Below, piece by piece: positions 1-64,000 of a stretch of DNA of 64,000 bases. Where the stretch lies: contig JAQBVF010000007.1 in the NCBI GenBank assembly GCA_027623675.1, positions 56,272 to 120,271 of the forward strand. Reading direction: 5' to 3'. The position numbers and the translations under genes were made by a program. How positions within the stretch are numbered: position 1 is the first letter of the stretch; every line of letters starts with the position of its first letter. The notes under the pieces are model-generated. The model had not been told where the DNA came from, did no database searches, and saw nothing but the letters and a program-made list of their open reading frames with translations. Source of the stretch: Chloroflexota bacterium (GTDB taxonomy: Bacteria > Chloroflexota > Dehalococcoidia > Lucifugimonadales > UBA3495).

Positions 1-52
1 CGCCGATGTCCATTGATCCGCTATTTACGGCCACGTTTACGCCGATTTTCAT
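1..52 (-). CDS. 5' end of a gene running off the window, probably an LLM-class flavin-dependent oxidoreductase (MKIGVNVAVNSGSMDIG...)
   Basis: GGAGGAG RBS before ATG at 52; MKIGV start typical of LLM proteins; only 17 codons visible. Confidence 0.45.
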   Translation of the reverse strand, partial: MKIGVNVAVNSGSMDIG

Positions 53-211
53 CGCATCTCCTCCGATCGTTCTGCCTGGTGATTAGCCCGGTGAAAAAGT
101 GCCCCGATGGTACCACGCCTGGCTCGTATCAGTCGATTAATAATCAGACGGACTCAAAATACGGGGAAAGATAAGTTGGATTACAGCAATCGTATGATAA
201 GATATTTCGGT

Positions 212-772
212 ATGCAGCAGACACAGGAACAACCCCTCCACCGAGACGACCACCGGACCAAGCTGAATCTAACGATTATCTTCGCGTCGATCGTCGCCGT
301 GATTGGCATCTTCGGCCAACCGGTGCTGTTCGTGATGGGCGTCGGTGTGATGATTTACAGCTGGCTGACCAATCCGAAGCAGTACCTGATCTACCGCGAC
401 GCCTTGGTTATCATCTACGGCAAACCCAGGATCAAGGCCTTCCCCTTCCAAGAGATATCCCACCTGGAGACATTATCGCTGCCGATCGGCGAGCGGCTTC
501 GGGTGCGCATGGTGAACGGCCGCCGTATCATGCTGATGACCAAGGACCCGGAGACGTTCCGGGCCAAGCTGGACGAAGCTCTGGAGGCATTCCACGGCGA
601 ACAGCAGGGAACGGACTACAACCGGCCCCAAGAAAACCGGTCAAACGGCGGTCAGCCCGAGTTGACCGATACCGGATACCAACAGGAAGCCCAAGCCGAT
701 GCAACGCCGGAAGCGCCCCCTGAAGAGCATCGGGGCGAGAGTTCAACCGAGAACGACGACGTTCCCTACTAG
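212..772 (+). CDS. Membrane protein: two TM helices, a PH-like domain and an acidic disordered tail
   Basis: ORF 107..772, likely start at ATG 212; hydrophobic hairpin followed by a beta-rich segment. Confidence 0.6.
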   Translation: MQQTQEQPLHRDDHRTKLNLTIIFASIVAVIGIFGQPVLFVMGVGVMIYSWLTNPKQYLIYRDALVIIYGKPRIKAFPFQEISHLETLSLPIGERLRVRMVNGRRIMLMTKDPETFRAKLDEALEAFHGEQQGTDYNRPQENRSNGGQPELTDTGYQQEAQADATPEAPPEEHRGESSTENDDVPY

Positions 773-804
773 CGTCCGCCCGAGGGTTTTCAACCAGCAA
801 TACT

Positions 805-835
805 GCCCGGCCTCGACAAAATGGCCGGGCTTTTT
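805..835 (+). terminator. Rho-independent terminator
   Basis: GCCCGGCC..GGCCGGGC stem followed by TTTTT between convergent genes. Confidence 0.7.
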
Positions 836-874
836 GTTGCCTATCTTTGGGCGGACTGCCCGGCAAGAAGCCGG

Positions 875-1927
875 TTAAGGAAGCTGAATCTCTTTGGTGA
901 CTGCGGTGGTGTCGCCGAAGTTGCCGCAGTATAGGACGTGGTACGGCTCAGGCCCTCCGGAAACCGCCACGATTATGTCGTCGGCGGACCGGCAGGGGCA
1001 CACCAGGTCGCCGTCCATGGCGAAGCCGTCCTCGTAGGTGATTACCGAAGTCTCCTTGGGAAACCGGTCGATGGGCACCTTGCTGCGCTCGAATAGCTCC
1101 TGCTTGACCATCTGCTTGTTGTAGCCATTTTCCGCGAAGATACGGGAGTGACCGGGCGTAAGTATCACCAGCGGGTTGCCGGCGGCCAACAGGTAGTTGT
1201 TGTCGCTGATGTCGGCCATGGCGCTGGCGATCATGGTCAGGAAGCTCTCCGGCTCCTTATAGAAGGTGAGGCAGTTGCTGTAGCCCTGCGCTCCCACCAC
1301 GGTGACCGTGCTCTGCTCCGGCGAGAAACCGCGCTCCACATGCAGCGGCTCCCAGACGTTGTCCTCTTCGTTCTCGCCCATGCAGGCGCTGAACTTGGCG
1401 GCGCTGCCGTGGACCGCCATGTCGGTGGACCAGGGTTTGGCCCCGCCCACGTTCAGCAGCAACAGGCGCAGCGCGCGTCCGATGGTGGCGTTGGCCCGGT
1501 AGCCCGGCCCCAATGTGCCTCGGCCGCTGTTCAACCCGATCCGGCCTCGCACCGGACCGTTCACGATCATGAGCGGCGACGCCGGGTTGGTGGTGGTCTG
1601 CAGGCCGTGGATGTTGAAGGCCGGTTCGGTTACCGCCTGCACGGCGGCGATGAGGACAGGCATGTATTCCGGGAGACAACCAGCCATCACGGCGTTCACC
1701 GCGATCTTCTCAACCGTGGCGGCGCCGGCGTCGGGATTGATGTAACCCACCAACTCCGACGCATCCCGCCCCGCGTATTCCAGCATGGCCCGCACGCGGT
1801 CTGCGGTGGGCGGTATCACCGGCAGCCCGTCGGACCAGCCCTGGTCGATCATGAACTGGAATACGGCTTCGGGGGAGTCTTCGGACAATTCCATCTGAGA
1901 CGAAGTGAGGCGCGGGTCTACTGCCAT
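875..1927 (-). CDS. Conserved hypothetical protein, UGSC-selenoprotein partner (copy 1)
   Basis: 350 aa; motifs GWSDGLPVIPPT, TVEKIAVNAVMAGCLPEY, RANATIGRALRL shared with 26185..27243. Confidence 0.85.
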   Translation of the reverse strand: MAVDPRLTSSQMELSEDSPEAVFQFMIDQGWSDGLPVIPPTADRVRAMLEYAGRDASELVGYINPDAGAATVEKIAVNAVMAGCLPEYMPVLIAAVQAVTEPAFNIHGLQTTTNPASPLMIVNGPVRGRIGLNSGRGTLGPGYRANATIGRALRLLLLNVGGAKPWSTDMAVHGSAAKFSACMGENEEDNVWEPLHVERGFSPEQSTVTVVGAQGYSNCLTFYKEPESFLTMIASAMADISDNNYLLAAGNPLVILTPGHSRIFAENGYNKQMVKQELFERSKVPIDRFPKETSVITYEDGFAMDGDLVCPCRSADDIIVAVSGGPEPYHVLYCGNFGDTTAVTKEIQLP

Positions 1928-2089
1928 CCGTTACTCCTGTTTACAAACGTCTCAAAACAAAACCACTCCCTCCGATTCAATTGGAAGGAGCTGCGAGAAT
2001 CCTAGCTGGATCCAGTTTTTATCGTTCCCTGGGAGATCCGTCGATCTCTTAAAGAGGCCCACGGCTCCCGCACGGGGCGAAAGCCAGGC

Positions 2090-2298
2090 CTACAGGCTCT
2101 TCGCCCTGTGGTCCAGGACGGCCCTCACTTGGGCGTCGGTCACCCCAGGGAACCATTCAAGAAACTGCGATGTCTGGGCCCCGTCCTCCAGATTCTCGAA
2201 CAGCGCGGAAACCGGAACGCGGTTGCCACGAAATACCCAATCGCCGCTAACCCGCTGCAAAAAAGCACAACTGCTGCGCACGAAGACCAATCCAACAT
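2090..2298 (-). pseudogene. DUF433-family (antitoxin-like) gene, frameshifted
   Basis: ATG 2298 gives MLDWSSCAAV; after a T6 run the DUF433-like sequence RVSGDWVFRGNRVPVSALFENLEDG..FLEWFPGV continues in another frame. Confidence 0.65.
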
Positions 2299-2415
2299 AG
2301 CCAAATTTTACCTGCCGTATATCCGCCGTTCAATTCGTCTAAATGCCTTCATCCCAACAACAAGTTTGTTGGGGGCCTCATCATCCGCAAACTCTGATCA
2401 ATCTTTCCACACATA

Positions 2416-2635
2416 TCAGCGCCCTTGGAGAAACTCTTGGACGGTCATGTCTCTGGCGACCTGTCTGAGCAGTGGCGGGGCGATATCCCGGCCTTGATGA
2501 AATGGGGACCGTGGTTGCGCGTCCATCGAGGTGTCCATTTCGCCGGTGCGATCCCCGTCTGCGAACCTCGACGAAACCAAAGCGAACCAGAATCGCGGCA
2601 ACTTCGCGGGGGCGCAATACCGGGGAGTTACGCAT
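2416..2635 (-). pseudogene. hicA: HicA-family mRNA interferase toxin, frameshifted
   Basis: MRNSPVLRPREVAAILVRFGFVEVRRRGSH..DGRATTVP in one frame; FHQGRDIAPPLLRQVARD continues in another frame after an extra C in GTCCCCATTT (~2503-2508). Confidence 0.75.
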
Positions 2636-2640
2636 GCTGG

Positions 2641-2847
2641 CTACACTGTCACGCGTTGAGTGCCGACAAATTCTCCTTCCAGCTCAGGGTCCCCGTCCTC
2701 AAGCAGCATCGCGATGACCTCTTTCAAGTTTTCGTTTAATTCATCAAGGCTTGCCGCTTGGGAGTGGGCTCCTGGAAAACCAGGCACGTAACCGACATAC
2801 AATCCGGTCGCCGGATCCTTTTCGATAACCGCTGTGTATTCTTTCAT
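2641..2847 (-). CDS. hicB: HicB-family antitoxin (short form)
   Basis: MKEYTAVIEKDPATGLYVGYVPGFPGAHSQAASLDELNENLKEVIAMLLED; directly upstream of hicA. Confidence 0.85.
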   Translation of the reverse strand: MKEYTAVIEKDPATGLYVGYVPGFPGAHSQAASLDELNENLKEVIAMLLEDGDPELEGEFVGTQRVTV

Positions 2848-2894
2848 GGTTGGTCCTCGGGCTAATGGAATCCACGGAACACAGGTGCCCACGA

Positions 2895-2924
2895 TACCGT
2901 TCTAACGGGCCCGTTAGAACGGTA
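2895..2924. repeat. Perfect 30-bp palindrome TACCGTTCTAACGGG|CCCGTTAGAACGGTA
   Basis: Read directly; lies between the UGSC-1 stop and the hicB start. Confidence 0.9.
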
Positions 2925-2944
2925 GTACCTTGGCTTTCTTGGGG

Positions 2945-3484
2945 CTATTCCGGCTCGCGTAGCTGGGCGATTATCAGTTCTACGGCCTCTTTGGCCACGG
3001 AGCGCACCACGTCGGGCTCGACGTACTCGGTGAGTTCGGTCTTGGGCAGGACGACCATGGGCGCGTCGGGCATGCCGTTGCCCCGCATGGAAGCCTTGGC
3101 CAGGGTGGTGAACCGCTCGGTTACCAAGACCACCGAGGGCATGCCGCTCTTGATCAGTTTAACGCTGTCGTGGACACTCCACGCGGTGCAGGAACCTCAA
3201 TTTGCCAGGCCGACTATGGCCAGTTGGGCGCGCGCCTCCACCTCGTCGAAGGTCGCTTGGGGAGCCGCCGAGGCCAGGGGGATCAACCTCTCAAAGACTT
3301 CGGTCACACCGTACTGTTCCTTGAGGATGATGCCGATCTGCTCGGAGATGATGTTCATGCTGGTCCAGCGGTTGTTCAGTATGGCGACCGTGGCGCCTTG
3401 CAGATCGTTTATGTGGGGGATGTGGCCGTCCATGGGACGCCACGCCTCCGCCGCCGGGCTGAGGATCGACATCTTGTTGACCAT
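2945..3484 (-). CDS. UGSC-motif selenoprotein (copy 1), ~179 aa, Sec at TGA 3197-3199
   Basis: ORFs 3197..3508 and 2945..3142 are in frame and separated by one TGA, reading VGLAN-U-GSCTAWSVHD; AAGGAG RBS 7 nt before ATG 3484; SECIS-like hairpin. Confidence 0.85.
3169..3183 (-). promoter_or_regulatory. Putative bacterial SECIS element
   Basis: CGUGGA-GUG-UCCACG hairpin starting 13 nt after the UGA. Confidence 0.65.
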
Positions 3485-3522
3485 GGCCATGCTCCTTCGC
3501 CTCTCCAAAGGTGAATCCGGAC

Positions 3523-4149
3523 CTAGCGGTTGGCGGCCGCGCTCTTTGCCGGGTCATACACCGGGCGGACCATCTCGTAACGGTCGCTGGTGCGGCAGTA
3601 CATGTTGCCCGCCATGCGGCCGGTGGCCATGAGCTTCTCCTGGTCGATGCGGTGCCCGTTGATAATGTCGTCACGGACGTGCATCAAGACGATGGTGCCG
3701 ATAACCAGTCCATGCTCGTGGTCACCGGAGCCGATCTGCACCACCTGGTCCAGCTTACATTCGATGTTCACCGGAGATTCAAGCACCCTGGGGGCTTTGA
3801 CGATATCCGAGGGTGCATGGGTCAGCCCGGCAATCTCGAACTCATCCACGCCCTCGGGGAATTCGGCCGCGGTGGCATTCATCGCCTCAGCAATGGGATC
3901 TACCACGATGTTCACCACGAACTCGCCGGTCTCTTCGATGTTCCGCAGGGTGTCCTTGCTCTTGTTACCAACGTGCCGGGAAGACGAGAAAACGACGGTG
4001 GTGTAGGACACGGCATTGAAGAATGAGTAAGGCGCCAGGTTGACCACGCCGTCGGGGGACACGGAAGATACGAACGCGATGGGCCTGGGAACGATCACTC
4101 CGGTGAGGACGCGGTTGAAACCTTCAAATGTATTTGGGTCGATCTTCAA
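3523..4149 (-). CDS. Flavin reductase family protein
   Basis: VPRPIAFVSS, NLAPYSFFN, KDTLRNIEETGEFVVN motifs. Confidence 0.9.
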   Translation of the reverse strand: MKIDPNTFEGFNRVLTGVIVPRPIAFVSSVSPDGVVNLAPYSFFNAVSYTTVVFSSSRHVGNKSKDTLRNIEETGEFVVNIVVDPIAEAMNATAAEFPEGVDEFEIAGLTHAPSDIVKAPRVLESPVNIECKLDQVVQIGSGDHEHGLVIGTIVLMHVRDDIINGHRIDQEKLMATGRMAGNMYCRTSDRYEMVRPVYDPAKSAAANR

Positions 4150-4257
4150 GTAATTACCTCTACCGGGGGAGTCCCGGCTGCCTTATGATTTTATGTGGGT
4201 TGTTTCTGGGGGCTATCTCGTGGGAATTATATAGACCGCCAGGGGAGACGCCAAGTT

Positions 4258-4286
4258 TTGACAATCGAAAGTGCCACTGTTATGTT
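4258..4286 (+). promoter_or_regulatory. Sigma70-type promoter for the decarboxylase pair
   Basis: TTGACA-17 bp-TATGTT with extended -10 TG. Confidence 0.6.
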
Positions 4287-4367
4287 GGTAGCCGCTCACG
4301 CCTGGGGCCTCTCACGTGCTTTTCGGCCGGTCACCAGGGAGCTACTAGGGCCATTGGAGACAGATAC

Positions 4368-4874
4368 ATGAACTGGGCGGAAATGATAGTCAAAGCGCTC
4401 AAGGACTGGGATACGTCCTTGATTGCCTATGTGCCGGACATATCCATCCATCGGGTGACCAGCCTGATCGAGGCCGACCCCTACTTCAGATTGGTCGCGG
4501 CCACCAGAGAGGAGGAGGCCATCGGCATCGCGGTCGGGTCTTACGCGGCGGGCCGCAACGCAGCCGTATTCATGCAATCCAGCGGGTTCGGCAATAGCGT
4601 AAACGCCCTGGCCAGCCTGTGCATCCCATCCAGAACGCCCATCCCCATGTTCGTCAATCTGCGGGGCGGGCCCGGCGAGTTCAACATCGCCCAGGTGGCC
4701 ATGGGACAAGCCGTCCGGCCTATCATGGACCAGTTGGGGCTGGTTCACTTCACACTGGACGACGACCGGAACATGGAAAAGTTGCTCGACGGCGCCATGA
4801 AGCTTTGCCACGCCAACCGGCAGCCCTTGGCGGTGTGCATGACCCAATTGCTGCACGGAGGCAAACTTGCGTAG
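4368..4874 (+). CDS. TPP-dependent decarboxylase alpha subunit (sulfopyruvate decarboxylase ComD-like / phosphonopyruvate decarboxylase-like)
   Basis: YVPD, TREEEAIGIAVG, MQSSGFGNSVNAL, LRGGPGEFNIAQ. Confidence 0.8.
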   Translation: MNWAEMIVKALKDWDTSLIAYVPDISIHRVTSLIEADPYFRLVAATREEEAIGIAVGSYAAGRNAAVFMQSSGFGNSVNALASLCIPSRTPIPMFVNLRGGPGEFNIAQVAMGQAVRPIMDQLGLVHFTLDDDRNMEKLLDGAMKLCHANRQPLAVCMTQLLHGGKLA

Positions 4875-5439
4875 ATTCGAAGGCACACAAATGATTTTGC
4901 GTTTGGCGGGCGATGCGCCCATCGTCAGCAACCTTGGTCCCGGGTCTGACGACCTTTGGCACGCCGGACACCGCGACCGCAATTTCTACACCTACGGCAA
5001 CATGGGGCTTTGCTCGTCCCTGGCGCTGGGCATGGCCATGGCCACCGACGAACAGGTCATTTCCCTGGACGGCGACGGTTCGCTCCTGATGAACCTGGGA
5101 ACGATCGCATCCATCGGGCGGGAGCAGCCCAAGAACCTGACGGTGGTGGTATGGGACAACGAAAAGTGGGGCCAGACCGGCGGGCAGACCAGCCACACCG
5201 GCATGGGGACCGACCTGGAGCAGGTAGCCCGAAGCTGCGGGATCGCCCGCACGAAGACCGTGTCGGACCTGGAAGACTTGGAAGCCGCAGTGTCCGAGGC
5301 GCTGGCGACTGACGGCCCCAATTTCATAGTAGCCAAGATCGATGAGGGCGAATATCTGCCGGTGGCCCCGGTGGAGCCCGAGTTCACCCTATACCGTTTC
5401 CGGAACACCTTCGTGGAACAGCGACAGCCCGGCCACTAG
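4867..5439 (+). CDS. TPP-dependent decarboxylase beta subunit (ComE-like)
   Basis: GNMGL and DGDGSLLMNLG..WDN TPP-binding motif; overlaps the alpha-subunit stop. Confidence 0.8.
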   Translation: MRRFEGTQMILRLAGDAPIVSNLGPGSDDLWHAGHRDRNFYTYGNMGLCSSLALGMAMATDEQVISLDGDGSLLMNLGTIASIGREQPKNLTVVVWDNEKWGQTGGQTSHTGMGTDLEQVARSCGIARTKTVSDLEDLEAAVSEALATDGPNFIVAKIDEGEYLPVAPVEPEFTLYRFRNTFVEQRQPGH

Positions 5440-5461
5440 CCCCCGATACCGTGGCGCAATC

Positions 5462-5501
5462 ACAAAAGGCCCGTTCATCAACCGACGAACGGGCCTTTTG
5501 T
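5462..5501. terminator. Bidirectional terminator
   Basis: ACAAAAGGCCCGTTC..GAACGGGCCTTTTGT between convergent genes. Confidence 0.8.
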
Positions 5502-5524
5502 TGTCGTTGGCCGCTGAGAGACTT

Positions 5525-6265
5525 CTAACTGACTTTGGCCCCGGCCTGCATCTTTTGGATCGCGCCGTCCAGTTCTTCTAGGTCGAACAGGTGGGGGCCG
5601 GCGCCGCCGTGGTAAACGACTTTGCCGTCCTTGCCGATCAGGTACAGGCGCTCCGGGGCAGCCCCGTAAGCCTCGTCGATGGCGTTGTCCATCTCTTCAA
5701 CCAAGGTTGGAAGTGAGATGTGCAGCCCGATGGTGCAGGACTGGGCGGCCTCTTCCCGTTCCTCGTAGCTTTGGTGTTGGCGCAGCAGGACACCTTCCTC
5801 GACATTGGAATCGGTCTGCCAGCCGTCGGTGGGGTGGGCCTCTTGAACGTAAACCACGAAGAACTCGATGTGGTCCTGGTACTGGCTGTAGAGTTGCTCC
5901 ATGCGCTCAACCTGAGCGCGGAAGGGCGGTCAAGTGTAGCTGCCAAAGATCAGGGCCACGGGCCGTTTATCTTTGAAGCTGGACAGCCGGACCCGCTCCT
6001 CCGAGCCCGCCCGCTTTAGTTCGAAATCGGGGGGCACATCGCCAACGTGAGGGCCCATCTCGTCCCGGGCCACCACTGCTTCCATGGCCTCGCGCAGGAT
6101 GGGGGTCAGGTTTCCGCCGATCGCCTCTAGCATCTCGCGGGCCGGCATCTGACCGACGGTCGTCCCCTCGCGTTTTGCCCGGTAGTCGTCCATGAACCGC
6201 CGGAACAGTTTCCGGTCATCGCCCTGAAGGTTCCCCAGTATCTGGTCTCGGTCTGCTTTCAGCAT
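5525..6265 (-). CDS. Iodothyronine-deiodinase-like selenoprotein, ~246 aa, Sec at TGA 5930-5932
   Basis: In-frame ORFs 5930..6337 and 5525..5902 give RPVALIFGSYT-U-PPFR; also VYVQEAHPTDGW and YGAAPERLY deiodinase motifs; SECIS-like hairpin. Confidence 0.88.
5903..5919 (-). promoter_or_regulatory. Putative bacterial SECIS element
   Basis: Perfect GCGCUCA-GGU-UGAGCGC hairpin 10 nt after the UGA. Confidence 0.7.
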
Positions 6266-6407
6266 ATCGGCCTTCCCCTTGAGCGCGGGCGCAGATTGAT
6301 TCGGGGCTATTGTATTCGCCGTGCCTGGCGATAACAACCCGTCGGACCAGACCCCACCGCCAGTGGGGACGACCAGGACGGACCTCTCGTGTCACCCGGA
6401 GTAGAAA

Positions 6408-6439
6408 GACCCGGAGGACGCGGCTGCGTCCTCCGGGTC
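6408..6439 (-). terminator. Strong hairpin, probable terminator of the dienelactone hydrolase gene
   Basis: GACCCGGAGGACGC..GCGTCCTCCGGGTC 14-bp stem, TTT on the minus strand. Confidence 0.6.
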
Positions 6440-6477
6440 AATCATGTTCAAGCTAGGCCTGGACTGGGAACGTTGGG

Positions 6478-7245
6478 TTATTTGACGTATTTGTCGAACC
6501 AGCCTAGGGTGCGGGAGAAGGCGTCCTTGGCGGCCGCCTCGTTGTAGCTGCCCCGGTCGTCACAGTTGAAGCCGTGACCGGCGCCGGGGTAGGACTTGAA
6601 GTCGTAGGTCACGCCTGCTCCCTTAACTGTGGCCTCAATGGTTGCCACGTCGGCGGGTGACGGGTTCTCGTCCAACTCGCCGAAGTTGCCCATCACGGGA
6701 ATCTTGATTTTGTTGGTGAGAACGATGGGAGCGGGACCGTCGCCGAACGGCACCAGGATGCGCCCGCCGTAGTAGACCGATGCGGCGCTCAGGCCCGGGC
6801 AGCTGGCGGCGGCCAGGTAGGCGATCCGTCCGCCCACGCAGTACCCGACGATACCGATCTTGTTGCCGGCGGTCCGTTGGTTCCGGTGTTGCAGATAATC
6901 AATGGCAACGTTGATGTCTTCAACGATCTCGTCGTCGCGCAACGCTCCCATGTATTGCTGCACCGCGGGCATCTCGTCGTATCCCAGTTTGGGATTGGGA
7001 TGCTGGCGGTGGTATAGGGCAGGGGCAATGGCTACGTAGCCATTGGCGGCGTACTGGTCGCAAACCTTTTCGATATGGCCGGTGACCCCAAAAGCCTCCA
7101 TGATAACGATAACAGCCGGGAAACTGTTTCCCTTGGAAGGTGAGGGACTGCTGACATAGGTCACCATGTCCTGCCCCTGCGCGCCGTGCAAGTCGTCCAT
7201 TTCCCGCTCGCCGGGAAATCTTAGATTCTCCCAAAACGATGGCAT
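6478..7245 (-). CDS. Dienelactone hydrolase family protein
   Basis: EAFGV, GYCVGG nucleophile Cys, YPGAGHGF His motif. Confidence 0.92.
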   Translation of the reverse strand: MPSFWENLRFPGEREMDDLHGAQGQDMVTYVSSPSPSKGNSFPAVIVIMEAFGVTGHIEKVCDQYAANGYVAIAPALYHRQHPNPKLGYDEMPAVQQYMGALRDDEIVEDINVAIDYLQHRNQRTAGNKIGIVGYCVGGRIAYLAAASCPGLSAASVYYGGRILVPFGDGPAPIVLTNKIKIPVMGNFGELDENPSPADVATIEATVKGAGVTYDFKSYPGAGHGFNCDDRGSYNEAAAKDAFSRTLGWFDKYVK

Positions 7246-7596
7246 ATAGATACCTCCTTAACCGTACCGATGTCACCCGCTATAATCCGTCTGCGTCCCG
7301 AACTGCCGTCTGATTTGCCTGCAGCTCGTGAATCGCCCAAATTCTCAGACCAGCGAGGTTCGTGAAGATTCTAGCAGAGGGCATAGTCGCGCACAAGCGC
7401 GGATTTTCCGTGACTGTATCGGGCATGTCTTGACCTCCAGCGGTCCGCCGGTGCTATATTGCAGAGTCCCGTCCACGAGATAACCCGCACCGGTTTCAGG
7501 ATAAACCGGCCCTGGGAGCATGCTTTGGACCGGCCGCGGCGCATCGATGCGATTCGCAACGGTGTTTGGAAGCGGTCAAATCTTGAGGAGAGAGTA

Positions 7597-8436
7597 GTGC
7601 GAAAAACCAATATCAGAGTCTTGGCTGAGATGAAGGCCCGCGGCGAAAAGATCCCAATGATCACGGCATATGATTATACCTCGGCCCAATTGGCCAGCTT
7701 GGCCGGCATACCCCTGTTGTTGGTGGGGGACAGCCTGGGTATGGTCGTGCTTGGCTACGATTCGACCATCCCGGTGACCATGGAGGACATGCTGCATCAC
7801 ACCAAAGCTGTCGCCAGGGGCGCCAAGGAGTCGATGATCGTGGCCGACCTGCCATTCATGAGCTACCAGATCGACGCCAAACAAGCCATGACCAACGCCG
7901 CCAGGTTGGTGCAAGAGGGGGGCGCCCAGGCCGTCAAGCTTGAGGGTGGCGAGAAGATATCCCCAACCGTAGCCCGGATCGTGGACTCGGGTATCCCGGT
8001 CATGGGCCACATCGGATTAACCCCCCAGTCGGTGCACACGCTGGGCGGCTACCGGGTCCAGGGACGGCAACGGAACGAGGCGGCGCGACTGCTCAAGGAC
8101 GCCAAAGCACTAGAAGCGGCAGGGGCGTTCGCCCTGGTATTGGAGGTGGTGCCGGCTCCCCTGGCTGGTCTAATCACCCGGCAGTTAAGGATTCCCACCA
8201 TCGGGATCGGCGCCGGCACCGGCTGCGATGGGCAGGTGCAGGTTTTGCATGACATGTTGGGGCTATATACCGATGTCGTGCCCAAGCATGCCAAGCGGTA
8301 TGCCGAACTGGCCGAATCGATGCGGTCTGCCTTGGTCCAATATGCCCAGGAGGTTGAGGCGGGTTCGTTCCCGGCTGAGGAACATTCTTTCTCCATGAAT
8401 GAGTCTCTGCTGGAAGGGTTGACGGACGCCCAGTAA
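7597..8436 (+). CDS. panB: 3-methyl-2-oxobutanoate hydroxymethyltransferase
   Basis: [42 protein letters not shown] before GTG 7597. Confidence 0.97.
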
Positions 8437-8498
8437 CCCCGCCGCGGGCCATCCGGCCGTGCGGGAAGATTCAGACCTCCCGCAATATCACCAAAACA

Positions 8499-8770
8499 TG
8501 AGTCATCCCGGGGTTTCATCATGGGTAGCACGCTACCGGTCAGATGCAGTCATTACGGCGAAAGGCGAAATGACGGTCGTTCAGAGCAACCACACTCGCC
8601 GCCTGTCATTCTAATCCTTCCCGAGAAGGAGAAGAATCTCTTTGCTTGACTTCAAAGTTGCTATCGTGCCGCGGGACCGGCAGTTGGTCTCCCATCAGCA
8701 ACGAGATTCCTCTCTTCGATCGGAATGACAAAGGCCGCGGCATCCACCCACCAAACTCCGGGACGACTCA
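8499..8770. mobile_element. 272-bp MITE/REP-composite element, copy 1
   Basis: 18-bp terminal IR (TGAGTCATCCCGGGGTTT / AAACTCCGGGACGACTCA); internal GTCATTC..GAATCTC / GAGATTC..GAATGAC IR; homologous to 20447..20718. Confidence 0.75.
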
Positions 8771-8808
8771 TTTTGGGTTTCCCCGGACCTGTTCCTAAGG
8801 TTGCCAGG

Positions 8809-9798
8809 TTATAGGACGTGGAAGAGCAGTAGGTGGTCCCGGAGGACGTCCGCCGCGAAATCGTTCTCCACGTCACGCCAGACGGAGTGTATGTGGTTGG
8901 CGCCGTCTTGGCGGTTATCAAACTCAACCACGAAATCCCCGCCGTGGATCCGGTAATAGTGGGGCTCGTCCTTGGTGACCGGCCCGGCCCAGCCCAGGTG
9001 CAAGTGGTCCAGCCCAGTCTTTTTAAGCTCGGCCAATTTGTGCTCCGCAAGGTCGGTGTGCACCTGGTTGACGTACTCCGCTACCAACGCCAGCAGCAGT
9101 TCTTTCTGGGCGCCGTTCATCTTGGAGGCGGGCAGTCCCTCGTAGGCCATGAGCGAGGCCTTGGAGGAGTTGAAGGTTACGATGTCGGCGGGGGCCGCGT
9201 CGCAGATGATCGACTCGGCGACCTGTTCCTCGGTCAGGGACGCCATCAGGTCGAAGGCCATGTCTTCCCTGGCGCCCAAGATACGTAGTCCGTTCTTGGG
9301 GCCCTTTCGGACCTGGGCAGGATTGGCCCCAAAGAAGAAGGGCGTGGTGCTAATCACCTTATCGCCCATGATGCTGAAGTGGATGGAGATATGGTGCCCC
9401 TCAACCCTCCAGCCCCAGGGTGCCTCTCCTCCGGGCTCGCCAAAAATGGTGAAATAATAGAGCTCGGTATCGCGGACAAAGGTCTTTATCCCTTGCTCTT
9501 TCTCCAGCGGACCAAGCACATCTTCGTGTTCCATGATCAGTTTGGCCTGTTCGTAGGACTCGGTCGTCAGGCCGCTGGCCATCACCGCCATCGCCAGATC
9601 ACGCTGTGACGGGTCCATGTCCCTAAGGGGCAGGCCGTGTCGGTTCATCGGCGGGTAGTACCAAAAGATGCGCTCGCCGTCCAGATATTCAAATCTCGCC
9701 TTGCCTGCCTGCTGGTCGTTCAGACTGCTGACAAACGCTTTGGCGGCGTCCACCATTCGTGCAACCGCCTGTGGGGTGTCTGCCTGTTGGGTGGCCAT
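8809..9798 (-). CDS. DUF3500 domain protein
   Basis: WGWRVEGHHIS, TPFFFGANP, NHIHSVWRD..NDF motifs; AAGGAG RBS before ATG 9798. Confidence 0.85.
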   Translation of the reverse strand: MATQQADTPQAVARMVDAAKAFVSSLNDQQAGKARFEYLDGERIFWYYPPMNRHGLPLRDMDPSQRDLAMAVMASGLTTESYEQAKLIMEHEDVLGPLEKEQGIKTFVRDTELYYFTIFGEPGGEAPWGWRVEGHHISIHFSIMGDKVISTTPFFFGANPAQVRKGPKNGLRILGAREDMAFDLMASLTEEQVAESIICDAAPADIVTFNSSKASLMAYEGLPASKMNGAQKELLLALVAEYVNQVHTDLAEHKLAELKKTGLDHLHLGWAGPVTKDEPHYYRIHGGDFVVEFDNRQDGANHIHSVWRDVENDFAADVLRDHLLLFHVL

Positions 9799-9995
9799 TT
9801 TGAGGTTCTCCTTATGGTCGCAACCGTTTGGTTGTAACCTGTTGACCGTCAACTTCCGGTCTTGCCGTAGGCACCTCTGGAAGGACGGACCGTATTTGCC
9901 GCGAGTGTAATTAGGGGGAAGTTGGCTGTCAACCCTGCCGGCGGATCCCATCACCGGGACGCCGGCAGGGCTGCGAGATGATTACCGCAGGCCCC

Positions 9996-10946
9996 CTAGG
10001 TGTTGGGAAGCACCGGCAAGAGAGCGGCTTCCAATTCGTCCAGCGTGGCAAAACCTTCGAAGCGGTCGGTTATCCGGCCGTCGGCAGCCAGGATAAAGGT
10101 CCAACTCTCGTTGAAGTAGTCCTCTATGGCCGTCAGGCCCCAGTCATCCACAACGCTGAAGATCTCCGCCCGGTTGAGGTCGCCTTGGATGTCGGCGGGG
10201 TTGTCGTAGATCTCCACGTGGATGTAATTCGCCACTCCGGGGTGCGCGTCCTTGAGTTCGGTCACCGTGTCCACCTGTGGGCCGCAGGTGGGGGTGGTGC
10301 AGAACGCCGGGCTGGCGAAAACCACCACAGAAGGCAGTGGGCTCTCCACCGCCTCCTTGATGGTTAGCTGGTACAGGTCAGGGTCCGGGGTGTAATCGGT
10401 GGTTAGGTCTTCGATCCTGACTGGAGAGCCGTCACCACCCAGGGTCTTGGTGATACTTAGGAGAGCCGTGCGGCCCACCGCCGGGACCGGCGACTTGGCC
10501 AGCACTTCCACCTCTATCTCGGTCTCGTCGTCCCCGTTCGGGTTGTCCACCTGTATATCCAGACGCCAACGGCCGGCCCGGTCGAAGTCGGCGTAGGCGC
10601 TGTACGAGCCGCGCACGCCGTAGGGCCAAAGATTGAACACTGCTTCCAACGGTTCACCAGCCTCTCCGGCGGCTCCGGCGTCCAAGAACACCGGGGTTAC
10701 CAGGGCGGTGGGCGCCTTGATCAGGCCCTTGGAAGTGGTCAACAAAAACGCCACCCGCTGCCGGCCCACCTCCAACACGGTGGTTGCCAGCACGGGGGTT
10801 ATGGCCGTGGGGCCGGCTGGCGCGGAGGTCGGACCGGGTTCCGGAGTGGGCACGGCGGAGGAGCCACAGGCCGCCGCCAGGGCGATGGCGGCGGCCAAAA
10901 CCGGGGCCAATAGCCGTTTATCTACGCGACGTAAAAACTTAATCAT
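9996..10946 (-). CDS. Lipoprotein with a C-terminal thioredoxin-like domain (CxxxxC)
   Basis: Lipobox LAAAC; FASPAFCTTPTCGP; ATGA overlap with the upstream gene. Confidence 0.75.
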   Translation of the reverse strand: MIKFLRRVDKRLLAPVLAAAIALAAACGSSAVPTPEPGPTSAPAGPTAITPVLATTVLEVGRQRVAFLLTTSKGLIKAPTALVTPVFLDAGAAGEAGEPLEAVFNLWPYGVRGSYSAYADFDRAGRWRLDIQVDNPNGDDETEIEVEVLAKSPVPAVGRTALLSITKTLGGDGSPVRIEDLTTDYTPDPDLYQLTIKEAVESPLPSVVVFASPAFCTTPTCGPQVDTVTELKDAHPGVANYIHVEIYDNPADIQGDLNRAEIFSVVDDWGLTAIEDYFNESWTFILAADGRITDRFEGFATLDELEAALLPVLPNT

Positions 10947-12070
10947 GGTCCTGTCTGGTATACGCCGAATGTGAAGGCGAAAATCCCGAAATCATCTGAG
11001 TTGGAACTCATGGTCAGCGCGTTGTCTTGGGAATAGGCCGGCGCCTCGACCACGTTGTACATCCGGGGTTCGTCCACCACCAGGAAGCTTGCGCCGTCAG
11101 GTCCGATGGTGATGTCCTCGCCTTTGTTGGCATCGGTCAGAAACTCGCCGTCCAGTTTCACCTGCACGGTGTACGGCTGGCCTGATTCAGAGGTCAGGAC
11201 GGCGTTCACGCTGCGGGCCGAATAAACCACCGATAAAACATCTTCGTAACCGGTTGTATCACGGCCGTGGCGGGTGTTTTCGGGGCCGACTATCCAAGTG
11301 CCATCGAAGTAAAGGACCCCTGACTTATGCTCGGCGGGCGACTTCAATTGGGTCACAGAGCCCGTGTTCTGGAAGAAGTCTTGCTGGCGCACGTACTCGC
11401 CCAGGCCCGCCATCGCCAGTCCGGCATACAACTCACGGGTCACGGTCCCGTTGCGCCTTTCGAGATAGGTCTGGTCCACCTGCTGGTCACCTGGGGGCTC
11501 AAACGGGTTATCCAACAGGTCTGCCCCGGCCTCCTCAAGGAGATTCCGGATCCATTTCTCGGTCTCGTAGTAGAATCCTTCGCCAAAGTGGCTGTAGCGG
11601 ACCTTCCCATCCTTGTCTACCAGGTACTTGGCCGGCCAAAAGGAATTGCCGTAGTTGCGCCAGGTCTCGAAATCGTTATCTTGGGCCACCGCCCAGGTGA
11701 TGCCATTGTCCTGGGTGGCCTGGAGTACGTTTGAATAGTCCTTCTCAAACTCGAATTCTGGCGAATGGACACCGATGATAACCAGTCCGTCGTCGGCGTA
11801 CTTGGCCTGCCACTGCTTGAGGTAGGGGAATGTCCGGATGCAATTGACGCAGGTGTAGGTCCAAAAATCGATTAACACGACCTTGCCGCGAAGCCCTTTG
11901 ATGGTCATGGGTTCGCTGTTGATCCAGGCCTTGATGCCCTTGATCTCTGGCGCCGGAAAGCTGGCGCAAGCGACGGAGACAAACAAGGCAACCAGCACAA
12001 TCATCGCAAGCTTGACCGGGACCGCCGGTCTTCGCTTCACGTTGGTCGTATCGTCCAGGAACCGCGGCAC
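10943..12070 (-). CDS. DipZ-like redoxin lipoprotein
   Basis: LIDFWTYTCVNC, GVHSPEFEFEK, FWPAKYL, HFGEG. Confidence 0.88.
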   Translation of the reverse strand: MPRFLDDTTNVKRRPAVPVKLAMIVLVALFVSVACASFPAPEIKGIKAWINSEPMTIKGLRGKVVLIDFWTYTCVNCIRTFPYLKQWQAKYADDGLVIIGVHSPEFEFEKDYSNVLQATQDNGITWAVAQDNDFETWRNYGNSFWPAKYLVDKDGKVRYSHFGEGFYYETEKWIRNLLEEAGADLLDNPFEPPGDQQVDQTYLERRNGTVTRELYAGLAMAGLGEYVRQQDFFQNTGSVTQLKSPAEHKSGVLYFDGTWIVGPENTRHGRDTTGYEDVLSVVYSARSVNAVLTSESGQPYTVQVKLDGEFLTDANKGEDITIGPDGASFLVVDEPRMYNVVEAPAYSQDNALTMSSNSDDFGIFAFTFGVYQTGP

Positions 12071-13344
12071 TAGGACTCTTTTTCGTAAACGCCAAATGTA
12101 AAGGCGAAAAGGCCGAAATCAGGCGAGTTGGAAGCCATCTTGAGTGTCTCTCTCTGAACGTAACTGGGATTGCTGACTACATTGTATAGCGTGGGAGAGG
12201 TGACCCACAGATAGCTCTCACCGTCGTCGCCGATCATGACATCGGACCCCCTGTTGTCCTCCGTTAGGTATTCGCCGCCCACCGTGACTCGCACTTTATA
12301 CGGCTCACCCGAGTCTGACGTCAGAACCGCGTTCACTTCGGTGGCGGAGTACACCACGGCCAGGTAGTCCTCGTAAGACTCGGTCACGACGCCGTGGGTC
12401 GAGCTTTCCGGCCCGACATACCAGGAGCCCTGGAAGTAGAGATTGTGCGGCACAAGGTTGCCGGGAATGACGAACTCTGAAATCTTATTTTTGTTTTCAA
12501 AGTACTCGGCCTGCTGAACATAGCCGCCCCTGCCGTACAGGAGGTCGCTTTCGCCACGTTTATAGCCGGCGTAAAGCTCGCGGGTTACTTCAGCATCCCG
12601 GGCGGCCAGGAAACCGGGGTCGAGGGCCTGGTCTTCCGGCAGGTCCAATTCTTCAGCCAAGAAATCCGGGTTGGCTTCGGCAAGCAGCTCGCGGATCACC
12701 GCTTCGGTCTCACTGTAGGCGCCTTCTCCGAAATGGGTGTAGCGGACCACTCCATCCTTATCGATCAGATATTTGGCGGGCCAGAACCGGTTGGAATAGC
12801 GGCGCCATGTGGTGAAATCGTTGTCCTGGGCCATCGTCCAGTCCAGAGCGTCGGTCTGGACGGCTTCCACCACGTTGTCGTACTCTTTCTCGAAATCGAA
12901 TTCCGGACTGTGCACGCCCACGATCACCAGACCGTCGTCCTCATACCTGGAGTTCCACTGCTTGAGGAAGGGAAATGTTCGGATGCAGTTGATGCAGGTA
13001 TAGGTCCAGAAGTCGATCAGCACCACCTTGCCCCTGAGCTCTTCCAGGGTCAGCGGACCGCCGTTGATCCAGGCGGCGATCCCGCCGAATTCAGGCGCAA
13101 GGTTGCCTACCTCACCTCCAACCCTGCGGTCGGCGTTGGCCGTGGCCGATCTGGTGGCCAACTGCCGCGGCTCAGCCTCTGAAGCCGGTTCTTGTGCGGC
13201 CGGCACGCCATTGGCCGGGGCAGCATCCGAGCCTCCGCAGGCCGCCACCAACAGTACCAAGCCCATAAGAACCGCCACCAACCCCGGGAGGTGGGAGGTG
13301 CGGCGGGATAGCCGAAATTCCGTGAGCGCCGTCAATATATTCAT
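12070..13344 (-). CDS. DipZ-like redoxin lipoprotein (tandem paralog)
   Basis: Lipobox VAAC; LIDFWTYTCINC, GVHSPEFDFEK, FAFTFG C-terminus. Confidence 0.88.
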   Translation of the reverse strand: MNILTALTEFRLSRRTSHLPGLVAVLMGLVLLVAACGGSDAAPANGVPAAQEPASEAEPRQLATRSATANADRRVGGEVGNLAPEFGGIAAWINGGPLTLEELRGKVVLIDFWTYTCINCIRTFPFLKQWNSRYEDDGLVIVGVHSPEFDFEKEYDNVVEAVQTDALDWTMAQDNDFTTWRRYSNRFWPAKYLIDKDGVVRYTHFGEGAYSETEAVIRELLAEANPDFLAEELDLPEDQALDPGFLAARDAEVTRELYAGYKRGESDLLYGRGGYVQQAEYFENKNKISEFVIPGNLVPHNLYFQGSWYVGPESSTHGVVTESYEDYLAVVYSATEVNAVLTSDSGEPYKVRVTVGGEYLTEDNRGSDVMIGDDGESYLWVTSPTLYNVVSNPSYVQRETLKMASNSPDFGLFAFTFGVYEKES

Positions 13345-13731
13345 CTGCTGTCCATCCCATGCTTCCGTTATTTTCCGGGCCGCGATACACGATGGATTCC
13401 CCGATGCCAGGCCAGATTTTCGCCTGTATGCGAGACGCCGCCAACCGCATCAACGCGAGGGGTCTGTTAGTAAGATTTACGCGGCGCCTTGTGCTGCGGA
13501 TTCAAGTGGACCGAACCACCGCCCCGCCATTTTCGTATCTTATCAACCCTACAAACGACCACATCTGGTCGATAGGTCGAGCCTGACTAGCGTCGGGAGA
13601 TCATCCGGGGCCGGCCCACAATCTGCTGTGATAAACTTTCGCTACCAGCTAAGGTCCAGTCATGGACCGGCTCGCTTCGATCATGGTCCGGTCAAGCATG
13701 GTCCGGTCAAGGACCAACTCGCTTCGATGGA

Positions 13732-14697
13732 TTGGAGTTGCAGGTGAACGAAACCCAATCAGCCACCGCCGTCGCCCGGAAGATAATCGACAACGTTGCC
13801 AAGGTGATTATCGGCAAGGAGCCGGTGATTAAACAGGCGTTGGCAGCGATGATTGCAGAGGGCCACATCCTCATTGAAGACGTGCCTGGGGTCGGCAAAA
13901 CCATGCTGGCCAAGAGCATCTCGGCGTCGATCGGTTGCTCCTTCAAACGCATCCAATTCACGCCCGATCTGCTGCCCAGCGACATCGTCGGGGTCTCCAT
14001 ATACAACCAGAGCACCGGGGAGTTCCAGTTCCGGCCCGGCCCGGTGATGGCCCAGATCGTGTTGGTCGACGAGATCAACCGAGCCACGCCCAAGACCCAG
14101 TCCGCGCTGCTTGAGGCCATGGAAGAGTTGCAGGTGTCCGTGGACGGCGCCACCCGACCGCTGGACCGGCCATTCATAGTCATTGCCACGCAGAACCCCA
14201 TCGAATATGAGGGAACTTTCCCCCTGCCCGAGGCCCAGCTCGACCGCTTCTTGATGCGCATCAGCCTGGGATATCCCAGTTTCGCCGAGGAGTTGTCGGT
14301 GATCGAGCGGCAAGAGCAGAGCCATCCCATCGACAAGTTAAGCGCGGTGGCGACCCCGGAGGACGTTCTCGGCCTGCAGAACGCCGCCAAGAATGTGTAT
14401 GTCGACGGCGCGGTCCGCGAGTATATCGTCGGGCTGATCGAAGCGACCCGAATGCATGAGGACGTTACCCTGGGCGCCTCGCCGCGGGCGTCGCTGGGCA
14501 TGTTCCGGGCCGTCCGCGCCAAGGCCCTGTTGGAGGACCGGGATTACGTGATTCCCGACGACGTTAAAGACCTGGCCCATGCCGTGTTGGCCCACCGGAT
14601 GATTTTGGCCCCGTCGGCCCGCATGCGCGGCTTGCACACGGGACAGGTCATCGAAGGTCTGCTCGAATCAGTGGCGGTGCCAGGCGCCACCCGTTAA
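13732..14697 (+). CDS. MoxR family AAA+ ATPase
   Basis: EDVPGVGKT, RIQFTPDLLPSD, DEINRA, TQNPIEYEGT. Confidence 0.95.
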   Translation: MELQVNETQSATAVARKIIDNVAKVIIGKEPVIKQALAAMIAEGHILIEDVPGVGKTMLAKSISASIGCSFKRIQFTPDLLPSDIVGVSIYNQSTGEFQFRPGPVMAQIVLVDEINRATPKTQSALLEAMEELQVSVDGATRPLDRPFIVIATQNPIEYEGTFPLPEAQLDRFLMRISLGYPSFAEELSVIERQEQSHPIDKLSAVATPEDVLGLQNAAKNVYVDGAVREYIVGLIEATRMHEDVTLGASPRASLGMFRAVRAKALLEDRDYVIPDDVKDLAHAVLAHRMILAPSARMRGLHTGQVIEGLLESVAVPGATR

Positions 14698-14755
14698 TCA
14701 TTCTCGAAGTGGTCTATCGTGAGTTCCCCGCAAACCCAATGGCCCGGGGTTCCGC

Positions 14756-16033
14756 ATGCGGAGTTCGGCCATGAATAGGCGTACCATCGGCATGTTTGTG
14801 CTGCTGCTGGTGGTGGCTTTCTACGCCCTGGGCACCGGCTTCGACTTCTTCTTTAGATTTCTCTACATCCTGCTTCTGCTCACGGTGATCGGATTCTCGT
14901 GGGCCTGGCTGAATCTCCGCGGCATCGACCTGAAAGTGACCAGAGACGCCAACCGCGGGCAGGTAGGAGGCTACCTGGCGGGCCAGGTTTCAATCGTCAA
15001 CCATACCCGAATGCCCAAGTCCTGGCTCGAGGTGGCGGAGGCCACGGGGCCGTCGGCCGGCAACAGCGGCCGGGGGCTAGCTCTGGTGCGCGAGCAGGTG
15101 CGAAGCTGGCGGATCCGCACCTATCTGGCCAAGCGAGGCGTTTACCGGTCGGGCAAGGTGATGCTGATTAGCCAGGACCCCTTCGGGTTGTTTCACCTGC
15201 GCCGTGAGTTTGTGGACCCTCAGGCCTACATCGTCTTTCCAGCGGTTGAGCCTCTACCCGACCTGAACGCCCGATTCGCCGGCCTGCCCAGCGACAGCAG
15301 GACGACCCGGCATTGGGAGCAGATCACCACCGACGTTGCGTCCATCCGGTCCTACGTGGAGGGAGACAGCCTGCGCCGCATCCACTGGCCCTATACCGCA
15401 CGCATGAACCAGTTGATGGTCAAAGAATTCGACATTGGGCTATCGGCTGAGTCTTGGGTGCTGTTGGACATGCACCGCGACTCCCATTTCGGGGCGGACC
15501 AAGACGAGGTGAACAATACTGAGGAGCTGTCGGTCACGGTGGCCTCATCCATCATCAGCCGCCTGATCGACCAGTCGATGCCGGTGGGACTGGCGGCGAA
15601 CGGCGACGAGAACCATGTTCACCGGCCCGACAGCAGCCCGGAGCAGCGAGGCCGGCTGATGGAAATTCTGGCCGAGGTGCGGGCCCACGGGGAGCGTCCC
15701 CTCCACCAGTTCATCTACGACGTCAACACCCACCTGAGCCAGTTCAACGCCCTGACCGTGGTGACATCGTCAGTGGACACACGGTGGGTGGCGTCGCTCA
15801 CCGACCTGCGCCGCCGGGGCGTGGAGATCGCGGTGGTGTTGGTGGACCGGAGCAGCTTCGGCTCGCTGGAGAACATGGACGTTCCACTGGCAGCGCTCAC
15901 CTCCAATCTGATACCCACCTATATGGTGCGTCGCGGCGACGCCCTGAATGACGCCCTCAGGGCCCCGGTCCGGGAGATTCTCCGGGGTTGGTCGACGGGA
16001 GCGGCAGCAGCGACGTTTGGAGCCGGGGCATGA
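14756..16033 (+). CDS. DUF58 domain protein
   Basis: IRSYVEGDSLRRIHW, LMVKEF; follows MoxR. Confidence 0.9.
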   Translation: MRSSAMNRRTIGMFVLLLVVAFYALGTGFDFFFRFLYILLLLTVIGFSWAWLNLRGIDLKVTRDANRGQVGGYLAGQVSIVNHTRMPKSWLEVAEATGPSAGNSGRGLALVREQVRSWRIRTYLAKRGVYRSGKVMLISQDPFGLFHLRREFVDPQAYIVFPAVEPLPDLNARFAGLPSDSRTTRHWEQITTDVASIRSYVEGDSLRRIHWPYTARMNQLMVKEFDIGLSAESWVLLDMHRDSHFGADQDEVNNTEELSVTVASSIISRLIDQSMPVGLAANGDENHVHRPDSSPEQRGRLMEILAEVRAHGERPLHQFIYDVNTHLSQFNALTVVTSSVDTRWVASLTDLRRRGVEIAVVLVDRSSFGSLENMDVPLAALTSNLIPTYMVRRGDALNDALRAPVREILRGWSTGAAAATFGAGA

Positions 16034-16073
16034 CCACCGGAACGCCATACACCGTGGACCTGAGTACCCGGCC

Positions 16074-18596
16074 ATGACATCCGAGGTTATGTCGGACGGG
16101 ATGACTGCCCGGGAGCGGATAAGCGCCGAAGGGGCATGGGAAGTCGCCGCCTTCGTGGAACGCGCCTTACGTCCCACGGAGGGCTGGCTGGCGGCGGCGC
16201 TTCTGGCGCTGAACCTGGTGGTGGTCGTCATGTCGGTGGAGCAGGCCGATTGGACGCCTTCCCCGAACCTGATCAACGTGCTATTCCTGGCCATGCTCAC
16301 CGGCCTGTTACTCTGCAGGATTCCCGTCTGGACCGCCGTTCTTCTGCCGGCGGGCGTGGCGGTGGGCTTCGGCATCATCCTCTGGCAGCTCTCCACCTTC
16401 AGCATCGAAGGGGTCAGCGTGGGCGGAACGGGGCAGGTGCTGGAACGGTTGAGCCTTTGGCTGGAGGCGGCGCGTTCTGGCTCGATAAACATCGACCGTC
16501 TGCCATTTGCCTTCGCATTGATGTCGGCGACTTGGCTAACCGGGTTTCTTGGCGCCTGGTTGTTCCTGCGCTACCGAAACTTCTGGGGAGTTTTCGTCCT
16601 CGGCGGTATCGGGCTGCTTTCCAACCTGACGTTTCTGCCACCAAACGCCGCATTTCACCTTGGGTTCTACCTTTTCACGGCCCTGATGGTGGTGGGCCGG
16701 GTCCAATCGGTCCGGCGCAAGCATGAATGGGAACGGCGCTCCATGAGGGTGGATGAGCACCTTGGCATGCTGTCATTCTCGGACAGTTTCACCCTGGCGG
16801 TACTGGTCATCTTGGTGGGGTTCCTGTTGCCTATCGCCCCCAAATGGGGCGTGGCAAACAACGCCTACGAGTCGATGCGCAGCCCCCTGGCCTCCATGGA
16901 GGACGACTTCAACCGATTGTTCGCCGGACTGCCCGCTCGCAGGCCCCTGGGGTTTCGCATCTGGGACGACGTGATGGCCCTGCAGGGAAGCATCTACCCC
17001 ACGACCACCCAGGTTTTATGGGTGGACTCGCCGGCGGAGTTGTATTGGAAGGCCCGCACCTATAACACCTACACCGGGAAGGGCTGGTTCTCGGAACATA
17101 CGATCACCGAGCCGTTGGGATACGCCCCCGCGTTCACCTCGGGAAATATGGACCGCATGCGGTCCGAAGTCACCTATACCGTGAGTCCCTTGTACGAATC
17201 CAAGAAGCTGTTCACCGGGGACCAAGTTTCAGATGTGGACCGGGATGTCTTGATCGAGACCCAGGCGCCGCCAGTCTTTTATATCGACGTGACCCGGCTG
17301 CGGAACGGGGAACCCCTTCCCGATTATCTGGACCAGTTGGGCGATGCGATTCTGCAGGCCGTGGAGAACGGTGGGACCGCACTGAGCGACGGCGAATTGG
17401 CCCAGGCGCTGCCGCCCCAATTCCGGCTGGAATCCGTGGAGCGGGAGGCGGGTAGAGTGCTCCTGGTGCAGGTCATGGAGGCGCTGCCGCCGGTGGCCGA
17501 GGTCCTGGCGGTAAGCGCCCCCGAGGGCAAGATCAAGGTCGGAGAAGCCTATGCGGTTACATCGGCGATCCCATTGGCCACTCCGGAACAACTGCGGCAG
17601 GCGGGCACGGAATACCCGGCTTGGGTTTCAGAGCGCTACCTCCAACTGCCGCCTACGTTGCCCCAGCGGGTGCGTGACCTGGCTTCCCAAGTTGCCGACG
17701 ATGAATCCACGCCCTACGGCAAAGCCGCCGCGGTGGAAGAATACCTGCAGATAACCTATCCGTACAACCTCCGGGTGAAACCGCCGCCCTTCAACGCCGA
17801 CAGTGTGGACCACTTTCTCTTCACGCTGCAAGAGGGTTACAGCGAATATTTCGGTTCCGCCATGACGATTATGCTGCGCACGTTGGGGGTGCCGGCCAGA
17901 TTGGCGGTCGGTTACACCACCGGGGACCGGGTTGAGGGAAAAACCATCTTCGCCGTAACCGATAGCCACAGCCACGCCTGGGTGGAGGTCTATTTCCCCG
18001 GGTTCGGTTGGTTCCCCTTCGAGCCGACGCCCGGCGAAGCGCTGCCCGACGCCTATAAGCCGAAGTCCGAACACCAGCAATCCGGAATTGCAGGGCAGGT
18101 CGATTTCGATCCATTCGACGAAGGCTGTTTCGACGATCTGGAATCTGAGTTCTGCGACGAGGAGGCCCAATCACTGACGGCATTTGAAGCCAGCGCCGAC
18201 GGTGGCTGGAGCAGCCCAATCATCGGTCTCTGGCCTTGGATGCTGGGGGCCGCCGGGGGGCTGCTCTTGGTCTCCGGGTCCATCCTCTGGCTCTGGAGAC
18301 GGTTACTGGCAGTGCCGAACAACCCCAGATTAGCCTTCCAACGCATGACCACCCTGGCATCTCTCGCGGCGGCGGGGCCGGCCGATTTCCAAACGCCCTA
18401 CCAGTTTGGACGCCAACTGCAAGGGGTGCTGCCGGCGCAGCAAGTCCCAGTCTCGATAATAGTGTCTGCCTACGTCCGCAGCCGCTTCGGCAACAAAACC
18501 CAGACGGCCAGCGAGCGGCGTTTGCAGGCGGTGGCGTGGCGGAGGCTGCGACTGCATCTGCTTTGGGCAGTCATCAGCCGTAGGGTCCGCGGTTAA
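16074..18596 (+). CDS. Membrane-anchored transglutaminase-like (TgpA-type) protein
   Basis: N-terminal TM helices; GYSEYF, LGVPARLAVGY, HAWVEVYFPGFGW..FEPTP; start uncertain. Confidence 0.88.
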   Translation: MTSEVMSDGMTARERISAEGAWEVAAFVERALRPTEGWLAAALLALNLVVVVMSVEQADWTPSPNLINVLFLAMLTGLLLCRIPVWTAVLLPAGVAVGFGIILWQLSTFSIEGVSVGGTGQVLERLSLWLEAARSGSINIDRLPFAFALMSATWLTGFLGAWLFLRYRNFWGVFVLGGIGLLSNLTFLPPNAAFHLGFYLFTALMVVGRVQSVRRKHEWERRSMRVDEHLGMLSFSDSFTLAVLVILVGFLLPIAPKWGVANNAYESMRSPLASMEDDFNRLFAGLPARRPLGFRIWDDVMALQGSIYPTTTQVLWVDSPAELYWKARTYNTYTGKGWFSEHTITEPLGYAPAFTSGNMDRMRSEVTYTVSPLYESKKLFTGDQVSDVDRDVLIETQAPPVFYIDVTRLRNGEPLPDYLDQLGDAILQAVENGGTALSDGELAQALPPQFRLESVEREAGRVLLVQVMEALPPVAEVLAVSAPEGKIKVGEAYAVTSAIPLATPEQLRQAGTEYPAWVSERYLQLPPTLPQRVRDLASQVADDESTPYGKAAAVEEYLQITYPYNLRVKPPPFNADSVDHFLFTLQEGYSEYFGSAMTIMLRTLGVPARLAVGYTTGDRVEGKTIFAVTDSHSHAWVEVYFPGFGWFPFEPTPGEALPDAYKPKSEHQQSGIAGQVDFDPFDEGCFDDLESEFCDEEAQSLTAFEASADGGWSSPIIGLWPWMLGAAGGLLLVSGSILWLWRRLLAVPNNPRLAFQRMTTLASLAAAGPADFQTPYQFGRQLQGVLPAQQVPVSIIVSAYVRSRFGNKTQTASERRLQAVAWRRLRLHLLWAVISRRVRG

Positions 18597-18644
18597 GATA
18601 GACGAACAGACTTCTTAAGATTTCCGACATGAAATAAGGAGAGC

Positions 18645-19157
18645 ATGGTGAAGGGCGACAAATACCACCTGGAAGAATTGCCCTTGGGTTGGATGGCGCT
18701 CTTAGCCGGGGCTGACGGCCTCAAGCGGGCGTCGCTCAAGCCAACACCCCAAGAAGCCCTGGAGGACTTGGGAACCGGCCTAGATGACGCAGAAGACGAC
18801 CCAGAGGCGTTTACCCAGACGATCGAATGCCTGCACCGCTACGCCGATGGGGATATGACGGCGCTGGACCAGCTGGAATTGGACCTGTCTCGGGTCACCC
18901 CTTTCTTCAGGGCGGCCTGGAACGCCTGCCGCAGCATACCGCCAGGGGAGACCCGCAGCTATGCGTGGTTGGCCGCCGAAGCAGGCAGCCCACTGGCCAT
19001 GCGGGCGGCCGGACAGGCCATGGCACGAAACAGGTTTTCGCTGATCGTACCCTGCCACCGGGTCATCGCCAGCGACGGCGGACTGGGCGGATACGGTGGC
19101 GGCGGATTGGGCGTTAAGGCCCGGCTGCTCCAGATGGAACTGGCGCGGCTGGAATGA
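18645..19157 (+). CDS. ogt: Methylated-DNA--protein-cysteine methyltransferase
   Basis: IPPGETRSY, VPCHRVI active site. Confidence 0.92.
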   Translation: MVKGDKYHLEELPLGWMALLAGADGLKRASLKPTPQEALEDLGTGLDDAEDDPEAFTQTIECLHRYADGDMTALDQLELDLSRVTPFFRAAWNACRSIPPGETRSYAWLAAEAGSPLAMRAAGQAMARNRFSLIVPCHRVIASDGGLGGYGGGGLGVKARLLQMELARLE

Positions 19158-19226
19158 TTCCGTCAGCATAAACAATCAAACCGTTCCAGGAGCGCAGCGG
19201 CCTGATTTTTTACTCGCCTTAGGTCT

Positions 19227-19460
19227 CTAATCTAACCCGGTGTCCTTGGCGTTCTTTGGTTCTGATTCGACGCAGATCGGACAGAGCTGCCAGCAATTGA
19301 ACAGACTGGCGACGCCCGGATACCCGCGCAAGGCAACGGACAGAAGCGTCGACACTCCAAGTGCAATCAGGACGATTGGCCAGACAGAAACGTCCGCTAG
19401 CGCCGCTATCCCGACTGCTGTTAGTACAAGTCCCCAAATAATCATTTGGCGCACTCCCAC
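19227..19460 (-). CDS. Small membrane protein (hypothetical)
   Basis: Two hydrophobic segments; short ORF only. Confidence 0.4.
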   Translation of the reverse strand: MGVRQMIIWGLVLTAVGIAALADVSVWPIVLIALGVSTLLSVALRGYPGVASLFNCWQLCPICVESEPKNAKDTGLD

Positions 19461-19533
19461 ATCAGGCTTGTCAACCGTATTCTACCAGAAACGGCCTTCG
19501 CGCTTCCGAGGCATTCCCGCCATCGCTATACTA

Positions 19534-20445
19534 ATGAGCGGCAATAATTCGGTCCCAAGGAGTAGACCAGTGGACGGCCACCAAAACGGAGCCCCGCCCA
19601 GCGAGCATTGGGCTGAGATAGGTGAACTGCAGGTCCGGTACCTGGATTGGGGCGGTGACGGCGCGCCCCTGTTGGCCCTGCACGGCCTGGCATCCACGGC
19701 CCATTGGTACGACATCGTGGCTCCCCTGCTACGGGACCGCTACCGGACGATTGCCCCGGACCAACGGGGGCACGGCCAGACGACCGCGGCGCCCAGCGGC
19801 TACGATTGGCGGACGCTGTCTGACGACCTGGCCCGGCTGCTCGACCACGTTGGACTGGACAAGGTCTCGGTGATGGGCCATTCCTGGGGCGGCAACGTGG
19901 CGACCAACTTCGCCGCCAACCATCCCAGCCGGGTGGAGCGCCTGATCATGATTGACGGCGGGTTCTTGGACTGGACGCTGTTCCCCGACGCAACCTGGGA
20001 GTCTTTTTCCCACCGGGTGCGGCCCAGAGACGTGACCGGAAACCGGAACGAATTCCTAGATCGTCTGCGCAACCAGATGGGAGTGATTTGGAACAGTGAG
20101 ATAGAGCGCATCGTCCAGACGATGGTTTACGAAGATGACAAAGGCCAGATCCAGGATATCTTGCGTGCCGAGAACCATACGCAGGTGATCCGAGCCATGT
20201 GGGACGAACCGGCATCCACCACGCTGCCCAGGATTGAATGCCCCACTTTGGTGGTGCCTGCCGGTCCAACGCCCGAGCGCGCCGGCACTGATTTCGCTGA
20301 AGCGCGCCGCCGGATGGTCGAAGCCGCTGCATCAAGCCTCAAGAATGGCCGGGTATATTGGGTGCCGGAAACGATCCACGACATCGGCTACCACAAGCCC
20401 CAAGAATTGGCGCAGGTCATTGGCGACTTCTTATCGGAAGGGTAG
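19534..20445 (+). CDS. Alpha/beta fold hydrolase
   Basis: LHGL, DQRGHG, GHSWGG nucleophile motif. Confidence 0.9.
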   Translation: MSGNNSVPRSRPVDGHQNGAPPSEHWAEIGELQVRYLDWGGDGAPLLALHGLASTAHWYDIVAPLLRDRYRTIAPDQRGHGQTTAAPSGYDWRTLSDDLARLLDHVGLDKVSVMGHSWGGNVATNFAANHPSRVERLIMIDGGFLDWTLFPDATWESFSHRVRPRDVTGNRNEFLDRLRNQMGVIWNSEIERIVQTMVYEDDKGQIQDILRAENHTQVIRAMWDEPASTTLPRIECPTLVVPAGPTPERAGTDFAEARRRMVEAAASSLKNGRVYWVPETIHDIGYHKPQELAQVIGDFLSEG

Positions 20446-20446
20446 A

Positions 20447-20718
20447 GGGTTCATTCCAAAGGTTCATCATGAGCAACACGGTAGAGGGCGGATGCCGTCA
20501 TTTCAGGGGAAGTCGAAATGGCGGTCGTGCCGAGCAACCACACTCGCGAGTTGTCATTCTGATCCTTCCGCAGAAGGAGAAGAATCTCTTTGCTTGACTT
20601 CAAGGTTGCTATCGAACCGCGGGACCGGAGGTTGGCTGCCCATCAGGGACGTAATTCCTCTCTTCGTTCGGAATGATGAAGGCAGCGGCATCCACCCAGC
20701 AGACTCCGGAATGACTCA
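20447..20718. mobile_element. 272-bp MITE/REP-composite element, copy 2 (left end degenerate)
   Basis: Colinear with 8499..8770 (shared GAGAAGAATCTCTTTGCTTGACTTCAA, CCGCGGGACCGG and others); right end AGACTCCGGAATGACTCA. Confidence 0.75.
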
Positions 20719-20901
20719 GGTACTTTTGCCAGGCGAACAGGCCCCAGCCAAGCCCCTGGTTGTCGACCGCTTTAGCAGTCTCCATGGAGATATTGGTCAA
20801 CTCGGCATAGGGCTCCGCTTCCGCGCCGGCGTCTTTGGGTGTCCGGGCGGTCAGTGTGGCAGGGTCCAAGGATCGGCTTGGGTATGCCGTCAGACCAGTG
20901 A

Positions 20902-23900
20902 TTAAAAAGGAGGCTCGTCGGCAGCCGATTCCGCACCGACCGGCACGGATATCTTTGCTTCCTCTTCCATGCCCAACCCAGCCGGAGCCTCTGCCATTGC
21001 CGCTGGAGCTGCCTGGGGCGAATCTATGGATTCTGTAAGCCCGGGAGTATTTACCGGTTCCATTTCCGCTGAGACATCAGCCTGAATCGGCGCTTCTGCG
21101 GCAGATTTGTCGGGGGCCGGCGCTGCAGTAGCCTGTGGTGCGGGTTCAAGAGGCATGGTCACCGGGACTTCCTCCGGCGGCTCCATCCCCAAGCCCAACT
21201 CCTGATGGACCGTCACCGTATCGGGGCCCAACAGGTCTTCCAGGCGGGTTTGCAGAGCGTCACAATAGCCCGTGCTAACTACCGGCAGGTCCATACGGAC
21301 CCGTTTCTCTCCGGTGCGGATGTCCAGGTTCACCCGGTCGCGGCCAGGATATTCCAGCAATACTCCGATAACCTCCCGCAACAGGTAGGCGTCGTGGCTA
21401 GCATCGTCGGACTCGGTTACCGCAAGCCGCACCACCTTTTGGGGCGTGGCTGGAATGATATTGCCTGTGGTCATCTGCGCCTTCTTTTCACTTATGTTAG
21501 TTCTGTTGGAACCGTTTGAGCCCCCGGCATTGTTTATCCCGTTGCCGTTCTTCTGGCCATTACCGTTGTTGTAGCCGTTGCCGTTCTGGCCGTTCCCGTT
21601 CTTATAGCCGTTATAGGGTTTTCCCGCCGCCGGGGTTGCCAGCGGGTTCTCTGGGTCAAACTCAAGAGCGCCGTCGCAGGCGAGAGACATCTGGTCCCCG
21701 CGCAAACGCAGCCGGCCGGCCACCCGCACCAGGCGGCCATCCTCCCAGACATCCGAGGTACGGACCAGGGTGTCGGGCCAGACCATGACCTCCAAAAAAC
21801 CGCCCAGGACCTCAAGGTTCACGATGTAGAATCGCTTCCCTTCCTTGGTGCTGCGTTCCGTGATAGACGAGATATAGCCAACCATGTCGATCGACTGCCC
21901 GGACATCTCATCGGTCAACTGGTCCAGAGAGTTGAGGGCCCCGCCAGTGTCCATTGAACTCAGCGCGCTGAGCGGGTTGTGGGAAAGTGTCATGCCCAGC
22001 AATTCCCGCTCCCAGGCCGCTTTCTCCTGGTCGGAAACGTCGGGGGCGTTGAGAGTGATCCCGCTCATACCGCCGCTGGTGCTCACCTCTTCATTGCCGT
22101 CGAACATGCTGCTCTGGCCGGAATCGCGGGTGCGGGCCTCCCGTTGAGCGGTAGCGGCGATCTGGTCCAGGGCTCCCATCACCGCGCCCCTGCTGGCCAG
22201 ACTGTCGAATGTTCCGGCCTTGGCCATGCTCTCCAGGATGCGCCGGTTCAGCCCGGAAGCTCCGGCCCGGCGGCAGAAATCATCGATGGACCGGAACGGC
22301 CCGTTGGTCTTTCGTTCTTCGACCACCGGCCGGATAGCGCCCTCGCCCACCGTCTTTATCGCGGCCAAACCGATCCTCAGACCTGGACCGCTGAATGCGG
22401 TCCCGTCGCCAGATTGGGAATCGCCGGTTTGGGTGTCTATCGAGAAGAACTCCTCGGACCGGTTGATATCCGGCAGCAATATGGGGATATTCAACCGGAA
22501 GCACTCGTTCATGGATGTGAGGGTCTTCTCCGGGTTGTCCAGCCGCGAGTTGAGCACCGCCGCCATGTATTCGACCGGGTAATGCTGCTTGAAGTAGCCC
22601 GTCCAGTACGAGATCAGGGCGTAGCTGACGCTATGGGCCTTGTTGAAGGCGTATCCGGCGAACGGCTCAATGAGATCGAATATCTCGATCGCCACGTCTT
22701 CGCCGAAGCCCTTGGCGCTCGCGCCCGCCACGAAGTTGACCCGCTCTTCGGCCATCATCGAGGCGATCTTCTTGCCCATGGCTTTGCGCACGATGTCGGC
22801 CGACCCCAGGGTGTAACCGGCGAACTGCTGCAAAATCAACAAAACCTGGTCCTGGTAGACGATGACGCCGTAGGTCTCATCCAGCAGCTCTTTGAAGCTG
22901 GGATGCGGGTAGGAGATGGGCTTGCGGCCGTGCTTGGCATCGATGAACGTTTCGATGTTTTCCATGGGACCGGGGCGGTAAAGGGCGATCATGGCCGCGA
23001 TGTCGCCCAGGTTGGACGGCTTCAGCTCTCGGATATAACGCTGCATCCCCGCGCTTTCAAGCTGGAACAGGTCGGTGGTGTTCCCGGATGAAAGCAATTC
23101 GTAGGTGGGGGCATCGTCTAGAGGCAGTTTTTGCAGGTCTATCTGGACTCCCTGGTTCTTCTCCACCAGCTTGACGGCCCGGTCGAGGATGGTCAGGTTG
23201 GTCAGCCCCAGGAAGTCCATCTTCAGCAGGCCCAGGTGAGCCACCGGGTCCATCGAGTACTGAGTCATCAGCACCGGGCTGCTCTCGTCGCCCCGGGCGG
23301 GTCTTTGCAGAGGCACCGTCTCGGTCAGTGGCTCATCGGCGATCAATACGCCAGCGGCATGGGTGCTTACGTGGTGGACGATACCCTCCAGCCCTTGGGC
23401 ATTGATAACCAGCTTGGCGACGTCGGGTTCCTGCTCGTAGGCCGTCTTCAACTCAGCGCTAACGCGCAGGGCGTCGTCCAAGGTGCGGGCCTTCAGGGGG
23501 ACCATGCGGGCGATTCGGTCTACTTCGCTATAACCCATGCCCAACGCCCGGCCCACGTCCCGGAGCGCCGCCTTGGCGCCCAACGTGCCAAAGGTGATTA
23601 TCTGGGCCACGCGGTCATTGCCGTAGCGGTTGATCACGTAATGCAGGACTTCGTCGCGGCGGTCATCCTGGAAGTCCAGGTCGATATCCGGCATCTCTTT
23701 GCGTTCCATGTTGAGGAAACGCTCGAAAACCAGACGGTACTCCATGGGGTCGACTTCGGTGATGCCCAAGCAATACAGGGCCACGCTGGCGGCGGCGCTG
23801 CCGCGCACACCGTACATGATGTTGTTCTTACGGACGAAGTCGATGATGTCCCACACCACCAGGAAGTAGTTGGCGAATTGGGTGTGGCGTATGACGTCGA

Positions 23901-24864
23901 GCTCGTAGCTGAGCCGGTCCCGGTCTTCAGCCCTGGGATGTGGGTAGAGGCGCCGAAAGCCCTCTTCGCACAACTGGGCCAGGTACTCGTCGGCGTCCAT
24001 GCCGTTGGGCGTTGGGTATTTGGGCAGGTGGGTCTGGCCGAAGTCCAACTCCACGTTGCACATATCGGCCACGAGCTGAGTGTTTTCCAGGGCCGGTATA
24101 AAATCGGGGAAGAGTTGGGCCATCTCCCCCGGACTCTTGATGTAGTAGGAGTTATCCTCCATTCGGAGGCGTTTCTCGTCGTGGATCGTGGTGCTTGTCT
24201 GGATGCAGATGTAGATGTCCTGCAACGGGGAGTCGGCCTGATTGACGTAATGGGCGTCGTTGGTGACGATCAGCGGCAGGTCCAGCTTCTTGCCCATGGT
24301 GATCAGTCCCTCGTTGATCCGGGGCAATTGGGGGACGTGCTCGTGGCGCTGGATCTCCAGGAAGTAGCCGTCTCCGAAGCGCTCTTTGTACCAACCGGCA
24401 GCCTTGGCGGCAGCTTCGTCGTTGCCGTCGGCGATCAGGCGCGGGACCTCGGCCGATGGGCAGGCGGAGAGGACGGCCAAGCCCTGGCCAAATTCCTCGA
24501 GAAGACCCTTGTCGATACGGGGGCGGTAGTGGAATCCGTCAACGTGGGCCTTGGTGACCAACTGCATCAGGTTGCGGTAGCCGGTGTTGTCCCGGGCCAG
24601 CAGGACCAGATGGTTGGGGCTGCGCTCTGAGGGGTCTTTGTCGAAGCGGCTGTTGTGGGCAACGTATACTTCACAGCCGATGATCGGCTTGATGCCCACG
24701 TCTTTACACGCCGAGTAGAAGTCGACCACGCCGTAAAAAGTGCCATGATCGGTGATGGCCAGGGCATCCATCCCCAGTTCCTTGGTGCGCGCCACCAGGT
24801 TGGGAATCCGGCTGATGCCGTCCAGCATGCTGTATTCGGTGTGAACGTGAAGGTGCGTGAACAC
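20902..24864 (-). CDS. dnaE: DNA polymerase III alpha subunit
   Basis: FTHLHVHTEYSMLDG PHP domain, GSAA, PDIDLDF, YAFNKAH; likely GTG start at 24864. Confidence 0.97.
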   Translation of the reverse strand: MFTHLHVHTEYSMLDGISRIPNLVARTKELGMDALAITDHGTFYGVVDFYSACKDVGIKPIIGCEVYVAHNSRFDKDPSERSPNHLVLLARDNTGYRNLMQLVTKAHVDGFHYRPRIDKGLLEEFGQGLAVLSACPSAEVPRLIADGNDEAAAKAAGWYKERFGDGYFLEIQRHEHVPQLPRINEGLITMGKKLDLPLIVTNDAHYVNQADSPLQDIYICIQTSTTIHDEKRLRMEDNSYYIKSPGEMAQLFPDFIPALENTQLVADMCNVELDFGQTHLPKYPTPNGMDADEYLAQLCEEGFRRLYPHPRAEDRDRLSYELDVIRHTQFANYFLVVWDIIDFVRKNNIMYGVRGSAAASVALYCLGITEVDPMEYRLVFERFLNMERKEMPDIDLDFQDDRRDEVLHYVINRYGNDRVAQIITFGTLGAKAALRDVGRALGMGYSEVDRIARMVPLKARTLDDALRVSAELKTAYEQEPDVAKLVINAQGLEGIVHHVSTHAAGVLIADEPLTETVPLQRPARGDESSPVLMTQYSMDPVAHLGLLKMDFLGLTNLTILDRAVKLVEKNQGVQIDLQKLPLDDAPTYELLSSGNTTDLFQLESAGMQRYIRELKPSNLGDIAAMIALYRPGPMENIETFIDAKHGRKPISYPHPSFKELLDETYGVIVYQDQVLLILQQFAGYTLGSADIVRKAMGKKIASMMAEERVNFVAGASAKGFGEDVAIEIFDLIEPFAGYAFNKAHSVSYALISYWTGYFKQHYPVEYMAAVLNSRLDNPEKTLTSMNECFRLNIPILLPDINRSEEFFSIDTQTGDSQSGDGTAFSGPGLRIGLAAIKTVGEGAIRPVVEERKTNGPFRSIDDFCRRAGASGLNRRILESMAKAGTFDSLASRGAVMGALDQIAATAQREARTRDSGQSSMFDGNEEVSTSGGMSGITLNAPDVSDQEKAAWERELLGMTLSHNPLSALSSMDTGGALNSLDQLTDEMSGQSIDMVGYISSITERSTKEGKRFYIVNLEVLGGFLEVMVWPDTLVRTSDVWEDGRLVRVAGRLRLRGDQMSLACDGALEFDPENPLATPAAGKPYNGYKNGNGQNGNGYNNGNGQKNGNGINNAGGSNGSNRTNISEKKAQMTTGNIIPATPQKVVRLAVTESDDASHDAYLLREVIGVLLEYPGRDRVNLDIRTGEKRVRMDLPVVSTGYCDALQTRLEDLLGPDTVTVHQELGLGMEPPEEVPVTMPLEPAPQATAAPAPDKSAAEAPIQADVSAEMEPVNTPGLTESIDSPQAAPAAMAEAPAGLGMEEEAKISVPVGAESAADEPPF

Positions 24865-25201
24865 TGATCCCCTCGGCCTCCCCACAAGATGCGCCGGTCC
24901 GGTGCTCATCACACTCCGGTGCGCATAACGCCAAGACAGGGCAACAGATCCAGCCGTTCCCCGTTCCGTGGCATTGGCTATTATAACCCCTGTTCATCGG
25001 GAACGAGCCGCCGAATCCGCAGTTTATCCCCAGATTTCCGGTTGACTTATCGACTCCCTGCGACGCCCCTGTGTTTGGTGAAACCAGGTTTGTGCCCAGA
25101 CCGCAAGTTCCCACAAAAAGCTATCGGCCGACCCCTACCAATGTGGAGGGACCGGCCGATAGAGCCATCTATAAGTTCCAGAGTGCGGTTGTGGTCGCCG
25201 C

Positions 25202-25525
25202 TTAGGCCACAGACTCCATGCCGGCGTCGTCATCACCGGGGGCCGCGCCATCGTCTTCCCCATCATTGCCCGCTATCTCATCGTCATCCGAGGTCGACTC
25301 GGCGGTGGCGGAAGCCCCACTGGCCTTGCTGGCGCGGCTGTCGCCCCAAGTTGCGGACTCGACGTAGTTCTTGAATTCGCGCGTCTCGCCGCAGACCTGA
25401 CATGAGCCGTTGCTGACCGGACCGTCGGCGGGTTGGATAACCCAGTGGTGCCGGCACACGGCGACGGCCGCAGCGTCGGTGGTTTGTTCTTCAGTTTTGG
25501 GTGCTAGGGTGGTTTGTTGAGCCAT
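25202..25525 (-). CDS. Small putative zinc-binding protein with an acidic tail
   Basis: CRHHWVIQPADGPVSNGSCQVCGETREFKN; strong upstream promoter. Confidence 0.75.
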   Translation of the reverse strand: MAQQTTLAPKTEEQTTDAAAVAVCRHHWVIQPADGPVSNGSCQVCGETREFKNYVESATWGDSRASKASGASATAESTSDDDEIAGNDGEDDGAAPGDDDAGMESVA

Positions 25526-25556
25526 AATTATTTCGCCTCAAATTGATGTTATCTAT

Positions 25557-25584
25557 ATTATACCCAAGTGGCCGATTTCGTCAA
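25557..25584 (-). promoter_or_regulatory. Near-consensus sigma70 promoter with AT-rich upstream region
   Basis: TTGACG-16 bp-TATAAT on the minus strand. Confidence 0.7.
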
Positions 25585-26184
25585 TGTTGTTTTGTTTCGT
25601 TACTGTATTTGTTGCGTGAGATAATCGTGTTACTTAATAAAATAAAGATATTTTTACTGAATTCGTTAATTCTTGAGGTGTTCCACGCCCTTCGGCGTTG
25701 GGTTTGTTCCCCTATGATTGTTCTTACGTGTATCAACCGCATTCGGACTTACGAATCGTCCTTTGGCATGGAGGCCGGGTCCGGGGTGGTCACGATCGTT
25801 TCAGCTTCCGATAACCATTCTGATCACTATGATGCGGGCGTCGCGATTCCGGTCCGGGGCACCGATCTGAATGCCGCTGCCACCAGATCAAGCGAGCGAG
25901 GCAACCAAGACTACAACCAGGGCTTGATGAATGGAGAAGTCCAAAATGCGGCTGAATCAATTCTCTGACAGGGCACAATCAGGGTCAAGCCGACGTTGTC
26001 ATGCCAATTTACTGGATTCCATGAACGTCATTCGTCACCATATGCGGTCCGAATTGGCGTCAAACAGGAGGTCTTCGACCGGGGAGTGTCAGACGATGGG
26101 GAATTAAACCGAGGATGTGCGGCTATTTAAGATCGTGATGAAGACCGGGCCGCGCCAGTCTGGAGACTGGCGCGGCAGAGGGCG

Positions 26185-27243
26185 TTAAGCGTGTTTGACG
26201 ATCTCTTCCGTGGCCATCCGAGTGACGCCCCACCCGGCCAACCAAGCAGAATGACGGCCATCGCCTCCGGCAACAATGGGCACGATGTCGCTTGAAGAGC
26301 GCACGATGGGCACCAGGGTCTCGGGGTTGGTCTCATCCACCCAACTGGGCCAGTTGCGGTTTCCATAGTGCGCTCGTCCCACCAACACCTTCATCGGCAT
26401 TCGTGCGTTCTGGTAGACGTATTCCTGGATATCGGACTTGGACAGTCCTGAGGCGGCAATCTCTTCGGCATGCTCTGGGCAGATGACCAACACGATCTGG
26501 GCGCCGGTACCTATCTGGTAGTAATTCGAGATTCCAGTTGCCTTCATATTGCCAACGATCGTCTGCAATACCTCCAGTCCGGTGGACACGGTTGTCTCCA
26601 TGATGGTGTATACGCCCCGAACCGCCACCACGGTCACCGTGCTGGAGCCTGCGGGATAACCAAGCTGGATGTTTCTGGCCTCCCAGGGACTGCGCTCCTC
26701 GTTCTCGGCGAAGCAGAAGCTGTAGCGTCCGGGCGTGGCCAGCGTGGCCTTGTCCATGACCCCGGGTATCAGCCCACCCACATTGCGGATGACCAACCGC
26801 AGCGCCCTGCCGATGGCTGCATTCGCCCTGGAGCCCGGCCCGAAGCAGGCGGCATCACCGTTTATGCCCAGCTCCTTGGCTATGGGGCCGTTGACGATCA
26901 CCACCTGGGCTGCTCCACCGGTGGTTGCGGCGTTACCCCCCAAGTTGAAGTCCTTGTCCAGGGCCGCTTTCACCGCAGCGACCACCACTGGGAAATACTC
27001 CGGCTTACAACCGGCCATGACCGAGTTGATCGCTATCTTCTCCAGCGTCGCCTGGGAGTTCCGAGGCTGCATCGTGCCCAGGGAGAACGACGGGGCTCCG
27101 CCGTACCCGGCCAGCATCGCGCGCACTAGCGGTTCCGTGGGCGGCACCACCGGCAACCCGTCCGTCCATCCCTGGTCCCAGCAGTAGTCCTGGATGTCCT
27201 GGAAGGAATCGGATACCTCTACGCGCCTAGCATTTAGAGTCAC
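26185..27243 (-). CDS. Conserved hypothetical protein, UGSC-selenoprotein partner (copy 2)
   Basis: GWTDGLPVVPPT, TLEKIAINSVMAGCKPEY, RANAAIGRALRL; paralog of 875..1927. Confidence 0.85.
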   Translation of the reverse strand: MTLNARRVEVSDSFQDIQDYCWDQGWTDGLPVVPPTEPLVRAMLAGYGGAPSFSLGTMQPRNSQATLEKIAINSVMAGCKPEYFPVVVAAVKAALDKDFNLGGNAATTGGAAQVVIVNGPIAKELGINGDAACFGPGSRANAAIGRALRLVIRNVGGLIPGVMDKATLATPGRYSFCFAENEERSPWEARNIQLGYPAGSSTVTVVAVRGVYTIMETTVSTGLEVLQTIVGNMKATGISNYYQIGTGAQIVLVICPEHAEEIAASGLSKSDIQEYVYQNARMPMKVLVGRAHYGNRNWPSWVDETNPETLVPIVRSSSDIVPIVAGGDGRHSAWLAGWGVTRMATEEIVKHA

Positions 27244-27352
27244 GGGCTTGACCTCGTCAGTTGATTTCGGGGATGCAAGTTCAGGTGAAGATTCTCCGGC
27301 GGAACGGCCGGCAAGTCAAGACGGCCGCGCCGTTTAGATCAGACCGGCAAAT

Positions 27353-27383
27353 CAAAAGAGGGGCCGGTCTGGCCCCTCTTTTG
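27353..27383 (-). terminator. Terminator-like hairpin between UGSC-2 and its partner gene
   Basis: CAAAAGAGGGGCC..GGCCCCTCTTTTG. Confidence 0.7.
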
Positions 27384-27413
27384 TTCTCGTATCGGGTATG
27401 CCTAGGGAGAGCG

Positions 27414-27956
27414 TTACTTCCCCGTGAGCAGTCCTACGATCTCCGGTGCGAAATCGCGGGCCATCTGCTGGACCTCGGGGATGGTCCTGGGAGCCAGCGG
27501 ACTGGGCAGCACCACGATGCGGGCGCCCGGCATGCCCAGAGCAGTCGCCCTGGCGTGGGCTGCCCTGGTAAAGGTGCTGGTTATCACGCTGACGGAAGGC
27601 TTTCCCTTGGATTCTGTGATCACTGTGTCGTGGAGACCCCACGCTGTGCAGGACCCTCAATCCGCGATGGCGTGTATCACCACATCGCATTCGTCGACCA
27701 GCGACTGAATCGTGTCGTCGGCACAGGGGGCGCTGTAGGTGAACTTGGTGGCGTAGACCACTTTTGCGGCGCCGTAGTCCTTGAGTAGCACCTCTTTCAG
27801 CTCGCCCAAGAAGGCGTCGGCGTGGTACTTGCGGTTCTCCAGCAGACCCACCACTTTGCCCTGCAGATCGGGCAGTGCGTCGCTCAGGCCCAACTCCTCG
27901 GGAACATCCTCCGCGGTGGGATCCAGTATCTCAATCATTCGTGTTGCTTGCGCCAT
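27414..27956 (-). CDS. UGSC-motif selenoprotein (copy 2), 180 aa, Sec at TGA 27657-27659
   Basis: In-frame ORFs 27657..27956 and 27414..27623 read HAIAD-U-GSCTAWGLHD; homologous to copy 1 on both sides of the TGA. Confidence 0.85.
27629..27643 (-). promoter_or_regulatory. Putative bacterial SECIS element
   Basis: CGUGG-GGUCU-CCACG hairpin 13 nt after the UGA. Confidence 0.7.
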
Positions 27957-28024
27957 GGTCTCCCCCTGATAGATGTTTGCTCGGAAGTTTGCTTGGAGTT
28001 TGCTACCACCGCTCTAATGGGCAG

Positions 28025-29161
28025 CTAGCCGCCCATCTGGAAGAATTTGCCCTCTGTTTTGATGGAAGGGGCGATGACCATCTCGGCTTTGTGCAGGTCC
28101 CGGATGGTGTAGGCGCCGCACATGCCCATGGCAACCCTAAGGGCGCCGATGAAGTTTTGCGTGCCGTCGGTGCGGGAGGTAGGACCGTACAATATCTGTT
28201 TCAGCGTGCCCTTGGTCCCAACGGAGATGCGGGTGCCTCTGGGCAGTTCGGGGTGAGGGTTGGCCATGCCCCAGTTGTAGCCGTGGCCGGGGGCCTCTTC
28301 CGCCTGGGCGAAGGGTGTTCCCAGCATCACGCCGTCCGCGCCGCTGACCATGGCTTTGCAGATATCACCGCCGGTCCGGAAACCGCCGTCGGTTATGACA
28401 CTGACGTAGCGGCCGGTGCGCCTGAAGTAATCTTCCCTGGCCGCCGCGCATTGGAGCGTCGCGGTTACCTGGGGAACGCCAACTCCCACCACCTCGCGGG
28501 TGGTGCAGGCGGCACCGGGACCAACGCCGACCAATAATCCGTCGATGCCGGTTTCCATCAGTTCCGAAGCCACTTCATAGGTGACGCAGTTGCCAACGAC
28601 AACCGGCACTTTCAGAGCCTCGATAAGCTCCGAGAAGACCAGTCCGCGGTAGCTGTTGGACATGTGCCGGGCGGTGGTGACGGTGGACTGGACAACCACC
28701 ATGTCGGCCCCGGCCTCAACGGCGGCGGGTGACATGCGTTTGGTGTTCTGGGGGGTGAAAGAAACGGCGCACGTGGCGCCGGTGCTCTTGATCTCGCGGA
28801 CCCGCTTGCCGATCAGCTCGTCGCGGATGGGTTCAGAGTATACCTTTTGAAGGAATTCGGTGACTGATTCCTGGGGGCAGGAGATTATCTCTTCAAGGAC
28901 TGCATAGGGGTCGTCGTATCTGGTATATAGGCCCTCGGCGTTCAGGACGCCCAGACCGCCCATCTCATGCATGTACGAAGCGAATCCCGGCGACACAGTC
29001 CCGTCCATCGCCGAAGCCATGACGGGAATCTCAAACTCCAAGTCGCCGATGGTCATCTTGGTGGAGGTCAATTCGGGGTTGATCGTGACTTGCCCAGGCA
29101 CGATTGCCACTTCATCGAAGCCGTACGAGCGTTCTAGTTCTTTAAAGAGCCTTCTCCCCAT
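28025..29161 (-). CDS. guaB3: GuaB3-family IMP dehydrogenase-related protein
   Basis: [27 protein letters not shown]; no CBS domains. Confidence 0.9.
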
Positions 29162-29400
29162 CCCTGCGCACCTCTTCCATAACCGATTCTTTAAGCGATT
29201 TAATCAGTTAATCCGGCCAAAAGTCAACCAAGAAGCAAGGCTGGAGCACCCTGGTAAGATTCTGGCGGATACCGATGCTGAGATCCCCGCCTGGATTCCA
29301 GAGTGAACTCCCGGATAAACCCTCGGTCGTGCCCTGCGGCTGAAACCCGAATGAGAACCGGACGGAGGACCTTTGACCTAGCTTTAATGAAGCGATACGA

Positions 29401-29434
29401 GCATCCGGGCAGGCATCCGGGCAGGCATCCGGGC
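29401..29434. repeat. 12-bp tandem repeat GCATCCGGGCAG x~2.8
   Basis: Read directly. Confidence 0.9.
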
Positions 29435-29532
29435 CGGCGAGCAAGATTGATCAGGGTGTTGACCCGTGTGGCCCGGCGGCGCACCGGCCAAGATTGGCGG
29501 AATTTTGGTGCCAGATTTTACCAAATTCCCTC

Positions 29533-29561
29533 TTGCGGGGTTGTGAAAAATGGTGCATACT
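29533..29561 (+). promoter_or_regulatory. Putative promoter of the 5S rRNA gene
   Basis: TTGCGG-17 bp-CATACT ending 18 nt before the 5S. Confidence 0.5.
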
Positions 29562-29578
29562 GTCGTAGCTGATGTATC

Positions 29579-29696
29579 TCCTGGTGGTTCTAGCGAGGTG
29601 GCCCCACCCGTTTCCATCCCGAACACGGTAGTGAAACGCCTCAGCGCCTACGATACTGCTCTGGCGACGGAGTGGGAAAATAGGTCATCGCCAGGA
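29579..29696 (+). rRNA. rrf: 5S rRNA (stand-alone)
   Basis: CCTGGTGG..CCACCCGTTTCCATCCCGAACACGGTAGTGAAAC..GGGAAAATAGGTCATCGCCAGG; terminal helix pairs. Confidence 0.97.
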
Positions 29697-29970
29697 GGTA
29701 TACCATCTTTTCGAATGCCTCCCCCCTTGTTGCACTTTCCCAGTCGACGGCCCCGGTGAATCCAGCCCAAGAGACCCTCTTTCCTATCACTCCGTTTCTT
29801 CTCCCTAGTGTAAGTGCCGGCCGTGCATCCACGGCGTCATCTACAACACGGTGACAACGCAGAGATAGGTGCCCCGCTCCGGCTTGATTGTCTTAGGGTA
29901 GTCTTTCGGTCCGGCGGTTATTGGTCAGGTTGGATACGTGCTTCCGGCAGCTTAACTGCATCCTTGTGCC

Positions 29971-29999
29971 TTTACACTGAGTTAGGCCTCTAATATAAT
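29971..29999 (+). promoter_or_regulatory. Sigma70 promoter upstream of clpC
   Basis: TTTACA-17 bp-TATAAT. Confidence 0.7.
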
Positions 30000-30203
30000 T
30001 GGTTGCACGAGGGCCACGAGGGTGAACTCCCCGGCGGGGCCCCGTCTCCACCACAGAACGGCCCAGCCCACAGGACTCTCCCTCCGCTACCGGGTGTTAA
30101 AAGCACCAAGGCGGCAGACGTTCTTTAGAGTGGCAAGCCTCTCCAACAGGCGCCCATCGACCGGCGGGTGCCTCACCTTACTCCCATGCAGGAGCGTAAT
30201 CAA

Positions 30204-32732
30204 ATGGGCAGTAGATTCGAGAAGTTCTCCGAACGCGCACGGCGGGTGCTGTCGCTGGCACAAGAAGAAGCCCAGCGGTTCAACCACAACTACATCGGCA
30301 CCGAGCATATCTTGCTAGGCCTGGTCCGGGAGACGGAAGGCGTGGCAGCCCGAGTGCTTTCCAGTTTGTCCGTGGACCTAAGCAAGGTCCGGTCCGCTGT
30401 TGAATTCATCATCGGACGCGGCGAAAAGCCGGCCCAGGGCGAGATTGGTCTCACCCCCCGCGCCAAGAAGGTGGTGGAACTGGCCGTGGATGAAGCCCGG
30501 CGGATGAACCACACCTATATAGGAACCGAACATCTGCTCATCGGCCTGCTTCGCGAAGGCGAAGGCGTGGCCGCAGGCGTGTTGGAAAGTTTGGGAGTCA
30601 CCCTGGACAAGGTCCGGGCCGAGACTCACCGCATCCTCAACCACACATCCGGCACCGGCGCTCAGGCCGGTCGGACAACCTCCAAGACCCCCACCCTGGA
30701 CCAGCTGGGCATCGACCTAACCGTCGCCGCCAAGTCCGAGAAGCTTGACCCGGTCATCGGCCGGGAGAAAGAGATCGAACGGATGATCCAGATCCTCAGC
30801 CGCCGAACCAAGAACAACCCGGTCCTGGTTGGCGAGCCTGGCGTGGGTAAGACCGCCATCGTAGAAGCCCTGGCCCAGCAGATCGGCAGGGGCGACGTTC
30901 CCGACACACTGCAAGGAAAGCGCTTGGTCACGCTGGACATGGGCGCTCTGGTCGCGGGCACCAAGTACCGCGGCGAGTTTGAAGAGCGGCTGAAGAAAGT
31001 TATTGAAGAGATCAAGACCGCGGGTAACTGCGTCCTGTTCATCGACGAGATTCACACGATAGTTGGGGCTGGCGCCGCGGAAGGCGCGGTTGACGCCTCC
31101 AACATCCTGAAGCCCTCCCTGGCGCGCGGCGAGATTCAATGCATCGGCGCCACCACTCTGGACGACTACCGGAAGTACGTCGAGCGCGACCCCGCTCTGG
31201 AGCGCCGCCTACAGCCCGTTCGGGTTGAAGAGCCCTCCGACGACGACACGGTGGCCATCTTGATGGGGATCAGAAGCAAATACGAGGACCACCACAAGGT
31301 TGACATCACGGATGAAGCCATCCGCAGCGCAGCCGTCTTGGCCCAGCGCTACATCTCCGACCGCTTCCTGCCCGACAAAGCCATCGACCTGATCGACGAG
31401 GCCGGCTCCAGAGTCAGGCTGCGCGGCAGCGTCACCCCGGCGTCGGTCAAAGACGCCATGCAGGTGCTGGAGCAGGTCCGCAAAGACAAGGACGAAGCCA
31501 TCGCGTCGCAGCAATACGAGGCGGCGGCGGAGCTTCGCGACCAGGAACTGCGGCAGAACGAAGACCTGGACACGCTCGAGAAGGAATGGCAGGAAGGCCA
31601 GAATAAAGAGCGCCGGGTCGTCACCGAGGACGATATCGCCGAGGTCGTCAGCATGTGGACCGGCATTCCGGTTTCCCGGCTGGCGGAAGAGGAGACCGAG
31701 CGCCTCCTCCAGATGGAAGCGGAACTGCACAAGCGGATCATCGGACAGGACGAGGCTATCATCAGCGTCTCCAAATCCGTGCGCCGCGCCCGGTCCGGCC
31801 TCAAGGACGCCCGCCGACCCATCGGCGTGTTCATGTTCCTTGGCCCCACCGGTGTGGGCAAGACCGAATTGGTCCGCGCCCTAGCCGAGTTCATGTTCGG
31901 CGATGAAGACAACATGATTCGCCTGGACATGTCCGAGTTCCAAGAACGGCACACGGTCGCCCGGCTGATCGGCGCTCCTCCCGGATACGTCGGCTATGAC
32001 GAAGGCGGGCAATTGACCGAGGCCGTCCGGCGCAAGAATTACTGTGCCGTGCTGTTGGACGAGATTGAAAAGGCTCACCCAGAGGTTTTCAACATCCTCT
32101 TGCAGATATTCGATGCCGGCCAACTGACGGATGCCCGGGGCCGGAAGGTGGACTTCCGGAACTCCATCCTGATCATGACCAGCAACCTGGGGTCCGACCT
32201 GATCAAGCGGGAGACCTCGTTGGGTTTCTCGGCCATGACGACCGACTCCCAGACCGATGCGAGCGCCTACGCCCGGATGAAAGAAAAGGTGTTGGAAGAG
32301 GTCAAGCGCTTCTTCCGGCCTGAGTTCCTCAACCGGATCGACTCAACTGTGGTGTTCCATCAACTCACCCAGCCGGAGATTCTGGAGATCGTTGACTTGA
32401 TGATGAATCAGGTCCGCGGCGAACTTGCTGAGAAAGATATCGAACTGGAGATCACCGAAGCAGCCAAGATACACCTGGGAGAGAAGGGTTTCGACCCGGT
32501 CTTGGGTGCCCGGCCGCTGCGGAGACTGATTCAGGACGAGATCGAAGATAGCCTGTCCGATGAGGTCCTCAGCCGACGGCTAGTGGCCGGTGATGTGGCC
32601 TACATCGACATGGACGGAGACGCCGTCAAGATCACGTCCAAGAAGGCCAAAGCCAAGCCCAAGGGCAAAGCCAAAGCTGAATCTTCCGCTGAATCTTCGG
32701 AGGAAGCTGAACCTGCGGCTTCGGGTGACTAA
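30204..32732 (+). CDS. clpC: ATP-dependent Clp protease ATP-binding subunit ClpC
   Basis: Clp N repeats, [11 protein letters not shown] segment, GPTGVGKT. Confidence 0.96.
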
Positions 32733-32778
32733 CGGCGGGGAAACCCATCGATAGTCCGGTAAAGATTCGGAACCACTG

Positions 32779-32810
32779 ACAGAAGGCCCCACGATTGTGG
32801 GGCCTTCTGT
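32779..32810 (+). terminator. Terminator after clpC
   Basis: ACAGAAGGCCCCAC-GATT-GTGGGGCCTTCTGT followed by TGTT. Confidence 0.75.
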
Positions 32811-32867
32811 TGTTATAATGGCCAGGTTCCCGGCTGGCCAGCCGGAATATTCCTGAGCTGTGGGGGT

Positions 32868-34316
32868 GTGGGCGTGGCTAAGGCGAAAGAGGGCAGGCGG
32901 AGCATCTTCATGTGCCCGTCCTGCGGGAATGAATCTCCCAAGTGGATGGGGTTTTGCCCAGCCCAAGGTTGCGGCTCCCAGAGTCCTCTGGTCGAAGCAG
33001 CGATGGCTACCCCTGCGCCCAAGGGGCGTTCCGCCAGATGGCTCCCCGCCCAGCCCACCGAAGCCGTCGAACTGTCCTCCATATCATCCGACACCCAACC
33101 CCGCGGCCCGTTGCCCTCCGGCGAACTGAACCGCGTCTTGGGCGGCGGGGTGGTCCCGGGGTCGGTAGTCCTGCTGGCCGGCGAACCGGGCGTCGGCAAA
33201 TCAACCCTGTTGCTCCAGTTGGCCCAGTACGCCGCCGCCAAGGGAGAGCAGGTCCTCTATGTCAGCGGCGAAGAATCCCCCCAACAGATCAAACTGCGCT
33301 CTGACCGTTTGGGGATCTCCGGAAAGGGCGTGCTCATGCTGCCCGAGACCGACCTGGAAGCAGTGATCGAAAAACTGGACTCGATCAAACCAAGCATGGC
33401 CATCGTCGATTCCATCCAGACGCTGTACAGCGCCACCGAATCCTCCGGACCTGGCAGCGTGGGCCAGGTCCGGGAGGCGGGCCTGCTGTTGCTGCGGTGG
33501 GCGAAGGCCAGCGGCATCCCCGTGTTCGTCTCGGGCCACATGACCAAGGACGGCTCTTTGGCCGGACCCAGAGTCTTGGAACACATGGTCGACGTGGTCC
33601 TGTACCTGGAATCCCAGGAGGACGGCGCCTACCGGGTATTGCGGGCCGGCAAGAACCGGTTTGGAGCAACCACCGAAGTCGGCGTTTTCGACATGACCGA
33701 ACGAGGACTTGTTGACGTGTCCGACCCATCCAAAGCCCTTTTGGCCCAGCGTGCCGGGGGCTCCATCGGAGGGGCGTTGGTTCCCATCGTTGAAGGCAGC
33801 CGGGCGTTGTTATTGGAGGTCCAGGCCCTGACATCACCCTCTCAACTACCAACCCCGCGCCGGGTCGCCAACGGCTTTGACTACAACCGGTTGCTCATGC
33901 TGGCGGCGGTGTCCTCCCGCAGGGCCGGACTGGAGCTTTCTAATCAGGACATCATCGTCAACGTGGCGGGCGGGTTCAAGATCAGTGAACCGGCGGCAGA
34001 CCTGGCTCTGGTGCTGGCAATGGCGTCGAGCCTCTACAACTCGCCGCTGGACCCCGAGATGTGCGCCTTTGGCGAGGTGGGGTTGAGCGCGGAGGTTAGG
34101 ACGGTCTCCCAGGCGCAACGAAGGGTCAATGAAGCCGCCCGATTGGGATTGAAGAAGTGCATCCTGCCTGAAGCGTGTCTGGACAGCCTGACAGTGCCCC
34201 AGAACATGAAGGTCACCGGAGTGAGGACCTTGCGGCAAGCGGTCAACGCCGTGCTGGCCCAAGACCGGACCGAATCCTGGGCTGCCGAGCGCGAATCGGC
34301 GTTGGAACCCGGCTAG
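32868..34316 (+). CDS. radA: DNA repair protein RadA/Sms
   Basis: N-terminal Zn finger, GEPGVGKST, KNRFG, FGEVGL. Confidence 0.96.
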   Translation: MGVAKAKEGRRSIFMCPSCGNESPKWMGFCPAQGCGSQSPLVEAAMATPAPKGRSARWLPAQPTEAVELSSISSDTQPRGPLPSGELNRVLGGGVVPGSVVLLAGEPGVGKSTLLLQLAQYAAAKGEQVLYVSGEESPQQIKLRSDRLGISGKGVLMLPETDLEAVIEKLDSIKPSMAIVDSIQTLYSATESSGPGSVGQVREAGLLLLRWAKASGIPVFVSGHMTKDGSLAGPRVLEHMVDVVLYLESQEDGAYRVLRAGKNRFGATTEVGVFDMTERGLVDVSDPSKALLAQRAGGSIGGALVPIVEGSRALLLEVQALTSPSQLPTPRRVANGFDYNRLLMLAAVSSRRAGLELSNQDIIVNVAGGFKISEPAADLALVLAMASSLYNSPLDPEMCAFGEVGLSAEVRTVSQAQRRVNEAARLGLKKCILPEACLDSLTVPQNMKVTGVRTLRQAVNAVLAQDRTESWAAERESALEPG

Positions 34317-34322
34317 AGTTAC

Positions 34323-34799
34323 CTAGTGGGTGTGGCTTTCGGCTGCCGACTGGCCCAAGTCTTGGCCCGAATCTTGATGCGAGAATTCGTGGTCTTCGCA
34401 GGCAACCCAGCGTGAGCCGTCCTCGTAGACCTCTTTCTTCCAGATCGGGACCACCTCTTTGATACGGTCCACGGCTTGGTGGCAGGCGGCAAATCCATCT
34501 TTGCGGTGGGGCGACCCGACGGCCACCACCAGGCTGATCTCGCCGATGCCCACGGTCCCGATGCGGTGGCTGATGGCCACCTGCTCCAGACCAAACTCGG
34601 CCATCAACTCCTGACGGACCTCTTCAAGTTTCTTGAGGGCCATCTCGTCGAAGGCCTCGTACTCCAGTGTCAGGACTTTCTTGCCCTCAAAGTTGTCCCT
34701 GGTGGTTCCCAAGAAAGTCACCACCGAGCCGTTGGTGTCGCGGCGAACGGAGGCAGTTACCTTCTCCGGATCAAGGGTGTCGGTTGTCAGTTCTATCAT
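34323..34799 (-). CDS. moaE: Molybdopterin synthase catalytic subunit
   Basis: LEYEA, HRIG, HRKDGF, VPIWKKE. Confidence 0.95.
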   Translation of the reverse strand: MIELTTDTLDPEKVTASVRRDTNGSVVTFLGTTRDNFEGKKVLTLEYEAFDEMALKKLEEVRQELMAEFGLEQVAISHRIGTVGIGEISLVVAVGSPHRKDGFAACHQAVDRIKEVVPIWKKEVYEDGSRWVACEDHEFSHQDSGQDLGQSAAESHTH

Positions 34800-34826
34800 T
34801 CGCTAGGCCTTTACTCGGAATCTCAA

Positions 34827-35072
34827 TCAGCCACCGCTAACGGGCGGGATCAGGCAAACGTCGTCGCCGGGTTGGAGCACAACACTGGCATCGGCATAGT
34901 CGGTGTTCACCGCCACGACGATGTTAACTTCGGGCGGCGCCAGGTTGGGGAATCGACGGCGCATCTCGTCCGTAAGGTCCGCGACCGTCGCTCCGTCAGG
35001 AACGACCACCGGCACGATGCTTCGGCCAGCCCGCTCCCGGTATAGGGCAAATAACCTCACGTTGAGTTCCAT
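34827..35072 (-). CDS. moaD: Molybdopterin synthase sulfur carrier
   Basis: LFA..RE, AVN, C-terminal PPVSGG. Confidence 0.93.
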   Translation of the reverse strand: MELNVRLFALYRERAGRSIVPVVVPDGATVADLTDEMRRRFPNLAPPEVNIVVAVNTDYADASVVLQPGDDVCLIPPVSGG

Positions 35073-35204
35073 GTTTCCGGGTAAGCTCCAGCGGCCGAGC
35101 CGCCTAATAAAAAAGCCCGGGCCACAGGCTGCCGGGCCGTCATTTTGGTTTATGAACCATTATCCCATAGCGGTCCATGCCGCGCCAGTCTTGCCTAGCT
35201 TGCT

Positions 35205-36464
35205 TCACCAGGTCACCAGATTCCACCCACCACTCAACGGGACGAGCCGACCGTTCAAGAGCGCGGATTGGGGACGGTCCACCAGCAGCCAATAGATATT
35301 TCCGGGCACCATGGACTTGACGGTGTTGATGCTGGCGAATGCCGGGCGGGGATCAAAGAAATTCCAGTTCTGGGTGTCGTTATCGTAGGCCCACACCCGG
35401 ACCAGGTTGTCGTTCTGGACCAGATCTATCAGGTCCAGAGATGCCCCCACCGCAGGCTGGGGGGTTGGAAGCGGTTGCTGTACCACGGGCCCCTCCAGCA
35501 CGGTGAAGCTCCTGACCGCGGTAACTTTCCCCACCGTCGCCGATACGGTGTGAATTCCAGGTGCAAACACGGGCACGGCAAAGAACGATTGGAACCGGCC
35601 ATTTCCATCCGTGGCCGGCTCGGACGAACCCGATACCGTTGTATTGCCAGCCCGGAGACTGGAGACATCGGTATAGGCCGGGAACCTTTCGCCGGTAACC
35701 GTGACCACACTGCCTGGTAGTCCTTCCATCGGAGAAAGCGTGACCAACGCCCCTGGGACTGCGTGGGTGTAGATGCCGAACTGGTCGAAGCCCACCACGG
35801 TGGCCCGGACCTTATTTTCGGATGGAATACCAGCCGAATTTGGGACCTTTAACGTTGTACTGATCTGCCCCCTGGTATCGGGGGTAACCTCGCCCACTTT
35901 GACGTCACCATAGGTGATCGCCACGCGGACGGTGGTGGCAACGGCCTGGTTCGATGCCGGAAACCCATCCCCGGTTAGGGAGAAACTGGAGCCGCGCACC
36001 CCTTCTTTCGGGTCCAGAGTGATGTTGGGTGTACGGATGGTGATCTGGGTCGTCACGGACAGACCCTGGTCATCGACCGCCGATATCAAGACCACCCCCC
36101 CGGCGATGACCCTGTCGGTGACTGGGATGGTGATGTAAGTGGCCCAGCCGCCCGTGGCGTCGAAATTGATGGGGTAGGTGACGTTGGGCGAGGTGAGTTG
36201 GGTGCCGCCGACGGTGATGACGCTGGTTCCGGCGCCGGTGATTTGATGCGCCCCTGATTCCTGAGCGCCGCCCGAGGTGGACGCTGGCGTGAACCCGGCT
36301 CCCCTCAGGACCACTGTCTCATTGGGGACCGCGCCCTGTGGCGTAACCGTGAGGACGGCGTCGCTTTGGGCGGCTGCGGGACCGGCCCCGAAGGACGCGA
36401 AGAGGACTGCCAAAACCATGAGGAAGACGAGTTTCGGCCTTGGGTACACCGCCACCCCTCCCAA
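35205..36464 (-). CDS. Secreted protein with Ig-like (IPT/TIG-like) repeats, possibly surface-associated
   Basis: Signal peptide ending AAA-Q; repeated LSP..G..GS.VTVTG..F units; aromatic C-terminal domain. Confidence 0.7.
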   Translation of the reverse strand: MGGVAVYPRPKLVFLMVLAVLFASFGAGPAAAQSDAVLTVTPQGAVPNETVVLRGAGFTPASTSGGAQESGAHQITGAGTSVITVGGTQLTSPNVTYPINFDATGGWATYITIPVTDRVIAGGVVLISAVDDQGLSVTTQITIRTPNITLDPKEGVRGSSFSLTGDGFPASNQAVATTVRVAITYGDVKVGEVTPDTRGQISTTLKVPNSAGIPSENKVRATVVGFDQFGIYTHAVPGALVTLSPMEGLPGSVVTVTGERFPAYTDVSSLRAGNTTVSGSSEPATDGNGRFQSFFAVPVFAPGIHTVSATVGKVTAVRSFTVLEGPVVQQPLPTPQPAVGASLDLIDLVQNDNLVRVWAYDNDTQNWNFFDPRPAFASINTVKSMVPGNIYWLLVDRPQSALLNGRLVPLSGGWNLVTW

Positions 36465-36543
36465 ACAAATCGTTTCACCATGATACCAGGCGGCGGACGG
36501 CGGTCCATCCTGTTACGCTAACGGTTTGGCGTGAATGCATCGC

Positions 36544-37326
36544 CTAGTGCATCACCAGTCCGCCGTCCACGTTAAAGGCTTGCCCGGTGATGTTCCTGCC
36601 GCCCGGGCCAGCCAGAAATTCAGCCATCGCCGCGATGTCTTCCGGCTCGTTGGGCCGTCCGATGGGGATACGGGCGTCCCGGTTGGCCTCCATCTCCTGC
36701 AGGGACTGTCCGGTGACCTGAGCGCGTCCGGCCATGGTCTCCGCCGCCATGGCAGTGAGGGTCGATCCGGGGCAGATGGCGTTGACGTTGATGTCGTACT
36801 TGCCCAGTTGCAGCGCCGCGATGTGGGTCATGGATATCACCGCGCCCTTACTGGCGGCATAGGCGGCATTGGACGTGCCGGCATACCCCTTTCCGGCGAT
36901 GGAGGCGATGTTGATGATCCGGCCTCCGTGACCCTGGTCGATCAACTCTCGGGCCGCCCGCTGCATGCAGAAGAAGACTCCCTTGGCGTTAACCCTGTGT
37001 ATCATGTCCCAGTCGCTTTCCTGCACGTCCATGATGTCCAGATATTTGGTGATTCCGGCGTTGTTCACCACGATATCGATGCGGCCAAATGTGTCTTTGG
37101 CCTGGCGCACCATGCGGTCGATATCGTCCAGGTTGCCCATGTCGGCAGGCAGGGCGATACTCTCCCGGCCCAGTTGTTTCACGGCCACGGTGGTGTCTTC
37201 GGCGTTGGCGGCGTCGATGTCCGACACGGCGACGTTGGCGCCCGCCTCGGCCAACCGGAGGGATATCGCCCGCCCCATGCCCCTGCCGGCGCCGGTTACC
37301 AGGGCTATCTTGTCTTGCAATTGCAT
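36544..37326 (-). CDS. SDR family oxidoreductase
   Basis: TGAGRGMG, NNAG, YAASK. Confidence 0.95.
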   Translation of the reverse strand: MQLQDKIALVTGAGRGMGRAISLRLAEAGANVAVSDIDAANAEDTTVAVKQLGRESIALPADMGNLDDIDRMVRQAKDTFGRIDIVVNNAGITKYLDIMDVQESDWDMIHRVNAKGVFFCMQRAARELIDQGHGGRIINIASIAGKGYAGTSNAAYAASKGAVISMTHIAALQLGKYDINVNAICPGSTLTAMAAETMAGRAQVTGQSLQEMEANRDARIPIGRPNEPEDIAAMAEFLAGPGGRNITGQAFNVDGGLVMH

Positions 37327-37501
37327 ATAGAACCTCTAGATACGACCGGGTGGATACGGTTGGGGCGAGTGTAGTCGCGCCTAATATGCCTGTCAACGAC
37401 ACACGACAGTCTCTTCGTTGACAGGCGATCTGGCCCAGACTAAACTCCCGGCAACTTCCAAGCAGGCTCCTATCAGGCTCATATTCCGAGGGAGGAACGA
37501 T

Positions 37502-38920
37502 ATGGCGAACGCAAGGGTCGATACGATCGTGAGAGGCGGCAAAGTGGTGACCTCGTCTCAGGTGATGGACGCGGCGGTGGCCATTCAGGGAGAGAAGATC
37601 GCGGCGGTCGGGCCGGAAAACCTGATGCCAGAAGCCGACAGGTACATCGACGCGGAAGGCAAGTTCGTGCTGCCGGGGCTGATCGATTCCCACGTGCATC
37701 TGGACGGACACGACGACTATGCCTTGGGCGCATTGGCGGCGGCCCACGCCGGTTTGACGACCTTGGTCCCCTTCGGAAATTACGCTTTGGAGGGTGACGA
37801 GACCCTGGAGCAGGCGATACGCCGCGTCCAAGATGAGGTCGGCACGGCGGCGTTGGTGGACTTTGGCTTCCACTTCATCCTGCAGAACCGGCCCAGCATC
37901 CTGGCTTCACTTCCCCGGGCCATGGAACTGGGTGTGAAGTCGTTCAAGATGTTCATGACGTACAAGAAACGGCCCGGCCGGATGTGCGATGACGACTATA
38001 TCTGCAACGCCATGGACCTGGTCGCCAAGGGCGGCGGTGTGCTGCAGCTCCACTGCGAGAGCGGCAACATCATTGAATACCTGGAGAACAAGTTGATCGC
38101 CGAGGGGCACACTCATCCCGAGGACTTTCCCACGGCCTGCCCCGATTGGGCCGAAGAAGAGGCGATCAACCGGGCTATCAAGATGGGCGCCGCCACCGGG
38201 TGCCCCACCTACGTGGTGCACCTCAGCACGCAACTAGGTCTGGAACGGATCAAACTGGCGCAGGCCCAGGGTCAGAAGATCTGGACCGAGACCTGCCCTC
38301 AATACCTGCTGCTATCCGACGCCGAGATGGCCAAGTTCGGCCCGCTGGCGAAGATTGGCCCTCCATTGCGGCCCGAAGACGGACCGGACCGGGACGCGCT
38401 GTGGAACGGTCTCCGGCAGGGACAGATATCCTTGGTGGGCAGCGACCATTCGCCCCACCCCGAGGAGTTGAAGAAGCCAGGCTGGGACAACATATTCGTG
38501 ACGCCCGACGGCGCATCGGTCCCGTTTGGCTCGCCGGGCATCGAAACCGTGGCCCCGTTGATGTACAGCGAAGGAGTGGTCAAGCGGGGCTTCCCCATCT
38601 GGTGGCTGGCTCGGGTGATGGCGGAGAACCCGGCCCGAATCTTTGGGCTATATCCGAGAAAGGGCGTGATCCAAGCAGGCTCCGACGCCGACCTGCTGAT
38701 CCTGGACCCGGGAGTCGACCGGGTGGTGACGGCCAAGGACCACCACAGCAACGCCGGGTACACCCTGTTCGAGGGCTGGAAGGTGAGCGGCAGGCCCTGG
38801 ATGACCCTGCTCCGAGGACAGGTGCTTCTGAACCAGGGAACATTGGAGCAGAAACCCGGCTACGGCAAGTTTCTGGCCTGCGAGGGTCCAACCACGCCCC
38901 TGGGCGGACCGGTGGACTAA
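37502..38920 (+). CDS. Cyclic amidohydrolase (dihydropyrimidinase/allantoinase-like)
   Basis: PGLIDSHVH, SFKMFMTY, HCE, ETCPQYL, SDHSP. Confidence 0.9.
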   Translation: MANARVDTIVRGGKVVTSSQVMDAAVAIQGEKIAAVGPENLMPEADRYIDAEGKFVLPGLIDSHVHLDGHDDYALGALAAAHAGLTTLVPFGNYALEGDETLEQAIRRVQDEVGTAALVDFGFHFILQNRPSILASLPRAMELGVKSFKMFMTYKKRPGRMCDDDYICNAMDLVAKGGGVLQLHCESGNIIEYLENKLIAEGHTHPEDFPTACPDWAEEEAINRAIKMGAATGCPTYVVHLSTQLGLERIKLAQAQGQKIWTETCPQYLLLSDAEMAKFGPLAKIGPPLRPEDGPDRDALWNGLRQGQISLVGSDHSPHPEELKKPGWDNIFVTPDGASVPFGSPGIETVAPLMYSEGVVKRGFPIWWLARVMAENPARIFGLYPRKGVIQAGSDADLLILDPGVDRVVTAKDHHSNAGYTLFEGWKVSGRPWMTLLRGQVLLNQGTLEQKPGYGKFLACEGPTTPLGGPVD

Positions 38921-39026
38921 ACTTCCAGTATCGGCGGCCGGTTCGGTCCGGGCACCACGAAAGGACACAAAGCCACGCGCTGGGCGGGTTTGAGATTCGC
39001 CGCGAAACATCTGCGTTCCGGGCAGC

Positions 39027-41117
39027 CTAACGACCGACTTCCGCCGCCATCCAAGCCAGGAATACTTCCACCGCCTCGGGGTCTTCCAATTGGTAGTCGG
39101 CCGAGGACAGCAGCTCCGGCGGCGCCATGCGGCGTCTGCCCATGACGGCAACGTTGCACCCGGTTAATCCCTCGGATTCACGAAGCAGGTCCAACATCTT
39201 GAATCCATCAACGTCGGTGATATCGTCGCCGAGCATTATCGCTGACTTGATCTTGTGTTCCTCAACGATTGACCTTAGCGCAGTCCCCTTTGTTATCTCA
39301 GTGGAGACTTGCATCTCGATCACCATGCTCCCCTCGTATCGGGTCAAACCCGCTGAATAGGGGCTCGTCTCGAAAAAACTCGATACGGCCTCGCGTGCCC
39401 CGGCACGGTCGATGGCCTGCCGATAGTGGACCGCAACTGAAAACGGTTTTTCTTCAATCACGATTCCAGAGATGCCGTTCAATGCGGATTTGGCCGCCCT
39501 GGCCAACCGGCGAAGGTCCCGGCTGGCAGCCGGAACATCGGTTGCGAAGGTAGTGGTTCCTTTTTCCCATACTTCGAGGCCGTGGCTTGCCTCGTAAATC
39601 ACGGAAGGCAGACCCACCAATGACCTCGCGCTTGCGACATCCCGCTCGGTAAGTATCACTACTGTGATGCGGTTGGCCAGCACTGATAGAGCCTGACGCA
39701 CCGCCGGAGAGATCCTGGCAAACCGGGGCGCCAAAGCGATGGGCGCCAGCGTGCCGTCGATTGAAGTGAACAGGGCTATCGGAGAACGCTTCAACATCTT
39801 TCTGATCTCACCCAGATTCTCCATCAGCGGCGCTGGCACCCGCACCCCGCCGCCTTCAGCCTCCTCGGCTTCTCGAATCAGAGTTTCCATCTCGAGGGCC
39901 CATGGATCAGCCGGCAGGATGATATCTTCGCCCGGGTCCGGTAACGTGGGCGCCGGCTGATCGACCGACGCTCCCGCCGTCTCCGTTTGGGCCGTAGGTT
40001 GATTTCCCCAATAGATCGTCCGATGGGGAAATGGAATCTCGATGCCCTCCCGGTCGAACTCTCGCTTGATCCGCCGCCGCAACTCCCCAGTTACCTCCCA
40101 TTGCCGGATGGGTTTGGTTACACCGGTGACCTTTATGGCGATCCCGGAATCGTCGAAGCTGTCCACCCTCAGGACCCGCAGCGGTTCGACAACAAGTTCG
40201 GAAAAATATGCGGCCGAGGAGAGGTCGACGCACACCCTATCGAGCACCCGGATGACGTGGTCTAGGTCCTCTTTGTAAGCGACGGAAACATTGAGGTTCA
40301 CCCGAGAGAAAGTCTTGGTATAGTTGCTCGCCGTGGTGATCTCTCCGTTGGGAATCATGTGCACGATGCCGTCCAGGTCGCGCAGGACCGTCCGACGTAG
40401 ACTGACAGCCTCGACCATGCCCGTTTTCCCCCCAACCGAAGCCACGTCACCCACCCGGTAATGGTCTTCCAAAAGGACAAAGGCCCCGGCGATCATGTCC
40501 CTAACCAAGTGCTGGGCACCGAAGCCGAGCGCGATGCCGACGATTCCGACACCGGCAAGCAGGGGAGCGAGATTGAAGCCAAACTCCGCCAGCAACATGA
40601 CCGTGGCGATCAGAATTACCACGGCGTTTACGGCATAAAGACTGAATTGGGCCAGAGAGTCGGCTCTTTTTAATGCTTCATCAAGCTCTATACCCGTCTT
40701 CCCTCTGGAAACACTCGTCCGAAACAATGGGGGCAGGACTCGGAAATTCACCCGGGTGATGAATATCACCACGATAACGATCAGCACCGAACGGACGAGG
40801 TGGGTGCCCATCCAGATCGCGGTATCCAGCCCGATCTCCTTCAGGCGGCTTTTCGCGATTGCCACGTCCGCGCCCAACTCAGCGGCGATGGCCAGCCCAA
40901 CCGCTGCCGCGATGACCGACCCCACCAGGAGCGCCGTCCACTTTCCGGCCGATTCCTCTTGGTCAATGAGCATTTCGACTAATCGGTCGCCACCAATACC
41001 CCGGGCAACCCTAGGCAAAAAACTCCGTATGCTGAGGTACAGCACCGCGAATCCAAGGATCCCGCCCACTACGGCGACGGTGATCCACAAGCCAGTGTCA
41101 AAAAACCAATCGTTCAT
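39027..41117 (-). CDS. MscS-family mechanosensitive channel fused to a trehalose-6-phosphate-phosphatase-like HAD domain
   Basis: GIALGFGAQHLVRD, YRVGD, IPNGEI, GIEIPFPHR (MscS); FTSIDGTLAPI, EEKPFSVAVHYR, KGTAL, GDDITDVDGF (OtsB-like). Confidence 0.88.
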   Translation of the reverse strand: MNDWFFDTGLWITVAVVGGILGFAVLYLSIRSFLPRVARGIGGDRLVEMLIDQEESAGKWTALLVGSVIAAAVGLAIAAELGADVAIAKSRLKEIGLDTAIWMGTHLVRSVLIVIVVIFITRVNFRVLPPLFRTSVSRGKTGIELDEALKRADSLAQFSLYAVNAVVILIATVMLLAEFGFNLAPLLAGVGIVGIALGFGAQHLVRDMIAGAFVLLEDHYRVGDVASVGGKTGMVEAVSLRRTVLRDLDGIVHMIPNGEITTASNYTKTFSRVNLNVSVAYKEDLDHVIRVLDRVCVDLSSAAYFSELVVEPLRVLRVDSFDDSGIAIKVTGVTKPIRQWEVTGELRRRIKREFDREGIEIPFPHRTIYWGNQPTAQTETAGASVDQPAPTLPDPGEDIILPADPWALEMETLIREAEEAEGGGVRVPAPLMENLGEIRKMLKRSPIALFTSIDGTLAPIALAPRFARISPAVRQALSVLANRITVVILTERDVASARSLVGLPSVIYEASHGLEVWEKGTTTFATDVPAASRDLRRLARAAKSALNGISGIVIEEKPFSVAVHYRQAIDRAGAREAVSSFFETSPYSAGLTRYEGSMVIEMQVSTEITKGTALRSIVEEHKIKSAIMLGDDITDVDGFKMLDLLRESEGLTGCNVAVMGRRRMAPPELLSSADYQLEDPEAVEVFLAWMAAEVGR

Positions 41118-41307
41118 ATATCGATGCTAAGGGCGCGGCAGAAGTACGGATGGTGAATAGGAAAACCGGGACGCCCACTCAATCTTATCAGGAATGGCGG
41201 CGTAGTAGATTCGGAGTAATCCACCACCTAATAAGCTTTCCAGGCAAGGCCCGTAGGGGATGATGGCAGGCTTCCGACGCAACAAAGCAGCCGAAAACGG
41301 CGAAGCC

Positions 41308-41350
41308 AAAAAAGGGGCATCTCGGTGGAATCGGGATGCCCCTTTTGTTT
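41308..41350. terminator. Terminator downstream of the LLM gene
   Basis: AAAAGGGGCATC..GATGCCCCTTTT with A/T tails on both sides. Confidence 0.75.
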
Positions 41351-41509
41351 CGCCCTGGTGTTTGTTGACCCCTGGAACCTGCCAGGCCCCATGGGAAAAC
41401 CGTGCCCCTTTTAACATTGGTAACCGCCACGGTATGCCTAACGCGTTTGCAGGCGCGTTCGAACTCCACCGCCACGATCACAAGGCACGACAGACCGCCG
41501 ATGCGCCGG

Positions 41510-42592
41510 TTACCCTACCCGCACGTTCTGGAACTCGGGCATCACGTCTTTGGCGAAGAGTTCGATCGACCGGATGACCTTCTCGTGGGGCAGGCCGGGG
41601 AACCCGAAGTTGCCGAACACGTGGTTGATCCCGGCGGCTTGGGTCGCCTTCAGGCGCTCGATAACCACCTCAGGCGTTCCCACCAGCGGCGGCAGTCCGG
41701 CGTGGCCAGGGTCGTCGCGGCGTTCCCGGTCTGCCTGGCGGTTGGACCAGTGTTCGTAACCGGGCGGTACGTTGCCATTCTTGTCGATGGGGGAGCCGAT
41801 GGCGCCGTTGTGGCCCTCGGACCGCAGGATCCGCGAGGAGAAGTTCTGCAGCTCGGCAGCGTCTCGTTCGGCCTCTTCCTGGGTCGGAGCAACGTAGATG
41901 CCCTTGGACATGGGCGGGTCCAGGTGCTCGTGGGGATAACCGTACTCTTCCATCTTGGCCCGCCAGGCCCTAACCACTTGGGGCGCCTGGCCCAGGATGT
42001 CGGTGGGGCCGCCGGCGATGACCTGGATCTGGTTCTTGGCCGCGAAGTCGATGCTGGCCGGAGAGGTGCTCACCGCCTGGAACAGCGGCGGATGGGGCTG
42101 CTGAATCGGCTTGGGCAGGACCCATAGGTCCTCCACATCGGTGAACTTACCTTTATAGGTTAGCGTTTCCTCGGTCCAGGCCTTCTTGATGACATCCACG
42201 GCTTCATAGAACCTTTCGCGGCTGGTGTTGATGTCGATGCCCAGTCCGTCGAATTCCTGCCGCTGGTAGCCGGAGCCGATGCCCAGGTTGAGGCGGCCAC
42301 CACTGATGACGTCGACCATCGCGGCTTCTTCCGCCACCAGGATGGGATTGTGCAGGGGCAGCACCACCACGGCGGTGCCGATGCGGATGTTCTTGGTGCG
42401 GCCGGCCACCATGCCGGCGAAGGACCAGATGCCCGACAGCAGGCCGTGGCGGGAGAAGCGGTGCTCCCCGAGCCAGACCTCGTCGATGCCAAGCTGGTCG
42501 GCCAGTTCTATCTGGGCCATGGCTTCATCGAGGGACTGCTGCTGCCCCTTGCTCTCGTGCCAAGGGACGATCGTGAAGATTCCAAACTTCAT
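41510..42592 (-). CDS. LLM-class flavin-dependent oxidoreductase
   Basis: WLGEHRF, PLHNPILVAEE, SGGRLNLGIGSG, PKPIQQPHPP. Confidence 0.93.
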   Translation of the reverse strand: MKFGIFTIVPWHESKGQQQSLDEAMAQIELADQLGIDEVWLGEHRFSRHGLLSGIWSFAGMVAGRTKNIRIGTAVVVLPLHNPILVAEEAAMVDVISGGRLNLGIGSGYQRQEFDGLGIDINTSRERFYEAVDVIKKAWTEETLTYKGKFTDVEDLWVLPKPIQQPHPPLFQAVSTSPASIDFAAKNQIQVIAGGPTDILGQAPQVVRAWRAKMEEYGYPHEHLDPPMSKGIYVAPTQEEAERDAAELQNFSSRILRSEGHNGAIGSPIDKNGNVPPGYEHWSNRQADRERRDDPGHAGLPPLVGTPEVVIERLKATQAAGINHVFGNFGFPGLPHEKVIRSIELFAKDVMPEFQNVRVG

Positions 42593-42825
42593 CTGCTTGT
42601 CTCCTTTGATTTAGGTGCCTCGTGATATGGGCGCCGTGGTATGTGTGCTCTGACGTGCCCGCGAATGTCCGGGTGCTTCTCGCATTCAGGCGCGTCTAGC
42701 CGGACTGGGTGGCGGGAACACAAAACGTTGGAGCAAGGATACACCGAGGCTGGTACGGGGGACAAGAATCGCTCGCCCTGGCCGGGATGAGCATGGAACT
42801 GCCGCGGATGGCGGGAAGCTTCAGT

Positions 42826-43767
42826 TTAGGCGGTTCCCGGCAAGGCCTCGCTGCTCAGGGGGACCTCGGCTTCCGAGGACCAGCCAAGCAGGCCGGCTAC
42901 GAAGTGAAATATGGCGTAAGTTTCAAGCCCGAACGGCGGGTAGCCCAGGTATCCCAGCAGAGGCATCTCGAAGATCCGGGCGAAATCCAGGTAGCCGATG
43001 TTGTATTCCCAGGCGACCGAGGCGTCCCTGTTCCACATCTCCCAGAAGAACCCGCAGACCAGCGCGCCCAGGCCGAACGCAACGATCATCCGGTAGTCGC
43101 CCTTCTTAACCTGGGAGATGATGCTGGGCCTGCCGGCCATATGGTTGATGGGGTCGAAGAAGAGGAAGAGGCTCACCCAGGTGAGAGGGAAGAGATAGGT
43201 AGGCCATACGAGCATGGCGGCCATGGATAGCACGCCGAGAACCGCCGTAAAAATGACCTGCCGCCGGCTGAGGACCAGGGCGCGCATCCGCTCGAACCGC
43301 TTGATAAAGCTGAATGAGCCGACAAGCTCTGACATTTCGAACACCACGGGAATCACCGTGGAGTAGGAAAGAGACGATTCAATGAGGTCAACTATGCCCC
43401 GGCCATTCTCCGTGGAGACATATATCCAATTCTGAGTGATCTCGTTGATGCCTTCAAATACCCACCAATAGGGCAGCAGGAACATCACCGCCACGATCCT
43501 GGGGCTGCGGACTATCAGCGACGTAGCCGTGCGGCGCAGCACCAGCCCATCGATAAACAGGATGAACCCCAGCCACAAAGGGAAAAACACGTTCTGACTG
43601 GTCTGCTGGGACAGCGGCCACGTGATGGCGATCAGAAGCAGGCCAACAAGGCCGCGGTACGGCAGGAAGTAGCGCTGCAACGGTTTTTCCCGCAAGGGGA
43701 TGCGCCGGACCGGAAGACGGCTGTCCTCGAAGCGCACTAGTCCTTTCATATCCAGCTTACTCAGCAC
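42826..43767 (-). CDS. Multi-pass membrane protein (hypothetical)
   Basis: About 8 hydrophobic segments; FFWEMWN, FEMPLLGYLGY. Confidence 0.75.
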   Translation of the reverse strand: MLSKLDMKGLVRFEDSRLPVRRIPLREKPLQRYFLPYRGLVGLLLIAITWPLSQQTSQNVFFPLWLGFILFIDGLVLRRTATSLIVRSPRIVAVMFLLPYWWVFEGINEITQNWIYVSTENGRGIVDLIESSLSYSTVIPVVFEMSELVGSFSFIKRFERMRALVLSRRQVIFTAVLGVLSMAAMLVWPTYLFPLTWVSLFLFFDPINHMAGRPSIISQVKKGDYRMIVAFGLGALVCGFFWEMWNRDASVAWEYNIGYLDFARIFEMPLLGYLGYPPFGLETYAIFHFVAGLLGWSSEAEVPLSSEALPGTA

Positions 43768-43875
43768 CTACTAAATCTCTCATAACCTTAATAAAAGGGC
43801 AATCGGAAGTTGGGCCGAATTACATGCCATTCGGCCCTCGTGCCCACCAGATGGAATCGGACCGGCGGGGCCGAT

Positions 43876-45285
43876 CTACCGGTCGAAGCCGGGTGGCCGC
43901 CGGGAATGCCACTCGGTGCCCTGCTCGTAGGCGTGCCCAGCCCGGAACACTGTGCCTTCGTCGAAGGGCCGTCCCGCGATCTGAAGGCCGATGGGCAGTC
44001 CAGTGGCGGTGAAGCCGCAGGGCACGCTCATGGCCGGCACGTTGGCCAGGCTGAACGTGGTGGCCAACAGCCACGGTATGCGGCTGCTCGCCGCTTTGCT
44101 GTCGATGGCCGGGTCCGGGCCCAGCGGTTGCGCCGCCACGCCCGTGGACGGAGATAGCAGCAGGTCCACACTATCCAGGGCGGCGATCACCTGGTCGCGG
44201 ACCATCGCCCGCAGCCGCAGGCCCTTGTAGTAGTAGGGCGAGGGCATGATGCTGCTGGCCAGGTAGGCGATGCGGTTGTCGTGGGCGATATCCTGGGGGC
44301 GGTCGCGCAGCAGGTCTTGGTAGGTTACGGGGGCTTCCACCCTGATCGCGCCGTTGATGGCCCCGGCATTGGCGGCCAACGGGATCGACAGTTCCTCCAC
44401 CCGAGCGCCCATGGCCCGCAGGGTGTCAGCAGCGTCCAGGATAGACCGGCGTATCTCCTCTTCAACCAGGCCGGTGTACAGCAGTTCGCGGACGATGCCG
44501 AACCTCAAACCCTTGATATCTCCAGTGAGGGCTTGCCGGTAATCGGGGACCGGCACAGAACTGCTCATCCTGTCTTTGGGGTCGTGGCCCGCGATCGCCG
44601 CCAGGGTGATGGCGCAGTCTTCCACGGTGCGTCCCAGAGGACCGATGGTGTCCATGGAACGGACTCCGGGCATGACCCCATAGCGGCTAACCCTGCCCCA
44701 GGTGGGACGGATGCCGGCCAGTCCGCACCAGGCCGCCGGAAAGCGCACCGAGCCGCCGGTGTCTTCGCCCAGCGACGAGGCGCACAGGAAAGCGGCGGTG
44801 GCGGCCCCCGAACCGCTGCTGGAACCACCGGTGGAACGTTCCAGGTCCCAGGGGTTCCGGGGCGGGTCGAACTGGTGGGAAAGGCCAGAGGTGGCGAACT
44901 CGGTCATATTCAACTTGCCCAGCACCACGGACCCCGCTTCTTTCAGTTTGACGATCACCGTTGCGTCTTCCGTCGGGTAGAAGTTGTTGAACACCGGCGA
45001 CCCTCCGGTGGTCAGGATGCCCTTGGTGTAGATCTGGTCCTTCACGGCAACGGGTAGGCCGTGCATGGGGCCACGGTGGTTCCCGGATGCGATCTCTTGC
45101 TCCGCGGTCTTGGCGGCTTGGATGGCGTCATCGGCGGTAACCGTCACGAAGGCCCGAAGCACACCGTCATGCGATTCGATGCGTTCCAGATATGCCTCCG
45201 TGGCCTCGACAGGAGAGACCTCTTTCACGGCGATCAAGCGGGATAATTCCGCTGCCGAGAGAAAGGGCAGGTCGGTTTTATTCAT
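43876..45285 (-). CDS. Amidase signature family protein
   Basis: VKD, GGSSSGSG, DTGGSVRFPA. Confidence 0.94.
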   Translation of the reverse strand: MNKTDLPFLSAAELSRLIAVKEVSPVEATEAYLERIESHDGVLRAFVTVTADDAIQAAKTAEQEIASGNHRGPMHGLPVAVKDQIYTKGILTTGGSPVFNNFYPTEDATVIVKLKEAGSVVLGKLNMTEFATSGLSHQFDPPRNPWDLERSTGGSSSGSGAATAAFLCASSLGEDTGGSVRFPAAWCGLAGIRPTWGRVSRYGVMPGVRSMDTIGPLGRTVEDCAITLAAIAGHDPKDRMSSSVPVPDYRQALTGDIKGLRFGIVRELLYTGLVEEEIRRSILDAADTLRAMGARVEELSIPLAANAGAINGAIRVEAPVTYQDLLRDRPQDIAHDNRIAYLASSIMPSPYYYKGLRLRAMVRDQVIAALDSVDLLLSPSTGVAAQPLGPDPAIDSKAASSRIPWLLATTFSLANVPAMSVPCGFTATGLPIGLQIAGRPFDEGTVFRAGHAYEQGTEWHSRRPPGFDR

Positions 45286-45301
45286 GCTATAAACCTACTT
45301 T

Positions 45302-45349
45302 AGAACTAGCCTGAGAACTAGCCTGAGAACTAGCCTGAGAACTAGCCTG
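45302..45349. repeat. 12-bp tandem repeat AGAACTAGCCTG x4
   Basis: Read directly, just upstream of the amidase start. Confidence 0.92.
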
Positions 45350-45436
45350 GCGATGGAATCACCGCATGATAGGTCGGCGGTGTTGGCCGGTCAACCGGCT
45401 TCCGGGGTTTCCATTATCGCTCTAGCGTTGATCTCG

Positions 45437-45540
45437 CCGCTCGTCCTGAGGCTCTCGAAGGACGCGCACCAGTCAGGTTCCTGGTCAAGAATAACTGGGT
45501 CCATCCACAGCGGTGGTTCGACGGGGCTCACCATGAGCGG
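45437..45540. repeat. REP-like imperfect inverted repeat
   Basis: CCGCTCGTCCTGAGGCTCTCGAAGGA ... TGGTTCGACGGGGCTCACCATGAGCGG. Confidence 0.65.
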
Positions 45541-45688
45541 TCCTCCTCTTTAATTTCCTCGACAATGGAAAGACCCCGTCAACCGGCCTCCGAAGTTCCT
45601 CAGGTTGTTCCGCGGGTTATAATGGGCCAACTTTCCGGGCCGACGGGGCGAACCCCGGGCAGGGCGATTCAGGGAAAGCAGGCCAGAT

Positions 45689-47068
45689 ATGCCAGAATCC
45701 ACGACCAAGATAGAACACGCCCGTTACATAGTTACCATGGACCCGGAGCGCCGCATCATCTCCGACGGCAGTGTGGTTGTCCAGGGAGACCGAATCTTGC
45801 AGGTCGGTAAGGCCGGCGAATCGGCCGGAATGGCGGCGGACCGGGTGATAGACGGCCGCGACATGGTCTTGGTGCCGGGGTTCGTCAACGGGCACATGCA
45901 CATCAGCTACGCCCACGCCACCAGGGGAATCTTCCCCGACGACCTGGGGTCGGCCTACCTGCCCAACGTGTTCAAACTCCAGGCGGTGATGACCGCGGAG
46001 GAGGAGTTCCACACCAGCCTGCTGGCAATCACCGAACTCCTCAAGTACGGCACCACCACCTTCTTGGACCCCGGCAGCACCAAGAATCTCGGCCGGTGCC
46101 TGGACGCCTACCGGCAGGCAGGGTGCCGAATCATCGTGGGCGCCCACGTGACCGACCGGCCCAACCCGTTGAACCTGCCGGTCTCGTCCACCGCCGACGC
46201 CATCAGCACAGTTGAAGCGACGCTCCAAGAGTTCGACGGACAGCTGGATGGCCGGGTCCGCGCCTGGGCCATGCCCTTCGCGCCCAATCTCTGCTCCGAT
46301 GAATTGCTCATCGCCTGCAAACGGCTGGCCGACCAGTACGGTACAGGGCTGACCCTGCATTACAATAACGGCGACAATTACGTGCAAACCAGCCTCAAAG
46401 AAACGGGGCTCCGGCCCACCCAGTATCTGGAGAAGCTGGGCATCCTGGGCGGAAACGTTACGCTGTCCCACATGCTTGGCGTGGACGAAAGCGAAGTTGA
46501 GACGCTGGCCCGCACCGGGACCAGGGCGGTGGTGGTGCCCACGGCGGCGGTCAAGGGCGGCGCGGGCATGACCCGATCCGGACTGCTCCCCGAAATGTTG
46601 GACGCGGGCATGACCGTGGGCATCGGCACCGACGCCGGCAACAACTCCAACATCCTGGAGACCAACCGGTCCATGTACCTGATCGCTGTGCTGTATAAGG
46701 ACGCACGGCAGGACTCCCGCGTCATCCCCGCCGAGACGGCCCTGGAGATGGCGACCATCCAGGGGGCCAAGGCTCTAGGTCTGGACCACGAGATCGGCTC
46801 GGTTGAGCCTGGCAAGAAGGCGGACCTGGTGCTCTACGACACCCGTAGCGCCGAATGGCAGACGCTGTTTAATCCGGTGAACAGCTTGGTCTACAATGCC
46901 GATGGCCGGAGCGTCCACACGGTGATGGTGGACGGCAAGGTCGTCGTGGAGGACCACAAGCCGCTGTTCGTTGACGAATGGGAGTTGGCCCAGAAGGTTC
47001 AGGGCATCGGCGAGGATATGCTAGCCCGGACCGGCCTTTCGTTCCCTTCCCGTTGGCCGATCATTTAA
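45689..47068 (+). CDS. Metal-dependent amidohydrolase (deaminase/chlorohydrolase-like)
   Basis: PGFVNGHMH, GTD, GSVEPGKKADLV. Confidence 0.9.
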   Translation: MPESTTKIEHARYIVTMDPERRIISDGSVVVQGDRILQVGKAGESAGMAADRVIDGRDMVLVPGFVNGHMHISYAHATRGIFPDDLGSAYLPNVFKLQAVMTAEEEFHTSLLAITELLKYGTTTFLDPGSTKNLGRCLDAYRQAGCRIIVGAHVTDRPNPLNLPVSSTADAISTVEATLQEFDGQLDGRVRAWAMPFAPNLCSDELLIACKRLADQYGTGLTLHYNNGDNYVQTSLKETGLRPTQYLEKLGILGGNVTLSHMLGVDESEVETLARTGTRAVVVPTAAVKGGAGMTRSGLLPEMLDAGMTVGIGTDAGNNSNILETNRSMYLIAVLYKDARQDSRVIPAETALEMATIQGAKALGLDHEIGSVEPGKKADLVLYDTRSAEWQTLFNPVNSLVYNADGRSVHTVMVDGKVVVEDHKPLFVDEWELAQKVQGIGEDMLARTGLSFPSRWPII

Positions 47069-47090
47069 CCAAGATATAGGGAGACATAAG

Positions 47091-47804
47091 ATGTCCCAAT
47101 TAGTTCTGATCCACGGGCCCGGCGCCGGCGGATGCGCCGCCGGTTTTCAATATCAATTGCAGCGCTTTCCAGGCAGCATCGCGCCCGAGTTGCCGGGGCA
47201 CCTGGATGGTGGAGAGTCGCTGTCCACCGTGGCCGAGTACACCGAGTGGCTGCACGTCTGGCTCCACGAGCGCGGCCACAACAAGGGCCTGGTCCTATCA
47301 GGGTTCACCCTGGGGGCCTGTATCGGGCTGCAATACGCCCTAGACTACCCGGACGAGGTGGCCGGGTTGGTGCTAATGACCATCGCCATGCGTCCCAAAC
47401 AGAGAGCGCCCGGCGGATTGGAATTCCGCCTCAACGCCGCCAAGGACGAGAAGGTACACAAGGAGTGGCTGGACGCCATGCGCCACACCCAGATGTTCAT
47501 CGACCCTAAATTGAGCGACCGGATGATCGAGTGTCACCGAAAGGTGGGGCCGCGGTCCCAATACAACGACCTGGTGACCATCGACAACTTCGATGTCCGG
47601 GACCGTATCGGCGAGTTGAAGGCCCCGCTGACATTGATCAGGGGCGTGGACGACCCCGGCAAGCCTGCTGAATACGAGTTGGAGATACACCAAGCGGTGC
47701 CCGGCTCCAAGTACATCAAGCTGGAGCAGGCCGGCCATTTCCCCATGGCGGAACGGCCCGATGACGTGAATGCAGCCATAGAAGAGATGATGGCCCGGGC
47801 GTAG
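47091..47804 (+). CDS. Alpha/beta hydrolase fold protein (Thr at the nucleophile position)
   Basis: LIHG, LPGH, GFTLGA, AGHFPMAE. Confidence 0.82.
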   Translation: MSQLVLIHGPGAGGCAAGFQYQLQRFPGSIAPELPGHLDGGESLSTVAEYTEWLHVWLHERGHNKGLVLSGFTLGACIGLQYALDYPDEVAGLVLMTIAMRPKQRAPGGLEFRLNAAKDEKVHKEWLDAMRHTQMFIDPKLSDRMIECHRKVGPRSQYNDLVTIDNFDVRDRIGELKAPLTLIRGVDDPGKPAEYELEIHQAVPGSKYIKLEQAGHFPMAERPDDVNAAIEEMMARA

Positions 47805-47931
47805 TAGTCATCCTCCGGCCTCGGGAGAGATTCTGACGATGAAGATTGTTGTTTCGAGAACCGGAGCGGGGACCGGCACTTTAAAGCACCTTCGGTCGAC
47901 AAACGGACTGACAAAGTTGGCGCGGCCGAAC

Positions 47932-48861
47932 TTAGACGTAGATTCCGGCGCCCGAAGAAGGAGAGTCGGAACTCTTGGCGGGGAGGTATTTCTGGTACCA
48001 GTCTAGGGTCTCTTTCATCACCTGACTGAAGGCCGGTTCTTTGTAGACCTCGTAGTGGCCGACCCCTTTCAGCATGACCAGCTTCTTGGGCTCGCCGGCG
48101 TGGGCGTATAGCTGCTCCGACTCCTCCGGCGGGACCAGCCGGTCGTCGTCGCTGGTGATGAACAAGATGGGCCGGGGGGAGATCTGGCCCACGATCCACT
48201 CCGGGTTGAAGCCGATGGTGTCGTCCACGTACTCCACGGGGATGGTTCCCACGGCGGCGGGGTTATTCCTCCGGGCGGCGGCGGCCAGTTCCGCCGACTG
48301 GCGGTCGGGCAGCAGTATGTCGGAGCGTTCCACCATCTCGGACCGGCCGGTCAGGGCCCGTTGCACGCGGTCCGACTTGGAATGTTCCAGCAGGTCGAAC
48401 CACTCGTCCATGCGCCGCACCCGGCTCATCCACCGGGCGCCGTGACCGATGCCCACCACGCTGACGATGCACTTGGCCCGCTTATCTACGGCCCCCACCC
48501 ATGACACTGTGGCGCCACCGTAGCTGGTGCCGTAGATACCGATGGCTTCTTCGTTGACCTCGGGCTGCACGCCCAGGAAGGTCATGGCAGCCTGAACGTC
48601 GGCCACCCGGCTGTAGGGCGCCAGACGGTTGGGGCTCTTTCCTTCGCTGTCGCCCCAACCCTTGTAGTCGAAGGTCATCACCACGTACCCGGCCTCATTC
48701 AGCACGCGGGCGTTGTCGGGCAGGTACAGGTCTTTAACGCCGGTGTAGCCGTGGCACAGGAGCACCGCCGAGCGTGCCTCTCCGGCGGCCAGGCCCTCTG
48801 GGGTGTAGACATCGCCGCAAAGTTTGAATCCCTCGCTGTAAAACTCAACCGCGCGTTTCAT
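47932..48861 (-). CDS. Alpha/beta fold hydrolase
   Basis: CHGY, FDYKGWGDSEG, GTSYGG, GHYE. Confidence 0.88.
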   Translation of the reverse strand: MKRAVEFYSEGFKLCGDVYTPEGLAAGEARSAVLLCHGYTGVKDLYLPDNARVLNEAGYVVMTFDYKGWGDSEGKSPNRLAPYSRVADVQAAMTFLGVQPEVNEEAIGIYGTSYGGATVSWVGAVDKRAKCIVSVVGIGHGARWMSRVRRMDEWFDLLEHSKSDRVQRALTGRSEMVERSDILLPDRQSAELAAAARRNNPAAVGTIPVEYVDDTIGFNPEWIVGQISPRPILFITSDDDRLVPPEESEQLYAHAGEPKKLVMLKGVGHYEVYKEPAFSQVMKETLDWYQKYLPAKSSDSPSSGAGIYV

Positions 48862-48905
48862 GTGATCGGCTCCTTTATGTTCCTTGCTGAGGGCTATTCG
48901 CCGGG

Positions 48906-50099
48906 CTATTCGTCCACATCTAGGCCTGCGGTTTGGAAATCGGCCTGGTCCAACCCGGCGAATCGTGAAGGCAGGAATGGTTCCATGGCGGTTGGGACCG
49001 TCTTGCAGCCACCCCGGATGTATTCGGTAACGACCTTGCCGGTGATGGGGCCAAGATGGATGCCCTTGGTGGTATGGCCGGTGGCCAGGACGACGCCCTG
49101 CTTGCCAGGCACCGGGCCGATGATCGGCACCCGGTCGGGACTGAGGGGCCGGGAGCCTGCCAATTGCTCCACCAAAGACGCGTTCTCCAGGTCTGGGAAC
49201 ACGTCTATGGCGCGCTGCATGATCTCCACTCGGGCCATCTCGGTGGGGACGCGGTCCATGTCCTCGCCCTGGTACAGTTGGTCATTGTCGTAGTCCCGGC
49301 CGCCGGTGCTGCCGACGCTGAGGAAGCCGTCCAGACGGCTGATCATGTGGCCCCGTTTGGGAGAACTGATCAGCACTTGCAGCGGGTCGCCATCGTACTT
49401 GAGCAGCAGGCGTTCGCCCTTCAGCGCGCCCACGGGGACAGGGAAACCCAGGTCGCGCTGGAACGGCGGGCTCCACAACCCGGCGGCTATCACCACCGTG
49501 CCGCAGGATAGGTCGCCGCTCTCGGTGCGCACGCCGGTGATCCGGTCGCCCTCGGAAAGCAGGCCGGTAACCTTGCGGAAGATGGTTTCGCCGCCCAGCT
49601 TCTCGGCCCCGGTGGCCAGGCTCAGGTTCAGGCGGTAGCTGTCCAACTGAGCGGACTCGTCTTCGTAGACCGCCCCGATGAGCGATGGCGTTAGCCTTGG
49701 CTCTATCTCGTGCACCTCGTCGGCGCTGATCCAGCGCATGGCCACATGCTCTTTCTGCCAGGTCATCAGTTCCTTTATCAGGTCTTCCTCGCTCTGTTCC
49801 AGGGCCAGACGCAGCGAGGGACGCCGCTGGTACAGCAGGTCCATACCCGTCGCCGATTCCAGTTCTTGGACCAGCGAGGGGAACTCCCGGTAACTGTCCA
49901 GGCCGAATTGAAAGGACGGCCCTGGGGTGAATTCCGTGCCCAGCAGGCTGATGAACCCGGTGGCGTGAGTGGATGAACCGCTGCCGATGGACTCGCGCTC
50001 CAGCAGGCCGACCTTGATGCCTTCCTTGGCTAGGTAGTAGGCCACCGAGCAGCCGACAACGCCAGCGCCGACCACCACTACGTCATAGTTCTCTGCCAT
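48906..50099 (-). CDS. FAD-dependent oxidoreductase (glycine oxidase/DAO family)
   Basis: VVGAGVVG, AAGLWS, GSRP, ATGH. Confidence 0.92.
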   Translation of the reverse strand: MAENYDVVVVGAGVVGCSVAYYLAKEGIKVGLLERESIGSGSSTHATGFISLLGTEFTPGPSFQFGLDSYREFPSLVQELESATGMDLLYQRRPSLRLALEQSEEDLIKELMTWQKEHVAMRWISADEVHEIEPRLTPSLIGAVYEDESAQLDSYRLNLSLATGAEKLGGETIFRKVTGLLSEGDRITGVRTESGDLSCGTVVIAAGLWSPPFQRDLGFPVPVGALKGERLLLKYDGDPLQVLISSPKRGHMISRLDGFLSVGSTGGRDYDNDQLYQGEDMDRVPTEMARVEIMQRAIDVFPDLENASLVEQLAGSRPLSPDRVPIIGPVPGKQGVVLATGHTTKGIHLGPITGKVVTEYIRGGCKTVPTAMEPFLPSRFAGLDQADFQTAGLDVDE

Positions 50100-50190
50100 C
50101 TGAGGTGTAGCTCCAAAAGGGGGATTTCAGCGATTATGCGAGGGCCCATTGTAGCTGTCAACCATGCCTGCGCGGTGGGTTGAGAGGGAG

Positions 50191-51078
50191 CTACAGGCGG
50201 GGAGTATACGGTTCGGTGCCGGTTAGCCGGGCGCTTAGGTCCCACAGGGCGGCGGCTTGGGTTTCGTCGTAGCTGCGTTTGGACGAAGCAGCCTGCCGCT
50301 TCTTAACCAGGTACTTGCCTGAAACGCCTTCCATCTCCGGCGAAGATGCCACGTAGACCTGGGTCGCCGCGCCGTCATTGACATCGATGCCCTTGAAGCC
50401 AAGCAGGAAGTTGAGCACGCGGCCAAGGACCCCATTGTTCGCCAGGAAATTGGTGGCCACCAGGCCGGGATGGAGGGTGTTGGCGGTTACGCCGGTGCCC
50501 TCCAAGCGGCGGGCCAACTCGTAGGTGAAGAGAACGTTGCACAGCTTGGAATGTGAGTAGGCGCGGAATCCCCCATACCGTTTGGGAGAATGGATATCGC
50601 TCAGGTCGATCTTGGCCTTCATATGGGCCGAGGAAGCCACGTTGACCACCCTGGCCGGGGACGAAGCCTTCAACACGTCCAGCAGTAGGTCCGTCAGCAG
50701 GAAGGATGAGAGATGGTTCACGGCAAAGGTCATCTCGATGCCATCGACGGTGGTCTGCCGGGAGAGATTGATCGCGCCGGCGTTGTTGATCAGAACGTCC
50801 AGCCGACCGTAGCTATCCTGGAATTCGCTGGCCAGGCGGCGCACCTCGTCCTGGGAAGACAGGTCGGCAACCAGATAGCCGATCTTGGAATTGCGGCTTT
50901 CTTCCTGAACATACACGGTGGTGGCGACGCACTTGGCCCGGTCGCGCCCGGTCAAGACGACGTTGGCGCCCATCCGGGCCAGTTCCAATGCCGTCACCCG
51001 CCCGATTCCGGCGGTGGCGCCGGTAACCAAGCAAGTCTTGCCTGCCATCAGACCGGACTTAACGGATTCTTCCATCAA
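50191..51078 (-). CDS. SDR family oxidoreductase (retinol-dehydrogenase-like)
   Basis: TGATAGIG, NNAG, YSHSK, LHPG. Confidence 0.92.
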   Translation of the reverse strand: MMEESVKSGLMAGKTCLVTGATAGIGRVTALELARMGANVVLTGRDRAKCVATTVYVQEESRNSKIGYLVADLSSQDEVRRLASEFQDSYGRLDVLINNAGAINLSRQTTVDGIEMTFAVNHLSSFLLTDLLLDVLKASSPARVVNVASSAHMKAKIDLSDIHSPKRYGGFRAYSHSKLCNVLFTYELARRLEGTGVTANTLHPGLVATNFLANNGVLGRVLNFLLGFKGIDVNDGAATQVYVASSPEMEGVSGKYLVKKRQAASSKRSYDETQAAALWDLSARLTGTEPYTPRL

Positions 51079-51259
51079 TGTTCAACCTTTCCAGTTGCTT
51101 TCCGGAACGTCCCGGCTTGAGAATCGTATCCTACTATCGATCCGGTTATTTAGTGTGCGGCAAATTGATTCCGGCACTATCAGGGAGTAACCTGTCATTC
51201 GGTATTGTGGCCGTCAGCCCAAGCCTTCGGCGGAATTCCGGGTTTGAAAGGGTTCTCAG

Positions 51260-52507
51260 ATGCGTTTCGACTTACAACCGGTAACCGGGCCAGGCAGGCA
51301 GATGGTGGAGTTGGCTGAGAAGCATGCCGCCGACTTCGCCACCAGGGCCGCCGAGCACGACCGCGACGGTACATTCGCCACCGAGAACATCACGGCCATG
51401 AAACAGAGCGGGTTCGCGGCCGCGGCGGTGCCCAAGGAATTCGGCGGCATGGGAGTCACCTCGATCCATGACTGCATCGTGGCCATCAACCGGTTGGGCC
51501 GGGCCGAAGGGGCCACTCCGCTGGCTTTCACCATGCACCTGTTCCGCACGCTGAGTACGGTGCGAGCATTGCGCAACGCCATCGCCTCCGGGAACCGGAT
51601 GCGCCAGCAGCGGTCTGAAGACATGCTGAAGAAGATCGGGGCTGGAGGTCTGTTCATCACGGTGGCCAACTCGGAGCGCGGCGCCAACATCCGTACCTCC
51701 AAGACTCTGGCCACCAAGGTTGACGGCGGCTGGCTCTTCAACGGCGTGAAGACTTTTGCCACCGGTTCGCCTTCCGCCGACCTGCTGGCCGTGCGCGCCC
51801 GCTACCGGAACGAGGCCGGGGAGGAGCGCATGGGGGCCGCCATTGTTCCAGTGGACCGACCGGGAGTCCAGATCATGGACAACTGGGACGGACTTGGCAT
51901 GCGGGGCTCTGGCAGCCACGATGTTGTCTTCACCGATTATCCGGTCAAAGACGATGAGTTCGACGATATCGGCGAGTATGGGAAGTTCAACGCCCCGTTC
52001 CTGGCGGTGGCCTCCGGGTCGTCGCTGGGGCTGTCCTCCATCTTCCTGGGCATCGCCGAGACCGCCCACGATATAGCGGTGACCGCAATGAAGAACCGCG
52101 AAGAAGCAGCCTCGTATCCCATGAACCAAGCCACCGCCGCCGAGAGCGAAACCGGCCTGGCTGCCATGCGGGGCATCCTGGGCCGCGCCGCCCTTTCGTA
52201 CGACGACTTCTTCAACACCGCGGCGGGCGTCCATGACCCCAACCCGCTTCCGGTTCTCTCTGATATGGAAGCCTATGAGCTGATCAAGAACGCCGCCATG
52301 GCCAAGAAGTTTGTGATGGACACGGCCTGCGTCGTGGTCGATCAGGCGCTCACACTCTACGGAGGCGGCGGCTTTGTCGCCAACAGCACATTGGCCCGGC
52401 TCTACCGGGATGTTCGGGCGGGCCCGTTCATGCAGCCCTGGGCGCGCAATCAGGCCATCGAACTCATCGGTAAGGTATCTTTGGGAGTCGACCCCAACGA
52501 CGAGTAA
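51260..52507 (+). CDS. Acyl-CoA dehydrogenase family protein (possibly a flavin monooxygenase)
   Basis: NGVKTFATG, WDGLGMRGSGS, RLYRDVR. Confidence 0.9.
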   Translation: MRFDLQPVTGPGRQMVELAEKHAADFATRAAEHDRDGTFATENITAMKQSGFAAAAVPKEFGGMGVTSIHDCIVAINRLGRAEGATPLAFTMHLFRTLSTVRALRNAIASGNRMRQQRSEDMLKKIGAGGLFITVANSERGANIRTSKTLATKVDGGWLFNGVKTFATGSPSADLLAVRARYRNEAGEERMGAAIVPVDRPGVQIMDNWDGLGMRGSGSHDVVFTDYPVKDDEFDDIGEYGKFNAPFLAVASGSSLGLSSIFLGIAETAHDIAVTAMKNREEAASYPMNQATAAESETGLAAMRGILGRAALSYDDFFNTAAGVHDPNPLPVLSDMEAYELIKNAAMAKKFVMDTACVVVDQALTLYGGGGFVANSTLARLYRDVRAGPFMQPWARNQAIELIGKVSLGVDPNDE

Positions 52508-52559
52508 ACTAGCCATTTACTAAAGACAAAATTGCCGCGGCAAATTTCCCGGAGGAGCA

Positions 52560-53516
52560 ATGGCCGGACCGAAGATCACATTTGGCGTTAACCTCTCGGT
52601 GGACGATTACTGGGACGTGCCCGAATTCGCCCGCCGGGCCGAGGGCTTGGGCTACGGCCGGGTGACCATGGGCGAGCACATCATGGACGGCAACCCGCCC
52701 CGCCCCACCCTGCTCAACCTGCCGGCGATGGCCGCCGCCGCTGGAGCCACCCGGAACCTGCGGGTTATGACCGGCATCGTCATCGCCCCCCTGTACCACC
52801 CGGTAACCCTGGCCAAGATGGTGGCCAGCGTCGACCAGGTCTCCGGAGGCCGGCTGGACTTCGGCATCGGCATCAGCGGACAGCGTGGCACCAAGATCGA
52901 GTTCGACGCGGTGGGCGTGGATGTCCACACCCGGGGCAAGCGCACCGACGAGATGCTGCGGGTGATGCAGCGGCTCTGGACCGAGGAGCATGTCGATCAC
53001 CACGGCAGGTTCTTCGATTTTGAAGACGTTACCCTGCTGCCCCAACCGGCGCAGAAGCCCTATCCGCCCATCTGGGTGTCGGGGCGCAGCGACGCGGCCA
53101 TGCGGCGGGCGGCGCTGTTGGGTGACGGCTGGTATCCCTACCTGTTCACCGTGCGCCGCATTAAGGCCAGCAACGAGATGGTGCGCCAGATCGCCGCGGA
53201 AGCCGGCCGCGACCTGACCGGATTCAGATGGGGCTTGAACCAGCCCACCGCAATCTCCGCCGACGCCTCGGAGGCCAAGGCGCTGGCGGTCTCCAACGTG
53301 GGCGAACGCTACGTAACCGCCGAACGGAGCGCCGAGGACCTGGCCCAAGCGCTGTGCATCGCCGGCAACGCCGAAGACTGCATCAAAGCCGTGGAGGACC
53401 GCATCGCCGCCGGGGTTGAGCACATCAACCTGGGCTTCCTTGCCTCGCAGCCCGACTCCTTCTTTCATCAGATGGAGATGTTCGCCGCGCATGTGATGCC
53501 CCGATTTCAGAGTTAG
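52560..53516 (+). CDS. LLM-class flavin-dependent oxidoreductase
   Basis: GEH, HPVTLAK, SGGRLDFGIG, PQPAQKPYPPIW, GDGW. Confidence 0.92.
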   Translation: MAGPKITFGVNLSVDDYWDVPEFARRAEGLGYGRVTMGEHIMDGNPPRPTLLNLPAMAAAAGATRNLRVMTGIVIAPLYHPVTLAKMVASVDQVSGGRLDFGIGISGQRGTKIEFDAVGVDVHTRGKRTDEMLRVMQRLWTEEHVDHHGRFFDFEDVTLLPQPAQKPYPPIWVSGRSDAAMRRAALLGDGWYPYLFTVRRIKASNEMVRQIAAEAGRDLTGFRWGLNQPTAISADASEAKALAVSNVGERYVTAERSAEDLAQALCIAGNAEDCIKAVEDRIAAGVEHINLGFLASQPDSFFHQMEMFAAHVMPRFQS

Positions 53517-53580
53517 CCCAGGCTTCCAAAGGCACGAGACCGGAGACACAAAACTAGAAACGCTAGATAGGAGCGGGAAC

Positions 53581-55350
53581 ATGCCGGAATCAGCTTCACT
53601 CAAGATGCAGAGCAACATCGGCATCACCATGAGAGACGGCATCACCCTCTACGCCGACATCTACCGGCCGGACGGCGATGGACCGTACCCGACCATCCTG
53701 CAGCGGACTCCCTACGACAAGACGACCGCCCTGTCCAATTCCATGCTGGACCCCATCAGGGCGGCCAAGGCTGGGTTCGCGGTGGTGATTCAAGACACCC
53801 GCGGGCGGCATGCGTCGGAGGGCGAGTTCTACGCCTTTCGGGATGACATCGAAGACGGCTACGACACGGTGGAGTGGGCCGCTGCTCAACCCTGGTCCAA
53901 CGGCAAGGTGGGCATGTATGGGGCATCCTACGTGGGCGCCACCCAATGGCTGGCCGCCACCTCCCGCCCGCCACACCTAACGGCCATCGCGCCCACCGTC
54001 ACGGCATCCAATTACCACGACGGCTGGACCTACCAGGGCGGCGCATTCGAGTTGGGTTTCAATATGTCCTGGACGCTGCTCCAGTTAACCTTAGCCAATT
54101 TCAAGAACGTCTCCAGCGTGAAGAACGTGCCCAGGGAGCGGCGCGGCGACCTGATCAAAGCGGTGGACGGAATGACCGAAGGCTTCGGCTTCCTACCCAC
54201 CAAGGACTATCCCGGACTGGACTCGGGCCTGGCCGATTACTATTACGACTGGCTGGCCCACCCCGACTACGACGACTATTGGAAGAAGCTCTGCATCGAG
54301 GAGCACCACTCCAATATCGATGTGCCGGCGCTCCACGTTGGCGGGTGGTACGACATATTCCTGGGCGGCACGATTCGGAACTATCTGGGGATGAAGGAGT
54401 CCGGGGCCACCGACACGGCCCGCGGCGGTCAGAAGTTGATCATCGGGCCATGGGCGCACGGGGCGCGCGGCTCCACCATGTCAGGCCGCCACTATTTCGG
54501 CGTGATGGCCGACCCCATGGCCATCGACCTGGACGGCATCCACCTGCGCTGGTTCGACCATTGGCTGAATGGGCCCGGACCGGACAACCCTGACACCAAT
54601 GCAAACCGCATCACGGACGAAGCTCCGGTGAAGATATTCGTGATGGGCGACGATGTTTGGCGGGACGAACAGGAATGGCCGCTGGCCAGGGCCGTGGAGA
54701 CCAGGTACTACATCCACAGCCGCGGCACAGCCAACTCCAAGCACGGCAATGGCAGCCTATCCACCCAGGCGCCGGACCAAGAGGCGCCCGACGTGTTCCT
54801 CTACAATCCCGCCGACCCGGCCCCGACCACCGGCGGCGCATTATGCTGCAACCCCTACTTCGCGGCCAACGGCGCTTACGACCAGAACGAAGTTGAGGAA
54901 CGGCCGGATGTCTTGGTATATTCCACTCCGCCCCTGGCCTGCGACCTGGAGGTGACCGGCCCGGTTAAGGTGACCCTATGGGCTTCGACCTCGGCCACTG
55001 ACACCGACTTCACCGCCAAGTTGGTGGATGTTTGCGAGAATGGATGCGCCCGTAACCTGACCGACGGCATCATCCGGGCCCGCTACCGCGATTCCATGTC
55101 CAGCCCAACCCTGCTGGAGCCGGGCCGGGCCTATCGCTATGAGATAGACCTTTGGGCCACCAGCAACGTATTCAAAGCAGGACACCGGATACGGCTCGAG
55201 ATATCCAGCAGCAATTTCCCCCGGTTCGACCGCAACACCAACACGGGGAATATCATATCCGCGGACACCGAACTCAAACCGGCGCTGCAGACGGTTTTCC
55301 ACGATGCGCAACGGGCGTCATGCGTCAGCCTCTGCATCGTGCCCCGGTAA
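53581..55350 (+). CDS. CocE/NonD family hydrolase
   Basis: MRDGITLYADIYRP, RTPY, GASY, GGWYD, IGPWAH. Confidence 0.94.
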   Translation: MPESASLKMQSNIGITMRDGITLYADIYRPDGDGPYPTILQRTPYDKTTALSNSMLDPIRAAKAGFAVVIQDTRGRHASEGEFYAFRDDIEDGYDTVEWAAAQPWSNGKVGMYGASYVGATQWLAATSRPPHLTAIAPTVTASNYHDGWTYQGGAFELGFNMSWTLLQLTLANFKNVSSVKNVPRERRGDLIKAVDGMTEGFGFLPTKDYPGLDSGLADYYYDWLAHPDYDDYWKKLCIEEHHSNIDVPALHVGGWYDIFLGGTIRNYLGMKESGATDTARGGQKLIIGPWAHGARGSTMSGRHYFGVMADPMAIDLDGIHLRWFDHWLNGPGPDNPDTNANRITDEAPVKIFVMGDDVWRDEQEWPLARAVETRYYIHSRGTANSKHGNGSLSTQAPDQEAPDVFLYNPADPAPTTGGALCCNPYFAANGAYDQNEVEERPDVLVYSTPPLACDLEVTGPVKVTLWASTSATDTDFTAKLVDVCENGCARNLTDGIIRARYRDSMSSPTLLEPGRAYRYEIDLWATSNVFKAGHRIRLEISSSNFPRFDRNTNTGNIISADTELKPALQTVFHDAQRASCVSLCIVPR

Positions 55351-55372
55351 TTCAGGCCCAGGCAGAAGGGAC

Positions 55373-55897
55373 ATGCCGGAAGAAACGTCAAAACAGTGGG
55401 AAGCCGCCGAGCGGGTGTCCGGCGACCCGTTTCGCGAATGGTATTCCAAAGAGATCTGGGGACAGCGGGCCACGGATGACGACGCCCTGTTCGAAGTGAT
55501 GAGCCTACAGGTGTTTCAGGCGGGTCTAACTTGGCGCATGGTGCTTTCCCGGCGGGACAGCTTCCGTGCCGCGTTCGCTGACTGGAAGATCGACGCGGTG
55601 GCCGCCATGGGACCGCCAGACATCGAGCGGCTGCGGGAGGATCCCGGAATCATCCGCAACCGGCAGAAGATCCAGGCCGTCATCACCAACGCGGGTATCG
55701 TTCAGGGCTTGCGGAGTGAGCACGGCGGGTTCTGCGATTGGTTCTACGAGACGCTGCCGGGAACTGATTATCCCTCACTGCTGAAAGAGCTGCGGGCCAC
55801 TTTCAAGTTCATGGGACCGGAGATATCCCGCATGTGGCTGATGGCCTCGGGCCGCATCACCCGCGAGGAAGGCGACAAGTACGACCCGGCCGGCTAG
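55373..55897 (+). CDS. tag: DNA-3-methyladenine glycosylase I family protein
   Basis: LFE..LQVFQAGLTW, IIRNRQKIQA, FKFMGP. Confidence 0.85.
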   Translation: MPEETSKQWEAAERVSGDPFREWYSKEIWGQRATDDDALFEVMSLQVFQAGLTWRMVLSRRDSFRAAFADWKIDAVAAMGPPDIERLREDPGIIRNRQKIQAVITNAGIVQGLRSEHGGFCDWFYETLPGTDYPSLLKELRATFKFMGPEISRMWLMASGRITREEGDKYDPAG

Positions 55898-56133
55898 CCG
55901 GCCGGGTCACCGGTTTTCCTAGCTGACGCCGGTGAACGGTTTACCAGCGAACCGAGTAGCTGCCGGGACACCATCGCGATGTCATCCACGGCTTTCTCGA
56001 AGGCGGCGGTATTCGCCTGAGATGGGTGGCGGTAGCCGCTGATCTTTCTTACGAATTGCAGCGCGGCCTCGTGCACCTCGCTATCCGACGCTTCCATCTC
56101 GCTCTTCCGCAGTGTCTTGATGCTTCGGCACAT
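55894..56133 (-). CDS. DUF2277 family protein
   Basis: MCRSIKTL..AALQFVRKISG. Confidence 0.85.
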   Translation of the reverse strand: MCRSIKTLRKSEMEASDSEVHEAALQFVRKISGYRHPSQANTAAFEKAVDDIAMVSRQLLGSLVNRSPASARKTGDPAG

Positions 56134-56225
56134 GCATATCCTCCGCCCGGTGTCCCCGGTCCGTGTCCCTCGCTAGATAGCCCCCATGAATCTACTTGGC
56201 GGGGATGAACTTCCCCGCAGCCCAA

Positions 56226-56597
56226 TCACTTGGCGGGAACGAACTTCATCGAGATGGAGTTGATGCAGTGGCGGGCGTTGGTTGGCGTAAAACCCTCGCC
56301 CATGAAGACGTGCCCCAGGTGGCCGCCGCAGTTGACGCACTCGACCTCGGTCCGCCTGCCGTCGGGGTCAGGCAGATGCCGCACGGCGCCCTCAACCTCT
56401 TTGTCAAAGGCCGGCCAGCCGCAATGGGCGTCGAACTTGTCCACCGACCGGTAGAGTTCGGCATTGCACTTGCGGCAGATATAGATGCCGTTCTCGTAGA
56501 AGTTGTCGTACTCGCCGGTGAAAGGCCGCTCCGTGCCCTTTTGTTCGATCACGTAGCGTTCTTCGGCGTTCAGTTCGTTATAGCTTGGCGTGGTCAT
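56226..56597 (-). CDS. msrB: Peptide-methionine (R)-S-oxide reductase (Cys form)
   Basis: GTERPFTG, CGWPAF, HLGHVF, RHCINS. Confidence 0.95.
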   Translation of the reverse strand: MTTPSYNELNAEERYVIEQKGTERPFTGEYDNFYENGIYICRKCNAELYRSVDKFDAHCGWPAFDKEVEGAVRHLPDPDGRRTEVECVNCGGHLGHVFMGEGFTPTNARHCINSISMKFVPAK

Positions 56598-56670
56598 ATC
56601 AGATCAGTCCTGTCATGGAGCAGATTTGTTGCCGGGAGCGTGGATACAGCAGCCGGATGCGATCATCTTC

Positions 56671-56728
56671 TGGCGGAGGGAGTGGGATTCGAACCCACGG
56701 TGACGTTGCCGCCACAACGGTTTTCAAG
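56671..56728 (-). mobile_element. att site: 3' part of tRNA-Ser(TGA), from the anticodon loop to CCA
   Basis: CTTGAAAACCG-variable arm-GTGGGTTCGAATCCCAC-TCCCTCCGCCA; the upstream sequence does not supply a D-arm or acceptor 5' strand. Confidence 0.85.
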
Positions 56729-56864
56729 TTGTACGCCAGGCTTGATAATGGGTTTTTCCAGTCTATACCAATTGATGATTCGAAGCTAGAACGTCCCATC
56801 CAGTCCGTCCGGTCGAACCTGGCCGCGTGGACTTCGTGGACAATCCGTGGACATTTTGTTGAAG

Positions 56865-57998
56865 CTAATCTGAGACTGGCTGACGGAGCAATCGTTCCAC
56901 GGCTTCAGCAGCAGCCTCTTGCATCCCAGGGAGGACGTGGGAATAAGTATCAGCGGTGATTGCGATGTTGCTATGGCCCAACCGCTCACTAACGATCTTC
57001 AGATGCACACCGGACGTTAGCATTAGCGTCGCGTGGGCATGGCGGAGTCCATGAAGGGTCAGATGAGGTAATCCAGCTTCCAGTACCAACCGGGCGAAAT
57101 CCTGGGTGACACGGTCTGGAACCACTGGCGTACCATCGGGCTGAGTAAACACATACCCACTGTTGGTCCACAGGTCGCCCCAGTCCAGTTGATTCTCGAT
57201 CTGTCGGCCTCTGACACCATGTAAGAGCTCGACCGCATCAGAACCCAAGGAGATTGACCTCTTAGAACGGGCTGTCTTTGGTTCCCCTTCCACGATCCCG
57301 TGCCCCTTGATCCGCTGTAGGGTATTAACCACGCTAAGCCTACTACCAACTAGGTCAACATTCGACCATCGGAGTCCACAGAGTTCGCTACGGCGCAGTC
57401 CGGTCAACACAGCCAAGTGGTATAGGTTACCGAACCGATTGGTTTCAGATATCTCCAAGAACTGATGGATTGTTGCCACGTCCCACATTTTTATCGTTTT
57501 GCGCTGTGGGCGAGGGGGCGTTGTCGCATCGGCTACGTTGCGGGTCAGTATTCCCCACCGAACGGCGTGGGAAAGAGCTTGCTTCAATACCCGATGGAGA
57601 TGGATCACAGTTGTCGCACTAAGCCCCTTATCCAACAGGTCTGCGTAAACCTTTTGAATATGCCTGGAGGTCAAGGATTGAAGCTGGACGCCCCCGATTG
57701 TCGGCACGATATATCGACTTACGTTGGCTCGGTAGCCCTGCTGGGTCCGTAATGTGGTGTTGGTAGCTGCATAAGTGTCCAACCACCGTTCCATGAACTC
57801 GGCAACTGTCTCTTTATCACTGGCCACGTAGCCACCGTTCTCGATAGCGGCCAACCGTTCCCTAAGTACCCGTTCCGCATCTTTCTTGTTGCCCCTGACC
57901 GTTTCACTGACGAACCTGCGCTTGCCGGTCCCGTCCGGTGGGGCGTCGTACCTCAGCTGCCAGGTACCTTTGGACCGTTGCCTTATTGAACCGTTCAT
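56865..57998 (-). CDS. Tyrosine recombinase/integrase
   Basis: TGLRRSEL, HGLRH, LGHS..T..Y. Confidence 0.96.
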   Translation of the reverse strand: MNGSIRQRSKGTWQLRYDAPPDGTGKRRFVSETVRGNKKDAERVLRERLAAIENGGYVASDKETVAEFMERWLDTYAATNTTLRTQQGYRANVSRYIVPTIGGVQLQSLTSRHIQKVYADLLDKGLSATTVIHLHRVLKQALSHAVRWGILTRNVADATTPPRPQRKTIKMWDVATIHQFLEISETNRFGNLYHLAVLTGLRRSELCGLRWSNVDLVGSRLSVVNTLQRIKGHGIVEGEPKTARSKRSISLGSDAVELLHGVRGRQIENQLDWGDLWTNSGYVFTQPDGTPVVPDRVTQDFARLVLEAGLPHLTLHGLRHAHATLMLTSGVHLKIVSERLGHSNIAITADTYSHVLPGMQEAAAEAVERLLRQPVSD

Positions 57999-58004
57999 GG
58001 GTTA

Positions 58005-58766
58005 TTACTCCTTCTCTTCTCCAAAGATTTCTTTTATCAAGCCCCGGTCGTGTAGAGGTATTGAAGTATCTAAAGTCTCAGAAGCTCCGGCCGTCTTGTT
58101 TCTTATTATCTCTAACATCAAATGGTGCAAGGGTGTACCGGGTTGGTAATAGAATGGCACCAATTCCTGGTCGATAGCATTTAGGTAATGGTCGAAGGCA
58201 TCACTGGACTCCCAGATACGGTAAGCAAGAATGTAGTCCAGCGACTCCGTGCTTTCTCCCCGTGCTTCATGGAGCAAGTACCTTCTCGCTATACTTCCGA
58301 CGGCGAAAGGTGGGAGCGTTGGGGCAGCCTTCCTCACCCATAAAAAGCGTACAGCGTCCCGGAGGGTGGGCCACTGCCCCCCACCTGCCCACTTCTGTTC
58401 CGCCCCTAGAGCCTCCAACACCAGGGCTGCATCTTCCCCAGGCCACTCGGTAGGCACCCATCGGCCCGTAGGGTCAAGCGGCCTACTATTCGCCACATAG
58501 CTCTGCACCGTGCGAAGTGTCGGTATAGGTGGGGGGTTTTCCTTGCTCTTAATCTGCCGCTCCATTTCCTGATAAATCTCGGTTGCGTTCCAGCCGGGGT
58601 GGTCCGCTATAAGGTCGTCCAAGACATCCATGATGGGGCCTGGGATATTCCATCTCTTCTTTTGTTTCGTAACCATAGCTTTATCTTTCGTTATTTGGTA
58701 TTTATTGTGCGTATAGTAGCCTTGACGATGCATACCAGCTACGATAATATCAGACCAGTTGGACAC
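58005..58766 (-). CDS. Hypothetical protein, possible HTH regulator co-transcribed with the integrase
   Basis: NATEIYQEM..PTLRTVQSYV HTH-like segment; divergent from the xis-like gene; start uncertain. Confidence 0.55.
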   Translation of the reverse strand: MSNWSDIIVAGMHRQGYYTHNKYQITKDKAMVTKQKKRWNIPGPIMDVLDDLIADHPGWNATEIYQEMERQIKSKENPPPIPTLRTVQSYVANSRPLDPTGRWVPTEWPGEDAALVLEALGAEQKWAGGGQWPTLRDAVRFLWVRKAAPTLPPFAVGSIARRYLLHEARGESTESLDYILAYRIWESSDAFDHYLNAIDQELVPFYYQPGTPLHHLMLEIIRNKTAGASETLDTSIPLHDRGLIKEIFGEEKE

Positions 58767-58792
58767 AAGTCAACGCCCTTGGAGGTTTCAGT

Positions 58793-59038
58793 ATGGTTTC
58801 GCCCGAAGAGACGACGGCCCGGGAATGGCCGGAAGTTTGCAGTATTCCAAAGCTAGTATCACTGATGGACGGAGCCATTTCGGAGGCATCGTTGTATTCC
58901 CGCGCCAATCAGGGCGTTTTGCCGGGGTGTAGGCGAATAGGCCATCGCTTACTCGTTCATGTTCCTACGTTCGTGGCTTGGTTGAAGACCGGCATGGGGG
59001 ATGACAACGGAGGTCTCGCGAATGGTCTCGACCGATAA
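58793..59038 (+). CDS. Excisionase-like HTH protein
   Basis: ISEASLYSRANQGVLPGCRRIGHRLLV..FVAWL. Confidence 0.7.
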   Translation: MVSPEETTAREWPEVCSIPKLVSLMDGAISEASLYSRANQGVLPGCRRIGHRLLVHVPTFVAWLKTGMGDDNGGLANGLDR

Positions 59039-59561
59039 ATCTGCCGAGGAATACGAAGATCACGAATGGATCGTTTGGGAACTCACCACGGCCTACATAC
59101 TCGGCAGCGGTTGTGGACGAGTTCTGAGGAAAGCGGACAATCGAGAACTGCGGCGTACAGCCGTCACCATCGCTGAGGCCGAGACCGGCTTAACTCCGGT
59201 GTTACTGGACCTGTTTGGACTACCCCAACTCGCAAGCCCCTCTTATTGGGTAACCGAAGTATTGCCAGCAATCCGCAAAGAACTCAGGCGCAGGACGTGT
59301 CCGCCGAAAAAATTGGGGCCGAAGAGTCCGATAGCGCAACTCAAAGCTGAGAACCGCGTCGAAGATGTCGCTGGGCAGTCCACAAATCTCCGGCGCTCCG
59401 GCAGCCATCTCAGGGGCAAGTGCCCCCTCCACCGTGAGCAGAAAGGAGAGAGCTTTCACGTCTGGCAAGATGCACAGCGGTGGTGGTGCTTCGGTCGTTG
59501 CAACAGAGGCGGCGATGTCGTAGACCTGATGCAGGCGTTGGGCCGACAGGAGGTCTTATAG
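59001..59561 (+). CDS. Protein with a C-terminal CHC2 (primase-type) zinc finger
   Basis: GKCPLH..SFHV..WWCFGRCNRGGDVVDL. Confidence 0.85.
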   Translation: MTTEVSRMVSTDKSAEEYEDHEWIVWELTTAYILGSGCGRVLRKADNRELRRTAVTIAEAETGLTPVLLDLFGLPQLASPSYWVTEVLPAIRKELRRRTCPPKKLGPKSPIAQLKAENRVEDVAGQSTNLRRSGSHLRGKCPLHREQKGESFHVWQDAQRWWCFGRCNRGGDVVDLMQALGRQEVL

Positions 59562-61175
59562 ATGATCGACCCCAATCTTGAATGGGCCATGTCCCTAAAC
59601 GCCGACGCCGATGCAGACGACGAGGTAGGCGACGCCCCGAAGAAACCCAGCGTAGGCAGCCTATTGCTGAAATTGGCGCAGCAAAGCGGAGCCAAGGTGT
59701 TCTTGGATTCCGATTCCGGCGAATATTACATCGCTCCCAACGCGGATGGGACTCAGGTATGGCGACTGAACGGCACGGACTCCGAAAGATGGTTGACCCG
59801 ACTTTGGCTGCAATCCCAGGACAACCCAGCACCTCGGGATCTCATCAAGACCGCGTTGTTCAACCTGGGCGCATTGGCCGACGATGCGGAATCGATCGCG
59901 CTAAATGTCCGGGTGGCGTGGAAAGACGGTCTCCTGTGGTACGACCTAGGGAAACAGGCTGTCTGCATAAGCCCCGAAGGAGCCGCCATCGTGGACTCGC
60001 CACCGATATTGTTCAAGCGATTCCCCCATCAGATGGACCAGGTTACTCCGGCGTTTCCCGGCGACTTCAATCTGATTGACAAGTACCTGCCCGTTGAACC
60101 TGGCAGCATAGAATCGTTACTCCTAAAGGTTTGGCTTTTAAGTTGCCTCTCACCTGACGGCCCGAGAGCAATCATGGATCTAGCTGGGCCTCAAGGCAGC
60201 GGCAAGAGCACGGCCTCCAGAACCATGAAGCGAGTCCTTGACCCCTCGCTCGTACCAACCATCCGCCGATTGAAGGACCATAGGGACCTACAACAACAAC
60301 TGGCACAGACCTGGGCGTTGTTCGCAAACAACCTTGACGGAATTGGGGGTGAGACCTCTGATTTGTTGGCCGCTGCCATCGACGGCGATGCCACTTTTCG
60401 TCGGAAACTTTATACGGACCAAGAGGCCCAGGTATTTCAATATCGACGAGTCCTATGCCTAAACGGCATTGCTCACACCGCTGAGCGCCCCGATTTGCTC
60501 GACAGAGTTTTGTTAGTCTCTCTCTCCCGTATCGATAAGCCTTTGGATGAAGGCACATTTTGGGCTGATTTTGAATCCGATCTACCTGCAATCTTAGGCG
60601 GTGCTTTTGAACTCCTATCAAAGGCGATTGACATCTTGCCGGATGTTTCGATACCGCGCCGGTTCCGGATGGCCGACTTCGCCAAGTGGGGGTACGCCAT
60701 TGCGGAAGCATCCGGTTGGGGAGGTAGCCAGTTCTTGGCGGCCTACGAAGGAAACATTTCCCGTCAAAGCGAGGAAGCAGTCTCGGCGAGTCTGTTGGCG
60801 CAGGCGGTTCTGGCGTTCATGGATGACCAGACCGATTGGGAAGGTACGCCCACCAAGTTGAAAGTCCAGTTGGATGTCATTGCCCGCGAGAGCCTTGGCA
60901 TAGACCCAACTGACCGGCGAAGCGGATGGCCTCAAGATGCCCCTCGCATGTCTACAGAGTTGTTCAAAATGGGGGTGACCTTGGACGCCAACCAGATAGA
61001 GGTCTCCCGGCCTCCGCGGACCGGAACCCATGGACGGCTCATTAGGCTGAGAGTAATTCCCGACACCACCGACACCACCGACACCACCGACACCAACAAC
61101 CAGGCACAAAGTGACAGTGGTGTCGGTGGTGTCGGTGGTGTCGTAACCAGCGGAGGGAGGCATTTTACCATATGA
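59562..61175 (+). CDS. P-loop ATPase/replicative helicase-like protein of the element
   Basis: GPQGSGKST Walker A, RRKLYTD, RPDLLDR, RMADF. Confidence 0.8.
   Translation: MIDPNLEWAMSLNADADADDEVGDAPKKPSVGSLLLKLAQQSGAKVFLDSDSGEYYIAPNADGTQVWRLNGTDSERWLTRLWLQSQDNPAPRDLIKTALFNLGALADDAESIALNVRVAWKDGLLWYDLGKQAVCISPEGAAIVDSPPILFKRFPHQMDQVTPAFPGDFNLIDKYLPVEPGSIESLLLKVWLLSCLSPDGPRAIMDLAGPQGSGKSTASRTMKRVLDPSLVPTIRRLKDHRDLQQQLAQTWALFANNLDGIGGETSDLLAAAIDGDATFRRKLYTDQEAQVFQYRRVLCLNGIAHTAERPDLLDRVLLVSLSRIDKPLDEGTFWADFESDLPAILGGAFELLSKAIDILPDVSIPRRFRMADFAKWGYAIAEASGWGGSQFLAAYEGNISRQSEEAVSASLLAQAVLAFMDDQTDWEGTPTKLKVQLDVIARESLGIDPTDRRSGWPQDAPRMSTELFKMGVTLDANQIEVSRPPRTGTHGRLIRLRVIPDTTDTTDTTDTNNQAQSDSGVGGVGGVVTSGGRHFTI
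61061..61143. repeat. Inverted 9-bp repeat array (putative origin iterons)
   Basis: (CGACACCAC)x~4, ~21-bp spacer, (GTGGTGTCG)x3. Confidence 0.85.
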
Positions 61176-61678
61176 ACGCGCCACAACTGATTCAAGAAGT
61201 CCGGTCGAACGGCGGTGTCATCTGGGTGGAAACGGACCGCCTCGAACTAGTTATCCCAGATAACTTCCCAGAGATATTGATTGATGAACTACGGGAGCGC
61301 AAAGCCCAGATCATCGGCGAACTTAGCCGCCCTTGCCGTGACGGCCACCTGGCCCCTAATCATTACGAATCTAACAACCCCGGAATCAGAGGCAATATCT
61401 CAGACCTACTTGCCCGCCTTCAGGCTGGGCAGACCTGGCTCCTAGACCAGCACGAACGCTGGTGCGTAGGCGACGCCACCGCCGCAACAGGCGCCGAGTT
61501 CACACGGGTGTGGAACGGCTGGTGGGAGCTTGACCACCAACTTCGGGCCGAACACGGCTTCACCGGCTGCATCTACGGCCCCCACGGGATCTGTCCTGAA
61601 GGATTCCCCTGCGAGGGCTGCGCCGGTACGCCACCGGCCAGCTTGACCGCGCAACTGGCCCTGAGCGATGCCGGGTAA
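61172..61678 (+). CDS. Hypothetical protein, Cys-rich C-terminus
   Basis: ATGA overlap with the helicase gene; CIY..ICP..PCEGC. Confidence 0.65.
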   Translation: MNAPQLIQEVRSNGGVIWVETDRLELVIPDNFPEILIDELRERKAQIIGELSRPCRDGHLAPNHYESNNPGIRGNISDLLARLQAGQTWLLDQHERWCVGDATAATGAEFTRVWNGWWELDHQLRAEHGFTGCIYGPHGICPEGFPCEGCAGTPPASLTAQLALSDAG

Positions 61679-61796
61679 AAGGTAGACCTGTGGCCCAGAA
61701 CGCCCCGCCCAGGCTTTTTGGGACGCCTTATGAACGATATTCAGCTACAGCCCAGGGGATAGACCCCGCTGAGCCGACCCGGAGGCCACCTGAGCC

Positions 61797-62042
61797 GTGG
61801 ACGCACAAACTCTAGCTTCGCCAAAACGGGGCAGGCCACAGAGCATCCCAAAGCATGTATGGCCAGAGGTGTTCCGGCTTTATTCGATGGGCCATGGCTA
61901 TCGCGCGATCGCTGACCTGATGATACCGCTGGGAGTCAGCACGACTAAGAGCTCAGTCGAAAGGCTGGTCAAGGGGCTGCCGCCGTACACCGGCGCGACG
62001 CGTCGCCGTGGCGGACCGAGGCATTCGGGCCAGCAGGTCTAG
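61797..62042 (+). CDS. Small HTH DNA-binding protein
   Basis: GRPQ..GHGYRAIADLM..TKSSVERL. Confidence 0.6.
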   Translation: MDAQTLASPKRGRPQSIPKHVWPEVFRLYSMGHGYRAIADLMIPLGVSTTKSSVERLVKGLPPYTGATRRRGGPRHSGQQV

Positions 62043-62111
62043 TGTTAGCAGGTTGTTGCTGCAAAGACCGCCTTACAGTCACTCCAACCTCGCATCGACC
62101 CCAGACCAGAT

Positions 62112-63122
62112 CTAGCGATCAATTGTGTGTAGACCGCGGACTGTGTTTTTTGAATCCCGGAAGTATTGCCGTTGCTCAACCGAACTCGATTTCTCGATTG
62201 CTTGGTCAAAATACCAATCCCCTGCAACCAAATCTCCGTTGGCGTACAACGCTGCTCCTAGAATCTCGTACTTATAGATGTCTTCCCCGAAGTTGTTGAA
62301 CACTTCCAGTCCGTACCTTAAGGCCCGCGCCTGAAGCTCGTCGTCACTCAAATAGGCAGGATAAGTACTATAGATCCAAGCTAGAACATGCATTGCATAT
62401 GCGTGGTGTTCATCGAATACGAGTGCCTGCTCGAGTAGGGCGATTGCGCTCTCGGAATAAGAATAACTCCCGGTTTCTAGATCTCTTTCTGATTCTATCG
62501 CTTCTTGGTATAAATTTTCCGCATCCATTCGGCCAAGTAACTGAATTACGTCGTCACGAACCCATTCAAGAGTCGAGAAATACTCTCGACCCGAGTTCTC
62601 AGTAATGTCAGATTTGCTATATCGGCCAACCTCTATTGTTCGATTACCTTGCTGCACGACGATGAAGAGAGTAATTTCGTCTGAAGGAATTTCATCTCCA
62701 TTGTCGTTGTAGGTGTATCGATCCGCTGCCGCCGTGAATATCTGATTAGAGGGCCAGTTCGCATCGCTGAATATATGCTCATATTCTGCGAGGTCAAATG
62801 ACATTACTTGGCGGGTTTCATCAACATTCGCTTTGGCGAGTTCAGGCGATGAAAAGTCGGTAATGATTACATAAAAATCAGGGCAATGGCGAATGGTGCC
62901 CGAAATAGCTGCGTCGTCAAAGAAAGAAAAGAATCCAGCCTCGGGATTTTTGATTGCGTATTCACTGAACACTTCATCTTCCGGTACATTCCCACCACAT
63001 TGAGGGAGAACTGTCGCATAAGGTGAATCCCCGATTGGTCGGATATCGTGACTAGGACCTCCCTCAGTCGCGCAAGCAACAAGAAGCATTAACGAACCAA
63101 GTATGAGAAGTAGTTGTCTCAT
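62112..63122 (-). CDS. Lipoprotein with C-terminal TPR-like helices (cargo)
   Basis: Lipobox LVAC; AIALLEQAL, YFDQAIE; AT-rich. Confidence 0.7.
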   Translation of the reverse strand: MRQLLLILGSLMLLVACATEGGPSHDIRPIGDSPYATVLPQCGGNVPEDEVFSEYAIKNPEAGFFSFFDDAAISGTIRHCPDFYVIITDFSSPELAKANVDETRQVMSFDLAEYEHIFSDANWPSNQIFTAAADRYTYNDNGDEIPSDEITLFIVVQQGNRTIEVGRYSKSDITENSGREYFSTLEWVRDDVIQLLGRMDAENLYQEAIESERDLETGSYSYSESAIALLEQALVFDEHHAYAMHVLAWIYSTYPAYLSDDELQARALRYGLEVFNNFGEDIYKYEILGAALYANGDLVAGDWYFDQAIEKSSSVEQRQYFRDSKNTVRGLHTIDR

Positions 63123-63584
63123 TTATTCCACTGGCTGACTCGCCATCGCCTCTAGTTCTTCTAACGTGAACCGTTCGGCCATATTGAGGACGACCTGTAC
63201 AGCCGTCAGAGGTTCGTTAGCACGGTTGGCTTCGCGTAAGTCACCATTAAGTCGTCCGACAAGCTCAAGGCTATGCCTTGCTTCCCGGATGGCGCCTTGG
63301 ACCTCTCGCTCGTTACCCTTGCCCTCAGCACGCTCCAACGATCCCAAAGCCTTCCCCACTAAGCTCTGCACCTGATCCAACAGCTTGCCACCGTGCGCCA
63401 GTTCTCGGTCTTCAGCAGCCGCAACCAGAGTGGCTGACAAGTGGTTCTGACTGTGTCGGCCAACCGCTGCCTGGGAAAGCCCGTGCTGACTCGCTATGAC
63501 TCGGTTTGACTCACCGGCCACTAGAGCCTGGTCAACAGCCTGTCTAGCCTCATGTGTGCATACTGTGCAGGTGTTTCCGCCCAC
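63123..63584 (-). CDS. HTH protein with N-terminal CxxC, small-terminase-like architecture
   Basis: CTVCTH..ALVAGESNRVIASQHGLSQAAVGRH followed by a helical region. Confidence 0.55.
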   Translation of the reverse strand: MGGNTCTVCTHEARQAVDQALVAGESNRVIASQHGLSQAAVGRHSQNHLSATLVAAAEDRELAHGGKLLDQVQSLVGKALGSLERAEGKGNEREVQGAIREARHSLELVGRLNGDLREANRANEPLTAVQVVLNMAERFTLEELEAMASQPVE

Positions 63585-63693
63585 GTCGCCCTCCCTTCCC
63601 TGATACCACTATCGCCAGAATCGATTGACTCTATTTTACTACGCCAGTATCATCCGGACGCACACCTAGCACGCGATTCGGTGAGGTTGGATT

Positions 63694-64000
63694 GTGAGAC
63701 TCAGGGCAAGATTGGGGGCCACTAAGGGGAATGGCGTCTGGAAGTTTAAGCTGGCGGGCTTAGTCTTATTGCTGGCCGTGGCTTGTGGGTCAACCTCAAC
63801 AAGTGAAGACGTAGATAAACTAGTAGCCGAAGGAGTGCAATCTGCGGTCGCTAGGCTGCCCGATACTACGGTGTCTCAAGCTAGCGTTCTTCCACCAACG
63901 CCGACGCCCGTCATCGAGCTTACTCATGTAATCTCAGAAAACCCCGGAATTGAGGTTTTTGTTGCAGAGGACTTGAGCCCCGAAGTCGGTCAAGTTGTCC
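63694..64000 (+). CDS. Lipoprotein, 5' part (runs off the window)
   Basis: Open frame WKFKLAGLVLLLAVAC-GSTSTSE..PTPTP; start uncertain. Confidence 0.55.
   Translation, partial: MRLRARLGATKGNGVWKFKLAGLVLLLAVACGSTSTSEDVDKLVAEGVQSAVARLPDTTVSQASVLPPTPTPVIELTHVISENPGIEVFVAEDLSPEVGQVV

What the first reader, a model, noticed from the sequence alone, without database searches (positions are those of the whole stretch)
875..3484. UGSC selenoprotein plus ~350-aa partner, locus 1: a hidden two-gene selenium redox module
Seen: ORFs 3197..3508 and 2945..3142 are one frame broken only by TGA, giving LAN-U-GSCTAW (a UxxC motif), with a hairpin 13 nt downstream. The nearest co-oriented non-TA gene downstream encodes a 350-aa protein with DGLPVIPPT and VMAGC motifs, and the same pairing recurs at 26185..27956. 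Established: UGA plus an adjacent SECIS encodes Sec in bacteria, and UGSC-containing proteins were described in metagenomic selenoproteome surveys without a known function. Inference: the pair is a two-subunit thiol/selenol oxidoreductase, here possibly supplied by the flavin reductase encoded immediately upstream (3523..4149).
Basis: partly seen in the sequence, partly recalled or inferred. Interest (0 to 1): 0.82.

Follow-up and report, generated by a model that had tools for sequence, protein, structure and literature searches.

The report
Glycine-reductase-like selenoprotein with obligate partner
Two apparent gene fragments are one gene of the long-known but unexplained "UGSC" family, very likely read through its internal stop codon as selenocysteine; it nearly always sits beside or is fused to an unnamed 350-residue protein, is predicted to bind it, and the pair likely works as a selenium-based bond-breaking reductase related to glycine and proline reductases, with the substrate still unknown.

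Summary
Observation confirmed. 2945..3490 (-) is one frame with one TGA (LAN-U-GSCTAW), Pfam UGSC. The genome has selA/B/D and tRNA-Sec; the hairpin 13 nt downstream covaries across 77 TGA-type homologues. The genome holds 8 UGSC genes, all TGA, each beside or fused to the 350-aa family; 72 of 80 related loci show the pair. The partner is "Unknown_1", whose fusion to UGSC was published in 2008, and this scan found the pair before on other DNA. Added here: UGSC models as a flavodoxin-like alpha/beta protein, and its Sec segment is a distant homologue of GrdB/PrdB (34 of 84 members hit TIGR01917). A natural Cys pair is predicted to form a complex (0.86, best control 0.00; mark reached by 116 of 157 solved, 2 of 215 mismatched pairs) with CGSC facing a conserved partner loop; VMAGC's Cys was not named at the interface. 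The flavin reductase is not a general part (12 of 87 loci, one clade). Best reading: a two-subunit Grd/Prd-like selenol reductase with an unrelated substrate-binding subunit, acting on imported organic compounds (chemistry inferred, about 0.5).

The parts
2945..3490 (-). UGSC-family selenoprotein gene, 181 aa, Sec98-Gly-Ser-Cys101 (locus 1)
   Evidence: (PF24696 108.6 bits, cut-off 25; NF041046 86.6 bits, under its cut-off 125), model
3197..3199 (-). in-frame TGA, read as selenocysteine (inferred)
3169..3183 (-). SECIS-like hairpin, 6-bp stem with GUG loop, 13 nt after the TGA
875..1927 (-). 350-aa partner ('Unknown_1' family; no Pfam or NCBIfam family)
1928..2944 (-). 1017-bp spacer with inserted, degenerate toxin-antitoxin genes: HicB-like 2641..2847 (label by resemblance and position; no family hit), frameshifted HicA-like 2381..2635, DUF433 remnant 2090..2304; weak promoter-like site 2333..2305
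   Evidence: orthologous loci have gaps of 3-955 bp with other cassettes
3523..4149 (-). flavin-reductase-like gene (PF01613), likely co-transcribed with UGSC here, but specific to this clade
4226..4254 (-). sigma-70-like promoter candidate (TTGGCG-17-TATAAT) upstream of the flavin reductase; consensus match only
27414..27956 (-). second UGSC selenoprotein gene (TGA 27657..27659, hairpin 27629..27643)
   Evidence: (NF041046 133.3 bits, over cut-off)
26185..27243 (-). second partner gene, 352 aa, 36% identical to the first

Best explanation
The UGSC protein (likely made with selenocysteine) and the 350-aa protein likely form one two-subunit enzyme that would work like protein B of glycine, betaine and D-proline reductases, with the selenol predicted to attack a small organic substrate held by the partner. 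Shown: one reading frame, Sec machinery, a covarying hairpin, near-obligate pairing and frequent fusion, distant homology of the U-x-x-C segment to GrdB/GrdF/GrdH/PrdB. Predicted: a heterodimer in which the N-terminal strand of UGSC docks on the partner and U/C-G-S-C plus the conserved His face the partner's N-L-x-G-x-Q-T-T-N loop (window residues 105-114) and F337-G338. Inferred: the partner binds and polarises the substrate (the role of GrdE/PrdA, with an unrelated protein); Sec98 displaces a leaving group (C-N, C-S, C-O or C-halogen); Cys101 resolves the adduct to a selenenylsulfide; a thioredoxin-type system, not the neighbouring flavin reductase, re-reduces it. The eight divergent pairs of this genome would serve different substrates.
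For: UGSC members hit TIGR01917 GrdB (34 of 84, best E 1.4e-7), GrdF (21), TIGR01918 (21), GrdH (15), PrdB (11); the next recurring family is 6 of 84 at E 0.01. Profile comparison puts U-x-x-C in register: 93.0% / E 3.3e-7 against 3 GrdB-type sequences, 82.1% / E 1e-5 against 15 PrdB-like ones; control pairings 0.1-3.8%. Pairing: 8 of 8 UGSC genes of the genome; 72 of 80 GTDB partner loci, 65 within 300 bp; all 10 UGSC genomes of 101 Chloroflexota have the partner; the same 4 of 251 Pseudomonadota genomes have both over cut-off; 50 of the best 150 partner representatives carry UGSC sequence in frame. Complex model of the natural Cys pair of L063: score 0.86, best of 3 controls 0.00; the mark was reached by 116 of 157 solved complexes and 2 of 215 mismatched pairs; runs agree in at least 90% of contacts, partner pLDDT at least 89 (counts rough with own alignments). 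Donor fusions to the partner: AhpC/TSA 2, ferredoxin-thioredoxin reductase 1, pyridine nucleotide-disulfide reductase 1 of 65 long representatives scanned. Neighbours: 16 solute-binding or uptake proteins among the 51 named of 94 flanking ORFs, most of the rest catabolic enzymes. Mechanism of the model enzymes: PMC11229817 (Introduction read), PMC10838667 (passages: substrate-specific protein B variants, one without pyruvoyl, proposed to cleave C-F).
Against: No substrate, activity or expression was shown. The partner shows no similarity to GrdE/PrdA (0.1%) and the genome has no PF09338 match (5 of 5 control genomes had one), so the substrate-activating half of the analogy is purely functional. 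UGSC lacks the large PF07355 domain. The homology covers only 70-86 columns. The complex was modelled on a stand-in pair (26% and 41% identical to the window's proteins), and the model may have learned the many natural fusions. Both partner cysteines are strongly conserved (97% and 94% of 137), which fits a thiol relay too. The neighbourhood count has no background control and differs from locus to locus. 3 of 13 full-length fusions lack the C-G-x-C motif; 8 of 80 partner loci have no co-oriented UGSC, 4 of them with 3 kb or more of flank.
Confidence: 0.5

Rival explanations
1. The pair is a thiol/selenol-disulfide relay or peroxide/sulfoxide reductase: U-x-x-C exchanges with a partner cysteine, which is the catalytic or accepting residue.
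For: U-x-x-C motif; partner Cys84 and Cys182 conserved in 97% and 94% of 137; fusions to AhpC/TSA, ferredoxin-thioredoxin reductase and a disulfide reductase; the 2008 paper suggested redox activity for the conserved Cys.
Against: Neither Cys was named among the interface residues, whereas the whole CGSC motif was (unnamed is uncertain); in the monomer model Cys84 caps a helix and Cys182 lies in a short strand; the recurring weak family hits are Grd/Prd, not thioredoxin-type; 8 divergent paralogues beside uptake and catabolic genes fit substrate-specific enzymes better.
Confidence: 0.25
2. Sec98, Cys101 and His107 are metal or Fe-S ligands, and the complex is a cluster-dependent lyase (dehydratase, isomerase or C-S lyase) with the site between the subunits.
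For: His107 is kept in 87% of 84 and is at the predicted interface; the partner's best Foldseek match is the alpha subunit of a class I Fe-S fumarate hydratase (7xky_A, E 4.3e-4, TM 0.31; VIA Z 5.3, rmsd 5.6, 190 aligned); a chain of the MCR activation complex is among the top UGSC matches (8s7v_H, Z 10.5, rmsd 3.7, 132 aligned; taken as Mmp7 from its length, my inference; Mmp7 binds a cluster through His and Cys); weak CGGC-domain hits in 13 of 84.
Against: Both structural matches are tied with unrelated rows; profile comparison with a shallow fumarate hydratase alignment gives 0.1%; the partner lacks the CQDTG motif; no McrC or Mmp7 family among the recurring hits shown.
Confidence: 0.15
3. 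The family pairing is real, but at locus 1 the operon is being uncoupled by toxin-antitoxin insertions, and UGSC works with the flavin reductase or with another paralogue's partner.
For: 1017-bp insert between the genes; a promoter-like site before the partner; the flavin reductase is adjacent in 12 orthologous loci; one orphan partner on contig C26.
Against: Both genes are intact and 75-90% identical to orthologues in which the gap is 3-111 bp; the flavin reductase is missing from the 7 other loci of the genome fetched and from 68 of 80 related loci.
Confidence: 0.07
4. The TGA is a true stop: the gene is split or a pseudogene.
For: The hairpin's folding energy is not above shuffles; no translation evidence.
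Against: TGA at the same column in all 8 paralogues and 64 of 72 paired loci, Cys in 6; synonymous compensation in the hairpin (Trp TGG with xxC 46 of 46, Cys TGC with xxG 25 of 25); full Sec machinery; the Cys-type host G156 has no selA match.
Confidence: 0.01

Closest known systems
UGSC family (seleno)protein (Pfam PF24696, NCBIfam NF041046; 'UGSC-containing protein', PMC1976440, PMC2398784)
   Same: Motif, length, Sec read-through, hairpin; over the Pfam cut-off.
   Different: Locus 1 is a divergent subfamily under the NCBIfam cut-off (86.6 against 125). The papers call the family function-unknown and likely thioredoxin-like; the model here is an alternating beta-alpha, flavodoxin-like protein.
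'Unknown_1' domain of the UGSC/Unknown_1 fusion (Zhang and Gladyshev 2008, PMC2398784, Figure S1A)
   Same: The aligned block AVNxVMAGCxPEYMP...NGP is the partner's residues 76-125.
   Different: [quoted passage not shown]
Protein B selenoproteins of glycine, sarcosine, betaine and D-proline reductases (GrdB, GrdF, GrdH, PrdB)
   Same: Strand - U-x-x-C - helix - E-x-x-G-I-P - strand segment is homologous and in register; works with a second subunit.
   Different: No PF07355 domain; a different N-terminal half; the partner is not GrdE/PrdA and no pyruvoyl proprotein is evident; no PF09338 match in the genome; hosts are not Stickland fermenters (recalled).

Membership tests
UGSC family (PF24696 / NF041046) | score over the curated cut-off | tested here: met
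   PF24696 108.6 bits against 25. NF041046 86.6 against 125 for locus 1 (not met), 133.3 for locus 2 (met).
UGSC family (PF24696 / NF041046) | U/C-G-S-C motif, with Cys homologues | tested here: met
   (64 TGA, 6 Cys, 2 unassigned of 72)
Bacterial selenoprotein | SECIS just after the UGA and selA/selB/selC/selD in the genome | tested here: met
Bacterial selenoprotein | selenium in the translated protein | not testable with these tools
   needs 75Se labelling or mass spectrometry
Grd/Prd reductase protein B | homologous Sec-bearing U-x-x-C segment | tested here: met
   34 of 84 members hit TIGR01917 (best E 1.4e-7; cut-offs not shown in that table); hhalign 93.0% and 82.1%
Grd/Prd reductase protein B | PF07355 (GRDB) domain before the Sec | tested here: not met
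   no PF07355 hit in P0001 or P0003; the genome's three PF07355 matches are other genes
Grd/Prd reductase protein B | GrdE/PrdA-type (PF09338) second subunit | tested here: not met
   partner against 12 PF09338 sequences 0.1%; no PF09338 in the genome (91% complete), 5 of 5 in control genomes
Grd/Prd reductase protein B | selenol attack on substrate carbon with reductive C-N cleavage | not testable with these tools
   needs an enzyme assay
Thioredoxin-fold oxidoreductases | thioredoxin fold carrying the C/U-x-x-C | tested here: inconclusive
   model (pLDDT 94.2) has five strands each followed by a helix; best matches are flavodoxin-like, receiver and periplasmic-binding domains, Z 9-11, tied
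Class I Fe-S fumarate hydratase alpha subunit (partner) | shared fold | tested here: inconclusive
   7xky_A Foldseek E 4.3e-4, TM 0.31; VIA Z 5.3, rmsd 5.6, 190 aligned, tied with unrelated rows
Class I Fe-S fumarate hydratase alpha subunit (partner) | CQDTG cluster-ligand motif (role recalled) and sequence similarity | tested here: not met
   motif absent from the partner consensus; hhalign 0.1% against a 10-sequence alignment

The most novel reading that the evidence does not exclude
One of the five most abundant selenoprotein families of the surface ocean survey is the catalytic half of an unrecognised third branch of the glycine/proline reductase superfamily, in which an unrelated 350-aa subunit replaces the pyruvoyl proprotein; Dehalococcoidia, Rokubacteria and Binatia have multiplied it into sets of substrate-specific selenol enzymes that break C-N, C-S or C-halogen bonds of dissolved organic compounds.
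Probability: 0.35. Interest if true: 0.85.

Novelty: new variant of a known kind. Interest (0 to 1): 0.55.

Why it matters
UGSC was the fifth most abundant selenoprotein family in the GOS survey (255 sequences, PMC2398784 Table 2) and a 2026 review still lists it as uncharacterised. Giving it an obligate partner, a predicted shared active site and a family tie to GrdB/PrdB turns 'unknown function' into a trapping experiment that can be run on a natural cysteine pair. Gene callers split these genes at the TGA (37 of the best 150 partner representatives are fusions cut at the Sec), so eight enzymes of this genome are invisible in ordinary annotation. The gene itself and its link to Unknown_1 are not new.

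Tried and rejected
Solved relatives by sequence: none for either protein or profile; none for the PrdB-like profile either, so the fold search could not test the GrdB/PrdB link. Fold search of the partner: no match at Z 8 or more among 48161 chains, best Z 6.5-6.7 for partial chorismate-mutase/encapsulin-like cores; residues 1-85 were barely tested, and this does not show a new fold. No thioredoxin-fold chain among the UGSC rows listed; not listed is not excluded. Partner families: no recurring Pfam or NCBIfam hit in 99 members; the protein atlas gave only unnamed clusters, two auto-named 'thioredoxin' without a Pfam family; an atlas search for UGSC was not obtained. Partner as GrdE/PrdA or fumarate hydratase homologue: rejected at sequence level (shallow alignments). 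Flavin reductase as general donor: rejected. Substrate from neighbours: no common neighbour across lineages. Expression: no RNA holder listed, which is no evidence. The 'fused' flag was dropped because that script also read true TGA stops through. Hairpin folding energy was uninformative. Literature: searches 'UGSC + selenoprotein' (9 papers), 'UGSC' whole word (17), 'SAR202 + selenocysteine' (3), 'PrdB + selenocysteine + structure + AlphaFold' showed no paper linking UGSC to GrdB/PrdB or giving it a function; the library lacks most subscription papers and I read only matching passages.
Full report
1. What is in the sequence. On the - strand, ORFs 3197..3508 and 2945..3142 are one frame with a single TGA; from ATG 3490 it reads 181 aa with GLAN-U-GSCTAWSVHD. 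It matches Pfam UGSC far over cut-off and NCBIfam NF041046 under cut-off. The 350-aa ORF 875..1927 has the quoted motifs and no Pfam or NCBIfam family. The second pair at 26185..27956 is real. The closest related loci are Dehalococcoidia genomes at 75-86% identity; that this is the SAR202 group is my inference.

2. The TGA is very likely selenocysteine. The genome (3.07 Mb, 91% complete) has selA, selB and selD over cut-off and a tRNA-Sec. All 8 UGSC genes of the genome have TGA at the same column and a hairpin at the same distance. The hairpin's energy is unremarkable, but its pairs are kept at synonymous sites: among 77 distinct TGA-type sequences taken from all loci then held, pair +15/+27 is kept in 77 of 77 and +18/+24 in 75 of 77; where the sixth codon is TGG the eighth ends in C (46 of 46), where it is TGC the eighth ends in G (25 of 25, 4 of them fixed Met codons); the 5 Cys-type genes keep +15/+27 in 2 of 5 and none has the GT(G/A) loop. 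These sequences are related, so the counts are not independent events. Of 72 paired loci, 64 have TGA, 6 Cys, 2 were unassigned. The Cys-type host of L063 gave no selA match, two TGA-type hosts did. Translation itself is not shown.

3. The pairing is near-obligate. In this genome 8 of 8 UGSC genes lie beside a partner or, on contig C46, are fused to one; 1 of 9 partners is an orphan. Of the best 80 of 566 confirmed GTDB partner loci, 72 have a co-oriented UGSC (65 within 300 bp; 50 upstream, 22 downstream); of the 8 misses 4 have under 1.2 kb of upstream contig and 4 have 3 kb or more. In samples not chosen by the partner: 10 of 101 Chloroflexota genomes have UGSC, 12 the partner, all 10 both, and 10 of their 12 non-G000 UGSC loci have the partner within 1.5 kb, the 2 misses being contig ends; in 251 genomes of L063's phylum the same 4 have both over cut-off, one more has a sub-cut-off UGSC hit only. 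Among the best 150 of 5275 partner representatives, 50 carry UGSC sequence in frame: 13 whole, 37 cut at the Sec by the gene caller. This link is partly in print: the partner is 'Unknown_1' of the UGSC/Unknown_1 fusion in PMC2398784 (passages and Figure S1 text read). The scan's own notes report the pair on other DNA many times.

4. Locus 1. The 1017-bp gap holds degenerate HicBA-like and DUF433 genes (the HicB label is by resemblance, no family hit). In orthologous loci the gap is 3-955 bp and holds different cassettes, so this is an insertion hot spot inside a conserved operon. The upstream flavin reductase (PF01613) is single-copy and occurs in 12 of 87 loci, all orthologues of this locus. 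It is likely co-transcribed here (promoter-like site at 4254..4226) but is not part of the module in general. Donor-type domains actually fused to the partner are thioredoxin-system ones: AhpC/TSA 2, ferredoxin-thioredoxin reductase 1, disulfide reductase 1 of 65 long representatives scanned.

5. What UGSC is. The model (84 sequences, pLDDT 94.2) is an alternating beta-alpha protein with U-x-x-C at the start of the helix after strand 3; its best structural matches are flavodoxin-like, receiver and periplasmic-binding domains, all tied at Z 9-11. The literature's 'likely Trx-like fold' is not what the model shows. The informative signal is in sequence: of 84 members, 34 hit glycine reductase selenoprotein B (best E 1.4e-7), 21 GrdF, 21 TIGR01918, 15 GrdH and 11 PrdB, and profile comparison aligns U-x-x-C with U-x-x-C (93.0%, E 3.3e-7, against 3 GrdB-type sequences; 82.1%, E 1e-5, against 15 PrdB-like; controls 0.1-3.8%). 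The match covers 70-86 columns. UGSC is thus a relative, not a member: it lacks PF07355, and its partner is not GrdE/PrdA.

6. The partner and the complex. The partner folds with high confidence (pLDDT 97.1). Invariant or near-invariant polar residues include D33, N78, C84, T113, N146, R151, N159, C182, E185. Structural resemblances are weak and tied (fumarate hydratase alpha, Z 5.3, rmsd 5.6, 190 aligned). The natural Cys pair of L063 (26% and 41% identical to the window's proteins) was predicted as a complex: score 0.86, best of 3 controls 0.00; the mark was reached by 116 of 157 solved complexes and 2 of 215 mismatched pairs; runs agree in at least 90% of contacts, partner pLDDT at least 89 (counts rough with own alignments; a model, not a measurement, and the many natural fusions may help it). 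The interface includes UGSC residues 1-14, the whole C-G-S-C-T-S-W stretch and the conserved His, facing partner residues equal to window 102-114, 155-170 and 337-339; the cysteines equal to C84 and C182 were not named, which the tool marks as uncertain.

7. Mechanism. In D-proline reductase the Sec of PrdB attacks the substrate's alpha carbon, held by the second subunit (PMC11229817, Introduction); protein B variants are substrate-specific and some lack the pyruvoyl group (PMC10838667, passages). I infer the same logic here: partner binds, Sec98 attacks, Cys101 resolves, a thioredoxin-type system recycles. Eight divergent paralogues (25-44% identical) and neighbours rich in uptake proteins (16 of 51 named among 94 flanking ORFs scanned of 105 picked, duplicates and near-identical loci left out; TctC 5, family-5 binding proteins 5, DctP 2) and catabolic enzymes (CoA-transferase III 3, DUF6282 3, MmgE/PrpD 2, luciferase-like 2, LigB 2) suit substrate-specific catabolism (no background control). 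Confidence: Sec about 0.98, complex about 0.9, GrdB-like bond cleavage about 0.5; a thiol relay (0.25) and a metal-cluster lyase (0.15) remain open.

8. Verdict. A real member of a known, function-unknown selenoprotein family with its published but unnamed partner. New relative to the papers I could search (passages only; only one supplement read) are the GrdB/PrdB tie, the predicted shared site and the eightfold expansion. New variant of a known kind; interest 0.55.

Noticed in passing
window 5525..6337 (-): Another split selenoprotein: deiodinase-like/AhpC-TSA protein with YT-U-PPF (TGA 5930..5932) and a GCGCUCA-GGU-UGAGCGC hairpin after it.
   Followed up: partly
window 4371..5439 (+): Two-subunit TPP enzyme most like sulfopyruvate decarboxylase (TIGR03845 120 bits, TIGR03846 162 bits, both under cut-off), divergent from the flavin reductase-UGSC operon and syntenic in about 12 orthologous loci; a possible organosulfur link, untested.
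   Followed up: partly
window 1928..2944; L003, L005, L010, L011, L052: The UGSC-partner spacer is a hot spot for different toxin-antitoxin cassettes; those in the window are frameshifted.
   Followed up: partly
G000 C18, C5, C10 (L088-L090): Three short PrdB-like genes with U-P-x-C, in a genome with no PF09338 (PrdA/GrdE) match: their second subunit is unknown.
   Followed up: partly
L085:4942-6690 and L087:7060-8145: In-genome UGGC-partner fusion (C46) and an orphan partner 70% identical to the locus-2 partner (C26).
   Followed up: partly
P0145, P0171, P0181, P0211, P0221, P0227, P0287: Tandem duplications of the partner domain (about 610-740 aa) and fusions whose UGSC half has lost the cysteines (P0150, P0201, P0204).
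   Followed up: no
G000 C3:53424-54344: selD itself carries an in-frame TGA.
   Followed up: no
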